From NCBI RefSeq assembly GCF_003334335.1, contig NZ_QOWQ01000005.1: DNA of 64,000 nucleotides; one strand, written 5' to 3'. Below, one piece after another: positions 1-64,000 of the stretch. Made by a program: the position numbers and the translations under genes. The first letter of the stretch is position 1. Every line of letters starts with the position of its first letter. Below the pieces are notes generated by a model. The model made no database searches and had not been told where the DNA came from. It worked only from the letters and a program-made list of their open reading frames with translations. The DNA is from Escherichia coli. GTDB lineage: Bacteria > Pseudomonadota > Gammaproteobacteria > Enterobacterales > Enterobacteriaceae.

Positions 1-151
1 TGTAGAGAAGCAGCTTCCCAATAAATTTCATGGTCTTCCATCCCGTGAAATGCACATAAGGGAGTTATGCACGATTTACGCGCAATCCTCAAGGCGGGAA
101 TGGTGAAAGAGGTGAGACTGCGGCGGTAATTATCTTACCGCCGCCAGTGAA

Positions 152-1543
152 TTACTGTTTTTCTGGTGGGAAAATCAGATTCAGCACGATGGCAGTAATA
201 CCGCCCGCGGCGATCCCGGAGGAGAGCAGGTTTTTCAGCCATTCAGGGGCAAACTGCAAAATCAGCGGCTGCTGAGACACGCCCAGACCAACCGCCAGCG
301 ACAGCGCGATAATCAGAATCGCCCGACGGTTCAGCGGCTCACGAGAAACGATACGCACACCGGAGGCGGCGATGGTGCCAAACATTACAAGCGTTGCGCC
401 GCCCAGAACCGGTTCTGGAATGTGTTGTACAAAACCGCTCACTGCCGGGAACAGACCCAGCACGATCAACATCAGCGCGACGACAAAACCGACATAGCGG
501 CTGGCAACACCAGTCAACTGGATCACTCCGTTGTTTTGCCCGAAGCAGGAGTTCGGGAAGGTGTTAAACACCGCCGAAACAAACGAGTTCAGGCCGTTTG
601 CCAGCACGCCACCTTTCAGGCGTTTCATGTACAGCGGACCGGACACTGGCTGTTCGGAAACGTCAGAGGTCGCCGTGATATCGCCAATGGTTTCCAGCGA
701 AGTGATCATAAAGACCAGCATCAGCGGCAGCAGCAGACTCCATTCAATGCCAAGACCGTAATAGAGCGGCGTTGGCACCATAATCAGTTCTTGCGTCATC
801 GGTTCGTTGCTTTCTGGCAACATGCCCATAAACCACGCCAGCGCATATCCGGCCGCCATCGCAATCACCAGTGAGGCCACGCGTAAGTAAGGGTTACGTT
901 GACGGTTAAGCAGGATAATTAAGGCTAAGACCACGCCTGCCAGCAGCAGATTTTTCGGTGCGCCGAAGGTGTTATCGCTCATGGCTGCGTAACCGCCGCC
1001 AATGGACGTTAACCCAACCTGAATTAGCGACAGGCCGATAATCATCACCACAACGCCAGAAACCAGCGGCGTAATAATGCGGCGCGCCAGATGCAGAACG
1101 CGGGAGATCACCATCTCGGTGCAACTTGCCAGCATCAACGTGCCGAACAAAGCCGCCATCATGGTAGGAACATCAGCACCACCGGTTTTCAGCGCGGTAC
1201 CGCCCATAATCAGCGGGGCAACAAAGTTGAAGCTGGTGCCCTGAATAGACAACAGCCCGGAGCCAACCGGACCCCAGGCCTTAATTTGAATAATCGATGC
1301 CACACCGGAGGCAAACAGCGACATACTAATAATGTGTTGCGTGTCTTGTGCCGGTAAACCCAGCGCCTGGCAGATTAATAGCGCTGGCGTGATCACCGCA
1401 ACGAACATCGCCAGCAGATGCTGACAGGCGGCAAACAGGGTTTGAGGAAGCGGCGGACGATCTTCAAGACGGTAAATCAGTTCGCTGTTTTGAGTCTGCG
1501 CAACCGGTTGCGCATTTTCTGACTCGAGGGTGGAAACAGACAT
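152..1543 (-). CDS. xanP: Xanthine permease, NCS2 family
   Basis: 466-aa ORF 152..1552; recognisable nucleobase:cation symporter-2 sequence; start trimmed to the internal Met (MSVSTLESE...) matching the ~463-aa protein I recall. Confidence 0.8.
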
Positions 1544-1822
1544 CGAAAACAATCCCGTGGTAGCAAAGCGGGCATTTTAGCTGACCGAAAGAGAAAAGCA
1601 AACGTTTGCCACATCCTCATCTAAATATTTAAATGAGATAAATGCACTTTTTTATATAACTTTTGGTATTTTTCTGCTTAAAATCCATGCCATTTGTTCA
1701 TTAACAGCTGAGAATTTGACCCAGGAAAGCATAACTCGATACCCGTCATAGTTCATGAAGTTGCCACTGCGCGATGAAGTATGACGAGTATGAAAGAGTG
1801 ATGCGGATACAAAGGAGTAACT

Positions 1823-3028
1823 ATGTTTCATCTCGATACTTTAGCAACGCTTGTTGCCGCAACGCTGACGTTGCTGCTCGGGCGTAAGTTGGTCCATTCC
1901 GTCTCCTTTTTGAAGAAATACACCATACCGGAACCTGTTGCGGGTGGTTTGTTGGTGGCGCTGGCGCTACTAGTACTGAAAAAAAGCATGGGCTGGGAAG
2001 TCAACTTTGATATGTCCCTGCGCGATCCGTTAATGCTGGCTTTCTTCGCCACCATTGGCCTGAACGCCAACATTGCCAGTTTGCGTGCCGGTGGGCGTGT
2101 GGTTGGCATCTTCTTGATTGTGGTTGTTGGTCTGTTGGTGATGCAAAATGCCATTGGCATTGGTATGGCTAGCCTGTTAGGGCTTGATCCGCTGATGGGG
2201 CTGTTGGCCGGTTCTATTACGCTTTCCGGCGGTCACGGTACGGGCGCTGCGTGGAGTAAATTGTTCATTGAACGTTATGGCTTCACCAATGCGACGGAAG
2301 TGGCGATGGCCTGTGCAACGTTCGGTCTGGTGCTGGGCGGCTTGATTGGCGGTCCGGTGGCGCGCTATCTGGTGAAACACTCCACCACGCCGAACGGTAT
2401 TCCGGATGACCAGGAAGTCCCGACGGCGTTTGAAAAGCCGGATGTGGGCCGCATGATCACCTCGTTGGTGCTGATTGAAACTATCGCGCTGATTGCTATC
2501 TGCCTGACGGTGGGGAAAATTGTTGCGCAACTTTTGGCTGGCACTGCTTTTGAACTGCCGACCTTCGTCTGTGTACTGTTTGTTGGCGTGATTCTGAGCA
2601 ACGGTCTGTCAATAATGGGCTTTTACCGCGTCTTTGAGCGTGCGGTATCCGTGCTGGGTAACGTAAGCTTGTCGTTGTTCCTGGCGATGGCGTTGATGGG
2701 GCTGAAACTGTGGGAGCTGGCTTCGCTGGCGCTGCCGATGCTGGCGATTCTGGTGGTACAGACCATCTTCATGGCGTTGTATGCCATCTTCGTTACCTGG
2801 CGCATGATGGGCAAAAACTACGATGCGGCAGTGCTGGCTGCGGGTCACTGTGGTTTTGGCCTCGGTGCAACGCCAACGGCAATCGCCAACATGCAGGCGA
2901 TCACTGAACGCTTTGGCCCGTCGCACATGGCGTTTTTGGTGGTGCCGATGGTCGGTGCGTTCTTTATCGATATCGTCAATGCGCTGGTAATTAAGTTGTA
3001 TTTGATGTTGCCGATTTTTGCCGGTTAA
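1823..3028 (+). CDS. gltS: Sodium/glutamate symporter
   Basis: 401-aa polytopic membrane ORF, AAGGAG RBS 7 nt upstream of ATG; sequence recognised as GltS. Confidence 0.88.
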   Translation: MFHLDTLATLVAATLTLLLGRKLVHSVSFLKKYTIPEPVAGGLLVALALLVLKKSMGWEVNFDMSLRDPLMLAFFATIGLNANIASLRAGGRVVGIFLIVVVGLLVMQNAIGIGMASLLGLDPLMGLLAGSITLSGGHGTGAAWSKLFIERYGFTNATEVAMACATFGLVLGGLIGGPVARYLVKHSTTPNGIPDDQEVPTAFEKPDVGRMITSLVLIETIALIAICLTVGKIVAQLLAGTAFELPTFVCVLFVGVILSNGLSIMGFYRVFERAVSVLGNVSLSLFLAMALMGLKLWELASLALPMLAILVVQTIFMALYAIFVTWRMMGKNYDAAVLAAGHCGFGLGATPTAIANMQAITERFGPSHMAFLVVPMVGAFFIDIVNALVIKLYLMLPIFAG

Positions 3029-3193
3029 CCGATGAAGCGGCGGTAGAAGTGCCGCCGCAACAAAGACAAATGCCTGATACGCTTCGCTTATCAAGCCTGC
3101 GTATTGATTCATAATTTATTGAATTTGTAGGGTGAATCGCATCCGGCAGGAAGGTAGGGTAACCTGAAATGGCGGTCTTCTCACTGCCGCCTT

Positions 3194-5275
3194 TTACGCA
3201 TTCGAGTAACGTTCTGTCTCCGGCATCCAGCGTTCTATCAAGGCTTTTGCCTGTTGTGGGTAACGTTCGTGAATATGTCGCGCCAGGCGCTGAACTTCCG
3301 GGATCATCGCCTGATCGCGCAGTAAATCCGCCACTTTAAATTCAGCATTACCCGTCTGACGCGTGCCTAACAATTCGCCAGGGCCGCGAATCTCCAGATC
3401 TTTTTGCGCAATCACAAAACCGTCGTTACTGTCGCGCAGCACTTGCAGGCGAATTTGCGCCGTTTTAGAAAGCGGCGTTTTGTAGAGCAGCACGCAGTGA
3501 GAAGCCACCGCGCCACGACCTACGCGCCCGCGCAGCTGGTGTAACTGCGCCAGACCCAGACGCTCAGGGTTTTCGATAATCATCAGGCTGGCGTTAGGCA
3601 CATCAACACCGACTTCAATAACGGTAGTGGCAACCAGCAGATGTAGCTCACCTTGTTTAAACGACGCCATCACCGCCTGTTTCTCGGCTGGTTTCATCCG
3701 CCCGTGTACCAGGCCAACATTCAATTCTGGTAGCGCCAGTTTCAACTCTTCCCAGGTAGCTTCCGCCGCCTGCGCTTCCAGTAACTCTGACTCTTCAATC
3801 AACGTACAAACCCAGTACGCCTGACGACCTTCAGTTATGCAGGCGTGGCGCACGCGGTCAATGATGTCGGTACGGCGGGTATCAGGAATAGCGACCGTAG
3901 TCACTGGCGTGCGGCCTGGCGGCAGCTCATCTATCACCGAGGTATCGAGATCGGCATACGCCGTCATTGCCAGCGTGCGGGGGATCGGCGTGGCGGTCAT
4001 GATCAACTGATGCGGATGGAAGCCCTGCTGCTGGCCTTTCTCCCACAATGCCAGACGCTGATGCACGCCAAAACGATGCTGTTCGTCGATAATCACCAGC
4101 GCCAGGCCGTTAAACTGCACCTGTTCCTGGAAGATGGCGTGTGTACCGACAATCATCTGCACCTGACCGCTGGCGATGGCTTCCTGCTGAGACAGTCGCG
4201 CTTTGCCTTTCTGCTTACCGGCGAGCCAGCCCACTTTGATACCGAGCGGTGCAAACCAGTTGCGGAAGTTATTGGCGTGCTGCTCGGCGAGTAATTCGGT
4301 TGGTGCCATCAGTGCCACCTGTTTGCCGTGGGCAATCGCACGCAGCGCGGCGAGGGCGGCGACCAGCGTTTTACCGGAACCTACATCGCCCTGTACCAGG
4401 CGCATCATCGGCACATCCAGCGCCATATCATGCTCGATCTCCGCCACTACGCGTGCCTGTGCGCCCGTTGGCTTGAACGGTAAGGCGGCGAGGAGTTTAT
4501 TTTTCAGCGTGTCATTGGCGCTCAGCGGCTGGGCATGAAAACGCTGTGCTCCGGCACGTAAGGCTAACATGCTGAGGTTGTGCGCCAGCAGTTCTTCCAG
4601 AATCAGACGACGTTGCGCCGGATGCTGCCCGGTTTCCAGATCGCTAAGCTGTAGCGTCGGTGGCGGGCGGTGCAAAGTGCGCAACGCTTCCGGTAGCGTC
4701 ATCATTCCTTGTGACAGTTCCGGCGGCAGGAGTTCTTCAATGGCGCAGGTGTCGAGCAGATCCAGCGCCTGGTCGGTTAATTTACGCAGCGTGGCCTGCT
4801 TTACGCCTTCCGTTGTTGGATAAACCGGCGTGAGCGTTTCCTGTAATTCTGGCGTGCTGAGATCGCCCTGCACGCGGTATTCCGGGTGGATCATCTCCGC
4901 ACCATATTTACCGCGCTTTGCTTCGCCATAAGCCAGTACACGGCGGCCCGTCGCCAGGCTATTTTTCATTGCCGCGCTGAAATTGAAAAAGCGCATGGTG
5001 AGGATGCCGGAACCGTCGCTGATCTGGCAGGTCATCATCCGCCGACCGCCGAAGGAGATATTGCAGTTCAGCACTTCGCCTTCCACCGTGGCATAAACGC
5101 CCGGCAGTAGTTCTCCGATGGGGTAGAGATGGGTGCGATCTTCGTAGCGCAGGGGAAGGTGTAAGAGTAAATCCTGCACGGTATGCAGGTTGATTTTCGC
5201 CAGTTTGTTACTAAGCGCTGCGCCAACGCCCGTTAGGGAACTGAGCGGGACAGTATCTAACAGGCGGCCTTTCAT
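3194..5275 (-). CDS. recG: ATP-dependent DNA helicase RecG
   Basis: ORF 3194..5308; Walker A GSGKT and DEQHRFG helicase motifs visible; start trimmed to MKGRLLDTVPL (693 aa). Confidence 0.9.
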   Translation of the reverse strand: MKGRLLDTVPLSSLTGVGAALSNKLAKINLHTVQDLLLHLPLRYEDRTHLYPIGELLPGVYATVEGEVLNCNISFGGRRMMTCQISDGSGILTMRFFNFSAAMKNSLATGRRVLAYGEAKRGKYGAEMIHPEYRVQGDLSTPELQETLTPVYPTTEGVKQATLRKLTDQALDLLDTCAIEELLPPELSQGMMTLPEALRTLHRPPPTLQLSDLETGQHPAQRRLILEELLAHNLSMLALRAGAQRFHAQPLSANDTLKNKLLAALPFKPTGAQARVVAEIEHDMALDVPMMRLVQGDVGSGKTLVAALAALRAIAHGKQVALMAPTELLAEQHANNFRNWFAPLGIKVGWLAGKQKGKARLSQQEAIASGQVQMIVGTHAIFQEQVQFNGLALVIIDEQHRFGVHQRLALWEKGQQQGFHPHQLIMTATPIPRTLAMTAYADLDTSVIDELPPGRTPVTTVAIPDTRRTDIIDRVRHACITEGRQAYWVCTLIEESELLEAQAAEATWEELKLALPELNVGLVHGRMKPAEKQAVMASFKQGELHLLVATTVIEVGVDVPNASLMIIENPERLGLAQLHQLRGRVGRGAVASHCVLLYKTPLSKTAQIRLQVLRDSNDGFVIAQKDLEIRGPGELLGTRQTGNAEFKVADLLRDQAMIPEVQRLARHIHERYPQQAKALIERWMPETERYSNA

Positions 5276-5280
5276 GGCGC

Positions 5281-5970
5281 TTACCCTGCGGCCTGCATGG
5301 TGGACCACCAGTCAGCATCAGCTTCGATCTCGCCTTGCTGATTGACGTGGGGGTAAGGCAGGCCTTTGCGTTTTGCGACTTTCGCCAGCACCGGATAGCC
5401 GCCTTCAAACAACAGGCGTTGTTGCTCTGCTTCCGGCAACATGCTGTTTTCACGCAGGTACATGCCTGCATTTTGCCGCTGACGCTGGGCTTCGTAAAGA
5501 ATGAGGGCTGAGGCAACGGAAACATTCAGCGACTGCACCATGCCGATCATCGGAATGATGATGTCCTGATCCGCCAGGGCCAATGCTTCCTGCGTGATGC
5601 CCGTTTTCTCCTGTCCCATCAAAATGCAGGTCGGGCGAGTGTAATCAATTTCGCGGAAATCGACAGCATTATCAGAAAGATGGGTTGCCAGAATCTGCAT
5701 GCCCTGGCCTTTCAGATGAGCGACGGCATCGCCAATGGTGCGGTGTGTTTTCACCTGTACCCAGCTGTTACTACCCGCCGCTGCCGAAGCCATGGTGCGC
5801 ATCCGGCTACCAGGCCAGACGGCGTGAACTTCATGTACGCCAACGGCATCTGCGGTACGAATAATCGCAGAAACGTTATGAGGTTTGTGGACCTGCTCCA
5901 TGCAGACGGTCAGGTCAGGCTGCCGCCTGGCGAGCATTTCGCAGATGCGTGCATAACGTGTTGGGTTCAT
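5281..5970 (-). CDS. trmH: tRNA (Gm18) 2'-O-methyltransferase, SPOUT family
   Basis: 229-aa ORF immediately upstream of recG in the same orientation; SpoU-type sequence. Confidence 0.85.
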   Translation of the reverse strand: MNPTRYARICEMLARRQPDLTVCMEQVHKPHNVSAIIRTADAVGVHEVHAVWPGSRMRTMASAAAGSNSWVQVKTHRTIGDAVAHLKGQGMQILATHLSDNAVDFREIDYTRPTCILMGQEKTGITQEALALADQDIIIPMIGMVQSLNVSVASALILYEAQRQRQNAGMYLRENSMLPEAEQQRLLFEGGYPVLAKVAKRKGLPYPHVNQQGEIEADADWWSTMQAAG

Positions 5971-5976
5971 AAAACA

Positions 5977-8085
5977 TTAATTTCGGTTTCGGGTGACTTT
6001 AATCACGTCTGGCATCACGCGGATTTTGCGCATGATATTCGCCAGATGCACACGGTCACGAGCGGTCAGACGAATAAAGGCGCTGTAGACGCGACCATCT
6101 TTCTCTTCCGTATTCAAACTTTGAATATTCGAGGTCGTGGTGTTAATTGCCGCCGTCAGGTTTGCCAGCGCACCCTGATGATTGAACATCTCCACCTTGA
6201 TTTCGGTGATGAATTCCTGCGCCGTCTCTTTATCCCATTCCACAGCCATAAACTTCTCTGGCTCTTTCTGGTAGCCACGGATGTTACGGCAGGATTCATG
6301 GTGGATCACCAGACCTTTACCGGGGCTGACGTGGGCGATAATCGGGTCGCCAGGAATAGGGCGGCAGCATTTCGCAAAGGTGATCAGCACGCCATCGGCA
6401 CCTTTAATTGGCAGATGTCCGTGACTTTGGGTTGCCGGTGGAATGGAGGCGTCCCCATGTTGTAGATTTTTCGCGACCACCACGCTCATTGCGTTACCAA
6501 GGCCGATTTCAGCCAGCAGATCGTCAAGCGTTGCCAGCTTCATGCGATCCAGCTCGCGCTGAATATTTTCCTGCGGGATTTCATTCAGCTTACGGCTACC
6601 ACCCAAAGCATGGTTGAGCAGACGACGGCCCAGGCTTACAGAATCATCACGCTTGAGGTTTTTCAGCAACTGACGAATTTTGGCGCGCGCTTTTGAGCTA
6701 ACGACAAAGTTCAGCCACGCGGCATTCGGGCGAGCGCCCGGTGCGGTAATGATTTCAACGGTTTGACCGCTGGTAAGCGGCTGCGACAGCGGGTAAGGCT
6801 GGCGGTCAACGCGTGCGCCCACGCAGGCATGACCGATATCGGTATGCACTGCATAAGCGAAGTCGACGGGCGTTGCACCGGCAGGCAGCTCGACAATGCG
6901 CCCTTCCGGTGTGAAAACGTAAATCTCATCCGGGAAGAGATCGGATTTAACGCTCTCGATAAATTCAAACGAACTACCGGCGCTCTGTTGCAGCTCCAGC
7001 AGGCTTTGCATCCAGCGCTGGGCGCGGATTTGTGCGGTAGTACTGGTTTCGCCGTGCTCTTTATAAGCCCAGTGCGCGGCAACACCCATCTCCGCCATCT
7101 GATCCATATCTTCGGTACGGATCTGGACCTCAACCGGCACGCCGTGCGGGCCAATCATCGAGGTGTGCAAAGACTGATAGCCGTTCGCTTTTGGAATGGC
7201 GATATAGTCTTTCACGCGGCCCGGACGCGGCTTGTACAGGCTGTGCATCTGGCCCAGCACGCGATAACAGGTGTCAGAATCATTGACGATCACGCGGAAA
7301 GCGTAGATGTCCATGATTGAGTGAAAACGCTGCTCTTTGAGCACCATTTTGCAGTAAATCGAATAAAGATGCTTTTCGCGACCACTGACGCGGCACGGTA
7401 TTCCCGCTTCCTGCAAACGCCCTTCGATTTCAGAAAGAATCTTCTGGATCATCTCTTTACGGTTGCCGCGCGCGGCTTTCACCACTTCTTTGATTACGCG
7501 ATAACGGTTGGGATACAGCGCCTCAAAACCCAGCTCTTCGAGTTCGGTTTTAATGTGGTGGATACCTAAACGGTGCGCCAGCGGGCTGTAAATTTCGAGA
7601 GTTTCACGGGCGATGCGGCGACGTTTGTCCGGGCGAAGTGAGCCCAGCGTGCGCATGTTGTGGGTACGGTCGGCAAGTTTGATGAGGATGACGCGGATAT
7701 CCTGCACCATCGCCATAATCATCTTGCGAAAGTTTTCGGCCTGCGCCTCTTTCTTATCGCGGAACTTGAGTTTATCAAGTTTCGACACCCCCTCTACCAG
7801 CTCGGCGACGCTTTTACCAAAAAGCTGTTCCATATCCTGGTAGGTGGCGGGAGTATCTTCAATCACGTCATGCAGCAGCGCCGCCATCAGCGTTTCATAG
7901 TCGAGTTTCATCTCGGCCAGAATGCAGGCAACCGCTACCGGGTGCGTGATATAGGGTTCACCGCTTGAACGTGTTTGCCCCTCGTGAGCATCACGTGCAA
8001 CGAGATACGCCTGCCGCAGACGCTTGATTTGGTCTTCCGGCAGGTAGGTTTGAATCAGTTGATTCAGGCTTTCAAACAGATACAA
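5977..8085 (-). CDS. spoT: Bifunctional (p)ppGpp synthetase/hydrolase SpoT
   Basis: 702-aa ORF with HD-domain and RelA/SpoT synthetase regions; non-ATG (TTG) start as known for spoT. Confidence 0.92.
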   Translation of the reverse strand: MYLFESLNQLIQTYLPEDQIKRLRQAYLVARDAHEGQTRSSGEPYITHPVAVACILAEMKLDYETLMAALLHDVIEDTPATYQDMEQLFGKSVAELVEGVSKLDKLKFRDKKEAQAENFRKMIMAMVQDIRVILIKLADRTHNMRTLGSLRPDKRRRIARETLEIYSPLAHRLGIHHIKTELEELGFEALYPNRYRVIKEVVKAARGNRKEMIQKILSEIEGRLQEAGIPCRVSGREKHLYSIYCKMVLKEQRFHSIMDIYAFRVIVNDSDTCYRVLGQMHSLYKPRPGRVKDYIAIPKANGYQSLHTSMIGPHGVPVEVQIRTEDMDQMAEMGVAAHWAYKEHGETSTTAQIRAQRWMQSLLELQQSAGSSFEFIESVKSDLFPDEIYVFTPEGRIVELPAGATPVDFAYAVHTDIGHACVGARVDRQPYPLSQPLTSGQTVEIITAPGARPNAAWLNFVVSSKARAKIRQLLKNLKRDDSVSLGRRLLNHALGGSRKLNEIPQENIQRELDRMKLATLDDLLAEIGLGNAMSVVVAKNLQHGDASIPPATQSHGHLPIKGADGVLITFAKCCRPIPGDPIIAHVSPGKGLVIHHESCRNIRGYQKEPEKFMAVEWDKETAQEFITEIKVEMFNHQGALANLTAAINTTTSNIQSLNTEEKDGRVYSAFIRLTARDRVHLANIMRKIRVMPDVIKVTRNRN

Positions 8086-8103
8086 GGGCGACCCGCTTTG
8101 TGA

Positions 8104-8379
8104 TTAACGACGACCTTCAGCAATAGCGGTAACGGCTTGTAATTCAGCGGCTTCCTGCTCTTGCTGTTCCTGGCGTTCGCGAACGTCGAGGATCTGGTTG
8201 TTGATCAGACCTTCTTCGATTTCGCGCAGCGCGATTACAGTGGTTTTATCGTTTTCTTCCGGTACCAGCGGATCCTTTCCGCCTACCTGCATCTGACGAG
8301 CGCGACGCGCGGCGACCAGTACCAGGTCAAAACGGTTACCAATTTTCTCTACAGCGTCCTGAACAGTTACGCGTGCCAT
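8104..8379 (-). CDS. rpoZ: RNA polymerase omega subunit
   Basis: 91-aa [32 protein letters not shown], directly upstream of spoT. Confidence 0.92.
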
Positions 8380-8433
8380 ACTTAAAAAGCTCCACAGGTG
8401 AAGAAATGACTGGGCATGATACTGAAATCAGGT

Positions 8434-11611
<3,178 letters not shown>

Positions 11612-11902
11612 GGTTCTCTCCCTAAAAATCTGTCTGGCAGGGTAGCGATTTGTGCGTATTGTCACGATTGAGATTTTTTAAGGTGAGAGGAAATTGATAA
11701 CTTGTAGTTATGTGAAATCGCTATTTTCTGTAGCGTAGATGCATTCTTCTGACTTCTTGTCTGAGAAAATGCATAAGAAAAAATAGGTTAAAATTGAGGG
11801 GTGGAAAAGAAAGGTGCAATGTTTAGCCATTGTGTTCACCGCACCTGGACTTTGGCTTACGCATCGGGTATCTCAATCAACAAAAAGAGTTTTTAGTTTC
11901 TG

Positions 11903-12727
11903 CTATTTCTTCTCTGTAATTTTTACACTGTTTTCCAACTGCTTGATGCTGACCTGCGGGGTCGGCAACTCCTCAGGCATGGTTCCGCCAAGTTCCTGAA
12001 TGGTTTGCATCACCTTGCTACCCACGTCAAAGTGTGTGGTATTAGCTTGCTGTTTTGAATTCACGCCATCCCGCTTGAGTTTTTCTTCTGTTTGGGTAGC
12101 TCGAAAGAGATTAGCCGCCAGTTCTGTTGAACCCATATGATCCAGGATCTTCTGATTCTTTTTCAGCCCCTTCCGCTGATGAATAGCTTTCTGATCTAAT
12201 CCACCATACAGCCCCTGGTAACCATGATTCTGAAATATGGCGAAATCAGTAGCTGTCGCTACCCCAGCTTGCTGTGCTGCCTCAACCAATTGTTTGTTAT
12301 GTTCTTTCAACTCATTTCTCAGAAACAGACGCTTTTCGTCTTCACGAAGTTGCTTAAATGCTTCATCGTCAGCAAGCTCCTGCCGTCGGGTCTGGATAGC
12401 AAAATAAGTCTGCCCTGCCGCAATGACCGGTTTCGCAGGGTCGCCGTTTTGTACTACCAGGTAACAGGCATAGCGGGAGAGTACGATGTCTTTTAATGCT
12501 CTTTTGGCATTTGAGCCAATTTTGACCATATCGAGGATCTCCTCGAAATGGTCATCAATTGTGTGACCACTGTTCTCACAGGCTTCTTTGGCGCGCGTTA
12601 ATACAGGTATAAAGTGACGATACTCTGAATAACCCAGTAGTTTCCCAAGTTGTCTTGCTGACCATTGTTCTGCTCCGTTTGCATTAATCAGTTTTATCTC
12701 TTCAAAAGGTTGATGATGTTCGTTCAT
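11903..12727 (-). CDS. dinD: DNA damage-inducible protein D
   Basis: ORF 11903..12739 trimmed to MNEHHQPFEEIKLINANG (274 aa); near-consensus LexA box 46 bp upstream. Confidence 0.8.
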   Translation of the reverse strand: MNEHHQPFEEIKLINANGAEQWSARQLGKLLGYSEYRHFIPVLTRAKEACENSGHTIDDHFEEILDMVKIGSNAKRALKDIVLSRYACYLVVQNGDPAKPVIAAGQTYFAIQTRRQELADDEAFKQLREDEKRLFLRNELKEHNKQLVEAAQQAGVATATDFAIFQNHGYQGLYGGLDQKAIHQRKGLKKNQKILDHMGSTELAANLFRATQTEEKLKRDGVNSKQQANTTHFDVGSKVMQTIQELGGTMPEELPTPQVSIKQLENSVKITEKK

Positions 12728-12772
12728 TGCCCACTCCATGTGATATCAATTGCAAAGAAAGTAAATCTGTAA

Positions 12773-12788
12773 CTGTATTTATATACAG
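12773..12788. promoter_or_regulatory. LexA (SOS) box CTGTATTTATATACAG upstream of dinD
   Basis: Perfect CTGT-N8-ACAG palindrome with AT-rich spacer, read directly from the sequence. Confidence 0.7.
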
Positions 12789-12882
12789 TTGTGAGTATCT
12801 CACGTTCTCAGTGTGCTGGGCAAAAAAACATCGCAAAATCTGGAGCAGGCACGAAAAACAGAATTGAAAGTTGCGGGGAAGA

Positions 12883-12914
12883 AAAATGCCGCTCTGTTTG
12901 AGTGGGCGGCATTT
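12883..12914 (-). terminator. Putative rho-independent terminator downstream of yicC
   Basis: Inverted repeat aaatgccgc...gcggcattt, followed on the minus strand by a T-run. Confidence 0.5.
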
Positions 12915-12948
12915 GTGAAGGCTGAAAAGTAAGAATTGGCGTTACGAG

Positions 12949-13812
12949 TTATTCAATATTCTGAATCTGCTCGCGCATCTGCTCAATCAACACTTTCAGC
13001 TCAATCGCGGAGTTTGTCACTTCGGCATTGATAGACTTCGACGCAAGAGTGTTCGACTCGCGGTTGAACTCCTGCATCATAAAGTCCAGACGACGACCAA
13101 CGGCTTCTTTTTTCTTCAGAATGTTGTAGGTCTCTTTGACATGCGCTTCGAGGCGGTCCAGTTCTTCGGCAACGTCAATTCGTTGTGCCAGCAGAACCAA
13201 CTCCTGCTCCAGACGGTTGTTTTCCAACTGAACCTGAGCATCTTCCAGCTTCGCGACCAAGCGTTCACGCTGCCATTGCAGGATTTCCGGCATATGGGAG
13301 CGGACTTTGACCACTTCGGCGGTGACGCCTTCCAGACGCTGCTCGATCAATGCTTTCAGTGCCTGACCTTCGGTTTCGCGCGCGACAATAAAGTCGTCCA
13401 GCGTACCATCCAGCGCCGCGAGAATTTCAGCGGCAATGGCGTCAAGATCCTGCTCCTGGGCTGCCATCACGCCCGGCCAGCGTAGAATATCAACCGGGTT
13501 GATTTCCCCTTCGTCACTCTGCATTTTTACCCAGTTCGCGGCAGTTACCAGCTGTTTAGCCAGTTTTTCGTTGAGGATCAGCTCACCTTGCGCGCTAACA
13601 TCTGGCTCATAGCGCAGGGTACATTCCACTTTACCGCGCGTCAGGCGAGAACGAATACGCTCGCGAACGACAGGTTCAAGGCTACGGAACTGCTCCGGCA
13701 GACGAAAGTAAGTTTCCAGATAACGCTGGTTTACCGAGCGCATTTCCCAGGTTGCGCTCCCCCATTCACCCTTGATTTCACGCCGGGCGTAGGCGGTCAT
13801 ACTGCGGATCAT
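12949..13812 (-). CDS. yicC: YicC-family stress-induced protein (reported endoribonuclease)
   Basis: 287-aa ORF MIRSMTAYARREIKGEWGSATWEMRSVNQRY, YicC N-terminal plus DUF1732-type C-terminal region. Confidence 0.85.
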   Translation of the reverse strand: MIRSMTAYARREIKGEWGSATWEMRSVNQRYLETYFRLPEQFRSLEPVVRERIRSRLTRGKVECTLRYEPDVSAQGELILNEKLAKQLVTAANWVKMQSDEGEINPVDILRWPGVMAAQEQDLDAIAAEILAALDGTLDDFIVARETEGQALKALIEQRLEGVTAEVVKVRSHMPEILQWQRERLVAKLEDAQVQLENNRLEQELVLLAQRIDVAEELDRLEAHVKETYNILKKKEAVGRRLDFMMQEFNRESNTLASKSINAEVTNSAIELKVLIEQMREQIQNIE

Positions 13813-13938
13813 AGACGTTCCTGTTTATAAAAGGAGAGGTGGAAGGATTATAGCCATCGATGCCTTGTCAGGATAGGAATAACCGCCGGAAGTCCGTATA
13901 ATGCGCAGCCACATTTGTTTCAAGCCGGAGATTTCAAT

Positions 13939-14655
13939 ATGCGTCCAGCAGGCCGTAGCAATAATCAGGTGCGTCCCGTTACCCTGACTCGTAACTATAC
14001 AAAACATGCAGAAGGCTCGGTGCTGGTCGAATTTGGCGATACCAAAGTGTTGTGTACCGCCTCTATTGAAGAAGGCGTGCCGCGCTTCCTGAAAGGTCAG
14101 GGCCAGGGCTGGATCACCGCAGAGTACGGCATGCTGCCACGTTCTACCCACACCCGTAACGCTCGTGAAGCGGCGAAAGGTAAGCAGGGTGGACGCACAA
14201 TGGAAATCCAGCGTCTGATCGCCCGTGCGCTTCGCGCGGCAGTAGATTTGAAAGCGCTGGGTGAGTTCACCATTACGCTGGACTGCGACGTGCTTCAGGC
14301 TGATGGTGGCACGCGTACCGCTTCGATTACGGGTGCCTGTGTGGCGCTGGCAGATGCGCTACAGAAGCTGGTGGAAAACGGCAAGCTGAAAACCAACCCG
14401 ATGAAAGGGATGGTAGCCGCGGTTTCTGTCGGGATTGTGAACGGCGAAGCGGTTTGCGATCTGGAATACGTTGAAGACTCTGCCGCAGAGACCGACATGA
14501 ACGTAGTGATGACCGAAGACGGGCGCATCATTGAAGTGCAGGGGACGGCAGAAGGCGAGCCGTTCACCCATGAAGAGCTACTCACCTTGTTGGCGCTGGC
14601 CCGAGGGGGAATCGAATCCATTGTAGCGACGCAGAAGGCGGCGCTGGCAAACTGA
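13939..14655 (+). CDS. rph: Ribonuclease PH (intact 238-aa form)
   Basis: ORF 13915..14655 trimmed to [20 protein letters not shown]; C-terminus ...[13 protein letters not shown] is full length. Confidence 0.9.
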
Positions 14656-14660
14656 TTTTT

Positions 14661-14688
14661 AAGGCGACTGATGAGTCGCTTTTTTTTG
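14661..14688 (+). terminator. pyrE leader attenuator hairpin (GCGACT-GATG-AGTCGC + T8)
   Basis: Perfect 6-bp stem with an 8-T run between the rph stop (14655) and pyrE start (14720). Confidence 0.7.
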
Positions 14689-14719
14689 TCTGTAGAAAAG
14701 TAAGATGAGGAGCGAAGGC

Positions 14720-15361
14720 ATGAAACCATATCAGCGCCAGTTTATTGAATTTGCGCTTAGCAAGCAGGTGTTAAAGTTTGGCGAGTTTACGCTGAAATCC
14801 GGGCGTAAAAGCCCCTATTTCTTCAACGCCGGGCTGTTTAATACCGGGCGCGACCTGGCACTGTTAGGCCGTTTTTACGCTGAAGCATTGGTGGACTCCG
14901 GCATTGAGTTCGATCTGCTGTTTGGCCCTGCTTACAAAGGGATCCCGATTGCCACCACAACCGCCGTGGCGTTGGCGGAGCATCATGACCTGGACCTGCC
15001 GTACTGCTTTAACCGCAAAGAGGCAAAAGACCACGGTGAAGGCGGCAATCTGGTTGGTAGCGCGTTACAAGGACGCGTAATGCTGGTAGATGATGTGATC
15101 ACCGCCGGAACGGCGATTCGTGAGTCGATGGAAATTATTCAGGCCAATGGCGCGACGCTTGCTGGCGTGTTGATTTCGCTCGATCGTCAGGAACGGGGGC
15201 GCGGCGAGATTTCGGCGATTCAGGAAGTTGAGCGTGATTACAACTGCAAAGTGATCTCTATCATCACCCTGAAAGATCTGATTGCTTACCTGGAAGAGAA
15301 GCCGGAAATGGCGGAACATCTGGCGGCGGTTAAGGCCTATCGCGAAGAGTTTGGCGTTTAA
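14720..15361 (+). CDS. pyrE: Orotate phosphoribosyltransferase
   Basis: ORF 14705..15361 trimmed to [23 protein letters not shown] (213 aa); PRTase motif [13 protein letters not shown]. Confidence 0.92.
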
Positions 15362-15368
15362 AGAAACT

Positions 15369-15392
15369 CGCCGGATGAAAATTCATCCGGCG
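15369..15392. terminator. Perfect 10-bp hairpin between convergent pyrE and slmA
   Basis: cgccggatga-aaat-tcatccggcg inverted repeat; no strong T-run, so terminator function is uncertain. Confidence 0.4.
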
Positions 15393-15397
15393 TCATA

Positions 15398-15994
15398 TTA
15401 CTGCAACTGCGCGGCAATTAGCGGCCAGCGGGCGTCAAAATCATCCGTCGGGCGGTATTTAAATTCGCTGCGGACAAAACGTGACAGCATACCTTCACAG
15501 AAGGCCAGGATCTGGCTTGCCAGCAGGGTTTCATCGGTGGTGTAACCTTCACCCTCACGCATTCTCTTTTCACGCAATACCTGGCGCAGCTGCGCTTCAA
15601 TACGCTCGAACAGCTGGTTGATGCGCCCTTGCAGGCGATCCTGTTCAAACATTAGCGCATGACCAGTGAGGATGCGGGTCAGGCCAGGATTACGCTCACC
15701 AAAACCGAGAAGCAGCAACACAATCAGACGCAGGCGCGCTGTGGTGTCTTTCTCATCTTTCAGAATCAGATTGATGCGAGTAATCAGGCTATCTTCGATA
15801 AACTCAATCAGGCTATCGAACATGCGGGTCTTACTGGGGAAGTGGCGATACAGTGCCGCTTCGGAAACGCCGACAGAGGCGGCCAGTTTTGCCGTCGTGA
15901 TACGTTGGCTTCCATCGCTGGATTCCAGCATCAGCGCCAGAGACTGAAGTATTTCCTCGCGACGGTTCCTTTTCGCAGTTTGTTTTTCTGCCAT
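15398..15994 (-). CDS. slmA: Nucleoid occlusion factor SlmA (TetR family)
   Basis: ORF 15398..16036 trimmed to [23 protein letters not shown] (198 aa); TetR-type HTH. Confidence 0.85.
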
Positions 15995-16100
15995 GTTACA
16001 AAATACCCCTGAAAATAAGCACTTGCCAGGCGGCACCCACGCTATGACCGCAAACGAAATGTTTGCGGCTATGTTATGACGTTATTCGGATGCGTATGTG

Positions 16101-16559
16101 TTACTGACGACCAGAGTGACCAAAGCCGCCTTCACCGCGGTCGGTGGCGTCGAAATCTTCCACCAGATTAAATTCAGCCTGTACTACCGGAACAAAAATC
16201 ATCTGGGCGATGCGTTCGCCAGGTTGAATGGTGAAGCTGTCCTGACCACGGTTCCACACGGAAATCATCAACTGGCCCTGATAGTCGGAATCGATCAATC
16301 CTACCAGGTTACCAAGCACGATACCGTGCTTATGTCCCAATCCGGAGCGCGGCAGCATCATTGCCGCCAGTGAAGGATCGGCAATATGAATCGCCAGCCC
16401 GGTCGGAACCAGCGTAGTGTCACCCGGAGCCAGTTCTACGGCGTCGTCGAGACAGGCACGCAGGTCAAGTCCGGCAGAGCCAGAGGTGGCATAAGTCGGG
16501 AGCGGAAATTCCTTCCCAACGCGCGGGTCCAGAATCTTAACGTCGATTTTTTTCATCAT
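16101..16559 (-). CDS. dut: dUTP diphosphatase
   Basis: 152-aa [39 protein letters not shown]. Confidence 0.92.
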
Positions 16560-17757
16560 AACGGGTCACGATCTCGTCGAGTAATAATTGGCCAAGGAGC
16601 TCTTTGCGCTCAAGCGGTAAGACTTTATCTCCGTCCTGCCAGAAAAGGTGTAATGCGTTGTTGTCGCTGTTAAATCCTTGAGTTGGCTGGGAAACATCGT
16701 TCGCGCAGATCAGATCAAGGTTTTTACGGATACGTTTTTGCCGGGCGTATTCTTCCACATTATTTGTTTCGGCGGCAAATCCAACGACGTAGGGTCGATG
16801 GTCTTTTAGTGCGGCAACGCCTGCGACGATATCGGGGTTTTTAACCATTTTTATTGTTAATTCATCACCCTGCGTGGCCTGCTTTTTGATTTTTTCTGGG
16901 GCCACGGTAGCTGCGCGATAATCCGCCACGGCGGCGCAGCCGATAAAAATATTTTGCTGCTGTACAGAAGCATTCACGGCGGCTTCCATTTCCAGCGCGG
17001 TCATCACATCAACACGTTTAACAAACGGTGGCGTCGGTAGTGAAACCGGACCTGATACCAGCGTGACGTTCGCGCCACGACGGGCAGCGGCGGCGGCGAT
17101 AGCAAAACCCATCTTGCCGGAGCTGTGATTAGAGATATAACGCACCGGATCGAGCGGTTCACGCGTCGGACCGGCGGTAATCATAATGTTCAGATGTTTC
17201 AGGTCGTTGACGGGCGAAAAATGCGCCACCGCCATATCCACAATGGTTAACGGATCGAGCATTCGCCCAGGACCGATATCACCACAAGCCTGACTGCCAC
17301 TGTCTGGCCCCCAGATGAGCAAACCACGGGAAGCAAGCACCTCTAAATTATGCTGCGTGGCAGCGGCACGGTACATCTGCTGGTTCATGGCGGGGAGCAC
17401 GGCTACAGGCGCAGGTGTAGCCAGACAAATCGTCGATACCAGGTCATTCGCCATTCCGGCAGCAACACGGGCAATCAAATCTGCCGTGGCAGGGGCGAGA
17501 ATCACTAAATCAGCCCATTTACCCAGCTCAATATGGCCCATAGCGGCTTCGGCTGCCGGGTCCAGCAAACTGTCGGAAACGGGATAACCAGAAACCGCCT
17601 GCAAGCTAAGTGGGGTGATAAAGGCTTTTGCCGCTTCGGTCATGGCTACGCGGACGTCGGCCCCGCGATCGCGCAAACGACGCACCAGTTCAGGGGTTTT
17701 ATAGGCAGCAATACCGCCGCTAACGCCGAGAACGATTTTTTTACCGGCCAGGCTCAT
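16537..17757 (-). CDS. coaBC: Bifunctional phosphopantothenoylcysteine decarboxylase/synthetase
   Basis: ORF 16537..17829 trimmed to [20 protein letters not shown] (406 aa); flavoprotein N-terminal domain plus CoaB domain. Confidence 0.9.
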
Positions 17758-17922
17758 GATGATTTTTCCTGTTGGGTGACACCAGAAGTTGGCGATTTTA
17801 TCACAATACTTTTGTTGTCGTGCCTTCACCTGAGAATCACTTTGCGAGGCGCTTTCCAGGATTGAAAACTGGCCGTCGATTTAACGGAACGGCTATGACA
17901 GGATGCGAGCACCACAAAGGAG

Positions 17923-18597
17923 GTGAAGGTGAAAAACAATTCACAGCTGTTGATGCCGCGCGAAAAAATGCTGAAGTTTGGTATTAGCGCCTTAACGGAT
18001 GTCGAGCTGCTGGCGCTATTTCTGCGTACCGGAACGCGCGGTAAAGATGTATTAACCCTGGCAAAAGAGATGCTGGAGAATTTCGGCTCTCTTTATGGCT
18101 TGTTAACCTCTGAATATGAACAATTTAGTGGCGTTCATGGAATTGGCGTGGCGAAATTTGCCCAGTTAAAGGGGATTGCTGAACTGGCGCGGCGTTACTA
18201 CAACGTGCGGATGCGTGAAGAAAGCCCTTTACTCAGCCCGGAGATGACGCGGGAATTTTTACAAAGCCAGCTCACGGGTGAGGAGCGGGAGATCTTTATG
18301 GTGATCTTTCTCGACTCACAACACCGGGTTATAACGCATAGCCGTCTTTTTTCCGGCACGCTAAACCATGTTGAAGTCCATCCTCGGGAAATTATCCGCG
18401 AAGCGATAAAAATAAACGCCTCGGCGCTGATCCTTGCACATAATCACCCTTCGGGTTGTGCTGAACCCAGTAAAGCGGATAAACTCATTACTGAACGGAT
18501 AATAAAGAGTTGTCAGTTCATGGATTTACGCGTGCTCGACCATATCGTGATTGGGCGTGGAGAGTATGTTTCTTTTGCCGAACGCGGTTGGATTTAA
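17923..18597 (+). CDS. radC: RadC-like JAB-domain protein (UPF0758)
   Basis: 224-aa ORF with HNHPSG JAMM-like motif. Confidence 0.85.
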
Positions 18598-18792
18598 CCC
18601 GCTATGCGCGATCCTTCGGGATCTTTGTCTGTTCGGGACTTGAGCACATCGCTGAGTCAGCGTATACTACGCCACCTTTGAGAATCTCGGGTTTGGCATT
18701 TGGGCCTGGCAATCGAGAGTTCACATAGAACTGCGATGACCGGGCTGTAAAGCCTGACGAGGCGCCAATACCCCATACGAAGCTCGAGCTAA

Positions 18793-19050
<258 letters not shown>

Positions 19051-19067
19051 GTACTTAGAGGAAATAA

Positions 19068-19238
<171 letters not shown>

Positions 19239-19254
19239 TTCTCGCTTTGATGTA

Positions 19255-19288
19255 ACAAAAAACCTCGCTCCGGCGGGGTTTTTTGTTA
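19255..19288 (+). terminator. Rho-independent terminator of rpmBG
   Basis: A-tract, GC-rich hairpin (cctcgctccggcgggg) and T-run. Confidence 0.6.
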
Positions 19289-19335
19289 TCTGCTTGCCCC
19301 CATATTGACTGCATCTGTTCATTCCTGGAGATGCT

Positions 19336-20145
19336 ATGCCTGAATTACCCGAAGTTGAAACCAGCCGCCGCGGCATAGAACCGCATCTCGTTGGTGCAAC
19401 CATTCTTCATGCAGTGGTGCGCAACGGACGCTTGCGCTGGCCGGTTTCAGAAGAGATCTACCGTTTAAGCGACCAACCAGTGCTTAGCGTGCAGCGGCGG
19501 GCTAAATATCTGCTGCTGGAGCTGCCTGAGGGCTGGATTATCATTCATTTAGGGATGTCTGGCAGCCTGCGCATCCTTCCAGAAGAACTTCCCCCTGAAA
19601 AGCATGACCATGTGGATTTGGTGATGAACAACGGCAAAGTGCTGCGCTACACCGATCCGCGCCGCTTTGGTGCCTGGCTGTGGACCAAAGAGCTGGAAGG
19701 GCATAATGTGCTGGCCCATCTTGGACCGGAGCCGCTTAGCGACGATTTCAATGGTGAGTATCTGCATCAGAAGTGCGCGAAGAAAAAAACGGCGATCAAA
19801 CCGTGGCTGATGGATAACAAGCTGGTGGTAGGCGTAGGGAATATCTATGCCAGCGAATCTCTGTTTGCGGCGGGGATCCATCCGGATCGGCTGGCGTCAT
19901 CACTGTCGCTGGCGGAGTGCGAATTGCTGGCTCGGGTGATTAAAGCGGTGTTGCTGCGTTCGATTGAGCAGGGCGGTACAACGCTAAAAGATTTTCTGCA
20001 AAGCGACGGTAAACCGGGCTATTTCGCGCAGGAATTGCAGGTTTACGGGCGAAAAGGTGAGCCGTGTCGGGTGTGCGGTACGCCGATTGTGGCGACTAAA
20101 CATGCGCAGCGGGCAACGTTTTATTGTCGGCAGTGCCAGAAGTAA
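19336..20145 (+). CDS. mutM: Formamidopyrimidine-DNA glycosylase
   Basis: 269-aa ORF starting MPELPEVE (catalytic Pro2) with C-terminal zinc finger CxxC...CxxC. Confidence 0.93.
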
Positions 20146-20183
20146 TTCATGCGCGCCGGATGGCATACCATCCGGCATAAACG

Positions 20184-21948
<1,765 letters not shown>

Positions 21949-22354
21949 AATAAATAGCTGACTTATGGATGTGCTGGGGATTCTATGTATTTAGCACCGG
22001 GTTTGCCATTACTTTTCCTTTTTTTGACTTAATTAGCCTCTGTTTGAGCTGATCTGCCGCTAGATCTTCATTTTTTTTGTATTTTTATGCGATTCATTGA
22101 ATTTCAGCCAGGATTGCAGCTTTACATCGACAATATCTGGATTCTCGAGTATGCAAAATTTTATCTCTATGATTTTTATAATTAAAACATATTTTGTGTA
22201 TAAAAATCATTCGGGTCGGATTGCTGCGAAAGAAATGATACACTAGCGCGTCAAAGTAAGTGCGTTATCAGTATTCGGGTAGCTGTTGAGCCTGGGGCGG
22301 TAGCGTGCTTTTTTCTGCTTAACTTAACCAGACAATCACACAAAAGAGTCGCTA
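21949..22354. promoter_or_regulatory. Divergent waaA / waaQ control region (AT-rich, long waaQ leader)
   Basis: 406-bp AT-rich intergenic region between divergent operons; contains the ops element listed separately. Confidence 0.55.
22296..22307 (+). promoter_or_regulatory. ops element GGCGGTAGCGTG (RfaH recruitment site, JUMPstart core)
   Basis: Exact GGCGGTAG octamer followed by CGTG, about 50 nt upstream of the waaQ start on the coding strand. Confidence 0.75.
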
Positions 22355-23425
22355 GTGGAAAAGCCATTTCGAAAAATCCTGGTCATAAAGATGCGATATC
22401 ACGGAGATATGTTATTAACTACTCCTGTAATCAGTACACTCAAGCAGAATTATCCCGACGCAAAAATCGATATGCTGCTTTACCAGGATACAATTCCGAT
22501 TTTATCTGAAAACCCAGAAATTAATGCACTCTATGGTATAAGCAATAAAGGTACGGGAACATTCGATAAAATTAAAAATGCACTTTCACTGATAAAAACT
22601 CTGCGTGCGAATAATTACGACCTGGTCATTAATCTTACGGATCAGTGGATGGTGGCCCTGCTGGTACGTTGTTTACCTGCTCGTATGAAAATATCGCAGC
22701 TTTATGGTCATCGGCAGCATGGCATTTGGAAAAAAAGCTTTACACACTTAGCGCCTATACACGGTACACATATTGTTGAGCGTAATTTGTCGGTCCTTGA
22801 GCCATTAGGTATTACCGATTTTTATACTGAAACAACCATGAGTTACGCCGAGGATTGCTGGAAGAAAATGCGCCAGGAATTAGATGCACTGGGCGTGAAA
22901 GATCATTATGTCGTCATCCAGCCGACAGCCAGACAGATATTTAAGTGCTGGGACAACGATAAATTTTCTATGGTTATCGATGCGTTGCAACATCGTGGTT
23001 ATCAGGTTGTGCTGACTTGTGGCCCTTCGGCAGATGATCTCGCTTGCGTAGATGAAATTGCACGAGGCTGCCAAACAAAACCTATTACCGGCCTTGCCGG
23101 TAAAACACGTTTTCCTGAACTGGGCGCATTAATTGATCATGCAGTGCTCTTTATTGGTGTGGATTCTGCGCCGGGGCATATTGCAGCGGCTGTGAAGACG
23201 CCAGTTATTAGCCTGTTTGGGGCCACTGATCATGTATTCTGGCGTCCATGGACCGAGAATATTATTCAGTTCTGGGCGGGGAATTATCAAAAAATGCCTA
23301 CCCGGCACGAACTTGACCGCAACAAAAAATATCTTTCTGTTATTCCAGCGGAAGATGTCATTGCCGCTACGGAAAAGCTGTTGCCAGAAGATGCACCTTC
23401 AGCTGACAGGAATGCGCAATTATGA
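22355..23425 (+). CDS. waaQ: LPS heptosyltransferase III (GT9)
   Basis: GTG start with AAAGAG RBS; N-terminal KILVIKMRYHGDML aligns with the WaaC/WaaF N-terminal motifs, so the start must lie upstream of Met13. Confidence 0.8.
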   Translation: MEKPFRKILVIKMRYHGDMLLTTPVISTLKQNYPDAKIDMLLYQDTIPILSENPEINALYGISNKGTGTFDKIKNALSLIKTLRANNYDLVINLTDQWMVALLVRCLPARMKISQLYGHRQHGIWKKSFTHLAPIHGTHIVERNLSVLEPLGITDFYTETTMSYAEDCWKKMRQELDALGVKDHYVVIQPTARQIFKCWDNDKFSMVIDALQHRGYQVVLTCGPSADDLACVDEIARGCQTKPITGLAGKTRFPELGALIDHAVLFIGVDSAPGHIAAAVKTPVISLFGATDHVFWRPWTENIIQFWAGNYQKMPTRHELDRNKKYLSVIPAEDVIAATEKLLPEDAPSADRNAQL

Positions 23426-24546
23426 TCGTGGCATTTTGCTTATATAAATATTTTCCATTTGGTGGGCTACAGCGTGACTTTATGCGTATTGCCTCAACAG
23501 TTGCCGCACGGGGCCACCATGTTCGGGTATATACACAGTCGTGGGAAGGCGATTGCCCGGAAGCATTTGAGCTTATTCGCGTACCGGTTAAATCCCATAC
23601 TAACCATGGACGTAATGCAGAATATTATGCCTGGGTTCAAAACCATCTGAAGGCACATCCCGCTGATCGCGTTGTTGGCTTTAATAAGATGCCTAGGCTG
23701 GATGTTTATTTTGCCGCCGATGTCTGTTATGCCGAGAAAGTGGCGCAAGAAAAGGGATTTTTCTATCGTTTAACATCGCGCTATCGCCATTATGCTGCAT
23801 TCGAGCGAGCGACTTTCGAACATGGTAAATCGACGAAACTTATGATGTTGACCGATAAGCAAATCGCCGATTTTCAGAAGCATTACCAAACTGAACCAGA
23901 ACGTTTTCAAATTCTTCCCCCTGGTATCTATCCTGACAGAAAATACAACGCGCAAATCCCAAACAGTCGTGAAATTTATCGCCAGAAAAATGGCATCACT
24001 GAACAACAAAACTTATTGCTGCAGGTTGGTTCAGATTTTGGTCGTAAAGGTGTGGATCGCTCAATTGAAGCTTTGGCATCGTTACCAGAATCGTTACGCC
24101 ATAATACGTTGTTGTTTGTTGTTGGCCAGGATAAACCGCGTAAATTTGAAGTGCTGGCAGAAAAACTCGGTGTGCGTAGTAAAGTGCATTTCTTTTCCGG
24201 GCGGAATGATGTGTCTGAATTAATGGCAGCCGCTGATTTATTAATGCATCCCGCTTATCAGGAGGCTGCAGGTATTGTTCTCCTTGAGGCAATTGCCGCG
24301 GGATTACCTGTGTTGACGACTGCGGTATGCGGATACGCACACTATATCACAGATGCTAATTGTGGAACGGTCATCGCTGAACCTTTCTCCCAGGAACAAT
24401 TAAATGACGTTTTACGTAAAGCGTTAACTCAATCTCCATTGCGCATGGCCTGGGCGGAGAATGCTCGGTATTACGCCGATACTCAGGATTTATACAGCCT
24501 GCCGGAGAAAGCGGCAGATATCATTACAGGTGGTTTAGATGGTTGA
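23422..24546 (+). CDS. waaG: LPS core glucosyltransferase I (GT4)
   Basis: 374-aa ORF; ATGA start/stop overlap with waaQ. Confidence 0.9.
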
Positions 24547-25336
24547 ATTAGAAGAGCCACTTGCCACACTCTGGCGTGGTAAAGATGCCTTTGCAGAAGT
24601 TAAAAAACTGAATGGCGAGGTCTTCCGTGAACTGGAGACGCGTCGCACATTACGCTTTGAACTGGCCGGCAAAAGTTATTTCCTCAAATGGCACAAAGGG
24701 ACGACCCTAAAGGAGATTATAAAAAATCTGCTCTCATTGCGGATGCCCGTTTTAGGTGCAGACAGAGAGTGGCACGCTATTCATCGACTGCATGATGTCG
24801 GTGTTGATACGATGCACGGAATAGGATTTGGTGAAAAAGGGTTAAATCCATTAACTCGCACATCATTTATTATTACCGAAGATCTCACTCCCACAATTAG
24901 CCTTGAAGATTATTGTGCAGATTGGGCGGTCAACCCGCCTGATGTACATATTAAGCGTATGCTGATCGCGCGTGTGGCAACCATGGTGCGCAAAATGCAT
25001 GCAGCAGGGATTAATCACCGTGATTGTTATATCTGCCACTTTTTACTCCATTTGCCATTTACTGGCCGGGAAGATGAATTAAAAATTTCGGTTATCGATC
25101 TGCACCGGGCACAGATACGTGCAAAAGTACCACGTCGTTGGCGGGATAAAGATTTGATTGGTTTATATTTCTCATCAATGAATATTGGTCTGACGCAGAG
25201 AGATATCTGGCGATTTATGAAGGTTTATTTTGGGATGCCTTTACGCGATATTTATAGACTTGAGATTGATTTACTTAAAAAGGCAAGGATTAAAGCAGGA
25301 AAAATAGAAGCAAGAACAATAAGAAAAAACTTGTAA
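24539..25336 (+). CDS. waaP: LPS core heptose(I) kinase
   Basis: 265-aa ORF with kinase-like catalytic motifs ([11 protein letters not shown]); 8-nt overlap with waaG. Confidence 0.9.
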
Positions 25337-25368
25337 ATAGTATTTTATTACAAAAAGGGATTCTAAAA

Positions 25369-26349
25369 TTGTTGAAATATAGAAACTTCGTTGCTAAGAA
25401 GAAAAATTTATACCAAAACGAAGTGTCGTATGTTAAAAATTTACATATTGCACTATGCTTTGACCGTGAATTCATAATGCCAGCGGGTGTTGCATTATAT
25501 TCAATTATATCCAACAATAGACATATTAACCTTCATTTTCACCTTCTTATATCAGGCATAGAAGAAAAGGAGTGTTCAGCTTTTTACGAACTAGAAGGTC
25601 CTAATACATCAATATCTGTATATTATATAACTGATAAATTTGACATTAATCCGGATACATTAGTTCTTGGTATTCCTTTATCAACATGTTTACGTTTTTT
25701 AATCCCAGAAGTTATTGATGATAAAATAAATAAGATACTTTATCTTGACTGTGATGTCATATGTAATGGTCCTTTAGATGAACTGGTTGATTATAATTTA
25801 AATGCTGATATTGCATGTGTAATTCCAGATTCGCCAGAAATGCAAGAACGTGTAAAAAAATTAGACTATGGCATTGAGTTTATTAATTATTTTAATGCCG
25901 GGGTTATGTTTATTAATACCAGCGAATGGAAAAAAAATAATATAACACAAAAAGCGTTAGAAATGATCAACAGTGGAAAAGTATATAGGTATGCAGATCA
26001 GGATGTGCTCAATATTTTACTTAATGGACGAGTGCATTACCTTGATAAGAAGTACAATAATAAGACAACATTGTCAGTACGATGTGATGAAGAACAAAAA
26101 AACTTGCCCAACACAATTATAATGCATTATGTTACCCAGAATAAACCATGGTACAAAATATTTAGAGCACAAAATTTTGATCATTATTTTTCAAATTCTC
26201 CTTGGAAGAACCATAAAAGAAATCTAGCTCCATCATCAAGTGAGATTAGGTTAAAGTCTAAAGTTTTTTGGCTAGAAGGAAAATATTGTAAAGCCATTTC
26301 TTATTATTATAAGTATTTACTTGTTAAATTATTTGGCTTAAAGATTTAG
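25369..26349 (+). CDS. LPS core glycosyltransferase, GT8-like, at the waaS position
   Basis: 326-aa ORF from TTG start; YLDCDV (DxD), FNAGVMFIN and DQDVLN motifs shared with the two downstream GT8 paralogs; very low GC. Confidence 0.6.
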   Translation: MLKYRNFVAKKKNLYQNEVSYVKNLHIALCFDREFIMPAGVALYSIISNNRHINLHFHLLISGIEEKECSAFYELEGPNTSISVYYITDKFDINPDTLVLGIPLSTCLRFLIPEVIDDKINKILYLDCDVICNGPLDELVDYNLNADIACVIPDSPEMQERVKKLDYGIEFINYFNAGVMFINTSEWKKNNITQKALEMINSGKVYRYADQDVLNILLNGRVHYLDKKYNNKTTLSVRCDEEQKNLPNTIIMHYVTQNKPWYKIFRAQNFDHYFSNSPWKNHKRNLAPSSSEIRLKSKVFWLEGKYCKAISYYYKYLLVKLFGLKI

Positions 26350-26362
26350 CTGGAATGAAATT

Positions 26363-27442
26363 ATGAAAATAGCCTTTATTGGCGAAGCTGTTTCTGGATT
26401 TGGCGGCATGGAAACAGTCATTCGTGATGTTATTACTACCTTCAGGCAACAACATATCCAAAGTGAAATTTTTTTCTTTTGTCGTAATGACAAAATGGAT
26501 AAGGGATGGCTGGAAGGTATTAAGTACTCGTGTTCATTTTCCAATATTCGCTTAGGTTTTTTGCGTCGCGCGAAACATATTCATGCTTTAAGCAAATGGC
26601 TTCATGATTATCAGCCAGATGTTGTTATTTGTATTGACGTGATCTCGTGTTTGTATGCGGCCAAAGCTCGTAAAAAATCGGGGATTGATGTACCTGTATT
26701 TTCATGGCCGCATTTTTCTTTAGATCATAAAAAACATGCCGAATATATCACCTGTGCCGACTATCATTTAGCCATCAGCTCTGGTATTAAACAGCAAATG
26801 ATTAGCCGGGGTGTACCAGAATCGACAATAAACGTTATTTTTAATCCCGTTGAGGCGAAAAATTCAGTCATTCCTGCACCCGGGGAAGGCGAAACGGCAA
26901 CATTCATTTATGTTGGGCGCATGAAATTTGAAGGCCAAAAGCGCGTAAAAGATCTGCTTGATGGCTTATCACAAGTGCAAGGTGACTGGAAACTTCATGT
27001 ATTGGGAGATGGCTCCGATTTCGAAAAATGCCAGGCTTATGGTAGAGGATTAAATATTGATGATCGAATTGTCTGGTATGGTTGGCAACAACATCCCTGG
27101 AAATTAGTTCAGCAAGATATTAAAAAAGTGAGTGCATTATTACTCACGTCATCTTTTGAAGGTTTCCCAATGACTCTACTTGAAGCCTTGTCGTGGGGGA
27201 TCCCTTGTATCAGTGCAGATTGTGTCTCCGGGCCTGTTGATATCATTCAGCCTGATGTTAATGGTCATTTATATCAACCGGGGGATATGACCGGTTTTGT
27301 TGCTCTTCTCAATAAATACATAGCCGGTGAAATTCACATCGCACATGAAAAAATTCCGGCGTCGATCGATAAATTTTATCAACCGAAATATTACGACAGA
27401 TTGCAAAAGATAATTATTTCTGTTATTTCCCGGAGGAAATAA
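26363..27442 (+). CDS. waaB: LPS core alpha-1,6-galactosyltransferase (GT4)
   Basis: 359-aa ORF MKIAFIGEAVSGFGGMETV..., GT4 C-terminal EGFPMTLLEA motif. Confidence 0.8.
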   Translation: MKIAFIGEAVSGFGGMETVIRDVITTFRQQHIQSEIFFFCRNDKMDKGWLEGIKYSCSFSNIRLGFLRRAKHIHALSKWLHDYQPDVVICIDVISCLYAAKARKKSGIDVPVFSWPHFSLDHKKHAEYITCADYHLAISSGIKQQMISRGVPESTINVIFNPVEAKNSVIPAPGEGETATFIYVGRMKFEGQKRVKDLLDGLSQVQGDWKLHVLGDGSDFEKCQAYGRGLNIDDRIVWYGWQQHPWKLVQQDIKKVSALLLTSSFEGFPMTLLEALSWGIPCISADCVSGPVDIIQPDVNGHLYQPGDMTGFVALLNKYIAGEIHIAHEKIPASIDKFYQPKYYDRLQKIIISVISRRK

Positions 27443-28461
27443 TGCAGCAGGTTTTTTTCCAGGAGACTGAGTTTCTCAATTCGGTTATTGATTATAATCA
27501 TAAAATAGAAGCAGAAAATCTTTGTCTGGATATTGCTTATGGGACTGACAAAAATTTTCTTTTTGGATGCGGAATATCGATTGCTTCAATATTAAAATAT
27601 AATGAAGGAAATCAATTATGCTTTCATATTTTTACTGATTATTTCGGTGATGACGATCGCAAATATTTTGATGCCCTGGCCAGGCAATATAAAACAAGAA
27701 TTAAGATATATTTAATTAATGGTGATCGACTCCGTTCATTACCCTGCACCAAGAACTGGACTCATGCTATTTATTTTCGTTTTGTTATCGCCGATTACTT
27801 TTTTAATAAAGCACCCAAAGTTCTTTATCTGGATGCAGATATTATTTGTCAGGGAACTATAGAACCACTTATCAATTACACGTTTTCTGAACATACAGTC
27901 GCAATGGTTGTTACAGAAGGACAAAAAGACTGGTGGGCAAAACGTGCTCATTCGTTAGGTGTTGCTGGGATTGCTAATGGTTACTTTAACTCCGGTTTTT
28001 TACTGATTAATACTAATCAATGGACGAATGAGCGGGTTTCTGCACGGGCCATTGCAATGTTAAGTGATCCAGAGATAGTCAAAAAAATAACACATCCTGA
28101 TCAGGATGTATTAAATATGTTATTGGCAGACAAACTTGTTTATGCTGATATTAAATATAACACTCAGTTTAGTTTAAATTATCAACTAAAAGAAAGTTTT
28201 AAAAACCCAGTAACTAACGATACAGTTTTTATTCATTATATTGGTCCAACTAAACCCTGGCATGACTGGGCCTGGGATTATCCAATATCACAAGCTTTTA
28301 TGGCGGCAAAAAATGCTTCACCATGGAAGGATACTGCGTTATTGAAACCGGTTAATAGTAATCAATTAAGATACAGTGCTAAACATATGTTGAAAAAAAA
28401 GCAATATATCAAAGGATTTGGCAACTATCTTTTGTATTTTATAAAAAAGCTAAAGCATTAA
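27442..28461 (+). CDS. waaI: LPS core alpha-1,3-glycosyltransferase (GT8)
   Basis: 339-aa ORF; GT8 motifs YLDADIIC, FNSGFLLIN, DQDVLNMLL; 1-nt overlap with the waaB stop. Confidence 0.75.
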   Translation: MQQVFFQETEFLNSVIDYNHKIEAENLCLDIAYGTDKNFLFGCGISIASILKYNEGNQLCFHIFTDYFGDDDRKYFDALARQYKTRIKIYLINGDRLRSLPCTKNWTHAIYFRFVIADYFFNKAPKVLYLDADIICQGTIEPLINYTFSEHTVAMVVTEGQKDWWAKRAHSLGVAGIANGYFNSGFLLINTNQWTNERVSARAIAMLSDPEIVKKITHPDQDVLNMLLADKLVYADIKYNTQFSLNYQLKESFKNPVTNDTVFIHYIGPTKPWHDWAWDYPISQAFMAAKNASPWKDTALLKPVNSNQLRYSAKHMLKKKQYIKGFGNYLLYFIKKLKH

Positions 28462-28624
28462 TACTGATAATCTATACTCTAAATAATTCGAGTTGCAGGA
28501 CAAAAAGCCAGTGGCGTTTTGAGGAACGCTTGCGTTGGCCCTGAAATGCCGAGTAACTCGCCGATGCAGCACATGCAACTTGAAGTATAACGAGTATATA
28601 AAGTAATGATATAAGGATAGCCTT

Positions 28625-29641
28625 GTGAACTCATTTCCTGCCATAGAGATAGATAAAGTTAAAGCCTGGGATTTTAGGCTTATTGATGAAAATACTGCTG
28701 AAAGTTTAAATGTTGCCTATGGTGTCGATTCCAATTATCTTGATGGTGTAGGTGTTTCCATTACTTCAATTGTCATTAATAATCGACATGTTAATCTTGA
28801 TTTTTATATTATTGCTGATGTTTATAACGACGATTTCTTTCAAAAAGTTGAGAAACTTGCTGAGCAATACCAATTAAGAATCACACTTTATAGAATAAAT
28901 ACTGATAATCTTCAGTGCCTGCCTTGTACACAAGTCTGGTCAAGAGCAATGTACTTCCGTTTATTTGCTTTTCAATTATTGGGAGTAACACTTAATCGTT
29001 TGCTTTATCTTGATGCCGATGTAGTTTGTAAGGGAAATATTAGTCAACTATTGCATTTAGAGTTTAATGGAGCGGTGGCTGCAGTAGTCAGGGATGTAGA
29101 CCCAATGCAGGAAAAGGCGGTAGTCAGATTATCTGATCCTGAACTTCGGGGGCAGTATTTTAATTCTGGTGTCGTTTACTTAGACCTAAAAAAATGGACA
29201 GAAGCAAAACTAACCGAAAAAGCACTGTCTATTCTTATGAGTAAAGATAGTATTTATAAGTATCCTGACCAGGACGTTATGAATGTCCTACTAAAAGGGA
29301 TGACAATATTCCTGCCACGTGAGTTCAATACTATATATACAATAAAAAGTGAGTTAAAAGATAAAACGCATCAAAAATATAAAGAGTTGATAAAAGAGGA
29401 TACTCTTCTTATTCATTATACTGGGGCCACCAAGCCGTGGCACAAATGGGCAATTTATCCATCGGTAAAATACTATAAAATAGCTTTAGAAAGATCCCCC
29501 TGGAAAGATGACTCACCACGAGATGCAAAATCAATTATTGAATTCAAAAAAAGATATAAACATCTGTTAGTGCAACATCATTATATCTCAGGACTCATTG
29601 CAGGAGTGTGTTATCTTTGCCGAAAATATTACCGTAAATAA
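28625..29641 (+). CDS. waaJ: LPS core alpha-1,2-glycosyltransferase (GT8)
   Basis: 338-aa ORF from GTG start with AAGGA RBS; GT8 motifs YLDADVVC, FNSGVVYLD, DQDVMNVLL. Confidence 0.75.
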   Translation: MNSFPAIEIDKVKAWDFRLIDENTAESLNVAYGVDSNYLDGVGVSITSIVINNRHVNLDFYIIADVYNDDFFQKVEKLAEQYQLRITLYRINTDNLQCLPCTQVWSRAMYFRLFAFQLLGVTLNRLLYLDADVVCKGNISQLLHLEFNGAVAAVVRDVDPMQEKAVVRLSDPELRGQYFNSGVVYLDLKKWTEAKLTEKALSILMSKDSIYKYPDQDVMNVLLKGMTIFLPREFNTIYTIKSELKDKTHQKYKELIKEDTLLIHYTGATKPWHKWAIYPSVKYYKIALERSPWKDDSPRDAKSIIEFKKRYKHLLVQHHYISGLIAGVCYLCRKYYRK

Positions 29642-29658
29642 CATTTAACTGGTTTAAC

Positions 29659-30357
29659 ATGATTCAGAAGAATAAAATCAAAGATTTAGTTGTTTTTACC
29701 GATGAAAATAACTCAAAGTATCTCAATGTATTAAATGACTTTCTTTCTTATGATATTAATATCATCAAAGTTTTTCGTTCTATAGATGATACAAAAGTCA
29801 TGCTTATTGATACCGATTACGGTAAATTGATACTTAAAGTTTTTTCGCCTAAAGTAAAACGCAACGAACGTTTCTTTAAATCTCTTTTAAAGGGAGATTA
29901 TTATGAACGCCTTTTTGAGCATACTCAAAAAGTGCGTAACGAGGGGCTACATTCTCTCAATGATTTTTATTTGTTGGCAGAACGGAAAACATTACGTTTT
30001 GTCCATACTTATATCATGCTTATCGAATATATCGATGGCGTAGAGTTGTGTGATATCCCCGATATTGATGAAACTTTAAAAAATAAAATTCAACAATCAA
30101 TTCGTTCATTACACGAACACGGTATGGTATCTGGTGATCCTCACCGCGGTAATTTTATTATTGAAAATGGTGAAGTACGCATTATTGATCTTTCAGGAAA
30201 ACGGGCATCTGCACAACGTAAAGCGAAAGATCGTATTGATTTAGAGCGACATTATGGTATTAAGAATGAGGTTAAAGATCTCGGTTATTATCTTTTAGTT
30301 TATCGTAAAAAAATACGTAATCTTATGCGGCGTTTGAAAGGGAAGCCAGCACGATAA
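29659..30357 (+). CDS. waaY: LPS core heptose(II) kinase
   Basis: 232-aa ORF; small kinase-like protein at the position WaaY occupies in this cluster. Confidence 0.75.
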   Translation: MIQKNKIKDLVVFTDENNSKYLNVLNDFLSYDINIIKVFRSIDDTKVMLIDTDYGKLILKVFSPKVKRNERFFKSLLKGDYYERLFEHTQKVRNEGLHSLNDFYLLAERKTLRFVHTYIMLIEYIDGVELCDIPDIDETLKNKIQQSIRSLHEHGMVSGDPHRGNFIIENGEVRIIDLSGKRASAQRKAKDRIDLERHYGIKNEVKDLGYYLLVYRKKIRNLMRRLKGKPAR

Positions 30358-30428
30358 AGTAAAAGTCTTACATTTAAACGTCTTCGTCAGGACATTTCTA
30401 TGCGGAGTTCTTATTTCACAGGTTTATC

Positions 30429-31238
30429 ATGAAGAATATTAGATACATTGACAAAAAAGATGTTGAAAACCTGATAGAAAGTAAAACGTCTGATGATGTT
30501 ATTATTTTTCTTTCCGGCCCCGCATCGCAAAAAACACCATTGTCAGTGCTGCAGACAAGGGATGTTATTGCTGTCAATGGTTCTGCACAATATCTATTAA
30601 GTCATAATATTATTCCCTATATTTATGTACTTACCGATGTTCGCTTTTTACATCAACGGCGTGATGATTTTTATAAATTTAGCCAGAGAAGTCGTTATAC
30701 CATCGTAAATGTTGACGTTTATGAACATGCTTCTGAAGAAGATAAGCGGTACATCCTTCAAAACTGCCTGGTACTACGTTCATTTTACCGCAGAGAAAAA
30801 GGTGGATTGATCAAGAAGATCAAGTTTAATATTTTGAGCCGAATTCATAAAGAGCTCCTGATCTCTGTACCTTTTTCTAAAAAAGGTCGTCTGGTTGGCT
30901 TTTGCAAGGATATTAACCTCGGTTATTGTTCATGCCATACCGTTGCTTTTGCTGCAATCCAAATAGCCTATTCGCTGAAGTATGCTCGTATTATCTGTTC
31001 AGGCCTTGATTTAACGGGTAGCTGTTCGCGTTTCTATGATGAAGATAAGAATCCTATGCCCTCAGAGTTGACTCGGGATTTATTCAAAATTTTACCATTT
31101 TTCCGTTTTATGCGTGAAAATATAGAAGATATCAATATTTATAATTTATCCGACGATACTGCAATTCAATATGATATTATTCCCTATATGAAAATATCCG
31201 AAATTGAAGAGCCGTGTGTTTATGAAAAAATAAGCTAA
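30429..31238 (+). CDS. waaZ: LPS core biosynthesis protein WaaZ (KdoIII-associated)
   Basis: 269-aa ORF at the WaaZ position in the WaaY-WaaZ-WaaK order; assignment by position and size. Confidence 0.65.
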   Translation: MKNIRYIDKKDVENLIESKTSDDVIIFLSGPASQKTPLSVLQTRDVIAVNGSAQYLLSHNIIPYIYVLTDVRFLHQRRDDFYKFSQRSRYTIVNVDVYEHASEEDKRYILQNCLVLRSFYRREKGGLIKKIKFNILSRIHKELLISVPFSKKGRLVGFCKDINLGYCSCHTVAFAAIQIAYSLKYARIICSGLDLTGSCSRFYDEDKNPMPSELTRDLFKILPFFRFMRENIEDINIYNLSDDTAIQYDIIPYMKISEIEEPCVYEKIS

Positions 31239-31290
31239 TATTTTATATGTGTTTATTACGTGTTATAAATTATATTGGAGTTGGCTAATA

Positions 31291-32433
31291 ATGATTAAAA
31301 AAATAATATTTACCGTCACACCAATATTTTCTATACCGCCAAAAGGAGCTGCAGCGGTTGAAACATGGATTTATCAGGTCGCAAAAAGACTTTCGATTCC
31401 AGTAACTATCGCCTGTATTCGAAACGAAGGTTACCCAACCTACACAAAAGTAAATGATCACTGTGATATTCACTACATTGGTTTTAGTCGAGTCTATAAA
31501 CGACTTTTCCAAAAGTGGACTCGACTTGATCCTGTGCCATATTCTCAGCGTATTTTAAATACCCAACCTAAAAACACTGATCCGAAAGACTCTGTTATTG
31601 TTATCCACAATAGCATGAAGCTGTATAAACAGATTCGTAGCAGAAGCCCTCACGCGCAGCTAGTTATGCATCTTCATAATGCTTTCGAGCCAGGTGAGTT
31701 AGACAAAAATGCAAAGATAATTGTTCCTAGCCAGTTTCTTTTCGATTTCTATTCGGAAAAAATGCCTGATGCAAATATTGCTATTGTGCCTAATGGTTTT
31801 TGTTCTGAATCGTATGAACAAAATAATACTGAAGATTTGAGGCAGAAACTGAACATTGATGCAAATGATACCGTGTTATTATTTGCAGGAAGGATATCAC
31901 CAGATAAAGGTTGCCTGATGCTTATGGAGGCTTTTAATCAGCTGAATAAGATACAAGATAACCTCAAACTGGTGATTGTCGGAGATCCTTTTGCCAGTAA
32001 AAAAGGCGAAAAAGCTGAATATCAGAAAAAAGTTCTGGATGCAGCGAAAGCTATTGGAGCGCAATGCATTATGGCGGGTGGACAGCCTCCAGAGCAGATG
32101 CATAACTATTACCGTTTAGCAGATTTAGTTGTTGTTCCTTCTCAGGTAGAAGAAGCTTTTTGTATGGTAGCTGTTGAAGCGATGGCGGCAGGTAAACCAG
32201 TGCTTGCCAGTCAAAAAGGTGGAATTAGTGAGTTTGTTCTGGAAGGAATTACAGGCTATCACCTTGCAGAGCCTATGACATCTGAAAGTATTCTCGCGGA
32301 TATTAAGCGCGTTTTGGCGGATGCTGACAGAGCTCAAATTGCTAAAAATGCCCGAAATTTTGTTTTCTCAAAATATAGCTGGGAACATGTTACTCAGCGT
32401 TTTGAAGCACAAATACAAGACTGGTTTGGTTAA
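31291..32433 (+). CDS. waaK: LPS core GlcNAc transferase-like glycosyltransferase (GT4), Salmonella/R2-type
   Basis: ORF 31249..32433 trimmed to ATG 31291 (GGAG RBS at 31277-31280), 380 aa; GT4 fold; size fits WaaK rather than the K-12 WaaU length I recall. Confidence 0.65.
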   Translation: MIKKIIFTVTPIFSIPPKGAAAVETWIYQVAKRLSIPVTIACIRNEGYPTYTKVNDHCDIHYIGFSRVYKRLFQKWTRLDPVPYSQRILNTQPKNTDPKDSVIVIHNSMKLYKQIRSRSPHAQLVMHLHNAFEPGELDKNAKIIVPSQFLFDFYSEKMPDANIAIVPNGFCSESYEQNNTEDLRQKLNIDANDTVLLFAGRISPDKGCLMLMEAFNQLNKIQDNLKLVIVGDPFASKKGEKAEYQKKVLDAAKAIGAQCIMAGGQPPEQMHNYYRLADLVVVPSQVEEAFCMVAVEAMAAGKPVLASQKGGISEFVLEGITGYHLAEPMTSESILADIKRVLADADRAQIAKNARNFVFSKYSWEHVTQRFEAQIQDWFG

Positions 32434-32452
32434 AAATTATTGGATTTGAAGA

Positions 32453-32488
32453 GCCTGCCTGAACTTAATGTCAGGCAGGCTTTTTTTT
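32453..32488. terminator. Bidirectional terminator between convergent waaK and waaL
   Basis: Perfect 10-bp stem gcctgcctga / tcaggcaggc with 8-nt loop and T8 run; the waaL stop codon lies within the T-run. Confidence 0.7.
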
Positions 32489-33704
32489 ATTTATTCCGCA
32501 TTGCTAACAGTAAACCAACAATCAAGCCAATTGGTTTGAGATCAACTTCCTCGAAGTTACCTCGAATAATATAAAAGCTTACAAGCGTTAAAAATAGTAG
32601 TAATTGACCATTATAAGGAGTGACGACAACTGTTTTAAACGTTGCATTAGCTGTCTCTTTGATAATAGAGCCATACAGATAAAGTAAAGCGAGTAGTCCA
32701 GCCAAACCCGCTGCAAACCAAATTGACAAAACAACGTTGTGTGGCCCAATGGATTGCCTGAACTTCCATGACGGAAAATCTACAACACGCTTATTATATA
32801 TTGCATGGTAAATATCATCGCCGTAGCCATATCCCTTAAGAGGATTTTCCATAATTAATGTCCACGCCGTACCTTGAGTACCATTGGTATAGCGATAAGA
32901 ACTGTCGGTCTGTTGAAGTTTATAAATAAGCCTGTCTTTACCAGCATGATCACCTTTATAGGTAAATACACCCACTGCGGCAACAGAAATAACGATGGAA
33001 GTCAGCATCAATAATTTCCACTGACGATTTAAGATTAACCATAGCAGAGTCACTATGAATACTGCCAGCCATGCACCACGAGACAGCGTTCCTAATAGCA
33101 GAAATAAGAAAACTGCACTAAAAATTACGAATGCTATTTTATAAGAGGTTTTCTTGATAAGCCAAAGGTTTAATAATGCTGGAAACAGAAACACCATTGA
33201 ATCGGAAATACTACGGTGTTCATAGGTGGAAAATGGCATTATTCCTTTATTATAATCCTGAATATAAAGAATAAGTTCAACAAGACAACGTAAGCCAAGT
33301 CCGGTAACTAATGAGTATAGTACAATTTTACCAATGCTTTCATTATCTTCATCTTTTAATAATGCAGGTATAAGTAAACTATAGGCCAAAAATCCTTTAA
33401 GTACCGTATTACTGAATTCTTTAAAACTGATTTTCAGATCAGGTGATATAAAAGTAGCATATAAAAGAATGAGTGATAGTGCCAGGACACTATAAAAAAG
33501 ATTATTTTTATAGAGTACTTTAAATGTTCCCGGAGCACGAGAAACTTGATAGATTACCGTAATAATCATTAGTATAGATATGATGTGTTTATAACGGGTT
33601 ATACCATCAAGGAAAAAGGTTGCAATAAAGAGGAATACCAACGCTTTATTCCAGTACGGTTTCCACTTTTCTTTATTACGTAGCGCCAGCGAGGCTGTTA
33701 ACAT
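32487..33704 (-). CDS. waaL: O-antigen ligase
   Basis: 405-aa polytopic membrane ORF MLTASLALRNKEKWKPYWNKALVFLF...; N-terminus resembles the Salmonella/R2-type WaaL I recall, not the K-12 WaaL. Confidence 0.85.
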   Translation of the reverse strand: MLTASLALRNKEKWKPYWNKALVFLFIATFFLDGITRYKHIISILMIITVIYQVSRAPGTFKVLYKNNLFYSVLALSLILLYATFISPDLKISFKEFSNTVLKGFLAYSLLIPALLKDEDNESIGKIVLYSLVTGLGLRCLVELILYIQDYNKGIMPFSTYEHRSISDSMVFLFPALLNLWLIKKTSYKIAFVIFSAVFLFLLLGTLSRGAWLAVFIVTLLWLILNRQWKLLMLTSIVISVAAVGVFTYKGDHAGKDRLIYKLQQTDSSYRYTNGTQGTAWTLIMENPLKGYGYGDDIYHAIYNKRVVDFPSWKFRQSIGPHNVVLSIWFAAGLAGLLALLYLYGSIIKETANATFKTVVVTPYNGQLLLFLTLVSFYIIRGNFEEVDLKPIGLIVGLLLAMRNK

Positions 33705-33742
33705 TGCTTCTCCACCATCTTAAATAATATATAACGTATTAA

Positions 33743-34699
33743 TCAGGAATTGATTTTATTAAATACCGTTTCTGCAGTCAGATGAGCAAGATCTTTATCT
33801 GGTGCCCTACAAACCACCTGATTCTTCCCATATCCGCCAATTAATCCCGGATCGGTTGGTCCATAAACCGTGATATTCGGTCGATCCAGTGCTGCAGTTA
33901 AATGACTTAACCCAGTGTCTACCGATACCACGAATTTCGCTCCGGCCAGCACACGGGCAACACCTTCCAGACTCATCTTCGGCAATACTTCAACATAAGC
34001 AAATCCTTCCGCCAGTCGTTTCGCCCGTTTTTCCTCATGCGGCGCACCCCACGGAAGTTTAATGCGAATCCCTGAATCTGCCAGTAAACCAATCAATTCT
34101 CGCCAGTGTTCTTCCGGCCAGTGTTTATCATCACGGGTCGTCGCATGAAGAAATACGGCATATTCGCCAGCATCTGTAGGCAGGTTCGTCAGAAAATGCT
34201 GTGCGATAGCATAATCGCCCTGGGTTTGCGGTTTGCTATAGCCCAGACTTTTGGCAAAAAGTTCGCGGATGCGTTCTACGGCGTGCTGCTGTTTTGCAAT
34301 ATGATGTTTACGATTGTAAAACAGGCTGGCTAAAGGTTCGCGAGCGGTTTGCCAGTCCATTCCATGCTTTACGCCATGCGCCAGACGCGTCACCAGCGCC
34401 GCGCTTTTTACCAGCCCCTGAGCATCGATAACTGCGTCATAGTTCTCTGCTTGTAGCGCTTCACGAAACGCTTTGCGTTCAGCTTTTATGGGGGCCGAGA
34501 ACCAGGCTTTACGCCAGCGACGTATTGCCACAGGAATAACTCGCTCAACGGCGGCGTGCCAGGAAGGAATCTGTGCGAACCCTTCTTCCACCACCCAGTC
34601 AAACTTAATCCCTGGGATTGCCTGCTGGGCATCAGTGAGTGCGGGCAACGTATGGAGAACATCGCCCATCGACGATGTTTTAACGATCAAAACCCGCAT
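33743..34699 (-). CDS. waaC: LPS heptosyltransferase I (GT9)
   Basis: 318-aa ORF MRVLIVKTSSMGDVLHTLPALTDA. Confidence 0.9.
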   Translation of the reverse strand: MRVLIVKTSSMGDVLHTLPALTDAQQAIPGIKFDWVVEEGFAQIPSWHAAVERVIPVAIRRWRKAWFSAPIKAERKAFREALQAENYDAVIDAQGLVKSAALVTRLAHGVKHGMDWQTAREPLASLFYNRKHHIAKQQHAVERIRELFAKSLGYSKPQTQGDYAIAQHFLTNLPTDAGEYAVFLHATTRDDKHWPEEHWRELIGLLADSGIRIKLPWGAPHEEKRAKRLAEGFAYVEVLPKMSLEGVARVLAGAKFVVSVDTGLSHLTAALDRPNITVYGPTDPGLIGGYGKNQVVCRAPDKDLAHLTAETVFNKINS

Positions 34700-34702
34700 C
34701 CG

Positions 34703-35749
34703 TCAGGCTTCCTCTTGTAACAATAGAGAGTTGAGTTCTTCCAGCACGCGCTGGGGAGTAATGTCGATCAAGCTCTGGTGATAACCTTCTGCGGCGTCGC
34801 CTTTGCGTACTTTGTGATAGCCGGTAATCAGGCGGATCACGCGCGCTTTATGGGATAGCGGCGGTGTGAAGTCCGGGCTACTCGGACCATACAGGGCAAC
34901 CAGCGGACGATTGAGCGCCGCCGCAACGTGCATCAGGCCAGAATCGTTAGTGACAATGGCTTTACAGGCTGCAATCAGGATAACCGCTTGATCAAGCTGT
35001 GTTTCCCCCGCCAGGTTCCGGCACCATGCCTGCTGCTCGGTATTTAAAGCGGCAAGAATCTCATTGCCCGCTTCATGATCTTTCGCCGAGCCAAACAGAA
35101 CCACTTGATAACCTTCATCAATCAGTTGCTTTGCCAGTTCCGCATAGTGGTAGTGTGGCCAGCGTTTTGCCGGACCAAACTCCGCACCCGGGCAAAAACC
35201 AATCATTGGACGTTCTGATGAAAGCGAAAATTGATTACAGGTATATGATTTTTCACCTTCGCTCACCTGCAACTGCGGCCATAACAATGGCTGCGGCAGA
35301 TCTTGTGCGGTACGCATAATACCTTTGTCATAGGCCAGCGCCACATAGCGTTCCACCATCAGCGGCCAGGCTTCTTTATCCAGCACACGCACATCGTTGA
35401 GTAAACCGTAGCGCATTTCGCCGCGCCAGCCGGTGCGATGAGGAATACCCGCGAAGAAAGGCACTAATGCGGATTTGAAGGAGTTGGGTAAAACGTAGGC
35501 GCGGTCGTAACGTTTTTCGCGCAGGCTATGACCCAGCTTGCGGCGTTCGCCAATTTCCAGCGCCCCGTGACCAAGCGGCATAGGAATGGCTTCGTTAACT
35601 TCCGGCATCCGCGATAATAATGGACGGCACCATGCCGGTGCCATCACGTCGATTATCGCCTGGGGATAGCGCGCCTGGAGCGTGCGATAGAGACTTTGCG
35701 ACATCATCATGTCGCCAACCCATGACGGGCCGATCACCAATATTTTCAT
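34703..35749 (-). CDS. waaF: LPS heptosyltransferase II (GT9)
   Basis: 348-aa ORF MKILVIGPSWVGDMMMSQSLYRTL. Confidence 0.9.
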   Translation of the reverse strand: MKILVIGPSWVGDMMMSQSLYRTLQARYPQAIIDVMAPAWCRPLLSRMPEVNEAIPMPLGHGALEIGERRKLGHSLREKRYDRAYVLPNSFKSALVPFFAGIPHRTGWRGEMRYGLLNDVRVLDKEAWPLMVERYVALAYDKGIMRTAQDLPQPLLWPQLQVSEGEKSYTCNQFSLSSERPMIGFCPGAEFGPAKRWPHYHYAELAKQLIDEGYQVVLFGSAKDHEAGNEILAALNTEQQAWCRNLAGETQLDQAVILIAACKAIVTNDSGLMHVAAALNRPLVALYGPSSPDFTPPLSHKARVIRLITGYHKVRKGDAAEGYHQSLIDITPQRVLEELNSLLLQEEA

Positions 35750-35828
35750 TCACTTCATCCTTCAAGCTGTCTCTGCGGCGGCTGCCTGCGTTCACTCCGG
35801 TCACTTACTTTTGTAAGCTCCCGGAGAT

Positions 35829-36809
35829 TCACTTAGTTGCTGCCTTGATACTGCTCGAATGATTTTGTGAATTTACGTTGATGTCGCGATTCAGCCAGGC
35901 CATGTATTCCGTTACGCCTTCGGCAACGGTTTTGAACGGTTTGTCATAACCCGCCGCGCGCAGATTCGTCAGATCTGCCTGCGTGAATGCCTGATAGCGG
36001 CCTTTCAGTTTATCCGGGAACGGAATGTATTCGATCTGGCCTTTCTTGTGATAAGCAAGCGTTGCATCGGCTACCGCCTGGAAGGATTCCGCACGACCAG
36101 TACCGAGGTTGAAGATGCCGGAAACGCCATTTTCCAGGAACCACAGGTTTACATCTGCCACGTCGCCAACATAGACGAAGTCGCGTTTAAAGTTCTCGCT
36201 ACCTTCGAACAGTTTCGGTGATTCACCGTTATTAAGCTGGGTGTTGAGATGGAAAGCGACGCTCGCCATGCTGCCTTTATGGCCTTCACGCGGTCCATAA
36301 ACGTTGAAATAACGGAAGCCAACAATCTGTGAGTTTGCTTCCGGCAGAATTTGACGAACATATTCATCAAACAGGAATTTCGAGTAACCGTAGACGTTCA
36401 ACGGTTTTTCGTACTCGCGGGATTCAATAAAGTCGGAAGTGCGACCGCCGTAAGTGGCTGCGGATGAAGCGTACAGGAACGGGATTTCACGCTCCAGGCA
36501 GTAGTGCAGCAGCTCCTTGGAGTATTGATAGTTGTTATCCATCATATACTTGCCGTCCCACTCGGTGGTGGAAGAGCACGCGCCTTCGTGGAAAATCGCT
36601 TCGACATCGCCGAACTCTTCGCCAGCCATAATCTGGATCAGGAAGTCTTCCTTATCCATATAGTCTGCGATATTCAGGTCCACCAGGTTCACAAACTTGG
36701 TGCCGTCTTTCAGGTTGTCCACCACCAGAATATCGGTGATGCCTTTGTCATTCAGGGCTTTAACGATGTTGCTGCCGATAAAGCCCGCGCCGCCGGTAAC
36801 GATGATCAT
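35829..36809 (-). CDS. hldD: ADP-L-glycero-D-manno-heptose 6-epimerase, with a 16-residue C-terminal extension
   Basis: 326-aa [22 protein letters not shown] (Rossmann); ends ...[23 protein letters not shown] where I recall the canonical protein ending ...AWLNRDA (310 aa). Confidence 0.85.
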
Positions 36810-37022
36810 AACTGTAACCTTCGAATTGTGGAGTCAGAGACAATCTCAGACACGAATACTTCTATCATATCACTACACGGCGCTGGCTACAGCCATTCAC
36901 CGAAAGTGGTATGCCTGAGCGTGATTTATGCTTATTTTTTGACAAGTACAAATGCTTCATCTCGTATCAACCTATGGCTTTCGGTAATATGTGCTGAAAT
37001 TTGCCCAGTCTGGAGAATCGCG

Positions 37023-38219
37023 ATGCGTGGAGATTTTTATCAGCAGTTAGCCAACGATCTGGAAACCGCTCGTGCGGAAGGATTGTTTAAAGAAGAGCGC
37101 ATTATCACATCCGCTCAACAAGCGGATATCACTGTGGCGGATGGTAGCCACGTCATTAACTTTTGTGCCAATAACTACCTGGGGCTGGCGAACCACCCGG
37201 AACTGATTGCGGCAGCAAAAGCGGGAATGGATTCTCATGGTTTCGGCATGGCTTCGGTGCGTTTTATTTGTGGCACTCAGGACAGCCACAAAGAGCTTGA
37301 GCAGAAGCTGGCTGCATTCCTGGGGATGGAAGATGCGATTCTCTACTCTTCCTGCTTTGATGCTAACGGTGGCCTGTTTGAAACACTGCTGGGTGCGGAA
37401 GACGCCATTATCTCCGACGCACTGAACCACGCGTCTATTATTGATGGTGTGCGTCTGTGTAAAGCTAAACGCTATCGCTATGCCAACAACGATATGCAGG
37501 AGCTTGAAGCTCGTCTGAAAGAAGCGCGTGAAGCCGGTGCGCGTCATGTGCTGATTGCCACCGATGGTGTGTTCTCGATGGACGGCGTGATTGCCAATCT
37601 GAAGGGCGTTTGCAATCTGGCAGATAAATACGATGCCCTGGTGATGGTAGACGACTCCCACGCGGTCGGTTTTGTCGGTGAAAACGGTCGTGGTTCCCAT
37701 GAATACTGCGATGTGATGGGCCGGGTCGATATTATCACCGGTACGCTTGGTAAAGCGCTGGGCGGGGCTTCTGGTGGTTATACCGCGGCGCGCAAAGAAG
37801 TGGTTGAGTGGCTACGCCAGCGTTCTCGTCCGTACCTGTTCTCCAACTCGCTGGCACCAGCGATTGTCGCCGCTTCCATCAAAGTGCTGGAGATGGTTGA
37901 AGCGGGCAGCGAGCTACGTGACCGTTTGTGGGCGAACGCGCGTCAGTTCCGTGAGCAAATGTCGGCGGCGGGCTTTACCCTGGCGGGAGCCGATCACGCC
38001 ATTATTCCGGTCATGCTTGGCGATGCGGTAGTGGCGCAGAAATTTGCTCGTGAGCTGCAAAAAGAGGGGATTTACGTCACCGGTTTCTTCTATCCGGTCG
38101 TTCCGAAAGGTCAGGCGCGTATTCGTACCCAGATGTCTGCGGCGCATACCTCTGAGCAAATTACGCGCGCAGTAGAAGCATTCACGCGTATTGGTAAACA
38201 ACTGGGCGTTATCGCCTGA
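37023..38219 (+). CDS. kbl: 2-amino-3-ketobutyrate CoA ligase (glycine C-acetyltransferase)
   Basis: ORF track 36504..38219 is over-extended antisense through hldD; true N-terminus [27 protein letters not shown] (398 aa). Confidence 0.9.
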
Positions 38220-38228
38220 GGATGTGAA

Positions 38229-39254
38229 ATGAAAGCGTTATCCAAACTGAAAGCGGAAGAAGGCATCTGGATGACCGACGTTCCTGAGCCGGAACTGGGT
38301 CATAACGATCTGCTGATTAAAATCCGTAAAACAGCCATCTGCGGGACTGACGTTCACATCTATAACTGGGATGAGTGGTCGCAAAAAACCATCCCGGTGC
38401 CGATGGTCGTGGGCCATGAATATGTCGGTGAAGTGGTAGGTATTGGTCAGGAAGTGAAAGGCTTCAAGATTGGCGATCGCGTTTCTGGCGAAGGCCATAT
38501 CACTTGCGGTCACTGTCGCAACTGTCGTGGCGGTCGTACCCATCTGTGCCGCAACACGATCGGCGTCGGCGTTAACCGCCCGGGCTGCTTCGCCGAATAT
38601 CTGGTGATTCCGGCGTTCAACGCCTTCAAAATTCCCGACAATATCTCCGACGATCTGGCTTCCATTTTTGATCCCTTCGGTAATGCCGTGCATACCGCGC
38701 TGTCGTTCGATCTGGTTGGCGAGGATGTGCTGGTCTCTGGTGCAGGTCCGATAGGTATTATGGCTGCGGCGGTGGCGAAACACGTTGGTGCACGCAATGT
38801 GGTGATCACGGATGTTAATGAATATCGTCTCGAACTGGCGCGCAAAATGGGTATCACCCGTGCGGTCAACGTCGCTAAAGAAAACCTTAATGATGTGATG
38901 GCAGAACTGGGTATGACCGAAGGCTTTGATGTCGGTCTGGAAATGTCCGGTGCGCCGCCAGCGTTTCGTACCATGCTCGACACCATGAACCACGGCGGTC
39001 GTATTGCGATGTTGGGTATTCCACCTTCTGACATGTCGATAGACTGGACAAAAGTGATCTTTAAGGGCTTGTTCATTAAAGGCATTTACGGTCGTGAGAT
39101 GTTTGAAACCTGGTACAAGATGGCGGCGCTGATTCAGTCTGGCCTCGATCTCTCGCCGATCATTACCCATCGTTTCTCTATCGATGATTTCCAGAAGGGC
39201 TTTGACGCTATGCGTTCGGGCCAGTCCGGGAAAGTTATTCTGAGCTGGGATTAA
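38229..39254 (+). CDS. tdh: L-threonine 3-dehydrogenase
   Basis: 341-aa zinc-dependent alcohol dehydrogenase-family ORF directly downstream of kbl. Confidence 0.92.
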
Positions 39255-39492
39255 CACGAACAAGGGCTGGTATTCCAGCCCTTTTATCTGAGGATAATCT
39301 GTTAAATATGTAAAATCCTGTCAGTGTAATAAAGAGTTCGTAATTGTGCTGATCTCTTATATAGCTGCTCTCATTATCTCTCTACCCTGAAGTGACTCTC
39401 TCACCTGTAAAAATAATATCTCACAGGCTTAATAGTTTCTTAATACAAAGCCTGTAAAACGTCAGGATAACTTCAGAGGTCGTCGGTAATTT

Positions 39493-40527
39493 ATGATGAA
39501 CAGCACCAATAAACTTAGTGTTATTATTCCGTTATATAATGCGGGCGATGATTTCCGCACTTGTATGGAATCTTTAATTACGCAAACCTGGACTGCTCTG
39601 GAAATCATTATTATTAACGATGGTTCAACGGATAATTCTGTTGAAATAGCAAAGCATTACGCAGAAAACTATCCGCACGTTCGTTTGTTGCATCAGGCGA
39701 ATGCTGGCGCATCGGTGGCGCGTAATCGTGGGATTGAAGTGGCAACGGGCAAATATGTCGCTTTTGTCGATGCTGACGATGAAGTCTATCCCACCATGTA
39801 CGAAACGCTGATGACCATGGCGTTAGAGGACGACCTCGACGTGGCGCAGTGCAACGCTGACTGGTGTTTTCGTGAAACGGGAGAAACCTGGCAATCCATC
39901 CCCACCGATCGCCTTCGCTCAACCGGCGTCTTAACCGGCCCGGACTGGCTGCGGATGGGGCTTTCTTCGCGCCGTTGGACTCACGTTGTCTGGATGGGGG
40001 TTTATCGCCGTGATGTTATTGTTAAAAATAACATTAAATTTATTGCCGGATTACATCATCAGGATATTGTCTGGACAACAGAATTCATGTTTAACGCGCT
40101 GCGTGCGCGATATACCGAGCAATCATTATATAAATATTATCTGCATAATACGTCAGTGAGTCGGTTGCATAGACAAGGGAATAAAAACCTTAATTATCAA
40201 CGTCACTATATTAAGATTACCCGCCTGCTGGAGAAATTAAATCGAAATTATGCCGACAAAATTATGATTTATCCGGAATTTCATCAGCAAATAACTTACG
40301 AGGCATTGCGTGTTTGCCATGCGGTGCGCAAAGAGCCGGATATTCTTACCCGCCAACGGATGATTGCCGAGATATTTACTTCCGGTATGTATAAGCGCCT
40401 GATTACCAATGTGCGCAGCGTGAAGGTCGGTTACCAGGCGTTACTGTGGTCTTTCCGCTTATGGCAATGGCGCGACAAAACGCGGTCGCACCATCGCATT
40501 ACGCGTAGCGCCTTTAATTTGCGCTAG
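39493..40527 (+). CDS. waaH: LPS core GlcUA transferase (GT2)
   Basis: 344-aa ORF with GT2 N-terminal LSVIIPLYNAG...DGSTDNS and DADDE motifs. Confidence 0.8.
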   Translation: MMNSTNKLSVIIPLYNAGDDFRTCMESLITQTWTALEIIIINDGSTDNSVEIAKHYAENYPHVRLLHQANAGASVARNRGIEVATGKYVAFVDADDEVYPTMYETLMTMALEDDLDVAQCNADWCFRETGETWQSIPTDRLRSTGVLTGPDWLRMGLSSRRWTHVVWMGVYRRDVIVKNNIKFIAGLHHQDIVWTTEFMFNALRARYTEQSLYKYYLHNTSVSRLHRQGNKNLNYQRHYIKITRLLEKLNRNYADKIMIYPEFHQQITYEALRVCHAVRKEPDILTRQRMIAEIFTSGMYKRLITNVRSVKVGYQALLWSFRLWQWRDKTRSHHRITRSAFNLR

Positions 40528-41473
40528 CGTTAAACTTCGCCGCTTCGGGCTGTTTGCCCCAGCCTTGCCACTGATGCTGGAAGTAAACGATCAGCGTGCT
40601 CTGGCTGATGCTTTCGCTTAATACTTCAAAGAAGCGATTAGCATAAACAGGTTCTATCGGTTTCTTCGGTTTGCACAGCTTCACGCCACGGAACGGATTA
40701 CGCGGTGCATCAGGCACAGCGTTTTTCGGCGGTGTAGAAGTATCAACCTGCGGTTCATTCAGCAAGCTGCTGGCTTTCACCAGCGTAATGTCTGGCGGCA
40801 GGTTATAAACCATCTGTTGTAGCACGCGTACCGTTGAAGGGTGAGGATGCCCAATGGCAATGGTTGAACCGTTGCGACGCGCCAGATCAATTGCGCGATT
40901 AAATTGCACACGGATGTCCGCTTCGTTCTGCGAATCGTCGAGGAACACCTTCCGTTTGATCACCTTCACGCCAGTACCTTGCGCGGCGCGCATCGCCTGG
41001 GTATTACCGATGGTTACGCTGTCGAGGAAGTAAAGATTGTAACGCTCCAGTGCCTGCATCACTTTCTGCATACCAAACAGGTTAGAGGTCATCTTGCTAC
41101 CCATGTGGTTGTTGATCCCCACGGCATAGGGCACGTTATTGACCGCACTACGAATAATGCGCTCAATTTCGTCGCTGCTCATCTCCGGGCGCAGCGTATT
41201 TTTCTCCAGCGGCTGTTTACTCAGTGGTGCCATCGGGAGATGAATCAACACTTCGTGCCCGCTGTTATGCGCTTTGGTCGCCATCTCTCTGGCGTGCGGT
41301 GAATCGGGTAATACAGCGACGGAGATAGCGGAGGGCATCGCCAGCACCTGGTTTTCGTTGTGCGGGCGATACCCAAAATCATCAATGACGATGGCAAGTT
41401 TGCCAGCAAGTACGGGGGAGGAGAGCGCCAACAGAGCGGCAAATGCAAGAACGTTACGACGAAATGGAAACAA
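40514..41473 (-). CDS. yibQ: Divergent polysaccharide deacetylase family protein
   Basis: 319-aa ORF with signal peptide; 14-nt convergent overlap with the waaH 3' end. Confidence 0.8.
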   Translation of the reverse strand: MFPFRRNVLAFAALLALSSPVLAGKLAIVIDDFGYRPHNENQVLAMPSAISVAVLPDSPHAREMATKAHNSGHEVLIHLPMAPLSKQPLEKNTLRPEMSSDEIERIIRSAVNNVPYAVGINNHMGSKMTSNLFGMQKVMQALERYNLYFLDSVTIGNTQAMRAAQGTGVKVIKRKVFLDDSQNEADIRVQFNRAIDLARRNGSTIAIGHPHPSTVRVLQQMVYNLPPDITLVKASSLLNEPQVDTSTPPKNAVPDAPRNPFRGVKLCKPKKPIEPVYANRFFEVLSESISQSTLIVYFQHQWQGWGKQPEAAKFNASAN

Positions 41474-41476
41474 AAC

Positions 41477-42736
41477 TTATCTTCCCAACCACGGCTGTGG
41501 ATTGACCGCCTGACCCTGGCGGCGAATTTCGAAATAGAGTGAAGGCCGACCCTGACCGCCACTGCTGCCCACCAGTGCAATTGGCTGGCCCGCGCGAACC
41601 TGCGAACCAACGCTCACCAGTGCGCTCTGATTATAGCCGTAAAGACTCATGTCGCCTTTACCGTGCTCAACCACCACCACCAGACCGTAACCTTGCAGCC
41701 AGTCAGCCAGAATCACCCGACCGTCGGCAATCGCTTTAACTTCAGTACCTTCAGAGGCACCGATAACCATTCCTTTCCAGCGTAGTTCGCCCTGTAGCTG
41801 TTCACCATAGCGATGCAGCGTCGGCCCGCGAACCGGCCAGAATGCCTGACCACGCGGCGCACCCAGACCACCGGTACGGGACATCAGCGATTTTTCGCTT
41901 TCAGTCGGTTTGTAGGTGGTGCCTTTACGCGTCGCTTCTTTCTGGCGGTCGCGAACCGCCTGGGCCTCACGCGCTTCTCGTTCAGCACGCGCTTTCGCCG
42001 CGGCTTCCGCACGGGCAATGCTGTTACGCAGACGGGATTCGTTGGCACGCAGTTCACTTAGCTGCTGCTGACCTTGCTGGATGGAAGATTCCAGCCCCGC
42101 CAGCGTCTTTTTACGCTCGTTCAGAGCCTGAGTCAGTTTCGCCTGTTGGGCGCGCTGTTCATATAACAGCGTTTGTTGCTCGCTTTGTTTCTCTTCCAGT
42201 TCAGCACGCTGCATGGCGACTTCTTCACGCGTTTGCTTCAACTGGGCAATGGTTTCTTGTCGCGCCTGGTTGAGATAGCCGAAATAAGCCTGTAAACGCT
42301 GTCCACGCTGGCTTTCTTCACCGCTGAGAATTAGCTGAATACCGGTATGCTCGCCCTGACGGAATGCGGCATCCAGTTGTGCGGCGAGGCTGCGCTCCTG
42401 GGCGGCTTTTTGCTGCTCCAGTTTGGCAATCGACGCGTTCATCTCATCAATCTGTTTATTGAGTTGATTGAGCGTGTTTTGCGTTTCGCGCAGCTTACGG
42501 GTGGCTTCAGAGATCGCTTCTTCCTGCTTTTTCAATTGTGCGAGCAGGCTTGCGCGTTGTTGTTGCTTTTGGCGTACCGCGCGCTCTTTCGCGGCGATAT
42601 CGGCCTGAATAGATTTGAGTTGGTCACGCTCATCCGCGTGGGCGGAAAAGGCGCACAACAATACGCCAGCGCTAAGAACGCTGGCGTAGATGATGGGCCT
42701 GATTGCAAACCTGCGCGGTTTCACGGCCCGTGTCAT
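41477..42736 (-). CDS. envC: Murein hydrolase activator EnvC (coiled-coil plus LytM domain)
   Basis: ORF 41477..42760 trimmed to MTRAVKPRRF (419 aa); long Q/A-rich coiled coil and C-terminal M23/LytM domain. Confidence 0.88.
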   Translation of the reverse strand: MTRAVKPRRFAIRPIIYASVLSAGVLLCAFSAHADERDQLKSIQADIAAKERAVRQKQQQRASLLAQLKKQEEAISEATRKLRETQNTLNQLNKQIDEMNASIAKLEQQKAAQERSLAAQLDAAFRQGEHTGIQLILSGEESQRGQRLQAYFGYLNQARQETIAQLKQTREEVAMQRAELEEKQSEQQTLLYEQRAQQAKLTQALNERKKTLAGLESSIQQGQQQLSELRANESRLRNSIARAEAAAKARAEREAREAQAVRDRQKEATRKGTTYKPTESEKSLMSRTGGLGAPRGQAFWPVRGPTLHRYGEQLQGELRWKGMVIGASEGTEVKAIADGRVILADWLQGYGLVVVVEHGKGDMSLYGYNQSALVSVGSQVRAGQPIALVGSSGGQGRPSLYFEIRRQGQAVNPQPWLGR

Positions 42737-42769
42737 GGTATTAATCGCCTTTCCCCTCATGGGGAGGGA

Positions 42770-44314
42770 TTATTCCACGATGAACAGCGGCTTACCAGTC
42801 ATCTCTTGCGGGATTTCCATACCCATCAGCGACAACATGGTCGGCGCGATGTCAGAAAGTTTGCCGCCTGCAACCGCTTTCACGTTCTTATCACCAACGT
42901 AAATCAGCGGAACTGGCAGGTTGGTGTGTGCCGTGTGTGCCTGACCCGTTGCCGGATCGCGCATCTGTTCAGCGTTACCGTGGTCAGCGGTGATCAGCAG
43001 TTGTCCACCCACGGACTCAACCGCTTTCGCGACTTCTTCCACGCAGTGATCCAGTGCTTCAACCGCTTTAACCGCCGCTTCCATCACCCCGGTGTGACCT
43101 ACCATGTCGCCGTTCGGATAGTTACAGATAATGGTGTCGTATTTGCCGCTCTTGATGGCCGCAACCAGTTTTTCGGTCAGCTCTGCGGAGCTCATTTCCG
43201 GTTGCAGATCGTAGGTAGCCACTTTCGGTGAGTTGATCAGAATGCGATCTTCGCCTTTGAACGACTCTTCTACGCCACCGTTGAAGAAGAAAGTAACGTG
43301 GGCATATTTTTCGGTTTCGGAAATACGCAACTGAGTTTTGTCGTTTTTCGCCATCCACTCGCCGAAGGTGTTAACCAGGGAAGCGGGTGGGTAAGCAACC
43401 GCAGTTTTGATGTCAGCGGCGTATTCGGTCAGCATCACGAAATCGACGTTAACCACTTTCTTACGCGCGAAGCCGTCGAAATCTGCGTTTACGAATGCAC
43501 GAGTGATTTCGCGCGCGCGGTCAGCACGGAAGTTCATGAAAATCAGCGCATCGCCGTCTTCCATTGCCGCATCTGGCTGACCTTCTGCACGAATAACGGT
43601 CGCTTTCACGAACTCGTCGTTTTCGTCGCGAGCATAAGCTGCCTGCAAACCAGCAACGGCAGTATCGGCCTGGAACTCACCCTGCGCCAGAGTCAGCAGG
43701 TCATAGGCTTTTTCAACGCGATCCCAACGGTTATCGCGGTCCATCGCGTAGTAACGACCAATGATGGACGCTACGCGGCCTTTACCCAGCGCAGCAAATT
43801 TCTCTTCAAATTTTTTCAGCGAGGATTCAGCACTGCGCGGCGGGGTGTCGCGACCGTCAAGGAATGCGTGCAGGTAGATTTTTTCTGCGCCGCGTTCAGC
43901 TGCCAGTTCTACCATCGCCATGATGTGATCTTCGTGGCTGTGTACGCCGCCTGCGGAGAGCAGACCCATAATGTGTACTGCTTTACCTGCGTTTTTCGCT
44001 TTATCTACCGCGCCAGTCAGCACTGGATTAGCAAAGAAAGCGCGATCTTTGATTTCAACGTCCAGACGAGTCAGGTCCTGATACACGATGCGGCCGGCAC
44101 CCAGGTTAACGTGGCCTACTTCGGAGTTACCCATCTGACGGTCAGGCAGACCGACTTCCAGACCGGAAGCGTCGATCAGGGTATGCGGACGATTGGCCCA
44201 CAGTGCATCCATTACCGGGGTTTTAGCACTAAAAATGGCGTTATCCTGCTGTTCTTCACGATAGCCATAGCCATCCAGAATCACCAGTACCATAGGTTTT
44301 TTAGAAACCGACAT
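42770..44314 (-). CDS. gpmM: 2,3-bisphosphoglycerate-independent phosphoglycerate mutase
   Basis: ORF 42770..44458 trimmed to [19 protein letters not shown] (514 aa). Confidence 0.9.
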
Positions 44315-44558
44315 TGCGACAACCTCATACTCAAGAGTCAAAATTTGCGTAATTTTACTACAGCTGAATCGATAAAATAGCCTCTGAAGATCAAAATATA
44401 CGACCGCTCGCGGCAAGCCGATGCCAGATTTGCGCTTTTTTTTCGTCGTGCCCCGCAAAATTGCATTCCAGTTAACGCGCTGGCTGTATTTGCCGCACCG
44501 CGCAGGTATACTCCTTTCCTGGTTTTTTTAATCACTACGTCGGGAGTTGTTACCCCCC

Positions 44559-44990
44559 ATGCAAGAAATTATGCAATTTGTTGGCCGTCATCCCATACTG
44601 AGTATCGCCTGGATCGCGTTACTGGTGGCGGTTCTTGTGACTACGTTTAAGAGCCTGACCTCGAAAGTGAAGGTGATTACTCGTGGTGAAGCTACGCGTC
44701 TGATCAACAAAGAAGACGCTGTGGTTGTGGATTTACGTCAGCGTGATGACTTCCGTAAAGGCCATATCGCAGGTTCTATCAATCTGTTGCCGAGCGAAAT
44801 CAAAGCCAACAATGTTGGTGAGCTTGAGAAGCACAAAGACAAACCGGTTATCGTGGTAGACGGTTCTGGCATGCAGTGCCAGGAGCCTGCAAACGCGCTG
44901 ACGAAAGCTGGTTTTGCGCAAGTATTCGTGCTGAAAGAGGGCGTTGCTGGCTGGGCTGGCGAAAACTTGCCTCTGGTGCGCGGCAAATAA
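44559..44990 (+). CDS. yibN: Rhodanese-domain membrane-anchored protein
   Basis: ORF 44547..44990 trimmed to [21 protein letters not shown] (143 aa). Confidence 0.8.
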
Positions 44991-45131
44991 TTTACCTGTC
45001 GTCTTTCATGATGCAGGCCGTTAGCTGCAATTAGGCCCCCAGCGACTTATTGTTATAAGCTTCTGGGGACACTCCATTTTGCAGCCGCCCTGCAACATGA
45101 AATTTCAGGGTAAAAAAACAGGAGCTAAATT

Positions 45132-45383
45132 ATGGCCAATGTTGAAATCTATACCAAAGAAACCTGCCCGTATTGCCATCGTGCAAAAGCACTGCTGAGC
45201 AGCAAGGGCGTGAGTTTTCAGGAGTTGCCGATCGATGGCAATGCCGCCAAGCGTGAAGAGATGATCAAACGCAGCGGTCGCACCACGGTTCCCCAGATTT
45301 TTATTGACGCACAGCACATTGGCGGCTGTGATGACTTGTATGCATTGGATGCACGTGGTGGACTGGATCCCCTGCTGAAATAA
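45132..45383 (+). CDS. grxC: Glutaredoxin 3
   Basis: 83-aa ORF with CPYC active site. Confidence 0.92.
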
Positions 45384-45445
45384 CGTGTGAACGTTGGCAT
45401 TACATTGCGCAGTATTTAAGGACAACACTTAAGGGTTTTCTACAC

Positions 45446-45913
45446 ATGTCAGAACAAAACAACACTGAAATGACTTTCCAGATCCAACGTATTTATACCA
45501 AGGATATCTCTTTCGAAGCGCCGAACGCGCCGCACGTTTTCCAGAAAGATTGGCAACCAGAAGTTAAACTTGATCTGGATACGGCATCTTCCCAACTGGC
45601 AGATGACGTATACGAAGTGGTACTGCGTGTTACCGTAACGGCCTCCCTGGGCGAAGAAACCGCGTTCCTGTGTGAAGTTCAGCAGGGCGGTATTTTCTCC
45701 ATCGCGGGTATCGAAGGCACCCAGATGGCACATTGCCTGGGCGCATACTGCCCGAACATTCTGTTCCCGTATGCTCGTGAGTGCATCACCAGCATGGTAT
45801 CCCGCGGTACATTCCCGCAACTGAACCTTGCGCCGGTTAACTTCGATGCGCTGTTCATGAACTATTTGCAGCAGCAGGCTGGCGAAGGTACTGAAGAACA
45901 TCAGGATGCCTGA
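45446..45913 (+). CDS. secB: Protein-export chaperone SecB
   Basis: 155-aa [32 protein letters not shown]. Confidence 0.95.
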
Positions 45914-46932
45914 TGAACCAACGTAATGCTTCAATGACTGTGATCGGTGCCGGCTCGTACGGCACCGCTCTTGCCATTACCCTGGCAAGAAATGGCCACG
46001 AGGTTGTCCTCTGGGGCCATGACCCTGAACATATCGCAACGCTTGAACGCGACCGCTGTAACGCCGCGTTTCTCCCCGATGTGCCTTTTCCCGATACGCT
46101 CCATCTTGAAAGCGATCTCGCCACTGCGCTGGCAGCCAGCCGTAATATTCTCGTCGTCGTACCCAGCCATGTCTTTGGTGAAGTGCTGCGCCAGATTAAA
46201 CCGCTGATGCGTCCTGATGCGCGTCTGGTGTGGGCGACCAAAGGGCTGGAAGCGGAAACCGGGCGTCTGTTACAGGACGTGGCCCGCGAGGCGTTAGGCG
46301 ATCAAATTCCGCTGGCGGTTATCTCTGGCCCAACGTTTGCGAAAGAACTGGCGGCAGGTTTACCGACAGCTATTTCGCTGGCCTCGACCGATCAGACCTT
46401 TGCTGATGATCTTCAGCAGCTGCTGCACTGCGGCAAAAGTTTCCGCGTTTACAGTAACCCGGATTTCATTGGCGTGCAGCTTGGCGGCGCGGTGAAAAAC
46501 GTCATTGCCATTGGTGCGGGGATGTCCGACGGTATCGGTTTTGGTGCGAATGCGCGTACGGCGCTGATCACCCGTGGGCTGGCTGAAATGTCGCGTCTTG
46601 GCGCGGCGCTGGGTGCCGATCCTGCCACCTTTATGGGCATGGCGGGGCTGGGGGATCTGGTGCTTACCTGTACCGACAACCAGTCGCGTAACCGCCGTTT
46701 TGGCATGATGCTCGGTCAGGGCATGGATGTACAAAGCGCGCAGGAGAAGATTGGTCAGGTGGTGGAAGGCTACCGCAATACGAAAGAAGTCCGCGAACTG
46801 GCGCATCGCTTCGGCGTTGAAATGCCAATAACCGAGGAAATTTATCAAGTATTATATTGCGGAAAAAACGCGCGCGAGGCAGCATTGACGTTATTAGGTC
46901 GTGCACGCAAGGACGAGCGCAGCAGCCACTAA
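45913..46932 (+). CDS. gpsA: NAD(P)H-dependent glycerol-3-phosphate dehydrogenase
   Basis: 339-aa ORF with [10 protein letters not shown] Rossmann motif; ATGA overlap with the secB stop. Confidence 0.93.
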
Positions 46933-47011
46933 CCTCAGGGAACCTTTGTTACCGCTATGACCCGGCCCGCGCAGAACGGGCCGGTCATTATCTCATCGTG
47001 TGGAGTAAGCA

Positions 47012-47833
47012 ATGTCGTGTGAAGAACTGGAAATTGTCTGGAACAATATTAAAGCCGAAGCCAGAACGCTGGCGGACTGTGAGCCAATGCTGGCCAGTTT
47101 TTACCACGCGACGCTACTCAAACACGAAAACCTTGGCAGTGCACTGAGCTACATGCTGGCGAACAAGCTGTCATCGCCAATTATGCCTGCTATTGCTATC
47201 CGTGAAGTGGTGGAAGAAGCCTACGCCGCTGACCCGGAAATGATCGCCTCTGCGGCCTGTGATATTCAGGCGGTGCGTACCCGCGACCCGGCAGTCGATA
47301 AATACTCAACCCCGTTGTTATACCTGAAGGGTTTTCATGCCTTGCAGGCCTATCGCATCGGTCACTGGTTGTGGAATCAGGGGCGTCGCGCACTGGCAAT
47401 CTTTCTGCAAAACCAGGTTTCTGTGACGTTCCAGGTCGATATTCACCCGGCAGCAAAAATTGGTCGCGGTATCATGCTTGACCACGCGACAGGCATCGTC
47501 GTTGGTGAAACGGCGGTGATTGAAAACGACGTATCGATTCTGCAATCTGTGACGCTTGGCGGTACGGGTAAATCTGGTGGTGACCGTCACCCGAAAATTC
47601 GTGAAGGTGTGATGATTGGCGCGGGCGCGAAAATCCTCGGCAATATTGAAGTTGGGCGCGGCGCGAAGATTGGCGCAGGTTCCGTGGTGCTGCAACCGGT
47701 GCCGCCGCATACCACCGCCGCTGGCGTTCCGGCTCGTATTGTCGGTAAACCAGACAGCGATAAGCCATCAATGGATATGGACCAGCATTTCAACGGTATT
47801 AACCATACATTTGAGTATGGGGATGGGATCTAA
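47012..47833 (+). CDS. cysE: Serine O-acetyltransferase
   Basis: 273-aa ORF MSCEELEIVWNNIKAEART with left-handed beta-helix hexapeptide repeats. Confidence 0.93.
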   Translation: MSCEELEIVWNNIKAEARTLADCEPMLASFYHATLLKHENLGSALSYMLANKLSSPIMPAIAIREVVEEAYAADPEMIASAACDIQAVRTRDPAVDKYSTPLLYLKGFHALQAYRIGHWLWNQGRRALAIFLQNQVSVTFQVDIHPAAKIGRGIMLDHATGIVVGETAVIENDVSILQSVTLGGTGKSGGDRHPKIREGVMIGAGAKILGNIEVGRGAKIGAGSVVLQPVPPHTTAAGVPARIVGKPDSDKPSMDMDQHFNGINHTFEYGDGI

Positions 47834-47847
47834 TGTCCTGTGATCGT

Positions 47848-47880
47848 GCCGGATGCGATGTAATCATCTATCCGGCCTAC
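47848..47880. repeat. REP (repetitive extragenic palindrome) element
   Basis: gccggatgcgatg...tatccggcctac between convergent cysE and trmL. Confidence 0.6.
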
Positions 47881-47885
47881 AGTAA

Positions 47886-48359
47886 CTAATCTCTCAATAC
47901 CGCTCCCGGATACCCCAACTGCCGCCAGGCTTCATACACCACTACCGACACCGCATTGGACAGATTCATGCTGCGGCTGTCCGGCACCATCGGAATGCGA
48001 ATTTTTTGTTCAGCGGGCAGGGCATCAAGAATGCTCGCTGGCAGGCCGCGTGTTTCCGGGCCGAACATCAGATAATCGCCATCCTGATAGCTTACGGCGC
48101 TGTGAGCAGGTGTACCTTTCGTGGTGAGGGCGAACAGGCGCTGGGGATTTTCTGCTTCGAGGAACGCGCGATAGTCATGATGACGCGTAACGGCGGTAAA
48201 CTCGTGATAGTCCAGCCCCGCGCGGCGCAGGCGCTTATCGTCCCAGGCAAATCCCATCGGTTCGATGATATGCAGACGAAAGCCGGTATTAGCGCAAAGA
48301 CGGATGATGTTGCCAGTATTTGGCGGAATTTCTGGTTCGTAAAGTACGATGTTTAGCAT
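47886..48359 (-). CDS. trmL: tRNA (cytidine/uridine-2'-O)-methyltransferase TrmL (SPOUT)
   Basis: 157-aa [29 protein letters not shown]. Confidence 0.88.
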
Positions 48360-48394
48360 ACTGCCCCCTTAGTGCGGGGGCAGGATAGCAGAAA

Positions 48395-48550
48395 ATTGGT
48401 GAGCAGTGCGGCCTTTTCCCCTCACCCCGGCCCTCTCCCCGGAGGGGCGAGGGAGAAAAAAAGAGTGCGGTGTCGTTTCAGAGTGAGGGAGTACATACAG
48501 CGCCGAACGGTCCCCTCTCCCTGAGGGAGAGGGTTAGGGTGAGGGGGCGC
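48395..48550. repeat. GC-rich palindromic intergenic repeats (ccctctcc / ggagaggg and ccctcaccc / gggtgaggg units)
   Basis: Several inverted copies of the same short GC-rich units; the same family recurs at 55160-55378. Confidence 0.55.
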
Positions 48551-48556
48551 AAACGA

Positions 48557-49747
48557 CTATGCCGCATTCCCTTTCGCCATGGGAGCCAGTGCCGCAGGCA
48601 ACTCTTTACCCAGCCCCTGCACCAGCGAATCTTGCGTAATTTCGCTGATCGATTTCGCGCCAGTCAGCGTCATCGCCACTTTCATCTCTTTTTCGATCAG
48701 ATTTAGCAGGTTAGCTACACCCGCCTGGCCCGCTGTTGCCAGCGCATACAAGAAAGCACGACCCAGCAGTACGGTGTCGGCACCGAGCGCAATCATACGC
48801 ACGACATCAAGCCCGTTACGAATTCCGCTATCCGCCAGAATGGCTATATCACCTTTCACCGCATCTGCAATAGCAGGCAGTGCACGGGCGGAAGAGAGTA
48901 CACCGTCCAGCTGGCGGCCACCGTGGTTAGAAACCACAATTCCATCAGCACCAAAACGTACTGCATCGCGCGCATCTTCCGGATCGAGGATCCCTTTGAT
49001 CACCATCGGGCCATCCCAGAAATCGCGGATCCATTCAAGGTCTTTCCATGAGATGGACGGATCGAAGTTATTCCCCAGCCAGCCGATGTAATCTTCCAGT
49101 CCGGTCGGTTTGCCGAGATAAGCTGAGATATTACCTAAATCATGTGGACGACCGTTCAGGCCCACATCCCACGCCCATTGCGGATGTGTCACCGCTTGCA
49201 AGTAGCGGCGCATTGCCGCGTTCGGGCCGCTCATACCTGAATGCGCATCACGGTAGCGTGCGCCCGGTGTCGGCATATCCACGGTGAAAACCAGCGTCGA
49301 ACAACCCGCTGCTTTTGCTCGCTCCAGCGCGTTACGCATAAAGCCGCGATCGCGCAGTACATAAAGCTGGAACCACATTGGGCGCTTGATGGCTGGCGCG
49401 ACTTCTTCAATCGGGCAAACGGAAACCGTCGAGAGAGTAAACGGAATACCATGCGCGTCCGCCGCTTTGGCTGCCTGAACTTCGCCACGACGCGCATACA
49501 TGCCACACAAACCCACCGGAGCCAGTGCCACCGGCATCGACAATTTCTCATTAAACAGCGTCGTTTCCAGGCTTAAGTCGGACATGTTTTTCAGAATACG
49601 CTGGCGCAGCGCCACTTCTGACAAATCTTCCACGTTGCGGCGCAGCGTGTATTCAGAATATGCACCACCATCCATATAGTGGAACAGGAACGGCGGCAGA
49701 ATGCGTTGCGCTGCGGCGCGATAATCGCTGGCTGCGGAAATAATCAT
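48557..49747 (-). CDS. lldD: L-lactate dehydrogenase (FMN-dependent)
   Basis: 396-aa alpha-hydroxy-acid oxidase-family ORF. Confidence 0.92.
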
Positions 49748-50520
49748 GCGTTTTTCTCCCTCGAATGCTCATTATGCTCACCGGGCAGGCGGGTAATCCG
49801 TGCGTGGCGAGCCTGATCTTCATCGAATCGTTTCATGGTGGTGTGAACAAAACTAAGGTGCGCCATCATTGCTTTACGCGCCCCGTCAGCATCACCGGCA
49901 AAAATGGCGTCAATGACAGCCTGATGTTGTTCGGTCAGTTGTGAAAAAACCGGTGGCACCAGATACATCCGCTGACGGCTATGCTTCACTGAGGATTGCA
50001 GGACATCGAAGAAACCGCGCATGGTTTGCAGCAGCACGATGTTATGTGAGGCTTCGGCAATCGCCAGATGAAAACGAACGTCCGCTTGTGAGGCGATATC
50101 CGGGTCTTCACTTAGCGTTGCTTCAAAGCAAAGCTGAATCTTTTCTTTGTCGCCAGGTGTGGCGCGCATTGCCGCATGCCATGCGGTGCTGGCTTCAATG
50201 GCGTAGCGGGCTTCCAGAATATCGAAACTGTAATCCGGATCATCGGCCATCAGTGTTTTTAGCGGCTGGACGATGTTTTGCTCCGACCATGTGTCATGAC
50301 GCCAGCGAATAAACGTCCCGCCGCCGCGTCGACTGAGCAGCACGCCTTCACTCACCAGTTTTGCCAGCGCCTCGCGCAGTGAATTACGTGATACGCCGAG
50401 TTGCATCGCCAGTTGGCGCTCAGCGGGCAACTTCATGCCCGCTTCCAGGTTTTTTTCATCAATCAGCGCCCGCACACGATCGGCAACCTCGTCTGACAGG
50501 CGTCTGGGTAAAACAATCAT
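49744..50520 (-). CDS. lldR: L-lactate operon regulator (GntR/FadR family)
   Basis: ORF 49744..50535 trimmed to [22 protein letters not shown] (258 aa). Confidence 0.88.
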
Positions 50521-52175
50521 TAAGGAATCATCCACGTTAAGACATAAGCCTGAAGCGTGGTGATCACGCCCACTATACAGGTGAAGATCAGGCTGTGTTT
50601 GACAGTAAAGCGGAACAAATCAGACTCTTTGCCCACCAGGCCTACCGCCGCACAGGCGATAGCGATAGATTGCGGGGAGATCATCTTACCGGTGACGCCA
50701 CCGGTGGTATTGGCGGCAACCAGCAACAGATCAGAGACGCCAATTTGTTGTGCTGCGGTGGCTTGCAGCGCGGCGAACAGGGCGTTAGATGAGGTATCCG
50801 ACCCGGTCAGGAATACCCCCAGCCAGCCGAGGAACGGCGAGAAGAAGGTGAATGCATGACCGGTGTGCGCCAGTGCCAGCGCCAGTGTTGATGACAGTCC
50901 GGAATAGTTCGAAATAAAGGCGAATGCCAGCACCATACCGATGGAGTAGATGGGCAGAGCCAGTTCTTTCAGCGTGCTGCCGAAGGTGCTGATAGCGTCA
51001 GACGGTTTCATCTTCAGCCAGACAATCGAGAGCAGTGCAGCAAACAGAATGGCGGTGCCGGTGGCAGAGAACCAGTCAAACTTAAACACGGCGGCATAGG
51101 CTGTAGCCTCGCTGACCACTGGCGGCATACGGGCAACCAGTTTATCGAGGTACGGCACCGGAATATTGATCACCCACTCATACAGCGCGCCACCCGATGC
51201 GAACAGGGCTTTAAACGGCGGGATACTCCACAGTGTTACGGTAGCTGTCAGGAACAGGAACGGTGTCCAGGCACGTAACACCTGACCCGCAGTGTAACCG
51301 GTGTGGGCCAGCGTCATATCAACCTGTGACGCCCCCAAATCACCAAAACGGAATACACGCACTGGCTGCCAGCGTTTGAGGAACAGCGTCAGGCAGAGCA
51401 GTGATACCAGCGAAGAGATAATGTCCGGCAGCTCCGGCCCAATGAAGTTAGAGCTAAGGTACTGAGCGATGGCAAACGAGCCGCCCGCAACCACGACCGC
51501 AGGCCACGTCTCTTTGATACCGCGCCAGCCGTCCATAATCGCCATGATCCAGAACAGCACGATAATGGTCATAAACGGTAGCTGCCGCCCCACCATCTGA
51601 CCAATCTCAAAGCTGTCGATACCTGTTACCTGTCCGGCAACCAGGATTGGAATGCCCATCGCACCAAATGCCACTGGCGCGGTGTTAACAATCAGGCACA
51701 GCCCGGCGGCGTACAGCGGTTTAAAACCCAGGCCGACCAGCAATGCGGCGGTAATTGCTACCGGTGCGCCAAAGCCTGCGGCTCCTTCAAGGAACGCGCC
51801 GAAACAGAAACCGACGATCAGCATTTGCAGACGCTGGTCAGGGGTTATCGAAAGAATAGACGAGCGAATGATGTCAAACTGCCCGGTTTTCACCGAGATC
51901 TTATAGACGAACACCGCTGCAATAATGATCCACGCGATGGGCCACAACCCGTAGAAGAAACCATAAACCACCGAGGCCAGCGCGTTAGCGACCGGCATTT
52001 TATAGAACAGCAAAGCCACGGCAAGGGCGATTGCCACCGTCCACGAGGCGGCGACGTATCCTTTCAGTTTGAGCTTAATCAGCGCAAAGAAGAAAAACAG
52101 GATGGGAAGCGATGCTATCAGACTGGAAAGCCAGATATTCCCGGCGGGATCGTAGTTTTGTTGCCAGAGATTCAT
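50520..52175 (-). CDS. lldP: L-lactate permease
   Basis: ORF 50520..52202 trimmed to [15 protein letters not shown] (551 aa). Confidence 0.88.
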
Positions 52176-52373
52176 TGCAGGTCTCCTGGAGTCCACGCAC
52201 ATCGTGTAATGAGTCTGTTGCTCATCTCCTTGTCACACGTTGTGTAAAAGTGGCACTGCCAATTGTGTTGTGTAGGGATAATGACAATGAATGGTTAACT
52301 AAATGTTATGTATTGGCAACATTGATGTGAGTTTTAATTGGGAAATTGTGAACCAGAGGTCAGATAAGCGAAG

Positions 52374-52390
52374 AATTGGTAGGGCCAATT
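52374..52390. promoter_or_regulatory. Candidate LldR operator, perfect palindrome AATTGG-TAGGG-CCAATT
   Basis: 17-bp palindrome about 200 bp upstream of lldP; matches my recollection of the lldPRD operator AATTGGCCCTACCAATT on the coding strand. Confidence 0.6.
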
Positions 52391-52546
52391 CTTGTGGGGG
52401 GAGATGTCTGGTAAAGAAAAGGGCAATCCTCATCAGAGAATTGCCCTTAGGTTGTTGATCCAGAGCGCCTTATCTTGCCGGATGCGGCGTGAACACCTTA
52501 CTCGGCCTATAGGAATGTGCAGAATCACCCTGTAGATACTGTGTTC

Positions 52547-52909
52547 TTAAAACGCGGTCTTTGAAAACCCAGTCATCTCCTGCAGGCCCATTTCGCGGCC
52601 CAGTGCGGTCATTGGGTGCACAACGACCAGTCCGCGAACACTTTTCTTCAGCTTGCCCATATCAGCCTGCTCTTTTTTGGTAATTGCGCGCTGGAATGGC
52701 ATCTTCATCAGCTTCTGTGCTTCTTTACTCAGTTTTTGGCTATGAACTTCACGCAGGCGAGCAATTTCTGCTTCCAGCGTGGCTTTCTCTTTTTCCAGCT
52801 CGGCATATTTGTCTGCGGCTTCAACCAGCGAAAGATCGGCCTGCTGGTGGCGGATGGCGTCCAGGCGATCGCTGAGACGTTTGATTTCGTTTTTTTCGAC
52901 TTCTTTCAT
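52547..52909 (-). CDS. yibL: DUF2810 family coiled-coil protein
   Basis: 120-aa [26 protein letters not shown]. Confidence 0.75.
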
Positions 52910-53193
52910 GTGATGGCTTCTGATAAAGATAAATTTATAGCCCCTAGTATGCGCGACCAGGTGCTTTGTTCACAACTAATGACATTGTAATAGTTCTGTA
53001 ACGTAATCATTAACATGCTCAAAAACTACGCAATTCGTTGATTAATTAAGAAATCTATAGAAAAAAGATAATAAACAGCAGCGGATGATTATTGAGGATT
53101 CAGCACGTTTTCCTTAATGTCATCTTTACCGGGAACCTAAACTAAAATTGGCGGCCGCGCATTCCCGGCGCGGGGTAATACGGAGATATCATC

Positions 53194-53403
53194 ATGGGCA
53201 AATTAGGTGAAAACGTTCCGCTTCTTATCGATAAAGCCGTAGATTTCATGGCATCAAGCCAGGCGTTCCGGGAGTATCTGAAAAAACTTCCTCCCCGTAA
53301 CGCGATTCCGTCCGGAATACCCGATGAAAGCGTGCCGTTATATCTACAACGTCTGGAGTATTATCGTCGGCTTTATCGGCCGAAGCAGGTAGAGGGGCAG
53401 TAA
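53194..53403 (+). CDS. yibT: Small protein of unknown function
   Basis: 69-aa [34 protein letters not shown]; symbol from recalled synteny between mtlR and yibL; hairpin plus T-run downstream. Confidence 0.55.
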
Positions 53404-53414
53404 GCAGACGTTGC

Positions 53415-54002
53415 TTACTTTTGAAAGGCTTTTTTTAAGCTGATTTTGGAAATCAGCTCAGTCAGTGAAAGGACCATTGTTGATCGCACAGCCTGTTGAT
53501 AGCGCTGAATTTGCATTGCATACAAACTGGAGTCTGCTGGTTCAAACTGTGGCGGCGGTGGTAACGCCGCCACGCAGTGCAGTTCACCAAAGGGTCCAAG
53601 GATTTCGTCGTCGGTAAAGGCGTACTCGTTGCCGTCGTGATTTAGCTCTTCACGCAATGCCATCAGCAGTTCCGCATCTTCGTATTCCTGGCGGTTAATG
53701 ACGCCCAACCCGTAAATGAGTTTTAAACGCACAGAAAGATCGCCCAGCGGACCATCGCCGTCGAGTAACGGTTCTACAGCATACTTCACCGCGTAATCGT
53801 CTTTGCGGAATACCTGAAGCACCAGAAGATTTACCGCCTCGGTCAGGAGCTCGACGGCGGTGATCAGAAAGCTTCGCACGGTTTTGCCAGCATTCAGACG
53901 CTCAAGCACACGGTTTTCAAAGGCCTGGGTTTGTTCCATTGTTGCCTGCATATCTGACAATCTGTTATTCGGGCGCAGGGTGTCCTGCGCCTGGTCCACC
54001 AT
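53415..54002 (-). CDS. mtlR: Mannitol operon repressor
   Basis: 195-aa ORF immediately downstream of mtlD. Confidence 0.85.
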   Translation of the reverse strand: MVDQAQDTLRPNNRLSDMQATMEQTQAFENRVLERLNAGKTVRSFLITAVELLTEAVNLLVLQVFRKDDYAVKYAVEPLLDGDGPLGDLSVRLKLIYGLGVINRQEYEDAELLMALREELNHDGNEYAFTDDEILGPFGELHCVAALPPPPQFEPADSSLYAMQIQRYQQAVRSTMVLSLTELISKISLKKAFQK

Positions 54003-55150
54003 TATTGCATTGCTTTATAAGCGGTTACCGCCTCGGATACAACCTCGCTGTTGGCATCAAGACCGGAAATCTGTGCCAGCGCCGCCTGCGGACCTTTGTC
54101 AGCGATCAGTGCTGCCAGTTCCTGAGCCTGCGGATCATCTTCACTGCGGAAGTGCATTGCAGCGGCAATACCTTCAATCAGGTTTTTATGTGGCAGACCA
54201 TATTCCAGCGTACCGAGCAGTGGCTTGATCAGACGGTCGCCAGCACTCAGTTTACGCAGTGGCTGACGGCCTACGCGCTCTACATCATCTTTCAGATACG
54301 GGTTCTCAAAACGGCCGAGAATTTTCTGGATGTACGCCGCATGCTTGTCAGCGTCAAAGCCGTAGCGCTTGATCAATACTGCACCACTTTCTTCCATCGC
54401 ACCTTTTACCACCGCGCGGATTTTCTCGTCGAGAATCGCGTCACGAATGGTCTGATGACCGGCCAGTTTTCCGAGGTACGCGGTTATAGCATGACCCGTG
54501 TTCAGGGTGAAGAGTTTACGTTCGACAAATGCCATCAGGTTGTCGGTTAACTCCATGCCTGGGATGTTCGGCAGTGCGCCTTTGAACTGCGTTTTATCGA
54601 CAATCCATTCGCTGAAGGTTTCTACCGTCACTTCCAGCGGATCGTTAGTTGCCGAAGCCGAAGGCGGTACGATGCGGTCAACGGCGGAATCGACAAAGCC
54701 AACGTGTTCTTCTACCCACGCTTTGGCGTCTTCCGGCAGGGCGTTCATCACATGGCCTTTCAGCTGCGTGGTACCGCGTACCATGTTTTCACAGGCGATG
54801 ATGTTCAGCGGGGATTCATTACCTTGTTCTTTACGTTTCACCAGCCCTTTGGCGATTGCCGGAGCAATACGTTCCAGCACAACCGGGCCAACGGCGGTAG
54901 TGACTAAATCAACCTGAGCAATCAGATCAACGACATCATCACCAATGCTGCTGACAGCATTGACGCCGGAAACGGTATCTACCTGCTCGGTTTCACCAAC
55001 CACATGTACCTGATAGCTATGACGGGCATTCAGGGCATCAAGTACCACCTGATTGACATCGGCAAACGTCAGTTGGATACCCGCGTCTGCCAGCAGTTTA
55101 CCGATAAAGCCACGACCGATATTACCTGCGCCAAAATGTAATGCTTTCAT
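54002..55150 (-). CDS. mtlD: Mannitol-1-phosphate 5-dehydrogenase
   Basis: ORF track 54002..55468 is over-extended through the REP cluster; true N-terminus [17 protein letters not shown] (382 aa). Confidence 0.9.
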
Positions 55151-55159
55151 AGTATTAAC

Positions 55160-55378
55160 CTTCATCAATGTTTTTACCCGAGAGGGCTGGGGTGAGGCTT
55201 TTCCCTCACCCAAACCCTCTCCGTGAGGAGAGGGGCAGCGCCGGATGCGGCGTAAGCGCCTTATCCGGCCTACAAGAACGTGCAAATTCAACAAATTGTG
55301 ATGCATCCTGTAGGCCTGATAAGCGTAGCGCATCAGGCAATTAACCCCACCTTCTCCATGTGGAGAGGGTGGGATTGG
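55160..55378. repeat. REP / GC-rich palindromic repeat cluster in the mtlA-mtlD intergenic region
   Basis: Two canonical REP units (gccggatgcggcg...ccggcctac and gcctgataagcgtagcgcatcaggc) flanked by ccctctcc / ggagaggg palindromes. Confidence 0.7.
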
Positions 55379-55379
55379 A

Positions 55380-57293
55380 TTACTTACGACCTGCCAGCAG
55401 TTCCAGCACTTCATCCACGCTGGTGGTGTGTGCCAGACGCTCGATGACGGACTCATCATCCAGTGCATTGGTCAGGCTGGTGATAACCTGAATGTGCTCG
55501 TTGTTACGGGCAGCAATACCAATCACCAGACGGGCAATGTCATCTTCTTCTTCACCGAAGCGCACGCCTTCCGGGTACTGGCAGAACACGACGCCCGTTT
55601 TCAGTACGCGATCTTTCGCTTCAACCGTACCGTGTGGCACCGCGATAGACTCACCCAGATAAGTCGGGGTCAGTTTTTCACGATCCAGCATCGCCTGAAC
55701 GTATTCCGGCTCAACGTAACCGCCTTTCACCAGCTGCTCGCCAGCAAAACGAATCGCTTCTTCTTTGGTTGCCGCTTTGCGACCGAGGAAGATGTTCTCC
55801 GCGCCTAGCTTGAACAGGTTAGCACTGGAATCGTCAAAGCTGTCTTTCAGGCTGTCTTTTACTTTCTCTTCGTTTGCCGTGTGGCGTTGGGCAGCAACCA
55901 GACGTTCGGTCAGGCTGGTGTACAGGCCGCTGTCGAGGAAGTTGGTCAGCGAAATATGCTGTGCCTGCGGAACCTGGCGCATAGCGCGTTCGGTCAGGTC
56001 ACGGTGAGTGATGACGAGGTCCACATCTGGCGGCAGGTTGTTGATCGCGCTGTTAGTAACAGAAATCTGCGACAGACCTGCATCCTGAATTTTCTTACGC
56101 AGAACGCCTGCGCCCATCGCACTGGAACCCATACCGGCGTCACAGGCAACGATGATTTTACGTACGTGGCTCAGGTCGTTAGTCACATCGCCAGCAGACA
56201 GCGGAGATGCGCCTTTAGACTCAGCTTTCATGTCCTGCATACGACGAGTTGCTGCTTCAATATCATCTTCTTCTTTCACTTTGCTGGTTTTCAGCAAAAT
56301 AGCAGAGACAACGAAGGAGACAGCCATCGCCGCACACACACCCGCGATGTTAGCGAAGTAAGCACCTTTTGGTGTCATCGCCAGTACAGCAAGGATAGAA
56401 CCCGGAGATGCCGGAGAAACCAGACCACCGCCCAGGATAGTCAGCGTGAACACGCCAGTCATACCGCCGAGGATGACTGCGAGGATCAGACGCGGATTCA
56501 TCAGCACATACGGGAAGTAGATTTCGTGGATACCCCCCAGGAAGTGGATGATTGCCGCACCGCCCGCAGACTGTTTAGCGCTACCACGACCAAAGAACAT
56601 GTACGCCAGCAGCACGCCCATACCTGGACCTGGGTTAGCTTCAATCAGGAAGAAGATTGATTTACCCAGTTCATGGGACTGCTGAATACCCAGCGGCGAG
56701 AAGATACCGTGGTTAATGGCGTTGTTGAGGAACAGGATTTTCGCCGGTTCAACAAAGATAGACGCCAGCGGCAGCATGTCATGGACAACCATGAAGTTAA
56801 CGCCCGCAGCCAGCATTTTGGACAGGGCTTCAACAATCGGGCCAATGCCGAGGAATGCCAGAATAGCGAGGATCATCCCGATGATGCCTGCGGAGAAGTT
56901 ATTCACCAGCATCTCAAAACCGGATTTGATCTTACCGTCTACCCAGCGGTCGAAGTGCTTAATGCACCAGCCGCCCAGCGGACCTGCAATCATAGAACCG
57001 AGGAACATCGGCATGTCTGCGCCGACGATAACGCCCATGGTGGTGATGGCACCGACTACGCCGCCACGTTCGCCGCCTACCAGCTTACCACCGGTATAAC
57101 CGATCAGCAGCGGCAGGAGATAAGTGATCATCGGCCCGACCAGCTTCGCCAGCGTCTCGTTCGGTAACCACCCTGTTGGAATAAATAACGCGGTGATGAT
57201 ACCCCACGCGATAAACGCGCCGATATTTGGCATCACCATGTTGCTGAGGAAACGACCAAAGCTTTGCACTTTGATCTTAATATCGGATGACAT
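55380..57293 (-). CDS. mtlA: PTS mannitol-specific EIICBA component
   Basis: 637-aa [34 protein letters not shown]. Confidence 0.93.
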
Positions 57294-57436
57294 AAAAACA
57301 CCCCTTCTTATGTTTGCTGTCGCGCAGGCTGGAAGCCCGAGGTTTTTTGTTAATGTGGCGGCAGAGGTAGCCGGACCTTGTAGATACTGCGAAATCTGGC
57401 ACTGAATCGGTTAACTGTCCAGTCGACGGCCTTTTG

Positions 57437-57452
57437 TGTGATATCAATCACA
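57437..57452. promoter_or_regulatory. CRP site TGTGA-tatcaa-TCACA (mtlA promoter region)
   Basis: Perfect symmetric CRP core motif. Confidence 0.65.
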
Positions 57453-57553
57453 TAAATATAGGGGGTAGAGAGGTAATTGACGTGACGTTCATCACAAAAC
57501 GCTTGTGTAAAAAAGCAACAAGGCGGCGATTTTCGCTAAAAATGGCATTTAAA

Positions 57554-57569
57554 TGTGAGTAGTGTCACA
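57554..57569. promoter_or_regulatory. CRP site TGTGA-gtagtg-TCACA (mtlA promoter region)
   Basis: Perfect symmetric CRP core motif. Confidence 0.65.
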
Positions 57570-57597
57570 TTTTTGTTTTGATGGTTTGTTGAATCTT

Positions 57598-57613
57598 TGT
57601 GATCTGAATCACA
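57598..57613. promoter_or_regulatory. CRP site TGTGA-tctgaa-TCACA (mtlA promoter region)
   Basis: Perfect symmetric CRP core motif. Confidence 0.65.
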
Positions 57614-57829
57614 AGATATTTTCTTACGGCGTTCACCTGATGTGATCTACAGCATGTTATGCCTTCGTCATACAATCGTTATGTAACTAAGCAACTCATC
57701 ACCTCTAAAAATTATTCTTTGGTGTTATGGCGAGAATCGCGAACCCGGATTATTGTCAAAATATCAGCCTGACTCCCTTCTGGCTGCCAGCCCAAAAACA
57801 ACACTGATAAACGTGAATCCGAGGCAGAT

Positions 57830-58192
57830 ATGTTTCTAAACTATTTCGCGTTGGGAGTGCTGATCTTCGTCTTTCTGGTGATTTTTTATGGAATCATCGC
57901 GATACATGACATCCCTTATCTGATTGCCAAAAAGCGCAACCATCCCCATGCCGACGCTATTCATACGGCGGGCTGGGTGAGCCTGTTTACTCTGCATGTT
58001 ATCTGGCCGTTTCTGTGGATCTGGGCGACGCTCTATCAACCGGAGCGTGGCTGGGGTATGCAGTCACATGTTGCGTCGCAGGAGAAAGCGACTGACCCGG
58101 AAATCGCCGCACTTTCTGACCGAATTTCCCGGCTGGAGCATCAACTCGCCGCCGAGAAAAAGACTGACTATTCCACGTTCCCGGAGATCTAA
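57830..58192 (+). CDS. yibI: Small inner-membrane protein (DUF3302)
   Basis: 120-aa ORF with two predicted TM helices; stop is 2 nt before the yibH start. Confidence 0.75.
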
Positions 58193-58194
58193 TT

Positions 58195-59331
58195 ATGGAT
58201 CTATTGATTGTTTTAACTTACGTGGCGCTGGCGTGGGCGGTCTTTAAAATCTTCCGCATTCCGGTAAATCAGTGGACGCTGGCGACGGCGGCGCTGGGAG
58301 GCGTGTTTCTGGTGAGTGGTTTGATTTTGTTGATGAACTACAACCACCCTTACACTTTTACCGCGCAAAAGGCAGTGATAGCGATCCCTATCACGCCACA
58401 GGTGACGGGAATTGTTACTGAAGTCACTGACAAGAATAATCAGCTTATTCAAAAGGGCGAGGTGCTTTTTAAGCTCGACCCGGTTCGTTACCAGGCGCGA
58501 GTTGACAGACTTCAGGCTGACCTGATGACGGCGACGCATAATATAAAGACGCTGCGTGCGCAGCTCACTGAAGCGCAGGCCAACACCACCCAGGTTTCAG
58601 CGGAGCGCGACCGTCTGTTTAAAAATTATCAACGTTACTTGAAAGGCAGCCAGGCGGCGGTGAATCCGTTCTCGGAACGTGACATCGACGATGCGCGGCA
58701 AAATTTCCTCGCGCAGGATGCGCTGGTGAAAGGCTCGGTGGCGGAGCAGGCGCAGATCCAGAGCCAGCTCGACAGTATGGTTAACGGCGAGCAATCGCAG
58801 ATTGTGAGCTTAAGAGCGCAACTTACTGAAGCAAAATATAACCTTGAGCAGACTGTCATTCGCGCGCCGAGCAATGGCTACGTTACTCAGGTACTGATCC
58901 GCCCAGGTACATACGCAGCTGCCTTGCCGCTGCGTCCGGTGATGGTCTTCATCCCCGAGCAAAAACGGCAAATTGTCGCCCAATTTCGGCAAAACTCGCT
59001 GTTACGTCTGAAACCCGGCGATGATGCGGAAGTGGTGTTTAACGCGCTACCTGGGCAGGTGTTTCACGGCAAACTGACTAGTATTTTACCTGTCGTGCCA
59101 GGCGGTTCTTATCAGGCGCAGGGGGTATTGCAATCATTAACGGTCGTGCCCGGCACGGACGGTGTGCTGGGAACCATTGAACTGGACCCTAACGATGATA
59201 TCGATGCCTTACCCGACGGCATCTACGCCCAGGTGGCGGTTTACTCCGACCATTTCAGCCATGTTTCGGTGATGCGGAAAGTGCTGCTAAGAATGACCAG
59301 CTGGATGCATTATCTTTATTTGGATCATTGA
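58195..59331 (+). CDS. yibH: HlyD-family periplasmic adaptor protein
   Basis: 378-aa ORF with N-terminal TM anchor, coiled-coil and beta-barrel regions typical of membrane-fusion proteins. Confidence 0.8.
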
Positions 59332-59790
59332 GGGGGAGGGGGGAGATTATGGAACTTTGCTCCTTGTAAGGACTAATTATTTTTGCATATTACTTCATTA
59401 GCTGCGATGATTTTTCTTTAATATTCATTATGTTAATAAGTTCTGGATGAGTGTGCTCTCATTGGATTTTTTATCCGTCTTGTTCTGCCGCAGGATGAGA
59501 CTATACATCGTCGAGATCGCAATGATGATATGAGTTGTTCCTCCTGCGACGGCTCTAATCAAAAAAGAGCAGGAGTGCTTTTCCATCTATTGCGATGATG
59601 GCTTTATTATCTGAAGGATGACAGTCACATTTAAAAAATATTTAATCTATAGATCACAATGTAGGGTCATGGAATATATGTATACAACTATTTTCTTCTT
59701 CACTTTTAATTATCGTATTCATTATAAAACTAAGTTAAAAAAACTCCTGGAGAGTGAGTTATTAATATATTTTTAAATAAAATTAAGTTA

Positions 59791-60228
59791 TCATTCATCG
59801 ATGCACTTTATAGAATCATCAATGGCCATAATAGTACTATTAACTCTCAATTTTATATTTTTATCATCACTACAAATATTAACTGAATTTATATCAATGA
59901 TTTTTTTATTCTTATCTTTTATTTTATTTACTGTTTCAATGCAATCAGCGGCAAGTTGGAGTGGATTTAGATTTTTCAGATATGGTCTTATGATCTTTCC
60001 CTTACTTAATAAATAGCATGTATAGGATTCGGAAAGTCCAGCATCTATTTTGTACCTCATTATATTAGATAAGGATGTGAGAAATTCCTTGTTATCATTC
60101 GCAGCCATATATGCCAGTCCGAGTTCAGCCTCTGCGGCCTTACAGGCAAAATAGCTTAGTGAACACGCTTTTCGTCCCTCTTTAGTACTGGCTGATATTA
60201 GTGCCCATAATATTGCTTTGTCTGCCAA
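59791..60228 (-). CDS. Hypothetical protein; candidate immunity protein of the degenerate third Rhs module
   Basis: 145-aa AT-rich ORF immediately downstream (minus strand) of a degraded Rhs C-terminal remnant; role inferred from position only. Confidence 0.4.
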   Translation of the reverse strand: MADKAILWALISASTKEGRKACSLSYFACKAAEAELGLAYMAANDNKEFLTSLSNIMRYKIDAGLSESYTCYLLSKGKIIRPYLKNLNPLQLAADCIETVNKIKDKNKKIIDINSVNICSDDKNIKLRVNSTIMAIDDSIKCIDE

Positions 60229-60316
60229 ATCTAACTCTCTCTGAAATTGTCTTGCAGTAACTGCACTCGCAGAAATAGAGAAAAAAATACAATTGTTAAT
60301 AACCTTGCCATATTTT

Positions 60317-60900
60317 TTAGTCCGTAACTGTTAATGTGCTATCTGGCTCTGAAAATATTAACTCATTTAATTTTTGCATGTCATTAGATAAACCAGTTAT
60401 ACAACCCTCGGAACAGAATCGAGGTCCTAAAGACGGACCAAAAGCGTTTAAACAACTATGTATTGAAAATCCATTGCGATTATAAGTTCCTGTATTAACT
60501 GACGGTACTAATCGTATGCCGTCAGGTTTTCTATTGCTTGCTCCCGGGTCATTAACATTCCAACTCCATAGGCCTTGAGGTATTGGCCATCTATTTATAA
60601 ATGTGTACAACGGGGATTATTTTTACATTGCATATTATTACCAGAAGCGACTGGAATACTAAGCACATCATAAAAATTATCATCACATGGTATATCTGAA
60701 ACACACGAAAGCATACCTAAAGTTATGCTGTATAAACAGGTGGCTAATCCCAAGGGGATCGATTCCAGAAATCGGGTTCAACGGATACTGATAAAAATTC
60801 CACCTACCTTCCAGCCCAATCGGAGCCTGAGTGTTATACCGCCCCTGCTGCGGTTAATGTTACCGATAATAGTTATAGTACAGCCCTGATTCATCATCAT
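60317..60900 (-). pseudogene. Degenerate orphan Rhs C-terminal (toxin-tip) remnant
   Basis: About 140 bp (60764-60900) of degraded similarity to the Rhs core 3' repeat, followed by AT-rich sequence with only a 97-aa ORF (60317..60610) and no continuous frame. Confidence 0.45.
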
Positions 60901-60934
60901 ACTACTGCTGCGGCAGTCTGATGAACTATTGCTT

Positions 60935-61396
60935 TTACGGATTCTCCTTATTCTTCCTTCTATCCATTCGCTTTAGCTTTTTGAGCTCTTGAAGTTTGCT
61001 CTTTGCATCAATATTACCGTTATTTACAGCGAATTCCATCCAATAAATAGCTCTATTCAAATTATAATATTCTGATAATGTTGGATTTGTATCTGATAAA
61101 AAGACCCCATAATTAAACTGCGCTGTAACATTCCCCTGAGATGCTGATCTTTCCAAGAATCGCAATTGTTTGTAAATGTTATTTTTAGTAAAGCAGTAAT
61201 ATTGATATAGTCGAAATGATGCCTCTGAATCACCATGTTGTGATTTATACTTCAGTTTCATCAACTTTTCTTCACTTAAATCATAGGTCATTGCTGTAGA
61301 CCCCATCATACTTTCGTTTTGTTTTATTTTCACATCAGCACCATGCAATTGACAAATAAAAGAGAAATAAAAAAATAGTAACAAGCATGCTTTCAT
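60935..61396 (-). CDS. yibG: Sel1-repeat protein; candidate immunity for the orphan Rhs toxin tip
   Basis: 153-aa ORF with signal-like N-terminus and Sel1/TPR-like repeats; immediately follows the orphan Rhs tip. Confidence 0.6.
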   Translation of the reverse strand: MKACLLLFFYFSFICQLHGADVKIKQNESMMGSTAMTYDLSEEKLMKLKYKSQHGDSEASFRLYQYYCFTKNNIYKQLRFLERSASQGNVTAQFNYGVFLSDTNPTLSEYYNLNRAIYWMEFAVNNGNIDAKSKLQELKKLKRMDRRKNKENP

Positions 61397-61407
61397 ACAT
61401 CTACAAC

Positions 61408-62352
61408 CTATCTTATATCACTGGGTTTTTCTGGCGTACCTTGCATATTAGAAATGGGGTGCCCAGATGGCCCATATGTTATCCAATTACCAAGGTCTTT
61501 TGTTGTTATAGCCATTAGATCCTTATTTGAATTAAGGTTCGTTGGTGCTGTTAGCACTGTATCCATTTTTAACTTACCATTAGTTCCTCGCCCCCACCAC
61601 GTCCATAGCGTGTCAGGTCCTATTACATTTGTATGTAACTCTTTAGCTAATTGGCTAGCAAATGAATTTTGTCCTTTACCTGTATTACAAGAAAATAACC
61701 AAACTGTCATCCCATCTTTATAATTCCCATCAAATTTAATTAGATATGCTAGATCTTTAGCTGTCATGATACTGCGCGTTGCGGATTCAATAGATGTGGG
61801 GGAACCATGCCCCCCGATTGTGAAAACGCCTGGGATATTAATCTCATCAGCTACAGAATGGATAAGATCACTTTCGGGGTATAAATTTATATCAACCAAA
61901 CCTTGCGGATCTACATTTATGACCGGATTCAACGGATACTGATAAAAATTCCATCCCCCCTTCAGTCCAATCGGATCCTGAGTGATATACCGCCCCAGCA
62001 GCGGGTCATAATAGCGGTGGCGGTTGTAATACAGGCCGGACTCCTCATCATACTGCTGACCCGGCAGGCGAATGAGCTGCTGCAGATGATGCGGGTTCTC
62101 ATCACTCAGCAGGTTGCCCCATTCATCATATTCTGCGCACCACGCTGTTGCCCCTTCCGTGCTGATGAGCGCCAGCGGCAGGCCGCGATGGTCGCAGTGG
62201 TACAGGTGGATTTTTCGCGCCGGCGTGTACACCGGGTCCATCTGGTTTTGCATCTGCTCCACGGTCAGGCCGCACGATGCCAGCCAGCGGCGGCTTTCCT
62301 CACTCACCCGGTCAGCCAGGATTTCACTTTCCAGCCGGTCGAGCATCTGCAC
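61408..62352 (-). CDS. yibJ: Orphan Rhs C-terminal fragment (core 3' end plus distinct toxin domain)
   Basis: 314-aa ORF; N-terminal part matches the Rhs core end ([26 protein letters not shown]...[16 protein letters not shown]) and is followed by a divergent AT-rich C-terminal domain. Confidence 0.65.
61924..62250. repeat. Rhs core 3'-end repeat, copy in the orphan module
   Basis: About 95 percent identical over about 330 bp to 63675..64000. Confidence 0.75.
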
Positions 62353-62393
62353 CGTGCCGGCGGGAATCCCCCACTGTGCATAGGCAACTCACG

Positions 62394-63236
62394 CTATGAA
62401 CGCTTCAGCTTATCAATAGCGGAAGTTATAATTTCATTGTCATCAAACTTGTACAACATAGTATCTAAAACAGGAAGTAGCGTTTTATCACCTAATTCAC
62501 CCGCAGCTTCAATGATATCATCATAAACAGTATTTTTTTTTAACTCATCGCATAAAACAGATAAAACCCTTTTATCTTTTCTGTAGGAAAGTCCGATTAT
62601 TGCTTCAATACGGACTTCCTCATTTTTATCCTGAAGCATCTCCACAAAACAATCCCTAATATCACTATTATCATATTTATTGATATTTATTGCAAATGCG
62701 GCCCAGTTTCTGACATCTCCATTTGGATCTTTTAACAGATTAATCAATAGTGGAATTGTTGCTTTATCATTGATAACAGAAATAGCAAATGCTGTAGCAC
62801 GTCTGACATTAGTCGATTTATCAAAAGCAGTAATTTGAGATTGTTCTACTATTTTAGGTGAATAAATTGGGTTTTTCTTGCATCGCTGAGCCGTTGACTC
62901 GATTGCCGTAGCTCGAACGCAAGCGCTCTTATCATTCAATGCCATATTGTTCAAAATATTAAAAACATTATCTTCGCATTTTTTGCAAATTTTTATTTGC
63001 CCGAGTATAAATGCTCCGATATCTCTACGGATATAATTTTTATCAGAGCAGAACTCAATTGCCAATCTAACAGCGTCTTGCCCACCTCTTAACTGTAATA
63101 CTCTGGCAGATGAAATCCTTTTCAAGGAATTGTGATCATCAAGTAAGCGAAATAATTCATCATCATTTAGTTTCTTACATTGATTATATAAACCATACTC
63201 TTTACTTGCCTTTCTTTTCTGGTATGTATTTGACAT
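62394..63236 (-). CDS. yibA: HEAT-repeat protein; candidate immunity for the main Rhs C-terminal toxin
   Basis: ORF 62394..63251 trimmed to MSNTYQKRK (280 aa); AT-rich; repeated helical units; immediately downstream of the Rhs tip. Confidence 0.65.
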   Translation of the reverse strand: MSNTYQKRKASKEYGLYNQCKKLNDDELFRLLDDHNSLKRISSARVLQLRGGQDAVRLAIEFCSDKNYIRRDIGAFILGQIKICKKCEDNVFNILNNMALNDKSACVRATAIESTAQRCKKNPIYSPKIVEQSQITAFDKSTNVRRATAFAISVINDKATIPLLINLLKDPNGDVRNWAAFAININKYDNSDIRDCFVEMLQDKNEEVRIEAIIGLSYRKDKRVLSVLCDELKKNTVYDDIIEAAGELGDKTLLPVLDTMLYKFDDNEIITSAIDKLKRS

Positions 63237-63256
63237 TGCAGGAACCTCCACAAGGG

Positions 63257-64000
63257 CTATCTTTTTTTATCGTTTGACTGTCTGGAGTGACGACAATTCC
63301 AGGCTTTCTGTGTGCTTTTTGCATCTTTAGCACTAATATCACCACAATCAATTAGTTCCTGAAGTACGTCACATCTGTCGGGTTTTTTCCCATCACTCCA
63401 GAATCTGTCATTTATTATGTCATTGACACGATCAGTTATCCCTGTGTCTGCAACATTTCCACGAGAAGCTATCATTGTTATATCTAATGCTAGTCCCGGA
63501 TTATTCAATATTAGAGAGTCAAATATTCTTTGTGATGCTGTATCGTTCCACCATTTTGTCAATGCTTTTGCAGCATTATCATCTGCTTGCTGCTGTGCAG
63601 GGCTTTTGGGCCATGGAATTGGCAAGGGGAATGGTCTAGGAAAAACTTCTAACCCCAGAGGATCTGTATTCGTAACTGGATTCAACGGATACTGATAAAA
63701 ATTCCATCCCCCCTTCAGCCCAATCGGATCCTGAGTGATATACCGCCCCTGCAGCGGGTCATAATAGCGGTGGCGGTTGTAATACAGGCCGGACTCCTCA
63801 TCATACTGCTGCCCCGGCAGGCGGATAAGCTGCTGCAGCTGATGCGGGTTCTCTTCATTCAGCAGGTTACCCCATTCATCGTATTCTGCGTACCACGCTG
63901 TTGTCCCTTCCGTGCTGATAAGGGCCAGCGGCAGGCCGCGATGGTCGCAGTGGTACAGGTGGATTTTTCGCGCCGGCGTGTACACCGGGTCCATCTGGTT
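63257..64000 (-). CDS. rhsA: Rhs protein, 3' end only (core end with DPxGL motif plus C-terminal toxin domain); continues past the window edge
   Basis: GC-rich core-end sequence ...[20 protein letters not shown]...DPLGL followed by about 125 aa of AT-rich variable C-terminus; the symbol follows recalled K-12 synteny. Confidence 0.7.
63675..64000. repeat. Rhs core 3'-end repeat, copy in the main gene
   Basis: Near-identical direct repeat of 61924..62250. Confidence 0.75.

Follow-up and report, generated by a model that had tools for sequence, protein, structure and literature searches.

The distal end of the rhsA locus

The window, i.e., the whole stretch of 64,000 nucleotides of Escherichia coli DNA that was analysed (assembly GCF_003334335.1, contig NZ_QOWQ01000005.1), contains lldP, yibL, mtlR-mtlD-mtlA, and yibI-yibH, beyond which the minus strand carries the distal part of the rhsA locus. 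The third Rhs C-terminal cassette of the window, which is the last one in the E. coli rhsA-locus array and adjoins yibH, had been described in the original prediction as a third Rhs module, and its placement after RhsA-CT/YibA and YibJ/YibG bears this description out (Table 1). The cassette starts with a core fragment ending in PxxxxDPxGL, lies 3' of a full rhs gene and the immunity gene of the latter, and is devoid of an N-terminal Rhs body, an arrangement that marks it as an orphan Rhs C-terminal cassette.

Table 1 Features of the distal rhsA locus, in window positions. The open-tip E. coli allele used as the toxin reference is named L002.
Feature	Position	Strand	Basis
RhsA-CT/YibA (first cassette)	63257-63994 / 62394-63251		
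YibJ/YibG (second cassette; yibJ is an orphan Rhs tip)	61408-62352 / 60935-61396		
Rhs core remnant, last ~64 codons (equivalent of K-12 yibS)	60757..60953	-	translation; nucleotide identity; PGAP
C-run at the DPLG cleavage motif, one extra base, +1 frameshift splitting the core from the toxin domain	60754..60757	-	alignment with the L002 allele
Toxin domain, N-terminal half, 52-aa ORF (...CKNNPRCTHL*)	60595..60753	-	ORF list and L002 alignment
Toxin domain, C-terminal half, 97-aa ORF (equivalent of K-12 yibW)	60317..60610	-	Pfam, motif
Frameshifted Imm57-family immunity gene, 173 codons (equivalent of K-12 yibV)	59791..60311	-	PGAP; repaired translation
T7 run (A7 on the + strand), 1-nt deletion from T8 to T7, putting the signal peptide MARLLTIVFFFSISASA out of frame	60281..60287	-	alignment with in-frame alleles
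145-aa ORF, TTG start, residues 29-173 of the 173-aa protein	59791..60228	-	Pfam Imm57
A7 run in the coding strand (T7 on the + strand), in frame here; A8 in K-12 gives a 111-aa ORF	59901..59907	-	comparison with K-12 and probe counts

The feature was known beforehand, both as named K-12 genes and through the RefSeq PGAP label of a Rhs remnant followed by a frameshifted Imm57 gene. Strain PEC1003 matches the window at 100% between 59600 and 61000, and the comparison with K-12 gives one mismatch and one indel across 2.2 kb (99.9% identity). The gene order common to PEC1003 and K-12 MG1655 comprises the RhsA C-terminus, yibA, yibJ, yibG, the Rhs remnant (yibS and yibW in K-12), the Imm57-family gene (yibV in K-12), a small pseudogene (yibU), and yibH. 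In the K-12 annotation, yibS and yibW are pseudogenes and yibV is a 'PF15596 family protein', with yibU next. The K-12 genes yibS/yibW/yibV (b4650, b4651, b4615) share with the window not only locus, order, and flanks (yibG upstream; the yibU remnant and yibH downstream) but also the T7 leader frameshift described below. However, K-12 yibV has an extra A in the A-run and is reduced to 111 aa, whereas the window is free of this second frameshift and retains 145 aa. In RefSeq K-12, yibV is listed as a CDS, whereas PGAP treats it in other strains as a frameshifted pseudogene. A promoter and terminator scan of the region was uninformative, with 10 promoter-like sites against 10.1 expected and zero terminators.

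Lesions of the toxin remnant and the immunity gene

The core remnant is 77% identical at the nucleotide level to both upstream Rhs cores. Its 5' end overlaps the final codons of yibG, with the homology starting at 60953 and running to a degraded DPLG-region motif at approximately 60757, and its frame is interrupted by three in-frame stops (TAG 60904-60902, TAA 60862-60860, and TAA 60856-60854). PGAP accordingly labels it 'RHS repeat-associated core domain-containing protein, internal stop; incomplete'. The lesions of the toxin part were read against the open-tip allele of strain JNE21-003. In this alignment, the C-run at the DPLG motif carries the extra base (attgatccccttggg in the window vs attga-cccgttggg in the reference) that parts the toxin domain from the core, and a 1-nt deletion within the domain (acatttat-aaatag vs acacttacaaaatag) creates TAA 60597-60595, which ends the 52-aa ORF and splits the domain into two frames, so that it is left with no uninterrupted frame. 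The window tip also differs from the reference by an in-frame 9-nt deletion.

Within the 97-aa ORF, the stretch FSIHSC...FCSEGCITG corresponds to the catalytic His and the S-x-G-C motif of L,D-transpeptidase-like enzymes, and an alignment of eight homologous tips shows H99, S115, G117, and C118 to be invariant. The 97-aa fragment itself gives weak Pfam matches (Tlde1_dom, E 0.0083; YkuD, E 0.038). The intact E. coli tip allele, 86% identical to the fragment over the shared part, matches Tlde1_dom (PF10908, formerly DUF2778) with E 1.9e-7. In the structural model of this intact allele (pLDDT 80.5), the 13 best-ranking PDB matches are without exception L,D-transpeptidases or their relatives, with probabilities of 0.60-0.99 and TM scores of 0.41-0.52. 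A PDB sequence search with the toxin tip returned nothing meaningful, and NCBIfam gave no match for either the toxin or the immunity protein in four versions tried. Judged by its motifs and by the domain match of its relative, the upstream remnant is a Rhs tip with a predicted Tlde1/DUF2778 L,D-transpeptidase-like domain, and the predicted fold of the tip, as modelled for the intact relative, is that of an L,D-transpeptidase.

The gene that follows starts with ATG 60311-60309, located 5 nt past the toxin stop. The frame of this ATG reads MARLLTIVFFSLFLRVQLLQDNFRES and stops at TAG 60233-60231 after 26 codons. The leader is encoded at 60311-60261 and is out of frame with the Imm57 domain owing to the deletion that turned T8 into T7; adding back one T yields a 173-aa protein, consisting of MARLLTIVFFFSISASA followed by VTARQFQRELDLADKAIL..., which matches the Imm57 protein annotated in E. 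coli O121 RM8352 residue for residue. Over the span of this gene in PEC1003, PGAP reports an 'Imm57 family immunity protein, frameshifted'. The 145-aa ORF covers the 3' 84% of the 173-codon gene, i.e., the mature Imm57 domain from its twelfth residue on, without the signal peptide, and the first ATG, GTG, or TTG in its frame is TTG 60228, located 3' of the signal-peptide cleavage site. The ORF aligns with Pfam Imm57 (PF15596) over model positions 1-100 of 100 (E 2.7e-48, compared with E 2e-44 for the 173-aa E. coli relative), and all six Cys are kept. The Imm57 model (pLDDT 87.8) is all-helical; Foldseek found no significant match for it in the PDB (best E 0.63), and a PDB sequence search with Imm57 gave nothing meaningful, i.e., no solved structure or detectable structural relative. 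A literature search returned no experimental paper on Imm57; the name occurs in two papers, both of which treat this point computationally. A chance origin of the 145-aa ORF was rejected on the grounds of a Pfam match of this strength in DNA of 34% G+C.

As read from the sequence, the 145-aa ORF is what remains open, at the 3' end, of a presumptive Imm57 pseudogene. For the region as a whole, we consider it highly probable that it is an orphan cassette in decay at the end of the E. coli rhsA array (yibS-yibW-yibV), in which the toxin gene and the immunity gene are both pseudogenes. The original prediction had located the 145-aa and 97-aa ORFs correctly and had called the toxin part broken, which agrees with the degraded core (77%), the three stops, and the two frameshifts. 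It had also held the 97-aa ORF to be the only frame remaining, which overlooks the 52-aa ORF left in another frame, and the 145-aa ORF to be intact, which does not survive the T7 vs T8 comparison, the loss of the signal peptide, and the PGAP call. Its statement that no function could be assigned from the sequence is contradicted by the Imm57 match and by the Tlde1_dom match of the tip relative. The implied origin of the 145-aa ORF from the cognate immunity gene is upheld by its family and by its position directly 3' of a Tlde1-type remnant.

Toxin-immunity pairs and alleles in other genomes

The association of Imm57 with Tox-LD-peptidase was listed by Zhang et al. 2012 (PMC3482391), and the LD-peptidase/Imm57 pairing was noted again in the preprint introducing Tlde1, there named 'Tae5' (10.1101/2020.02.18.954545). 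An exhaustive search with the tip returned 171 relatives, including full-length Rhs proteins of 1,378-1,655 aa. Of three metagenome loci looked up, two, those of the full-length Rhs proteins P0081 (1385 aa) and P0085 (1570 aa) with homologous tips, have Imm57 directly downstream (177-182 aa, with a leader). Reference-genome loci were found with the toxin alignment, and Imm57 lies immediately downstream in 10 of the 15 usable ones, among them toxin-containing open frames of 1,515-1,799 codons in Lysobacter silvestris, Stenotrophomonas maltophilia, and Pseudoxanthomonas. The full-length Rhs relatives, at 36-56% identity, were seen in the exhaustive representative search only; the word-indexed protein search yielded no Rhs of full length whose tip is closely related, in E. 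coli or Shigella or elsewhere, its longest match being 249 aa and its longest E. coli match 231 aa. The check proposed along with the original prediction, a search for full-length proteins homologous to the remnant and for their co-occurrence with the 145-aa protein, was thus run with a positive outcome: full-length Rhs proteins with homologous tips exist, and Imm57 accompanies them at the genome and metagenome loci counted above.

Within E. coli, the tip is kept at no less than 95% identity to the open allele in approximately 190 complete genomes. EC26 carries an open orphan Rhs-CT of about 500 codons with a Tlde1 tip, followed by an intact 173-aa Imm57, and ST648 combines an open tip with an intact Imm57. 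In RIVM_C039227, an intact 173-aa Imm57 lies next to a 3' toxin stub only, i.e., as a genuine retained orphan immunity gene. The idea of the original prediction that immunity is retained after loss of the toxin is sound for the class, as RIVM_C039227 illustrates, but it fails for the window copy, which is frameshifted and signal-less.

The window cassette shares gene order, core, DPxGL motif, Tlde1 tip, and Imm57 with the Rhs Tox-LD-peptidase/Imm57 systems (PMC3482391; Rhs-DUF2778 fusions in 10.1101/2020.02.18.954545). The intact Rhs-Tlde1/Imm57 form is seen in Lysobacter, Stenotrophomonas, Pseudoxanthomonas, and metagenome contigs, and the tips of the closest full-length Rhs proteins are ~45-60% identical to that of the window cassette, which, in contrast to these systems, is an orphan without a Rhs body and has both genes inactivated. 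With Salmonella Typhimurium Tlde1a/Tldi1a, a T6SS effector and its periplasmic immunity protein, it has in common the Pfam toxin family PF10908, as matched by the intact E. coli relative of the tip, and the catalytic His/Cys signature; the target of Tlde1a is peptidoglycan in the periplasm, and a Sec signal is present on the cognate immunity protein. However, Tlde1a is a stand-alone effector, whereas the window tip is a Rhs tip, and the immunity protein of Tlde1a belongs to DUF2195 and not to Imm57. Orphan Rhs toxin/immunity cassettes resemble the window cassette in lying 3' of the main rhs gene, in starting with a core fragment, and in having no N-terminal delivery region of their own, and in some E. 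coli the pair or the immunity gene is still intact. Orphan rhs modules of Salmonella were reportedly treated by Koskiniemi et al. 2014, and acquired interbacterial defence islands in Bacteroidales are said to have been treated by Ross et al. 2019. The window cassette is no example of an orphan immunity gene of this sort, as its immunity gene is inactivated.

The distribution of the alleles was determined in 5,426 complete E. coli genomes using exact matches to 81/82-nt probes centred on each homopolymer. The module is present in 3,708 of these genomes, 3,344 of which carry it at no less than 99% identity to the window. The T7 leader allele (exact 81-mer) was found in 3,207/5,426 genomes and the in-frame T8 allele in 38/5,426, the latter in several backgrounds including O121:H19 and O6:H16. 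At the second run, the in-frame A7 of the window occurs in 2,141 genomes and the K-12-type A8 in 999, and the 145-codon frame is open in about two-thirds of the genomes with this allele class. In-frame 173-aa Imm57 proteins are found in RM8352, 99-3165, EC26, ST648, and RIVM_C039227, and the protein databases hold further truncated Imm57 forms of 104-139 aa. Long-read homopolymer errors as the source of T8 were set aside and the allele was taken as real, given several independent O121:H19 and O6:H16 assemblies and a protein with its own RefSeq accession.

A comparison of the repaired window-type allele with the divergent class of E. coli alleles gives a dS of 0.15-0.17 and a dN/dS of 0.30-0.37; yibH, taken for comparison, has a dS of 0.046 and a dN/dS of 0.03. 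The dN/dS of the Imm57 gene shows past purifying selection and moderate constraint, in an estimate that mixes the time before and after the frameshift. The pattern of lesions looks like continuing decay and not like conservation of the 145-aa frame, with 999 genomes carrying the second frameshift.

Compartment of the Imm57 product and alternative readings

All 12 of the aligned intact Imm57 homologs (from E. coli, a close relative, Paraburkholderia, Lysobacter, Stenotrophomonas, Pseudoxanthomonas, Methylococcaceae, and metagenome contigs) possess a hydrophobic N-terminal leader. Cys is conserved at five or six positions of the alignment, with C124, C147, and C170 invariant and C57 and C99 conserved in at least 90% of the sequences; 'D, SE, C' had been listed as conserved in Imm57 by Zhang et al. 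2012 (PMC3482391). Tlde1, then called Tae5, is toxic only if sent to the periplasm, and the protein conferring immunity to it has a Sec signal and is recovered in the periplasmic fraction (preprint 10.1101/2020.02.18.954545; PMC9638812). By analogy with Salmonella Tlde1a, we infer a periplasmic site of action for the Rhs-linked Tlde1 clade as well, and the six Cys at conserved positions suggest that Imm57 depends on disulfides. Protection by a cytoplasmic 145-aa product is unlikely because Tlde1 toxins have their site of action in the periplasm and the intact Imm57 homologs carry leaders and conserved Cys.

In its probable original state, the cassette would have coded for a Rhs C-terminal tip bearing a Tlde1/DUF2778 L,D-transpeptidase-like domain, a type of toxin expected to attack the peptidoglycan stem peptides in the periplasm of the target cell. 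The next gene, tightly coupled through its ATG 5 nt past the toxin stop, would have coded for the cognate immunity protein, presumably a 173-aa, all-helical, cysteine-rich, Sec-exported member of the Imm57 family. In the window, the toxin gene is reduced to some 64 degraded core codons, with three stops and two frameshifts, and the immunity gene is short of one T of the T8 run inside the region coding for the signal peptide. Any 145-aa product started at the TTG would be expected to stay in the cytoplasm, where it could not meet a periplasmic toxin and its six Cys would remain unoxidised.

According to one alternative, expression is leaky or switchable, with some exported Imm57 produced by -1 slippage on T7 (transcriptional or ribosomal), by the use of an in-frame ATT start, or by changes between T7 and T8, which would make this a low-level or phase-variable gene. 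Both common lesions do lie in homopolymer runs (T7/T8 and A7/A8), T8 is found across several serotypes (O121:H19, O6:H16, and others), and the databases record a 169-aa protein started at the ATT (MNNCIFFSISASA...) with 788 member sequences. However, homopolymer runs of 7-8 bases rarely slip, ATT is a very weak start, and the leader that it would give lacks a charged n-region, and its hydrophobic core is short (maxKD 2.00, against 2.77 in the full-length leader). T8 is moreover restricted to 38 of ~3360 genomes, part of which could reflect ancestral retention or homopolymer assembly errors, and about 30% of the genomes would need two simultaneous corrections. We regard leaky or switchable expression as quite unlikely.

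A second alternative, that of the original prediction, holds that, after decay of the toxin, the 145-aa ORF has been kept as a working orphan immunity protein directed against neighbours carrying the toxin. It is consistent with an open ORF that spans the whole Pfam Imm57 domain, with the dN/dS between the E. coli allele classes, and with the yibV transcript reported in K-12, where the RNA is detectable and 7.9-fold induced by AZT (PMC11228462). A potential threat also exists, in the form of the intact orphan Tlde1 tips of the ~190 complete E. coli genomes, among them the ~500-codon orphan of EC26, and RIVM_C039227 holds a true orphan Imm57. The 145-aa ORF, however, is missing the signal peptide of every intact homolog, the periplasm is where the toxin family acts, and the conserved Cys point to a reliance on periplasmic disulfides; in addition, 999 genomes have the second frameshift, the PGAP call is a pseudogene, and full-length E. 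coli or Shigella Rhs proteins with a closely related tip were absent from the search results, the longest E. coli match being the one of 231 aa. Retained immunity through the 145-aa ORF is, on this balance, quite unlikely.

Very improbable, in our assessment, is a further version in which an orphan Imm57 gene is held switchable by the T7/T8 and A7/A8 tracts, such that slippage during replication, transcription, or translation would give occasional exported immunity as a form of bet-hedging against Rhs-Tlde1 attackers; if true, a switchable Imm57 would explain the open frame in thousands of genomes. Co-option of the 145-aa product to some cytoplasmic role that has nothing to do with Tlde1 immunity, to which only the open frame and the AZT-responsive K-12 yibV transcript (PMC11228462) might point, is the most doubtful reading of all, given that no leaderless homolog was found among the intact genes, that a further frameshift cuts the K-12 version to 111 aa, that no family other than Imm57 is matched, and that the Imm57 fold has no informative PDB match.

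Under the preferred reading of a decaying terminal cassette with two pseudogenes, the K-12 'protein YibV' would be what two frameshifts have left, without the signal peptide, of a gene for a periplasmic immunity protein, and the decay is widespread, the same leader frameshift being present in the 3,207 genomes counted above. The importance of the feature beyond annotation is small, as the K-12 genes are named, PGAP already applies a pseudogene label, and a prediction of the Imm57/LD-peptidase pairing dates from 2012. The natural in-frame alleles and the intact orphan pairs (RM8352, EC26, ST648, and RIVM_C039227) can be used to test the predicted Imm57-Tlde1 pairing.

Two further observations concern the 145-codon frame itself. 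It is still open in most carriers (the 2,141 exact matches at the A-run site), which counts, like the dN/dS between the allele classes and the K-12 yibV RNA, as a point against the pseudogene reading. A weak purine-rich GAGAG is located 6 nt upstream of TTG 60228, and some translation from this start is possible.

The Imm57 leader and its annotation

An Imm57 allele with an in-frame leader (T8) is carried by 38 complete E. coli genomes (H125-H162, e.g., L005 and L006), which span several serotypes, including O121:H19 and O6:H16. The toxin remnant is still broken in all 38 of these genomes. The T8 allele may have been retained from an ancestor, or it may have arisen when the homopolymer reverted. 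Outside E. coli, this orphan Tlde1 tip is present at 79% identity in Superficieibacter sp. 1612_C1 and is followed by an Imm57 gene in which, as in the 1-nt-deletion allele of the window (T7), the ATG and the T-rich leader region lie in different frames. Either a similar site has decayed independently in this gene, or the out-of-frame leader is an artefact of assembly.

The K-12 homologue, yibV, contains two lesions, the leader frameshift and a second frameshift in an A-run. It is nevertheless a coding gene in the K-12 RefSeq annotation, whereas PGAP calls its homologue in other strains a pseudogene; the annotations are therefore inconsistent.

Features of the window and of compared loci
Feature	Location	Strand	Description
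yibJ-equivalent toxin ORF, second module	window 61408-62352	-	314 open codons from GTG
Start of third-module Rhs-core homology	window 60935-60953	-	within final codons of yibG
yibU equivalent (K-12)	window 59428-59626	-	frameshifted fragment, ISAs1-family (H-repeat) transposase
mtlA-mtlD spacer	window ~55150-55380		~230 bp
yibV, K-12 MG1655	L004 8346-8681		RefSeq NC_000913.3: CDS for 'PF15596 family protein YibV' (111 aa)
Orphan Tlde1 tip then Imm57 gene	L013 6380-6700		Superficieibacter sp. 1612_C1

The second module and its junction with the third

In the PGAP annotation, the toxin ORF of the second module is an Rhs pseudogene that is incomplete and contains an internal stop; its K-12 counterpart, yibJ, is also listed as a pseudogene. 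Because the core homology of the third module starts within the last codons of yibG, the stop codon of this second-module immunity gene is core-derived sequence. The C-terminus of YibG (...KNKENP*) falls at the point where the Rhs-core sequence reads differently. The core-derived stop thus marks the recombination junction between the two cassettes.

Flanking sequences

The yibU-equivalent transposase fragment lies between the Imm57 pseudogene and yibH. It matches the intact copy in strain ST648 (tblastn, E 2e-14) and represents approximately residues 96-159 of the 378-aa transposase.

The mtlA-mtlD spacer has the same approximate length in the window and in two compared loci (L001 and L003), as opposed to ~95 bp in JNE21-003 and ST648. 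This longer spacer accounts for the mtlD frame of the window, which in the ORF listing is lengthened upstream to 488 aa, and it is likely due to a putative inserted repetitive element.

Follow-up and report, generated by a model that had tools for sequence, protein, structure and literature searches.

Salmonella is said to carry orphan Rhs toxin/immunity modules that are re-armed by recombination (reportedly the work of Koskiniemi et al. in 2014), and a C-terminal displacement model is reportedly due to Jackson et al. in 2009. The module analyzed here lies at the end of a 64,000-nucleotide stretch of Escherichia coli DNA (GCF_003334335.1, NZ_QOWQ01000005.1; hereafter, the window). It resembles the Salmonella orphans in that a core stub, a tip and a predicted immunity gene are located 3' of the main rhs gene, and its natural alleles match the recombinant.

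The toxin class to which the tip can be compared was predicted by Zhang, de Souza, Anantharaman, Iyer and Aravind in 2012 under the name 'Tox-Caspase'. Its members share a caspase-like fold in which H and C residues are conserved, occur in the RHS and T6SS context and in arrays within Streptomyces giant proteins, act mostly as releasing peptidases and sometimes as terminal toxins, and are listed with Imm36 and Imm57 (PMC3482391). The window domain is similar to Tox-Caspase in the described features, including the predicted fold, the H/C pair, the C-terminal position in RHS/T6SS proteins and the internal arrays in relatives. Tox-Caspase is a computational class with Imm36 or Imm57 immunity, whereas the partner of the window domain is Sel1-like.

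Two other known groups are close to the predicted fold of the tip. The cysteine protease domains (CPDs) of host-directed toxins lie within the polypeptide, are activated by InsP6 and cleave their own chain (PMC13323088). In contrast to the CPDs of family C80 (MARTX RtxA, TcdA/TcdB), the window domain is terminal cargo accompanied by a candidate immunity gene rather than an internal domain, and at ~140–160 aa it is smaller than the CPD chains (216 and 251 residues). In Pseudomonas aeruginosa, the DUF4347 proteins Tce1 (PA0256) and Tce2 (PA2372) are CPD-like, Hcp3-loaded effectors of the H3-T6SS (PMC13323088, 2026; PDB 9qpe). Neither of them is toxic in E. coli, whereas Tce2 is toxic to yeast via Cys115; no immunity gene was reported for Tce2 (PMC13323088).

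The closest described relative of the module itself comes from enterohemorrhagic E. coli. In EHEC EDL933, RhsA (EDL933_4854) was found by PCR to consist of z5014 fused to z5017; I-TASSER related its tip to C. difficile toxin A (TM 0.73), and z5018 was proposed as the immunity protein 'RhsAI' (PMC7216683). This pair shares both the toxin tip and the Sel1-like gene with the window module, in an armed arrangement. The EHEC study read the TcdA match as inhibition of small GTPases and also suggested a phosphatase; it names no dyad and makes no clan CD assignment, and it took RhsAI as a 132-aa protein without a leader, whereas the YibG form of the window has 153 aa. Among Sel1-like repeat (SLR) proteins, PA5086-5088 (Tli5b) are exported immunity proteins to the P. 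aeruginosa T6SS phospholipase PldB (cited in PMC7216683), with 29–35% identity to RhsAI within the SLR motifs (PMC7216683). YibG shares with Tli5b the small SLR form with predicted export, whereas Tli5b proteins neutralize a phospholipase D and not a peptidase.

In the literature searched, we found no functional study of yibJ, yibG or DUF8616, no mention of DUF8616 (the NCBI label for the tip), no experimental work on an Rhs-borne clan CD tip, no toxicity, proteolysis or neutralization experiment for family members with an SLR partner, and no characterized caspase-fold interbacterial toxin with an immunity protein. The tip is a new, uncharacterized member of a computationally predicted class and not a new kind of system. 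The class was predicted in 2012 and the resemblance of EHEC RhsA to TcdA was noted in 2020.

Organization of the orphan module at the rhsA locus

The end of the window corresponds to the E. coli rhsA locus, and the ORF under study occupies the yibJ position (Table 1). The RefSeq record with identical DNA lists, in this order, yibF, rhsA (annotated as RHS element core protein), yibA (with HEAT repeats), a DUF8616 pseudogene and yibG (SEL1-like repeat protein), followed by another, disrupted Rhs fragment, an Imm57 gene with a frameshift, yibH, yibI and mtlA. The ORF is labeled there by PGAP as a 'DUF8616 domain-containing protein' and called a pseudogene that lacks its N-terminus. Of 5426 complete E. 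coli genomes, 3885 have a match to a 2-kb segment around the ORF, some of them at 100% identity.

Table 1. Coordinates of the features of the orphan Rhs module and its surroundings, counted from the first letter of the window.
Feature	Position	Strand	Description and basis
yibG	60935..61396	-	153-aa Sel1-like repeat protein, cognate immunity candidate; RefSeq SEL1-like repeat, synteny
YibG predicted signal peptide	61337..61396	-	MKACLLLFFYFSFICQLHGA; 12-residue hydropathy 2.5; kept in 6 other Gram-negative homologues
Orphan Rhs ORF (yibJ position)	61408..62352	-	314 aa, GTG start, uninterrupted
Toxin domain, residues 153-314 + stop	61408..61896	-	162 aa, predicted clan CD (caspase-like) fold (model), single Cys
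Cys222 codon	61687..61689	-	Predicted nucleophile, in TVWLFSC; conservation, legumain catalytic Cys in weak profile alignments
His182 codon	61807..61809	-	Predicted catalytic His, in VFTIGGHG; conservation, legumain catalytic His in weak profile alignments
Rhs core remnant, residues 1-152	61897..62352	-	NF041261 RHS_core positions 1111-1261, TIGR03696, Pfam RHS
453-bp repeat	61925..62376	-	Substrate for re-arming recombination; blastn on L001, mapped to the window
yibA (HEAT repeat)	62394..63251	-	Gene in the immunity position for the present tip of the main rhsA
Main rhsA 3' end	63257..64000	-	Core and current, different tip; extends beyond the window

A reading made from the sequence alone had described this ORF as an orphan Rhs tip with a core-homologous part and an in-frame start, and domain searches agree with it on each point. 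Residues 2–152 align with the C-terminal 151 positions of RHS_core from NCBIfam (E 2e-90), with an additional TIGR03696 match (E 4e-25), and are followed by the 162-aa low-GC domain; the GTG-initiated frame runs without interruption. Both DPxGL motifs are kept (DPIGL at 126–130 and DPQGL at 148–152), corresponding to the C-terminal self-cleavage site of Rhs proteins (PxxxxDPxGL). The core part has a GC content of 57%, compared with 39% for the tip and 32% for yibG. The 314-aa ORF thus has the makeup of an orphan module, namely a core stub with DPxGL, a low-GC tip, a small gene at its 3' side and a position 3' of rhsA-yibA; the ORF itself encodes neither a PAAR domain nor a YD shell. Together with yibG, it probably represents a displaced toxin-immunity cassette of the rhsA locus. 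Compared with K-12 BW25113 (L017), window positions 61408–62364 show three base differences, one of which is a stop codon at residue 234 of the K-12 copy (FAS*LAKEL), and the window copy therefore represents the intact form and differs from that of K-12. A consensus promoter scan at the locus gave sites no commoner than by chance, and the sole hint of expression is the in-vitro binding of the RpoD holoenzyme between yibA and yibJ and between yibJ and yibG (PMC3946193).

It had further been suggested that about 450 bp of core homology could allow the tip to be re-armed onto the main rhs gene, and the comparison of alleles points in the same direction. The repeat is 96.7% identical to nucleotides 3261–3713 of the main rhsA core (blastn). 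The tip DNA alone was found in 3497 of the 5426 complete E. coli genomes, so that it persists nearly unchanged in ~64% of them (at least 99% identity in 3488 of 3497). Four of 40 records sampled at even intervals have the tip under a full-length 'RHS element core protein'. Two of the sampled alleles, from O157:H7 M1300706002 and an O39:H21 strain, consist of yibF, a 1409-aa RhsA ending in the tip and yibG, with no yibA; the N-terminus of the O157 RhsA is PAAR-type (MSGKPAARQGD...). O157:H7 thus carries the tip armed on RhsA. The armed allele aligns with the K-12-type rhsA over nucleotides 1–3713 (98.1%) and with the orphan over nucleotides 3261–4230 (97.4%), which is exactly what a deletion between the repeats would produce, or else what would be expected of an ancestor later displaced by a new tip with yibA. 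In either case, recombination is deduced from the comparison of alleles.

Additional Rhs tips of the same family were observed in E. coli (A0A376S9M4, A0A9P2VKJ6 and P0165), with 32–36% identity, so that this species carries at least two divergent alleles of the toxin class. One of the divergent tips may be that of the T6SS-island PAAR-Rhs protein z0268, which was matched to the RtxA CPD in the EHEC study (PMC7216683).

Conserved His/Cys pair and predicted fold of the tip

Two motifs in the tip, GGHGSPTS and WLFSCNTG, had been noted as lying about 40 residues apart and as compatible with a Cys-His enzyme. They occupy residues 180–187 and 218–225, and the distance between His182 and Cys222 is exactly 40 residues. 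Conservation of the motif residues in homologues had been named beforehand as a check, and we addressed it by an exhaustive phmmer search with the 162-aa tip against 1.84 billion cluster representatives, which returned 570 proteins at E<=1e-3, including 81 at E<=1e-10. Among 150 aligned domain copies (representatives of clusters at 50% identity), the His is kept in 148, the next Gly in 147 and the Cys in 148. Positions H30, G31, L67 and C70 (tip numbering) show no variation in a curated alignment of 46 sequences whose mean column identity is 29%. Other conserved blocks in the 150 copies include a T/G after the Cys, FAQQLA..LG..V.AP and a C-terminal G.W..F. Judged by these alignments, the His/Cys motif is conserved to a degree that chance cannot account for. 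Only one Cys occurs in the tip, and the domain is the C-terminal-most one in 112 of 129 proteins.

The AlphaFold2 model of the tip, generated from the alignment, has a mean pLDDT of 92 and a pTM of 0.89. In this model, the His follows a hydrophobic strand (24–28), the Cys follows another (64–68), and a helix comes after each of them. A His-Gly first and a Cys second, each ending a hydrophobic strand, are the positions of the clan CD dyad, and the secondary structure together with the alignments suggests a corresponding geometry for His182 and Cys222. The conserved pair thus forms the core of the predicted domain and is placed as a clan CD dyad, consistent with the proposed Cys-His enzyme. The best structural matches of the model are Tce1, the DUF4347 protein in the P. 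aeruginosa Hcp3 complex (9qpe_G, score 8.6), the V. cholerae RtxA cysteine protease domain (3fzy, 8.1) and the C. difficile TcdA CPD (3ho6, 7.7). Foldseek matches against the PDB were weak, and the best one was likewise the RtxA CPD (E 0.02, probability 0.93).

Profile evidence points the same way. Family profiles compared with the PDB gave sub-significant matches to plant and mammalian legumains, in which the His-Gly and Cys align with the catalytic His and Cys; with clan CD profile E-values of 0.08 to 1, these alignments serve as support and not as proof. Family members have sub-threshold Pfam matches to Peptidase_C13, C80 and C25, and the closest non-E. coli relatives in AFDB50 are annotated as Rhs, DUF4347 or Peptidase C80. 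On the basis of the model, the structure matches and these relatives, the predicted fold of the tip is caspase-like (the caspase-hemoglobinase alpha/beta fold of clan CD), nearest to the C80 CPD/DUF4347 branch. The sequence-only reading had left the fold unassigned; the structure prediction, also named beforehand as a check, now yields a catalytic-type fold. The clan CD assignment would correct the earlier guesses of GTPase inhibition and phosphatase activity for EHEC RhsA.

Direct searches with the tip gave no match in Pfam, NCBIfam or the PDB sequences. The HMM of PF11713 (Peptidase C80) does not match the tip even at E<=10 and matches one of the 46 relatives at E 0.037, and the HMM of PF14252 (DUF4347) has no match to the window tip. 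Among actinobacterial repeat copies, four of 15 match PF14252 at E<=1e-3 (in the His-to-Cys region) and 10 of 15 at E<=0.1. DUF4347 matches in distant copies with none in the tip indicate two separate families with a common relationship. A further candidate, the Stv domain (PF21527), is also a C-terminal Rhs tip with His and Cys; it was rejected because it gave no match in a Pfam scan with newer families. Finally, profile A3 matches the Kgp K3 adhesin domain (PDB 3m1h, E 0.003) over 'YASSTGNDASNFANALLEEV...VVTAP'. This segment mimics SC.TG..FAQQLA..V.AP with Ser for Cys and belongs to a non-catalytic domain of a clan CD protease; we treated the match as probably due to chance.

Sel1-like partner gene and its predicted leaders

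The gene immediately downstream of the tip, yibG, had been named as the likely immunity partner, with a signal-like N-terminus. The structural model of YibG contains an N-terminal hydrophobic helix (residues 3–19), a disordered linker and seven paired helices, with pLDDT >90 for residues 41–150. Pfam matches are limited to TPR_27 (E 8e-4) and Sel1 (E 1.2), and the Sel1-like repeat type is assigned by these HMM hints together with the PGAP name and the EHEC study (PMC7216683).

We surveyed ~20 loci with a profile built from four partners. The partner ORF starts within about 100 bases of the toxin end in loci L001-L008, L010-L013 and L018-L021, which represent nine independent Rhs-type settings and five Streptococcus loci. 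These loci include (i) the E. coli locus (L001); (ii) a full T6SS cargo operon of the form hcp-vgrG-PAAR-x-x-Rhs(tip)-Sel1 (L002); (iii) a 2449-aa Rhs protein (L003); (iv) a 1493-aa Rhs protein (L004/L005); (v) Paraburkholderia (L006); (vi) Luteimonas (L008); (vii) a VgrG-DUF2169-PAAR-like Rhs of 1696 aa (L018/L019); (viii) a 1478-aa Rhs protein (L020/L021); and (ix) Streptococcus spp. (L007, L010, L011, L012 and L013). The four-partner profile did not find a partner in L009 (a short acidobacterial contig) or in L022 and L023 (actinobacterial or T7SS-type). The latter two share a different downstream protein (L022 7962-8351; L023 2547-2795 and 2808-3443) with the motif SDGxWIWRxDSxHYLxxYxLDIPxEFLxHVRxRxY, which is possibly an alternative immunity family.

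In the Streptococcus loci, toxin fragments of 58–92 aa are accompanied by one or two intact leaderless partners of the 107-aa and 126-155-aa types. By sequence, these loci look like orphan-immunity islands in oral streptococci. Such retention of an intact partner beside a decayed toxin is characteristic of immunity genes. The partnership proposed for yibG is thus consistent with a gene that adjoins the toxin across phyla, mostly with a leader, and we predict from synteny and leaders that YibG is the cognate immunity protein that neutralizes the tip.

Seven of eight distinct Gram-negative partners have a basic residue followed by a hydrophobic stretch with a 12-residue hydropathy of 1.95–3.35, and two Gram-negative partners have a lipobox (LVGC and LAGC). 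The hydrophobic stretch of YibG has equivalents in its homologues, in agreement with the signal-like N-terminus proposed from sequence. The leaderless partners are those of L018 (9111-9455) and of both Streptococcus types, with hydropathy <0.8. In the EHEC literature, YibG appears in a 132-aa form, consistent with an internal GTG start (Val22) that would remove the leader, and the RefSeq entry is the 153-aa ATG form; conservation of the leader in homologues favors the long form.

Given the predicted leaders, the toxin probably meets YibG, and hence its target, in the E. coli periplasm; the single Cys of the tip is compatible with an oxidizing periplasm. The leaderless partners in Streptococcus and L018 argue that the toxin family is not restricted to a periplasmic target, and the L018/L019 partner suggests that the compartment of action may vary with the delivery module. 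A broader and tentative proposal, to which we give somewhat less than even chances, is that the Rhs-borne branch of the family represents an antibacterial clan CD protease that acts in the Gram-negative envelope and is countered by exported Sel1-like inhibitors, with leaderless versions where the toxin reaches the cytoplasm. If true, this would be the first envelope-targeting caspase-fold interbacterial toxin, and SLR proteins would constitute a new class of clan CD inhibitor.

Proposed mechanism, alternative readings and neighboring elements

We consider it likely that the window holds a displaced orphan cassette whose tip is a clan CD cysteine peptidase, delivered by the T6SS, acting in the envelope and inhibited by YibG. 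In this mechanism, peptide bonds would be cleaved with Cys222 as nucleophile and His182 as general base. When the tip is fused to a full-length RhsA, as in O157:H7, the Rhs shell would encapsulate it, cleavage at the DPxGL self-cleavage site would release it and the T6SS would fire it into a neighboring cell, where damage would result from protein cleavage. Exported YibG would bind and block the incoming toxin; its predicted export to the periplasm makes the cell envelope the most likely site of action in E. coli. The tip of the window itself would be silent as a weapon and serve as a recombination reserve, while its yibG could still protect against neighbors with the armed allele. The locus offers a tractable E. 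coli model for a predicted toxin class, and the mostly exported Sel1-like family of putative inhibitors was unexpected. It raises the questions of the bacterial substrate, of why most of the immunity proteins would be exported and of how a three-repeat Sel1 protein might inhibit a clan CD enzyme, the answers to which would bear on T6SS competition among gut E. coli.

The strongest alternative, which we regard as unlikely, is an anti-eukaryotic effector that is active only in the eukaryotic cytosol (e.g., with InsP6), the Sel1 protein being its chaperone or adaptor. Host-directed CPDs and Tce1 are the nearest structural relatives of the tip, Tce2 is toxic in yeast and not in E. coli and has no reported immunity gene (PMC13323088), and the in-silico EHEC study also read RhsA as host-directed (PMC7216683). 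This reading does not account well for a partner gene that is conserved immediately 3' of the toxin in Proteobacteria, other Gram-negative lineages and Streptococcus, and that in Streptococcus outlives the decayed toxin, a hallmark of immunity genes. Moreover, predicted export of most partners is an ill fit for a cytoplasmic Rhs chaperone, and only residue 54 is mostly basic in the domain alignment, so that there is no obvious conserved InsP6 pocket, which also weighs against an anti-eukaryotic role.

It is rather improbable that the ORF is a pseudogene in decay, without function now or later, and that yibG alone matters. The PGAP pseudogene call, the K-12 nonsense codon, the broken second orphan and the chance level of promoter-like sites would fit such decay. 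Against this stand the intact 314 codons of the window copy with all conserved motifs, the near identity of the tip across the genomes that carry it (at least 99% in 3488 of 3497), the existence of the armed allele and a repeat that is still 96.7% identical. Decay also overlaps with the displaced-cassette mechanism, which already holds the tip to be currently silent.

Still less probable is a releasing (auto-processing) peptidase in place of a toxin, although most Tox-Caspase copies were described as such by Zhang et al. (PMC3482391), giant relatives contain two to five internal copies, and in AFDB relatives the domain is located upstream of pierisin-like, TNT and enterotoxin domains. Here, as in 112 of 129 proteins, no further domain follows that it could set free; the Rhs protein has its own intact DPxGL self-cleavage site, and a dedicated partner gene is conserved. 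Least of all do we favor a Cys-nucleophile alpha/beta-hydrolase (a Tle-type lipase or esterase with GGHG as oxyanion hole and SCNTG as nucleophile elbow), which the strand-loop-helix around the Cys, the HG motif and the parallel of SLR immunity proteins PA5087 and PA5088 against a periplasm-acting phospholipase D (cited in PMC7216683) might recall, but which we rejected on the structure matches to the caspase-fold CPD and Tce1 proteins.

A second, decayed orphan module was observed after yibG (window 60317-60900 and 59791-60228, both on the minus strand). It comprises an Rhs core remnant with internal stops (~60700-60900) and a tip-remnant ORF (60317-60610) with weak Pfam matches to Tlde1_dom (E 0.008) and YkuD (E 0.038), followed by an Imm57-like ORF that is frameshifted according to PGAP. 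For the second orphan, these matches suggest an L,D-peptidase-type toxin that had Imm57 as its immunity protein. Since Imm57 adjoins a decayed Tlde1/YkuD tip here, the gammaproteobacterial link between Imm57 and Tox-Caspase may be a neighborhood artefact.

Among the relatives of the tip, P0007, P0010, P0013, P0015, P0042, P0043, P0060 and P0075 are giant proteins of 2600–5400 aa with two to five internal copies of the domain, spaced ~440 aa apart in some of them. The copies in the giants are those matching DUF4347, and they probably correspond to the caspase-repeat arrays of Zhang et al. 2012.
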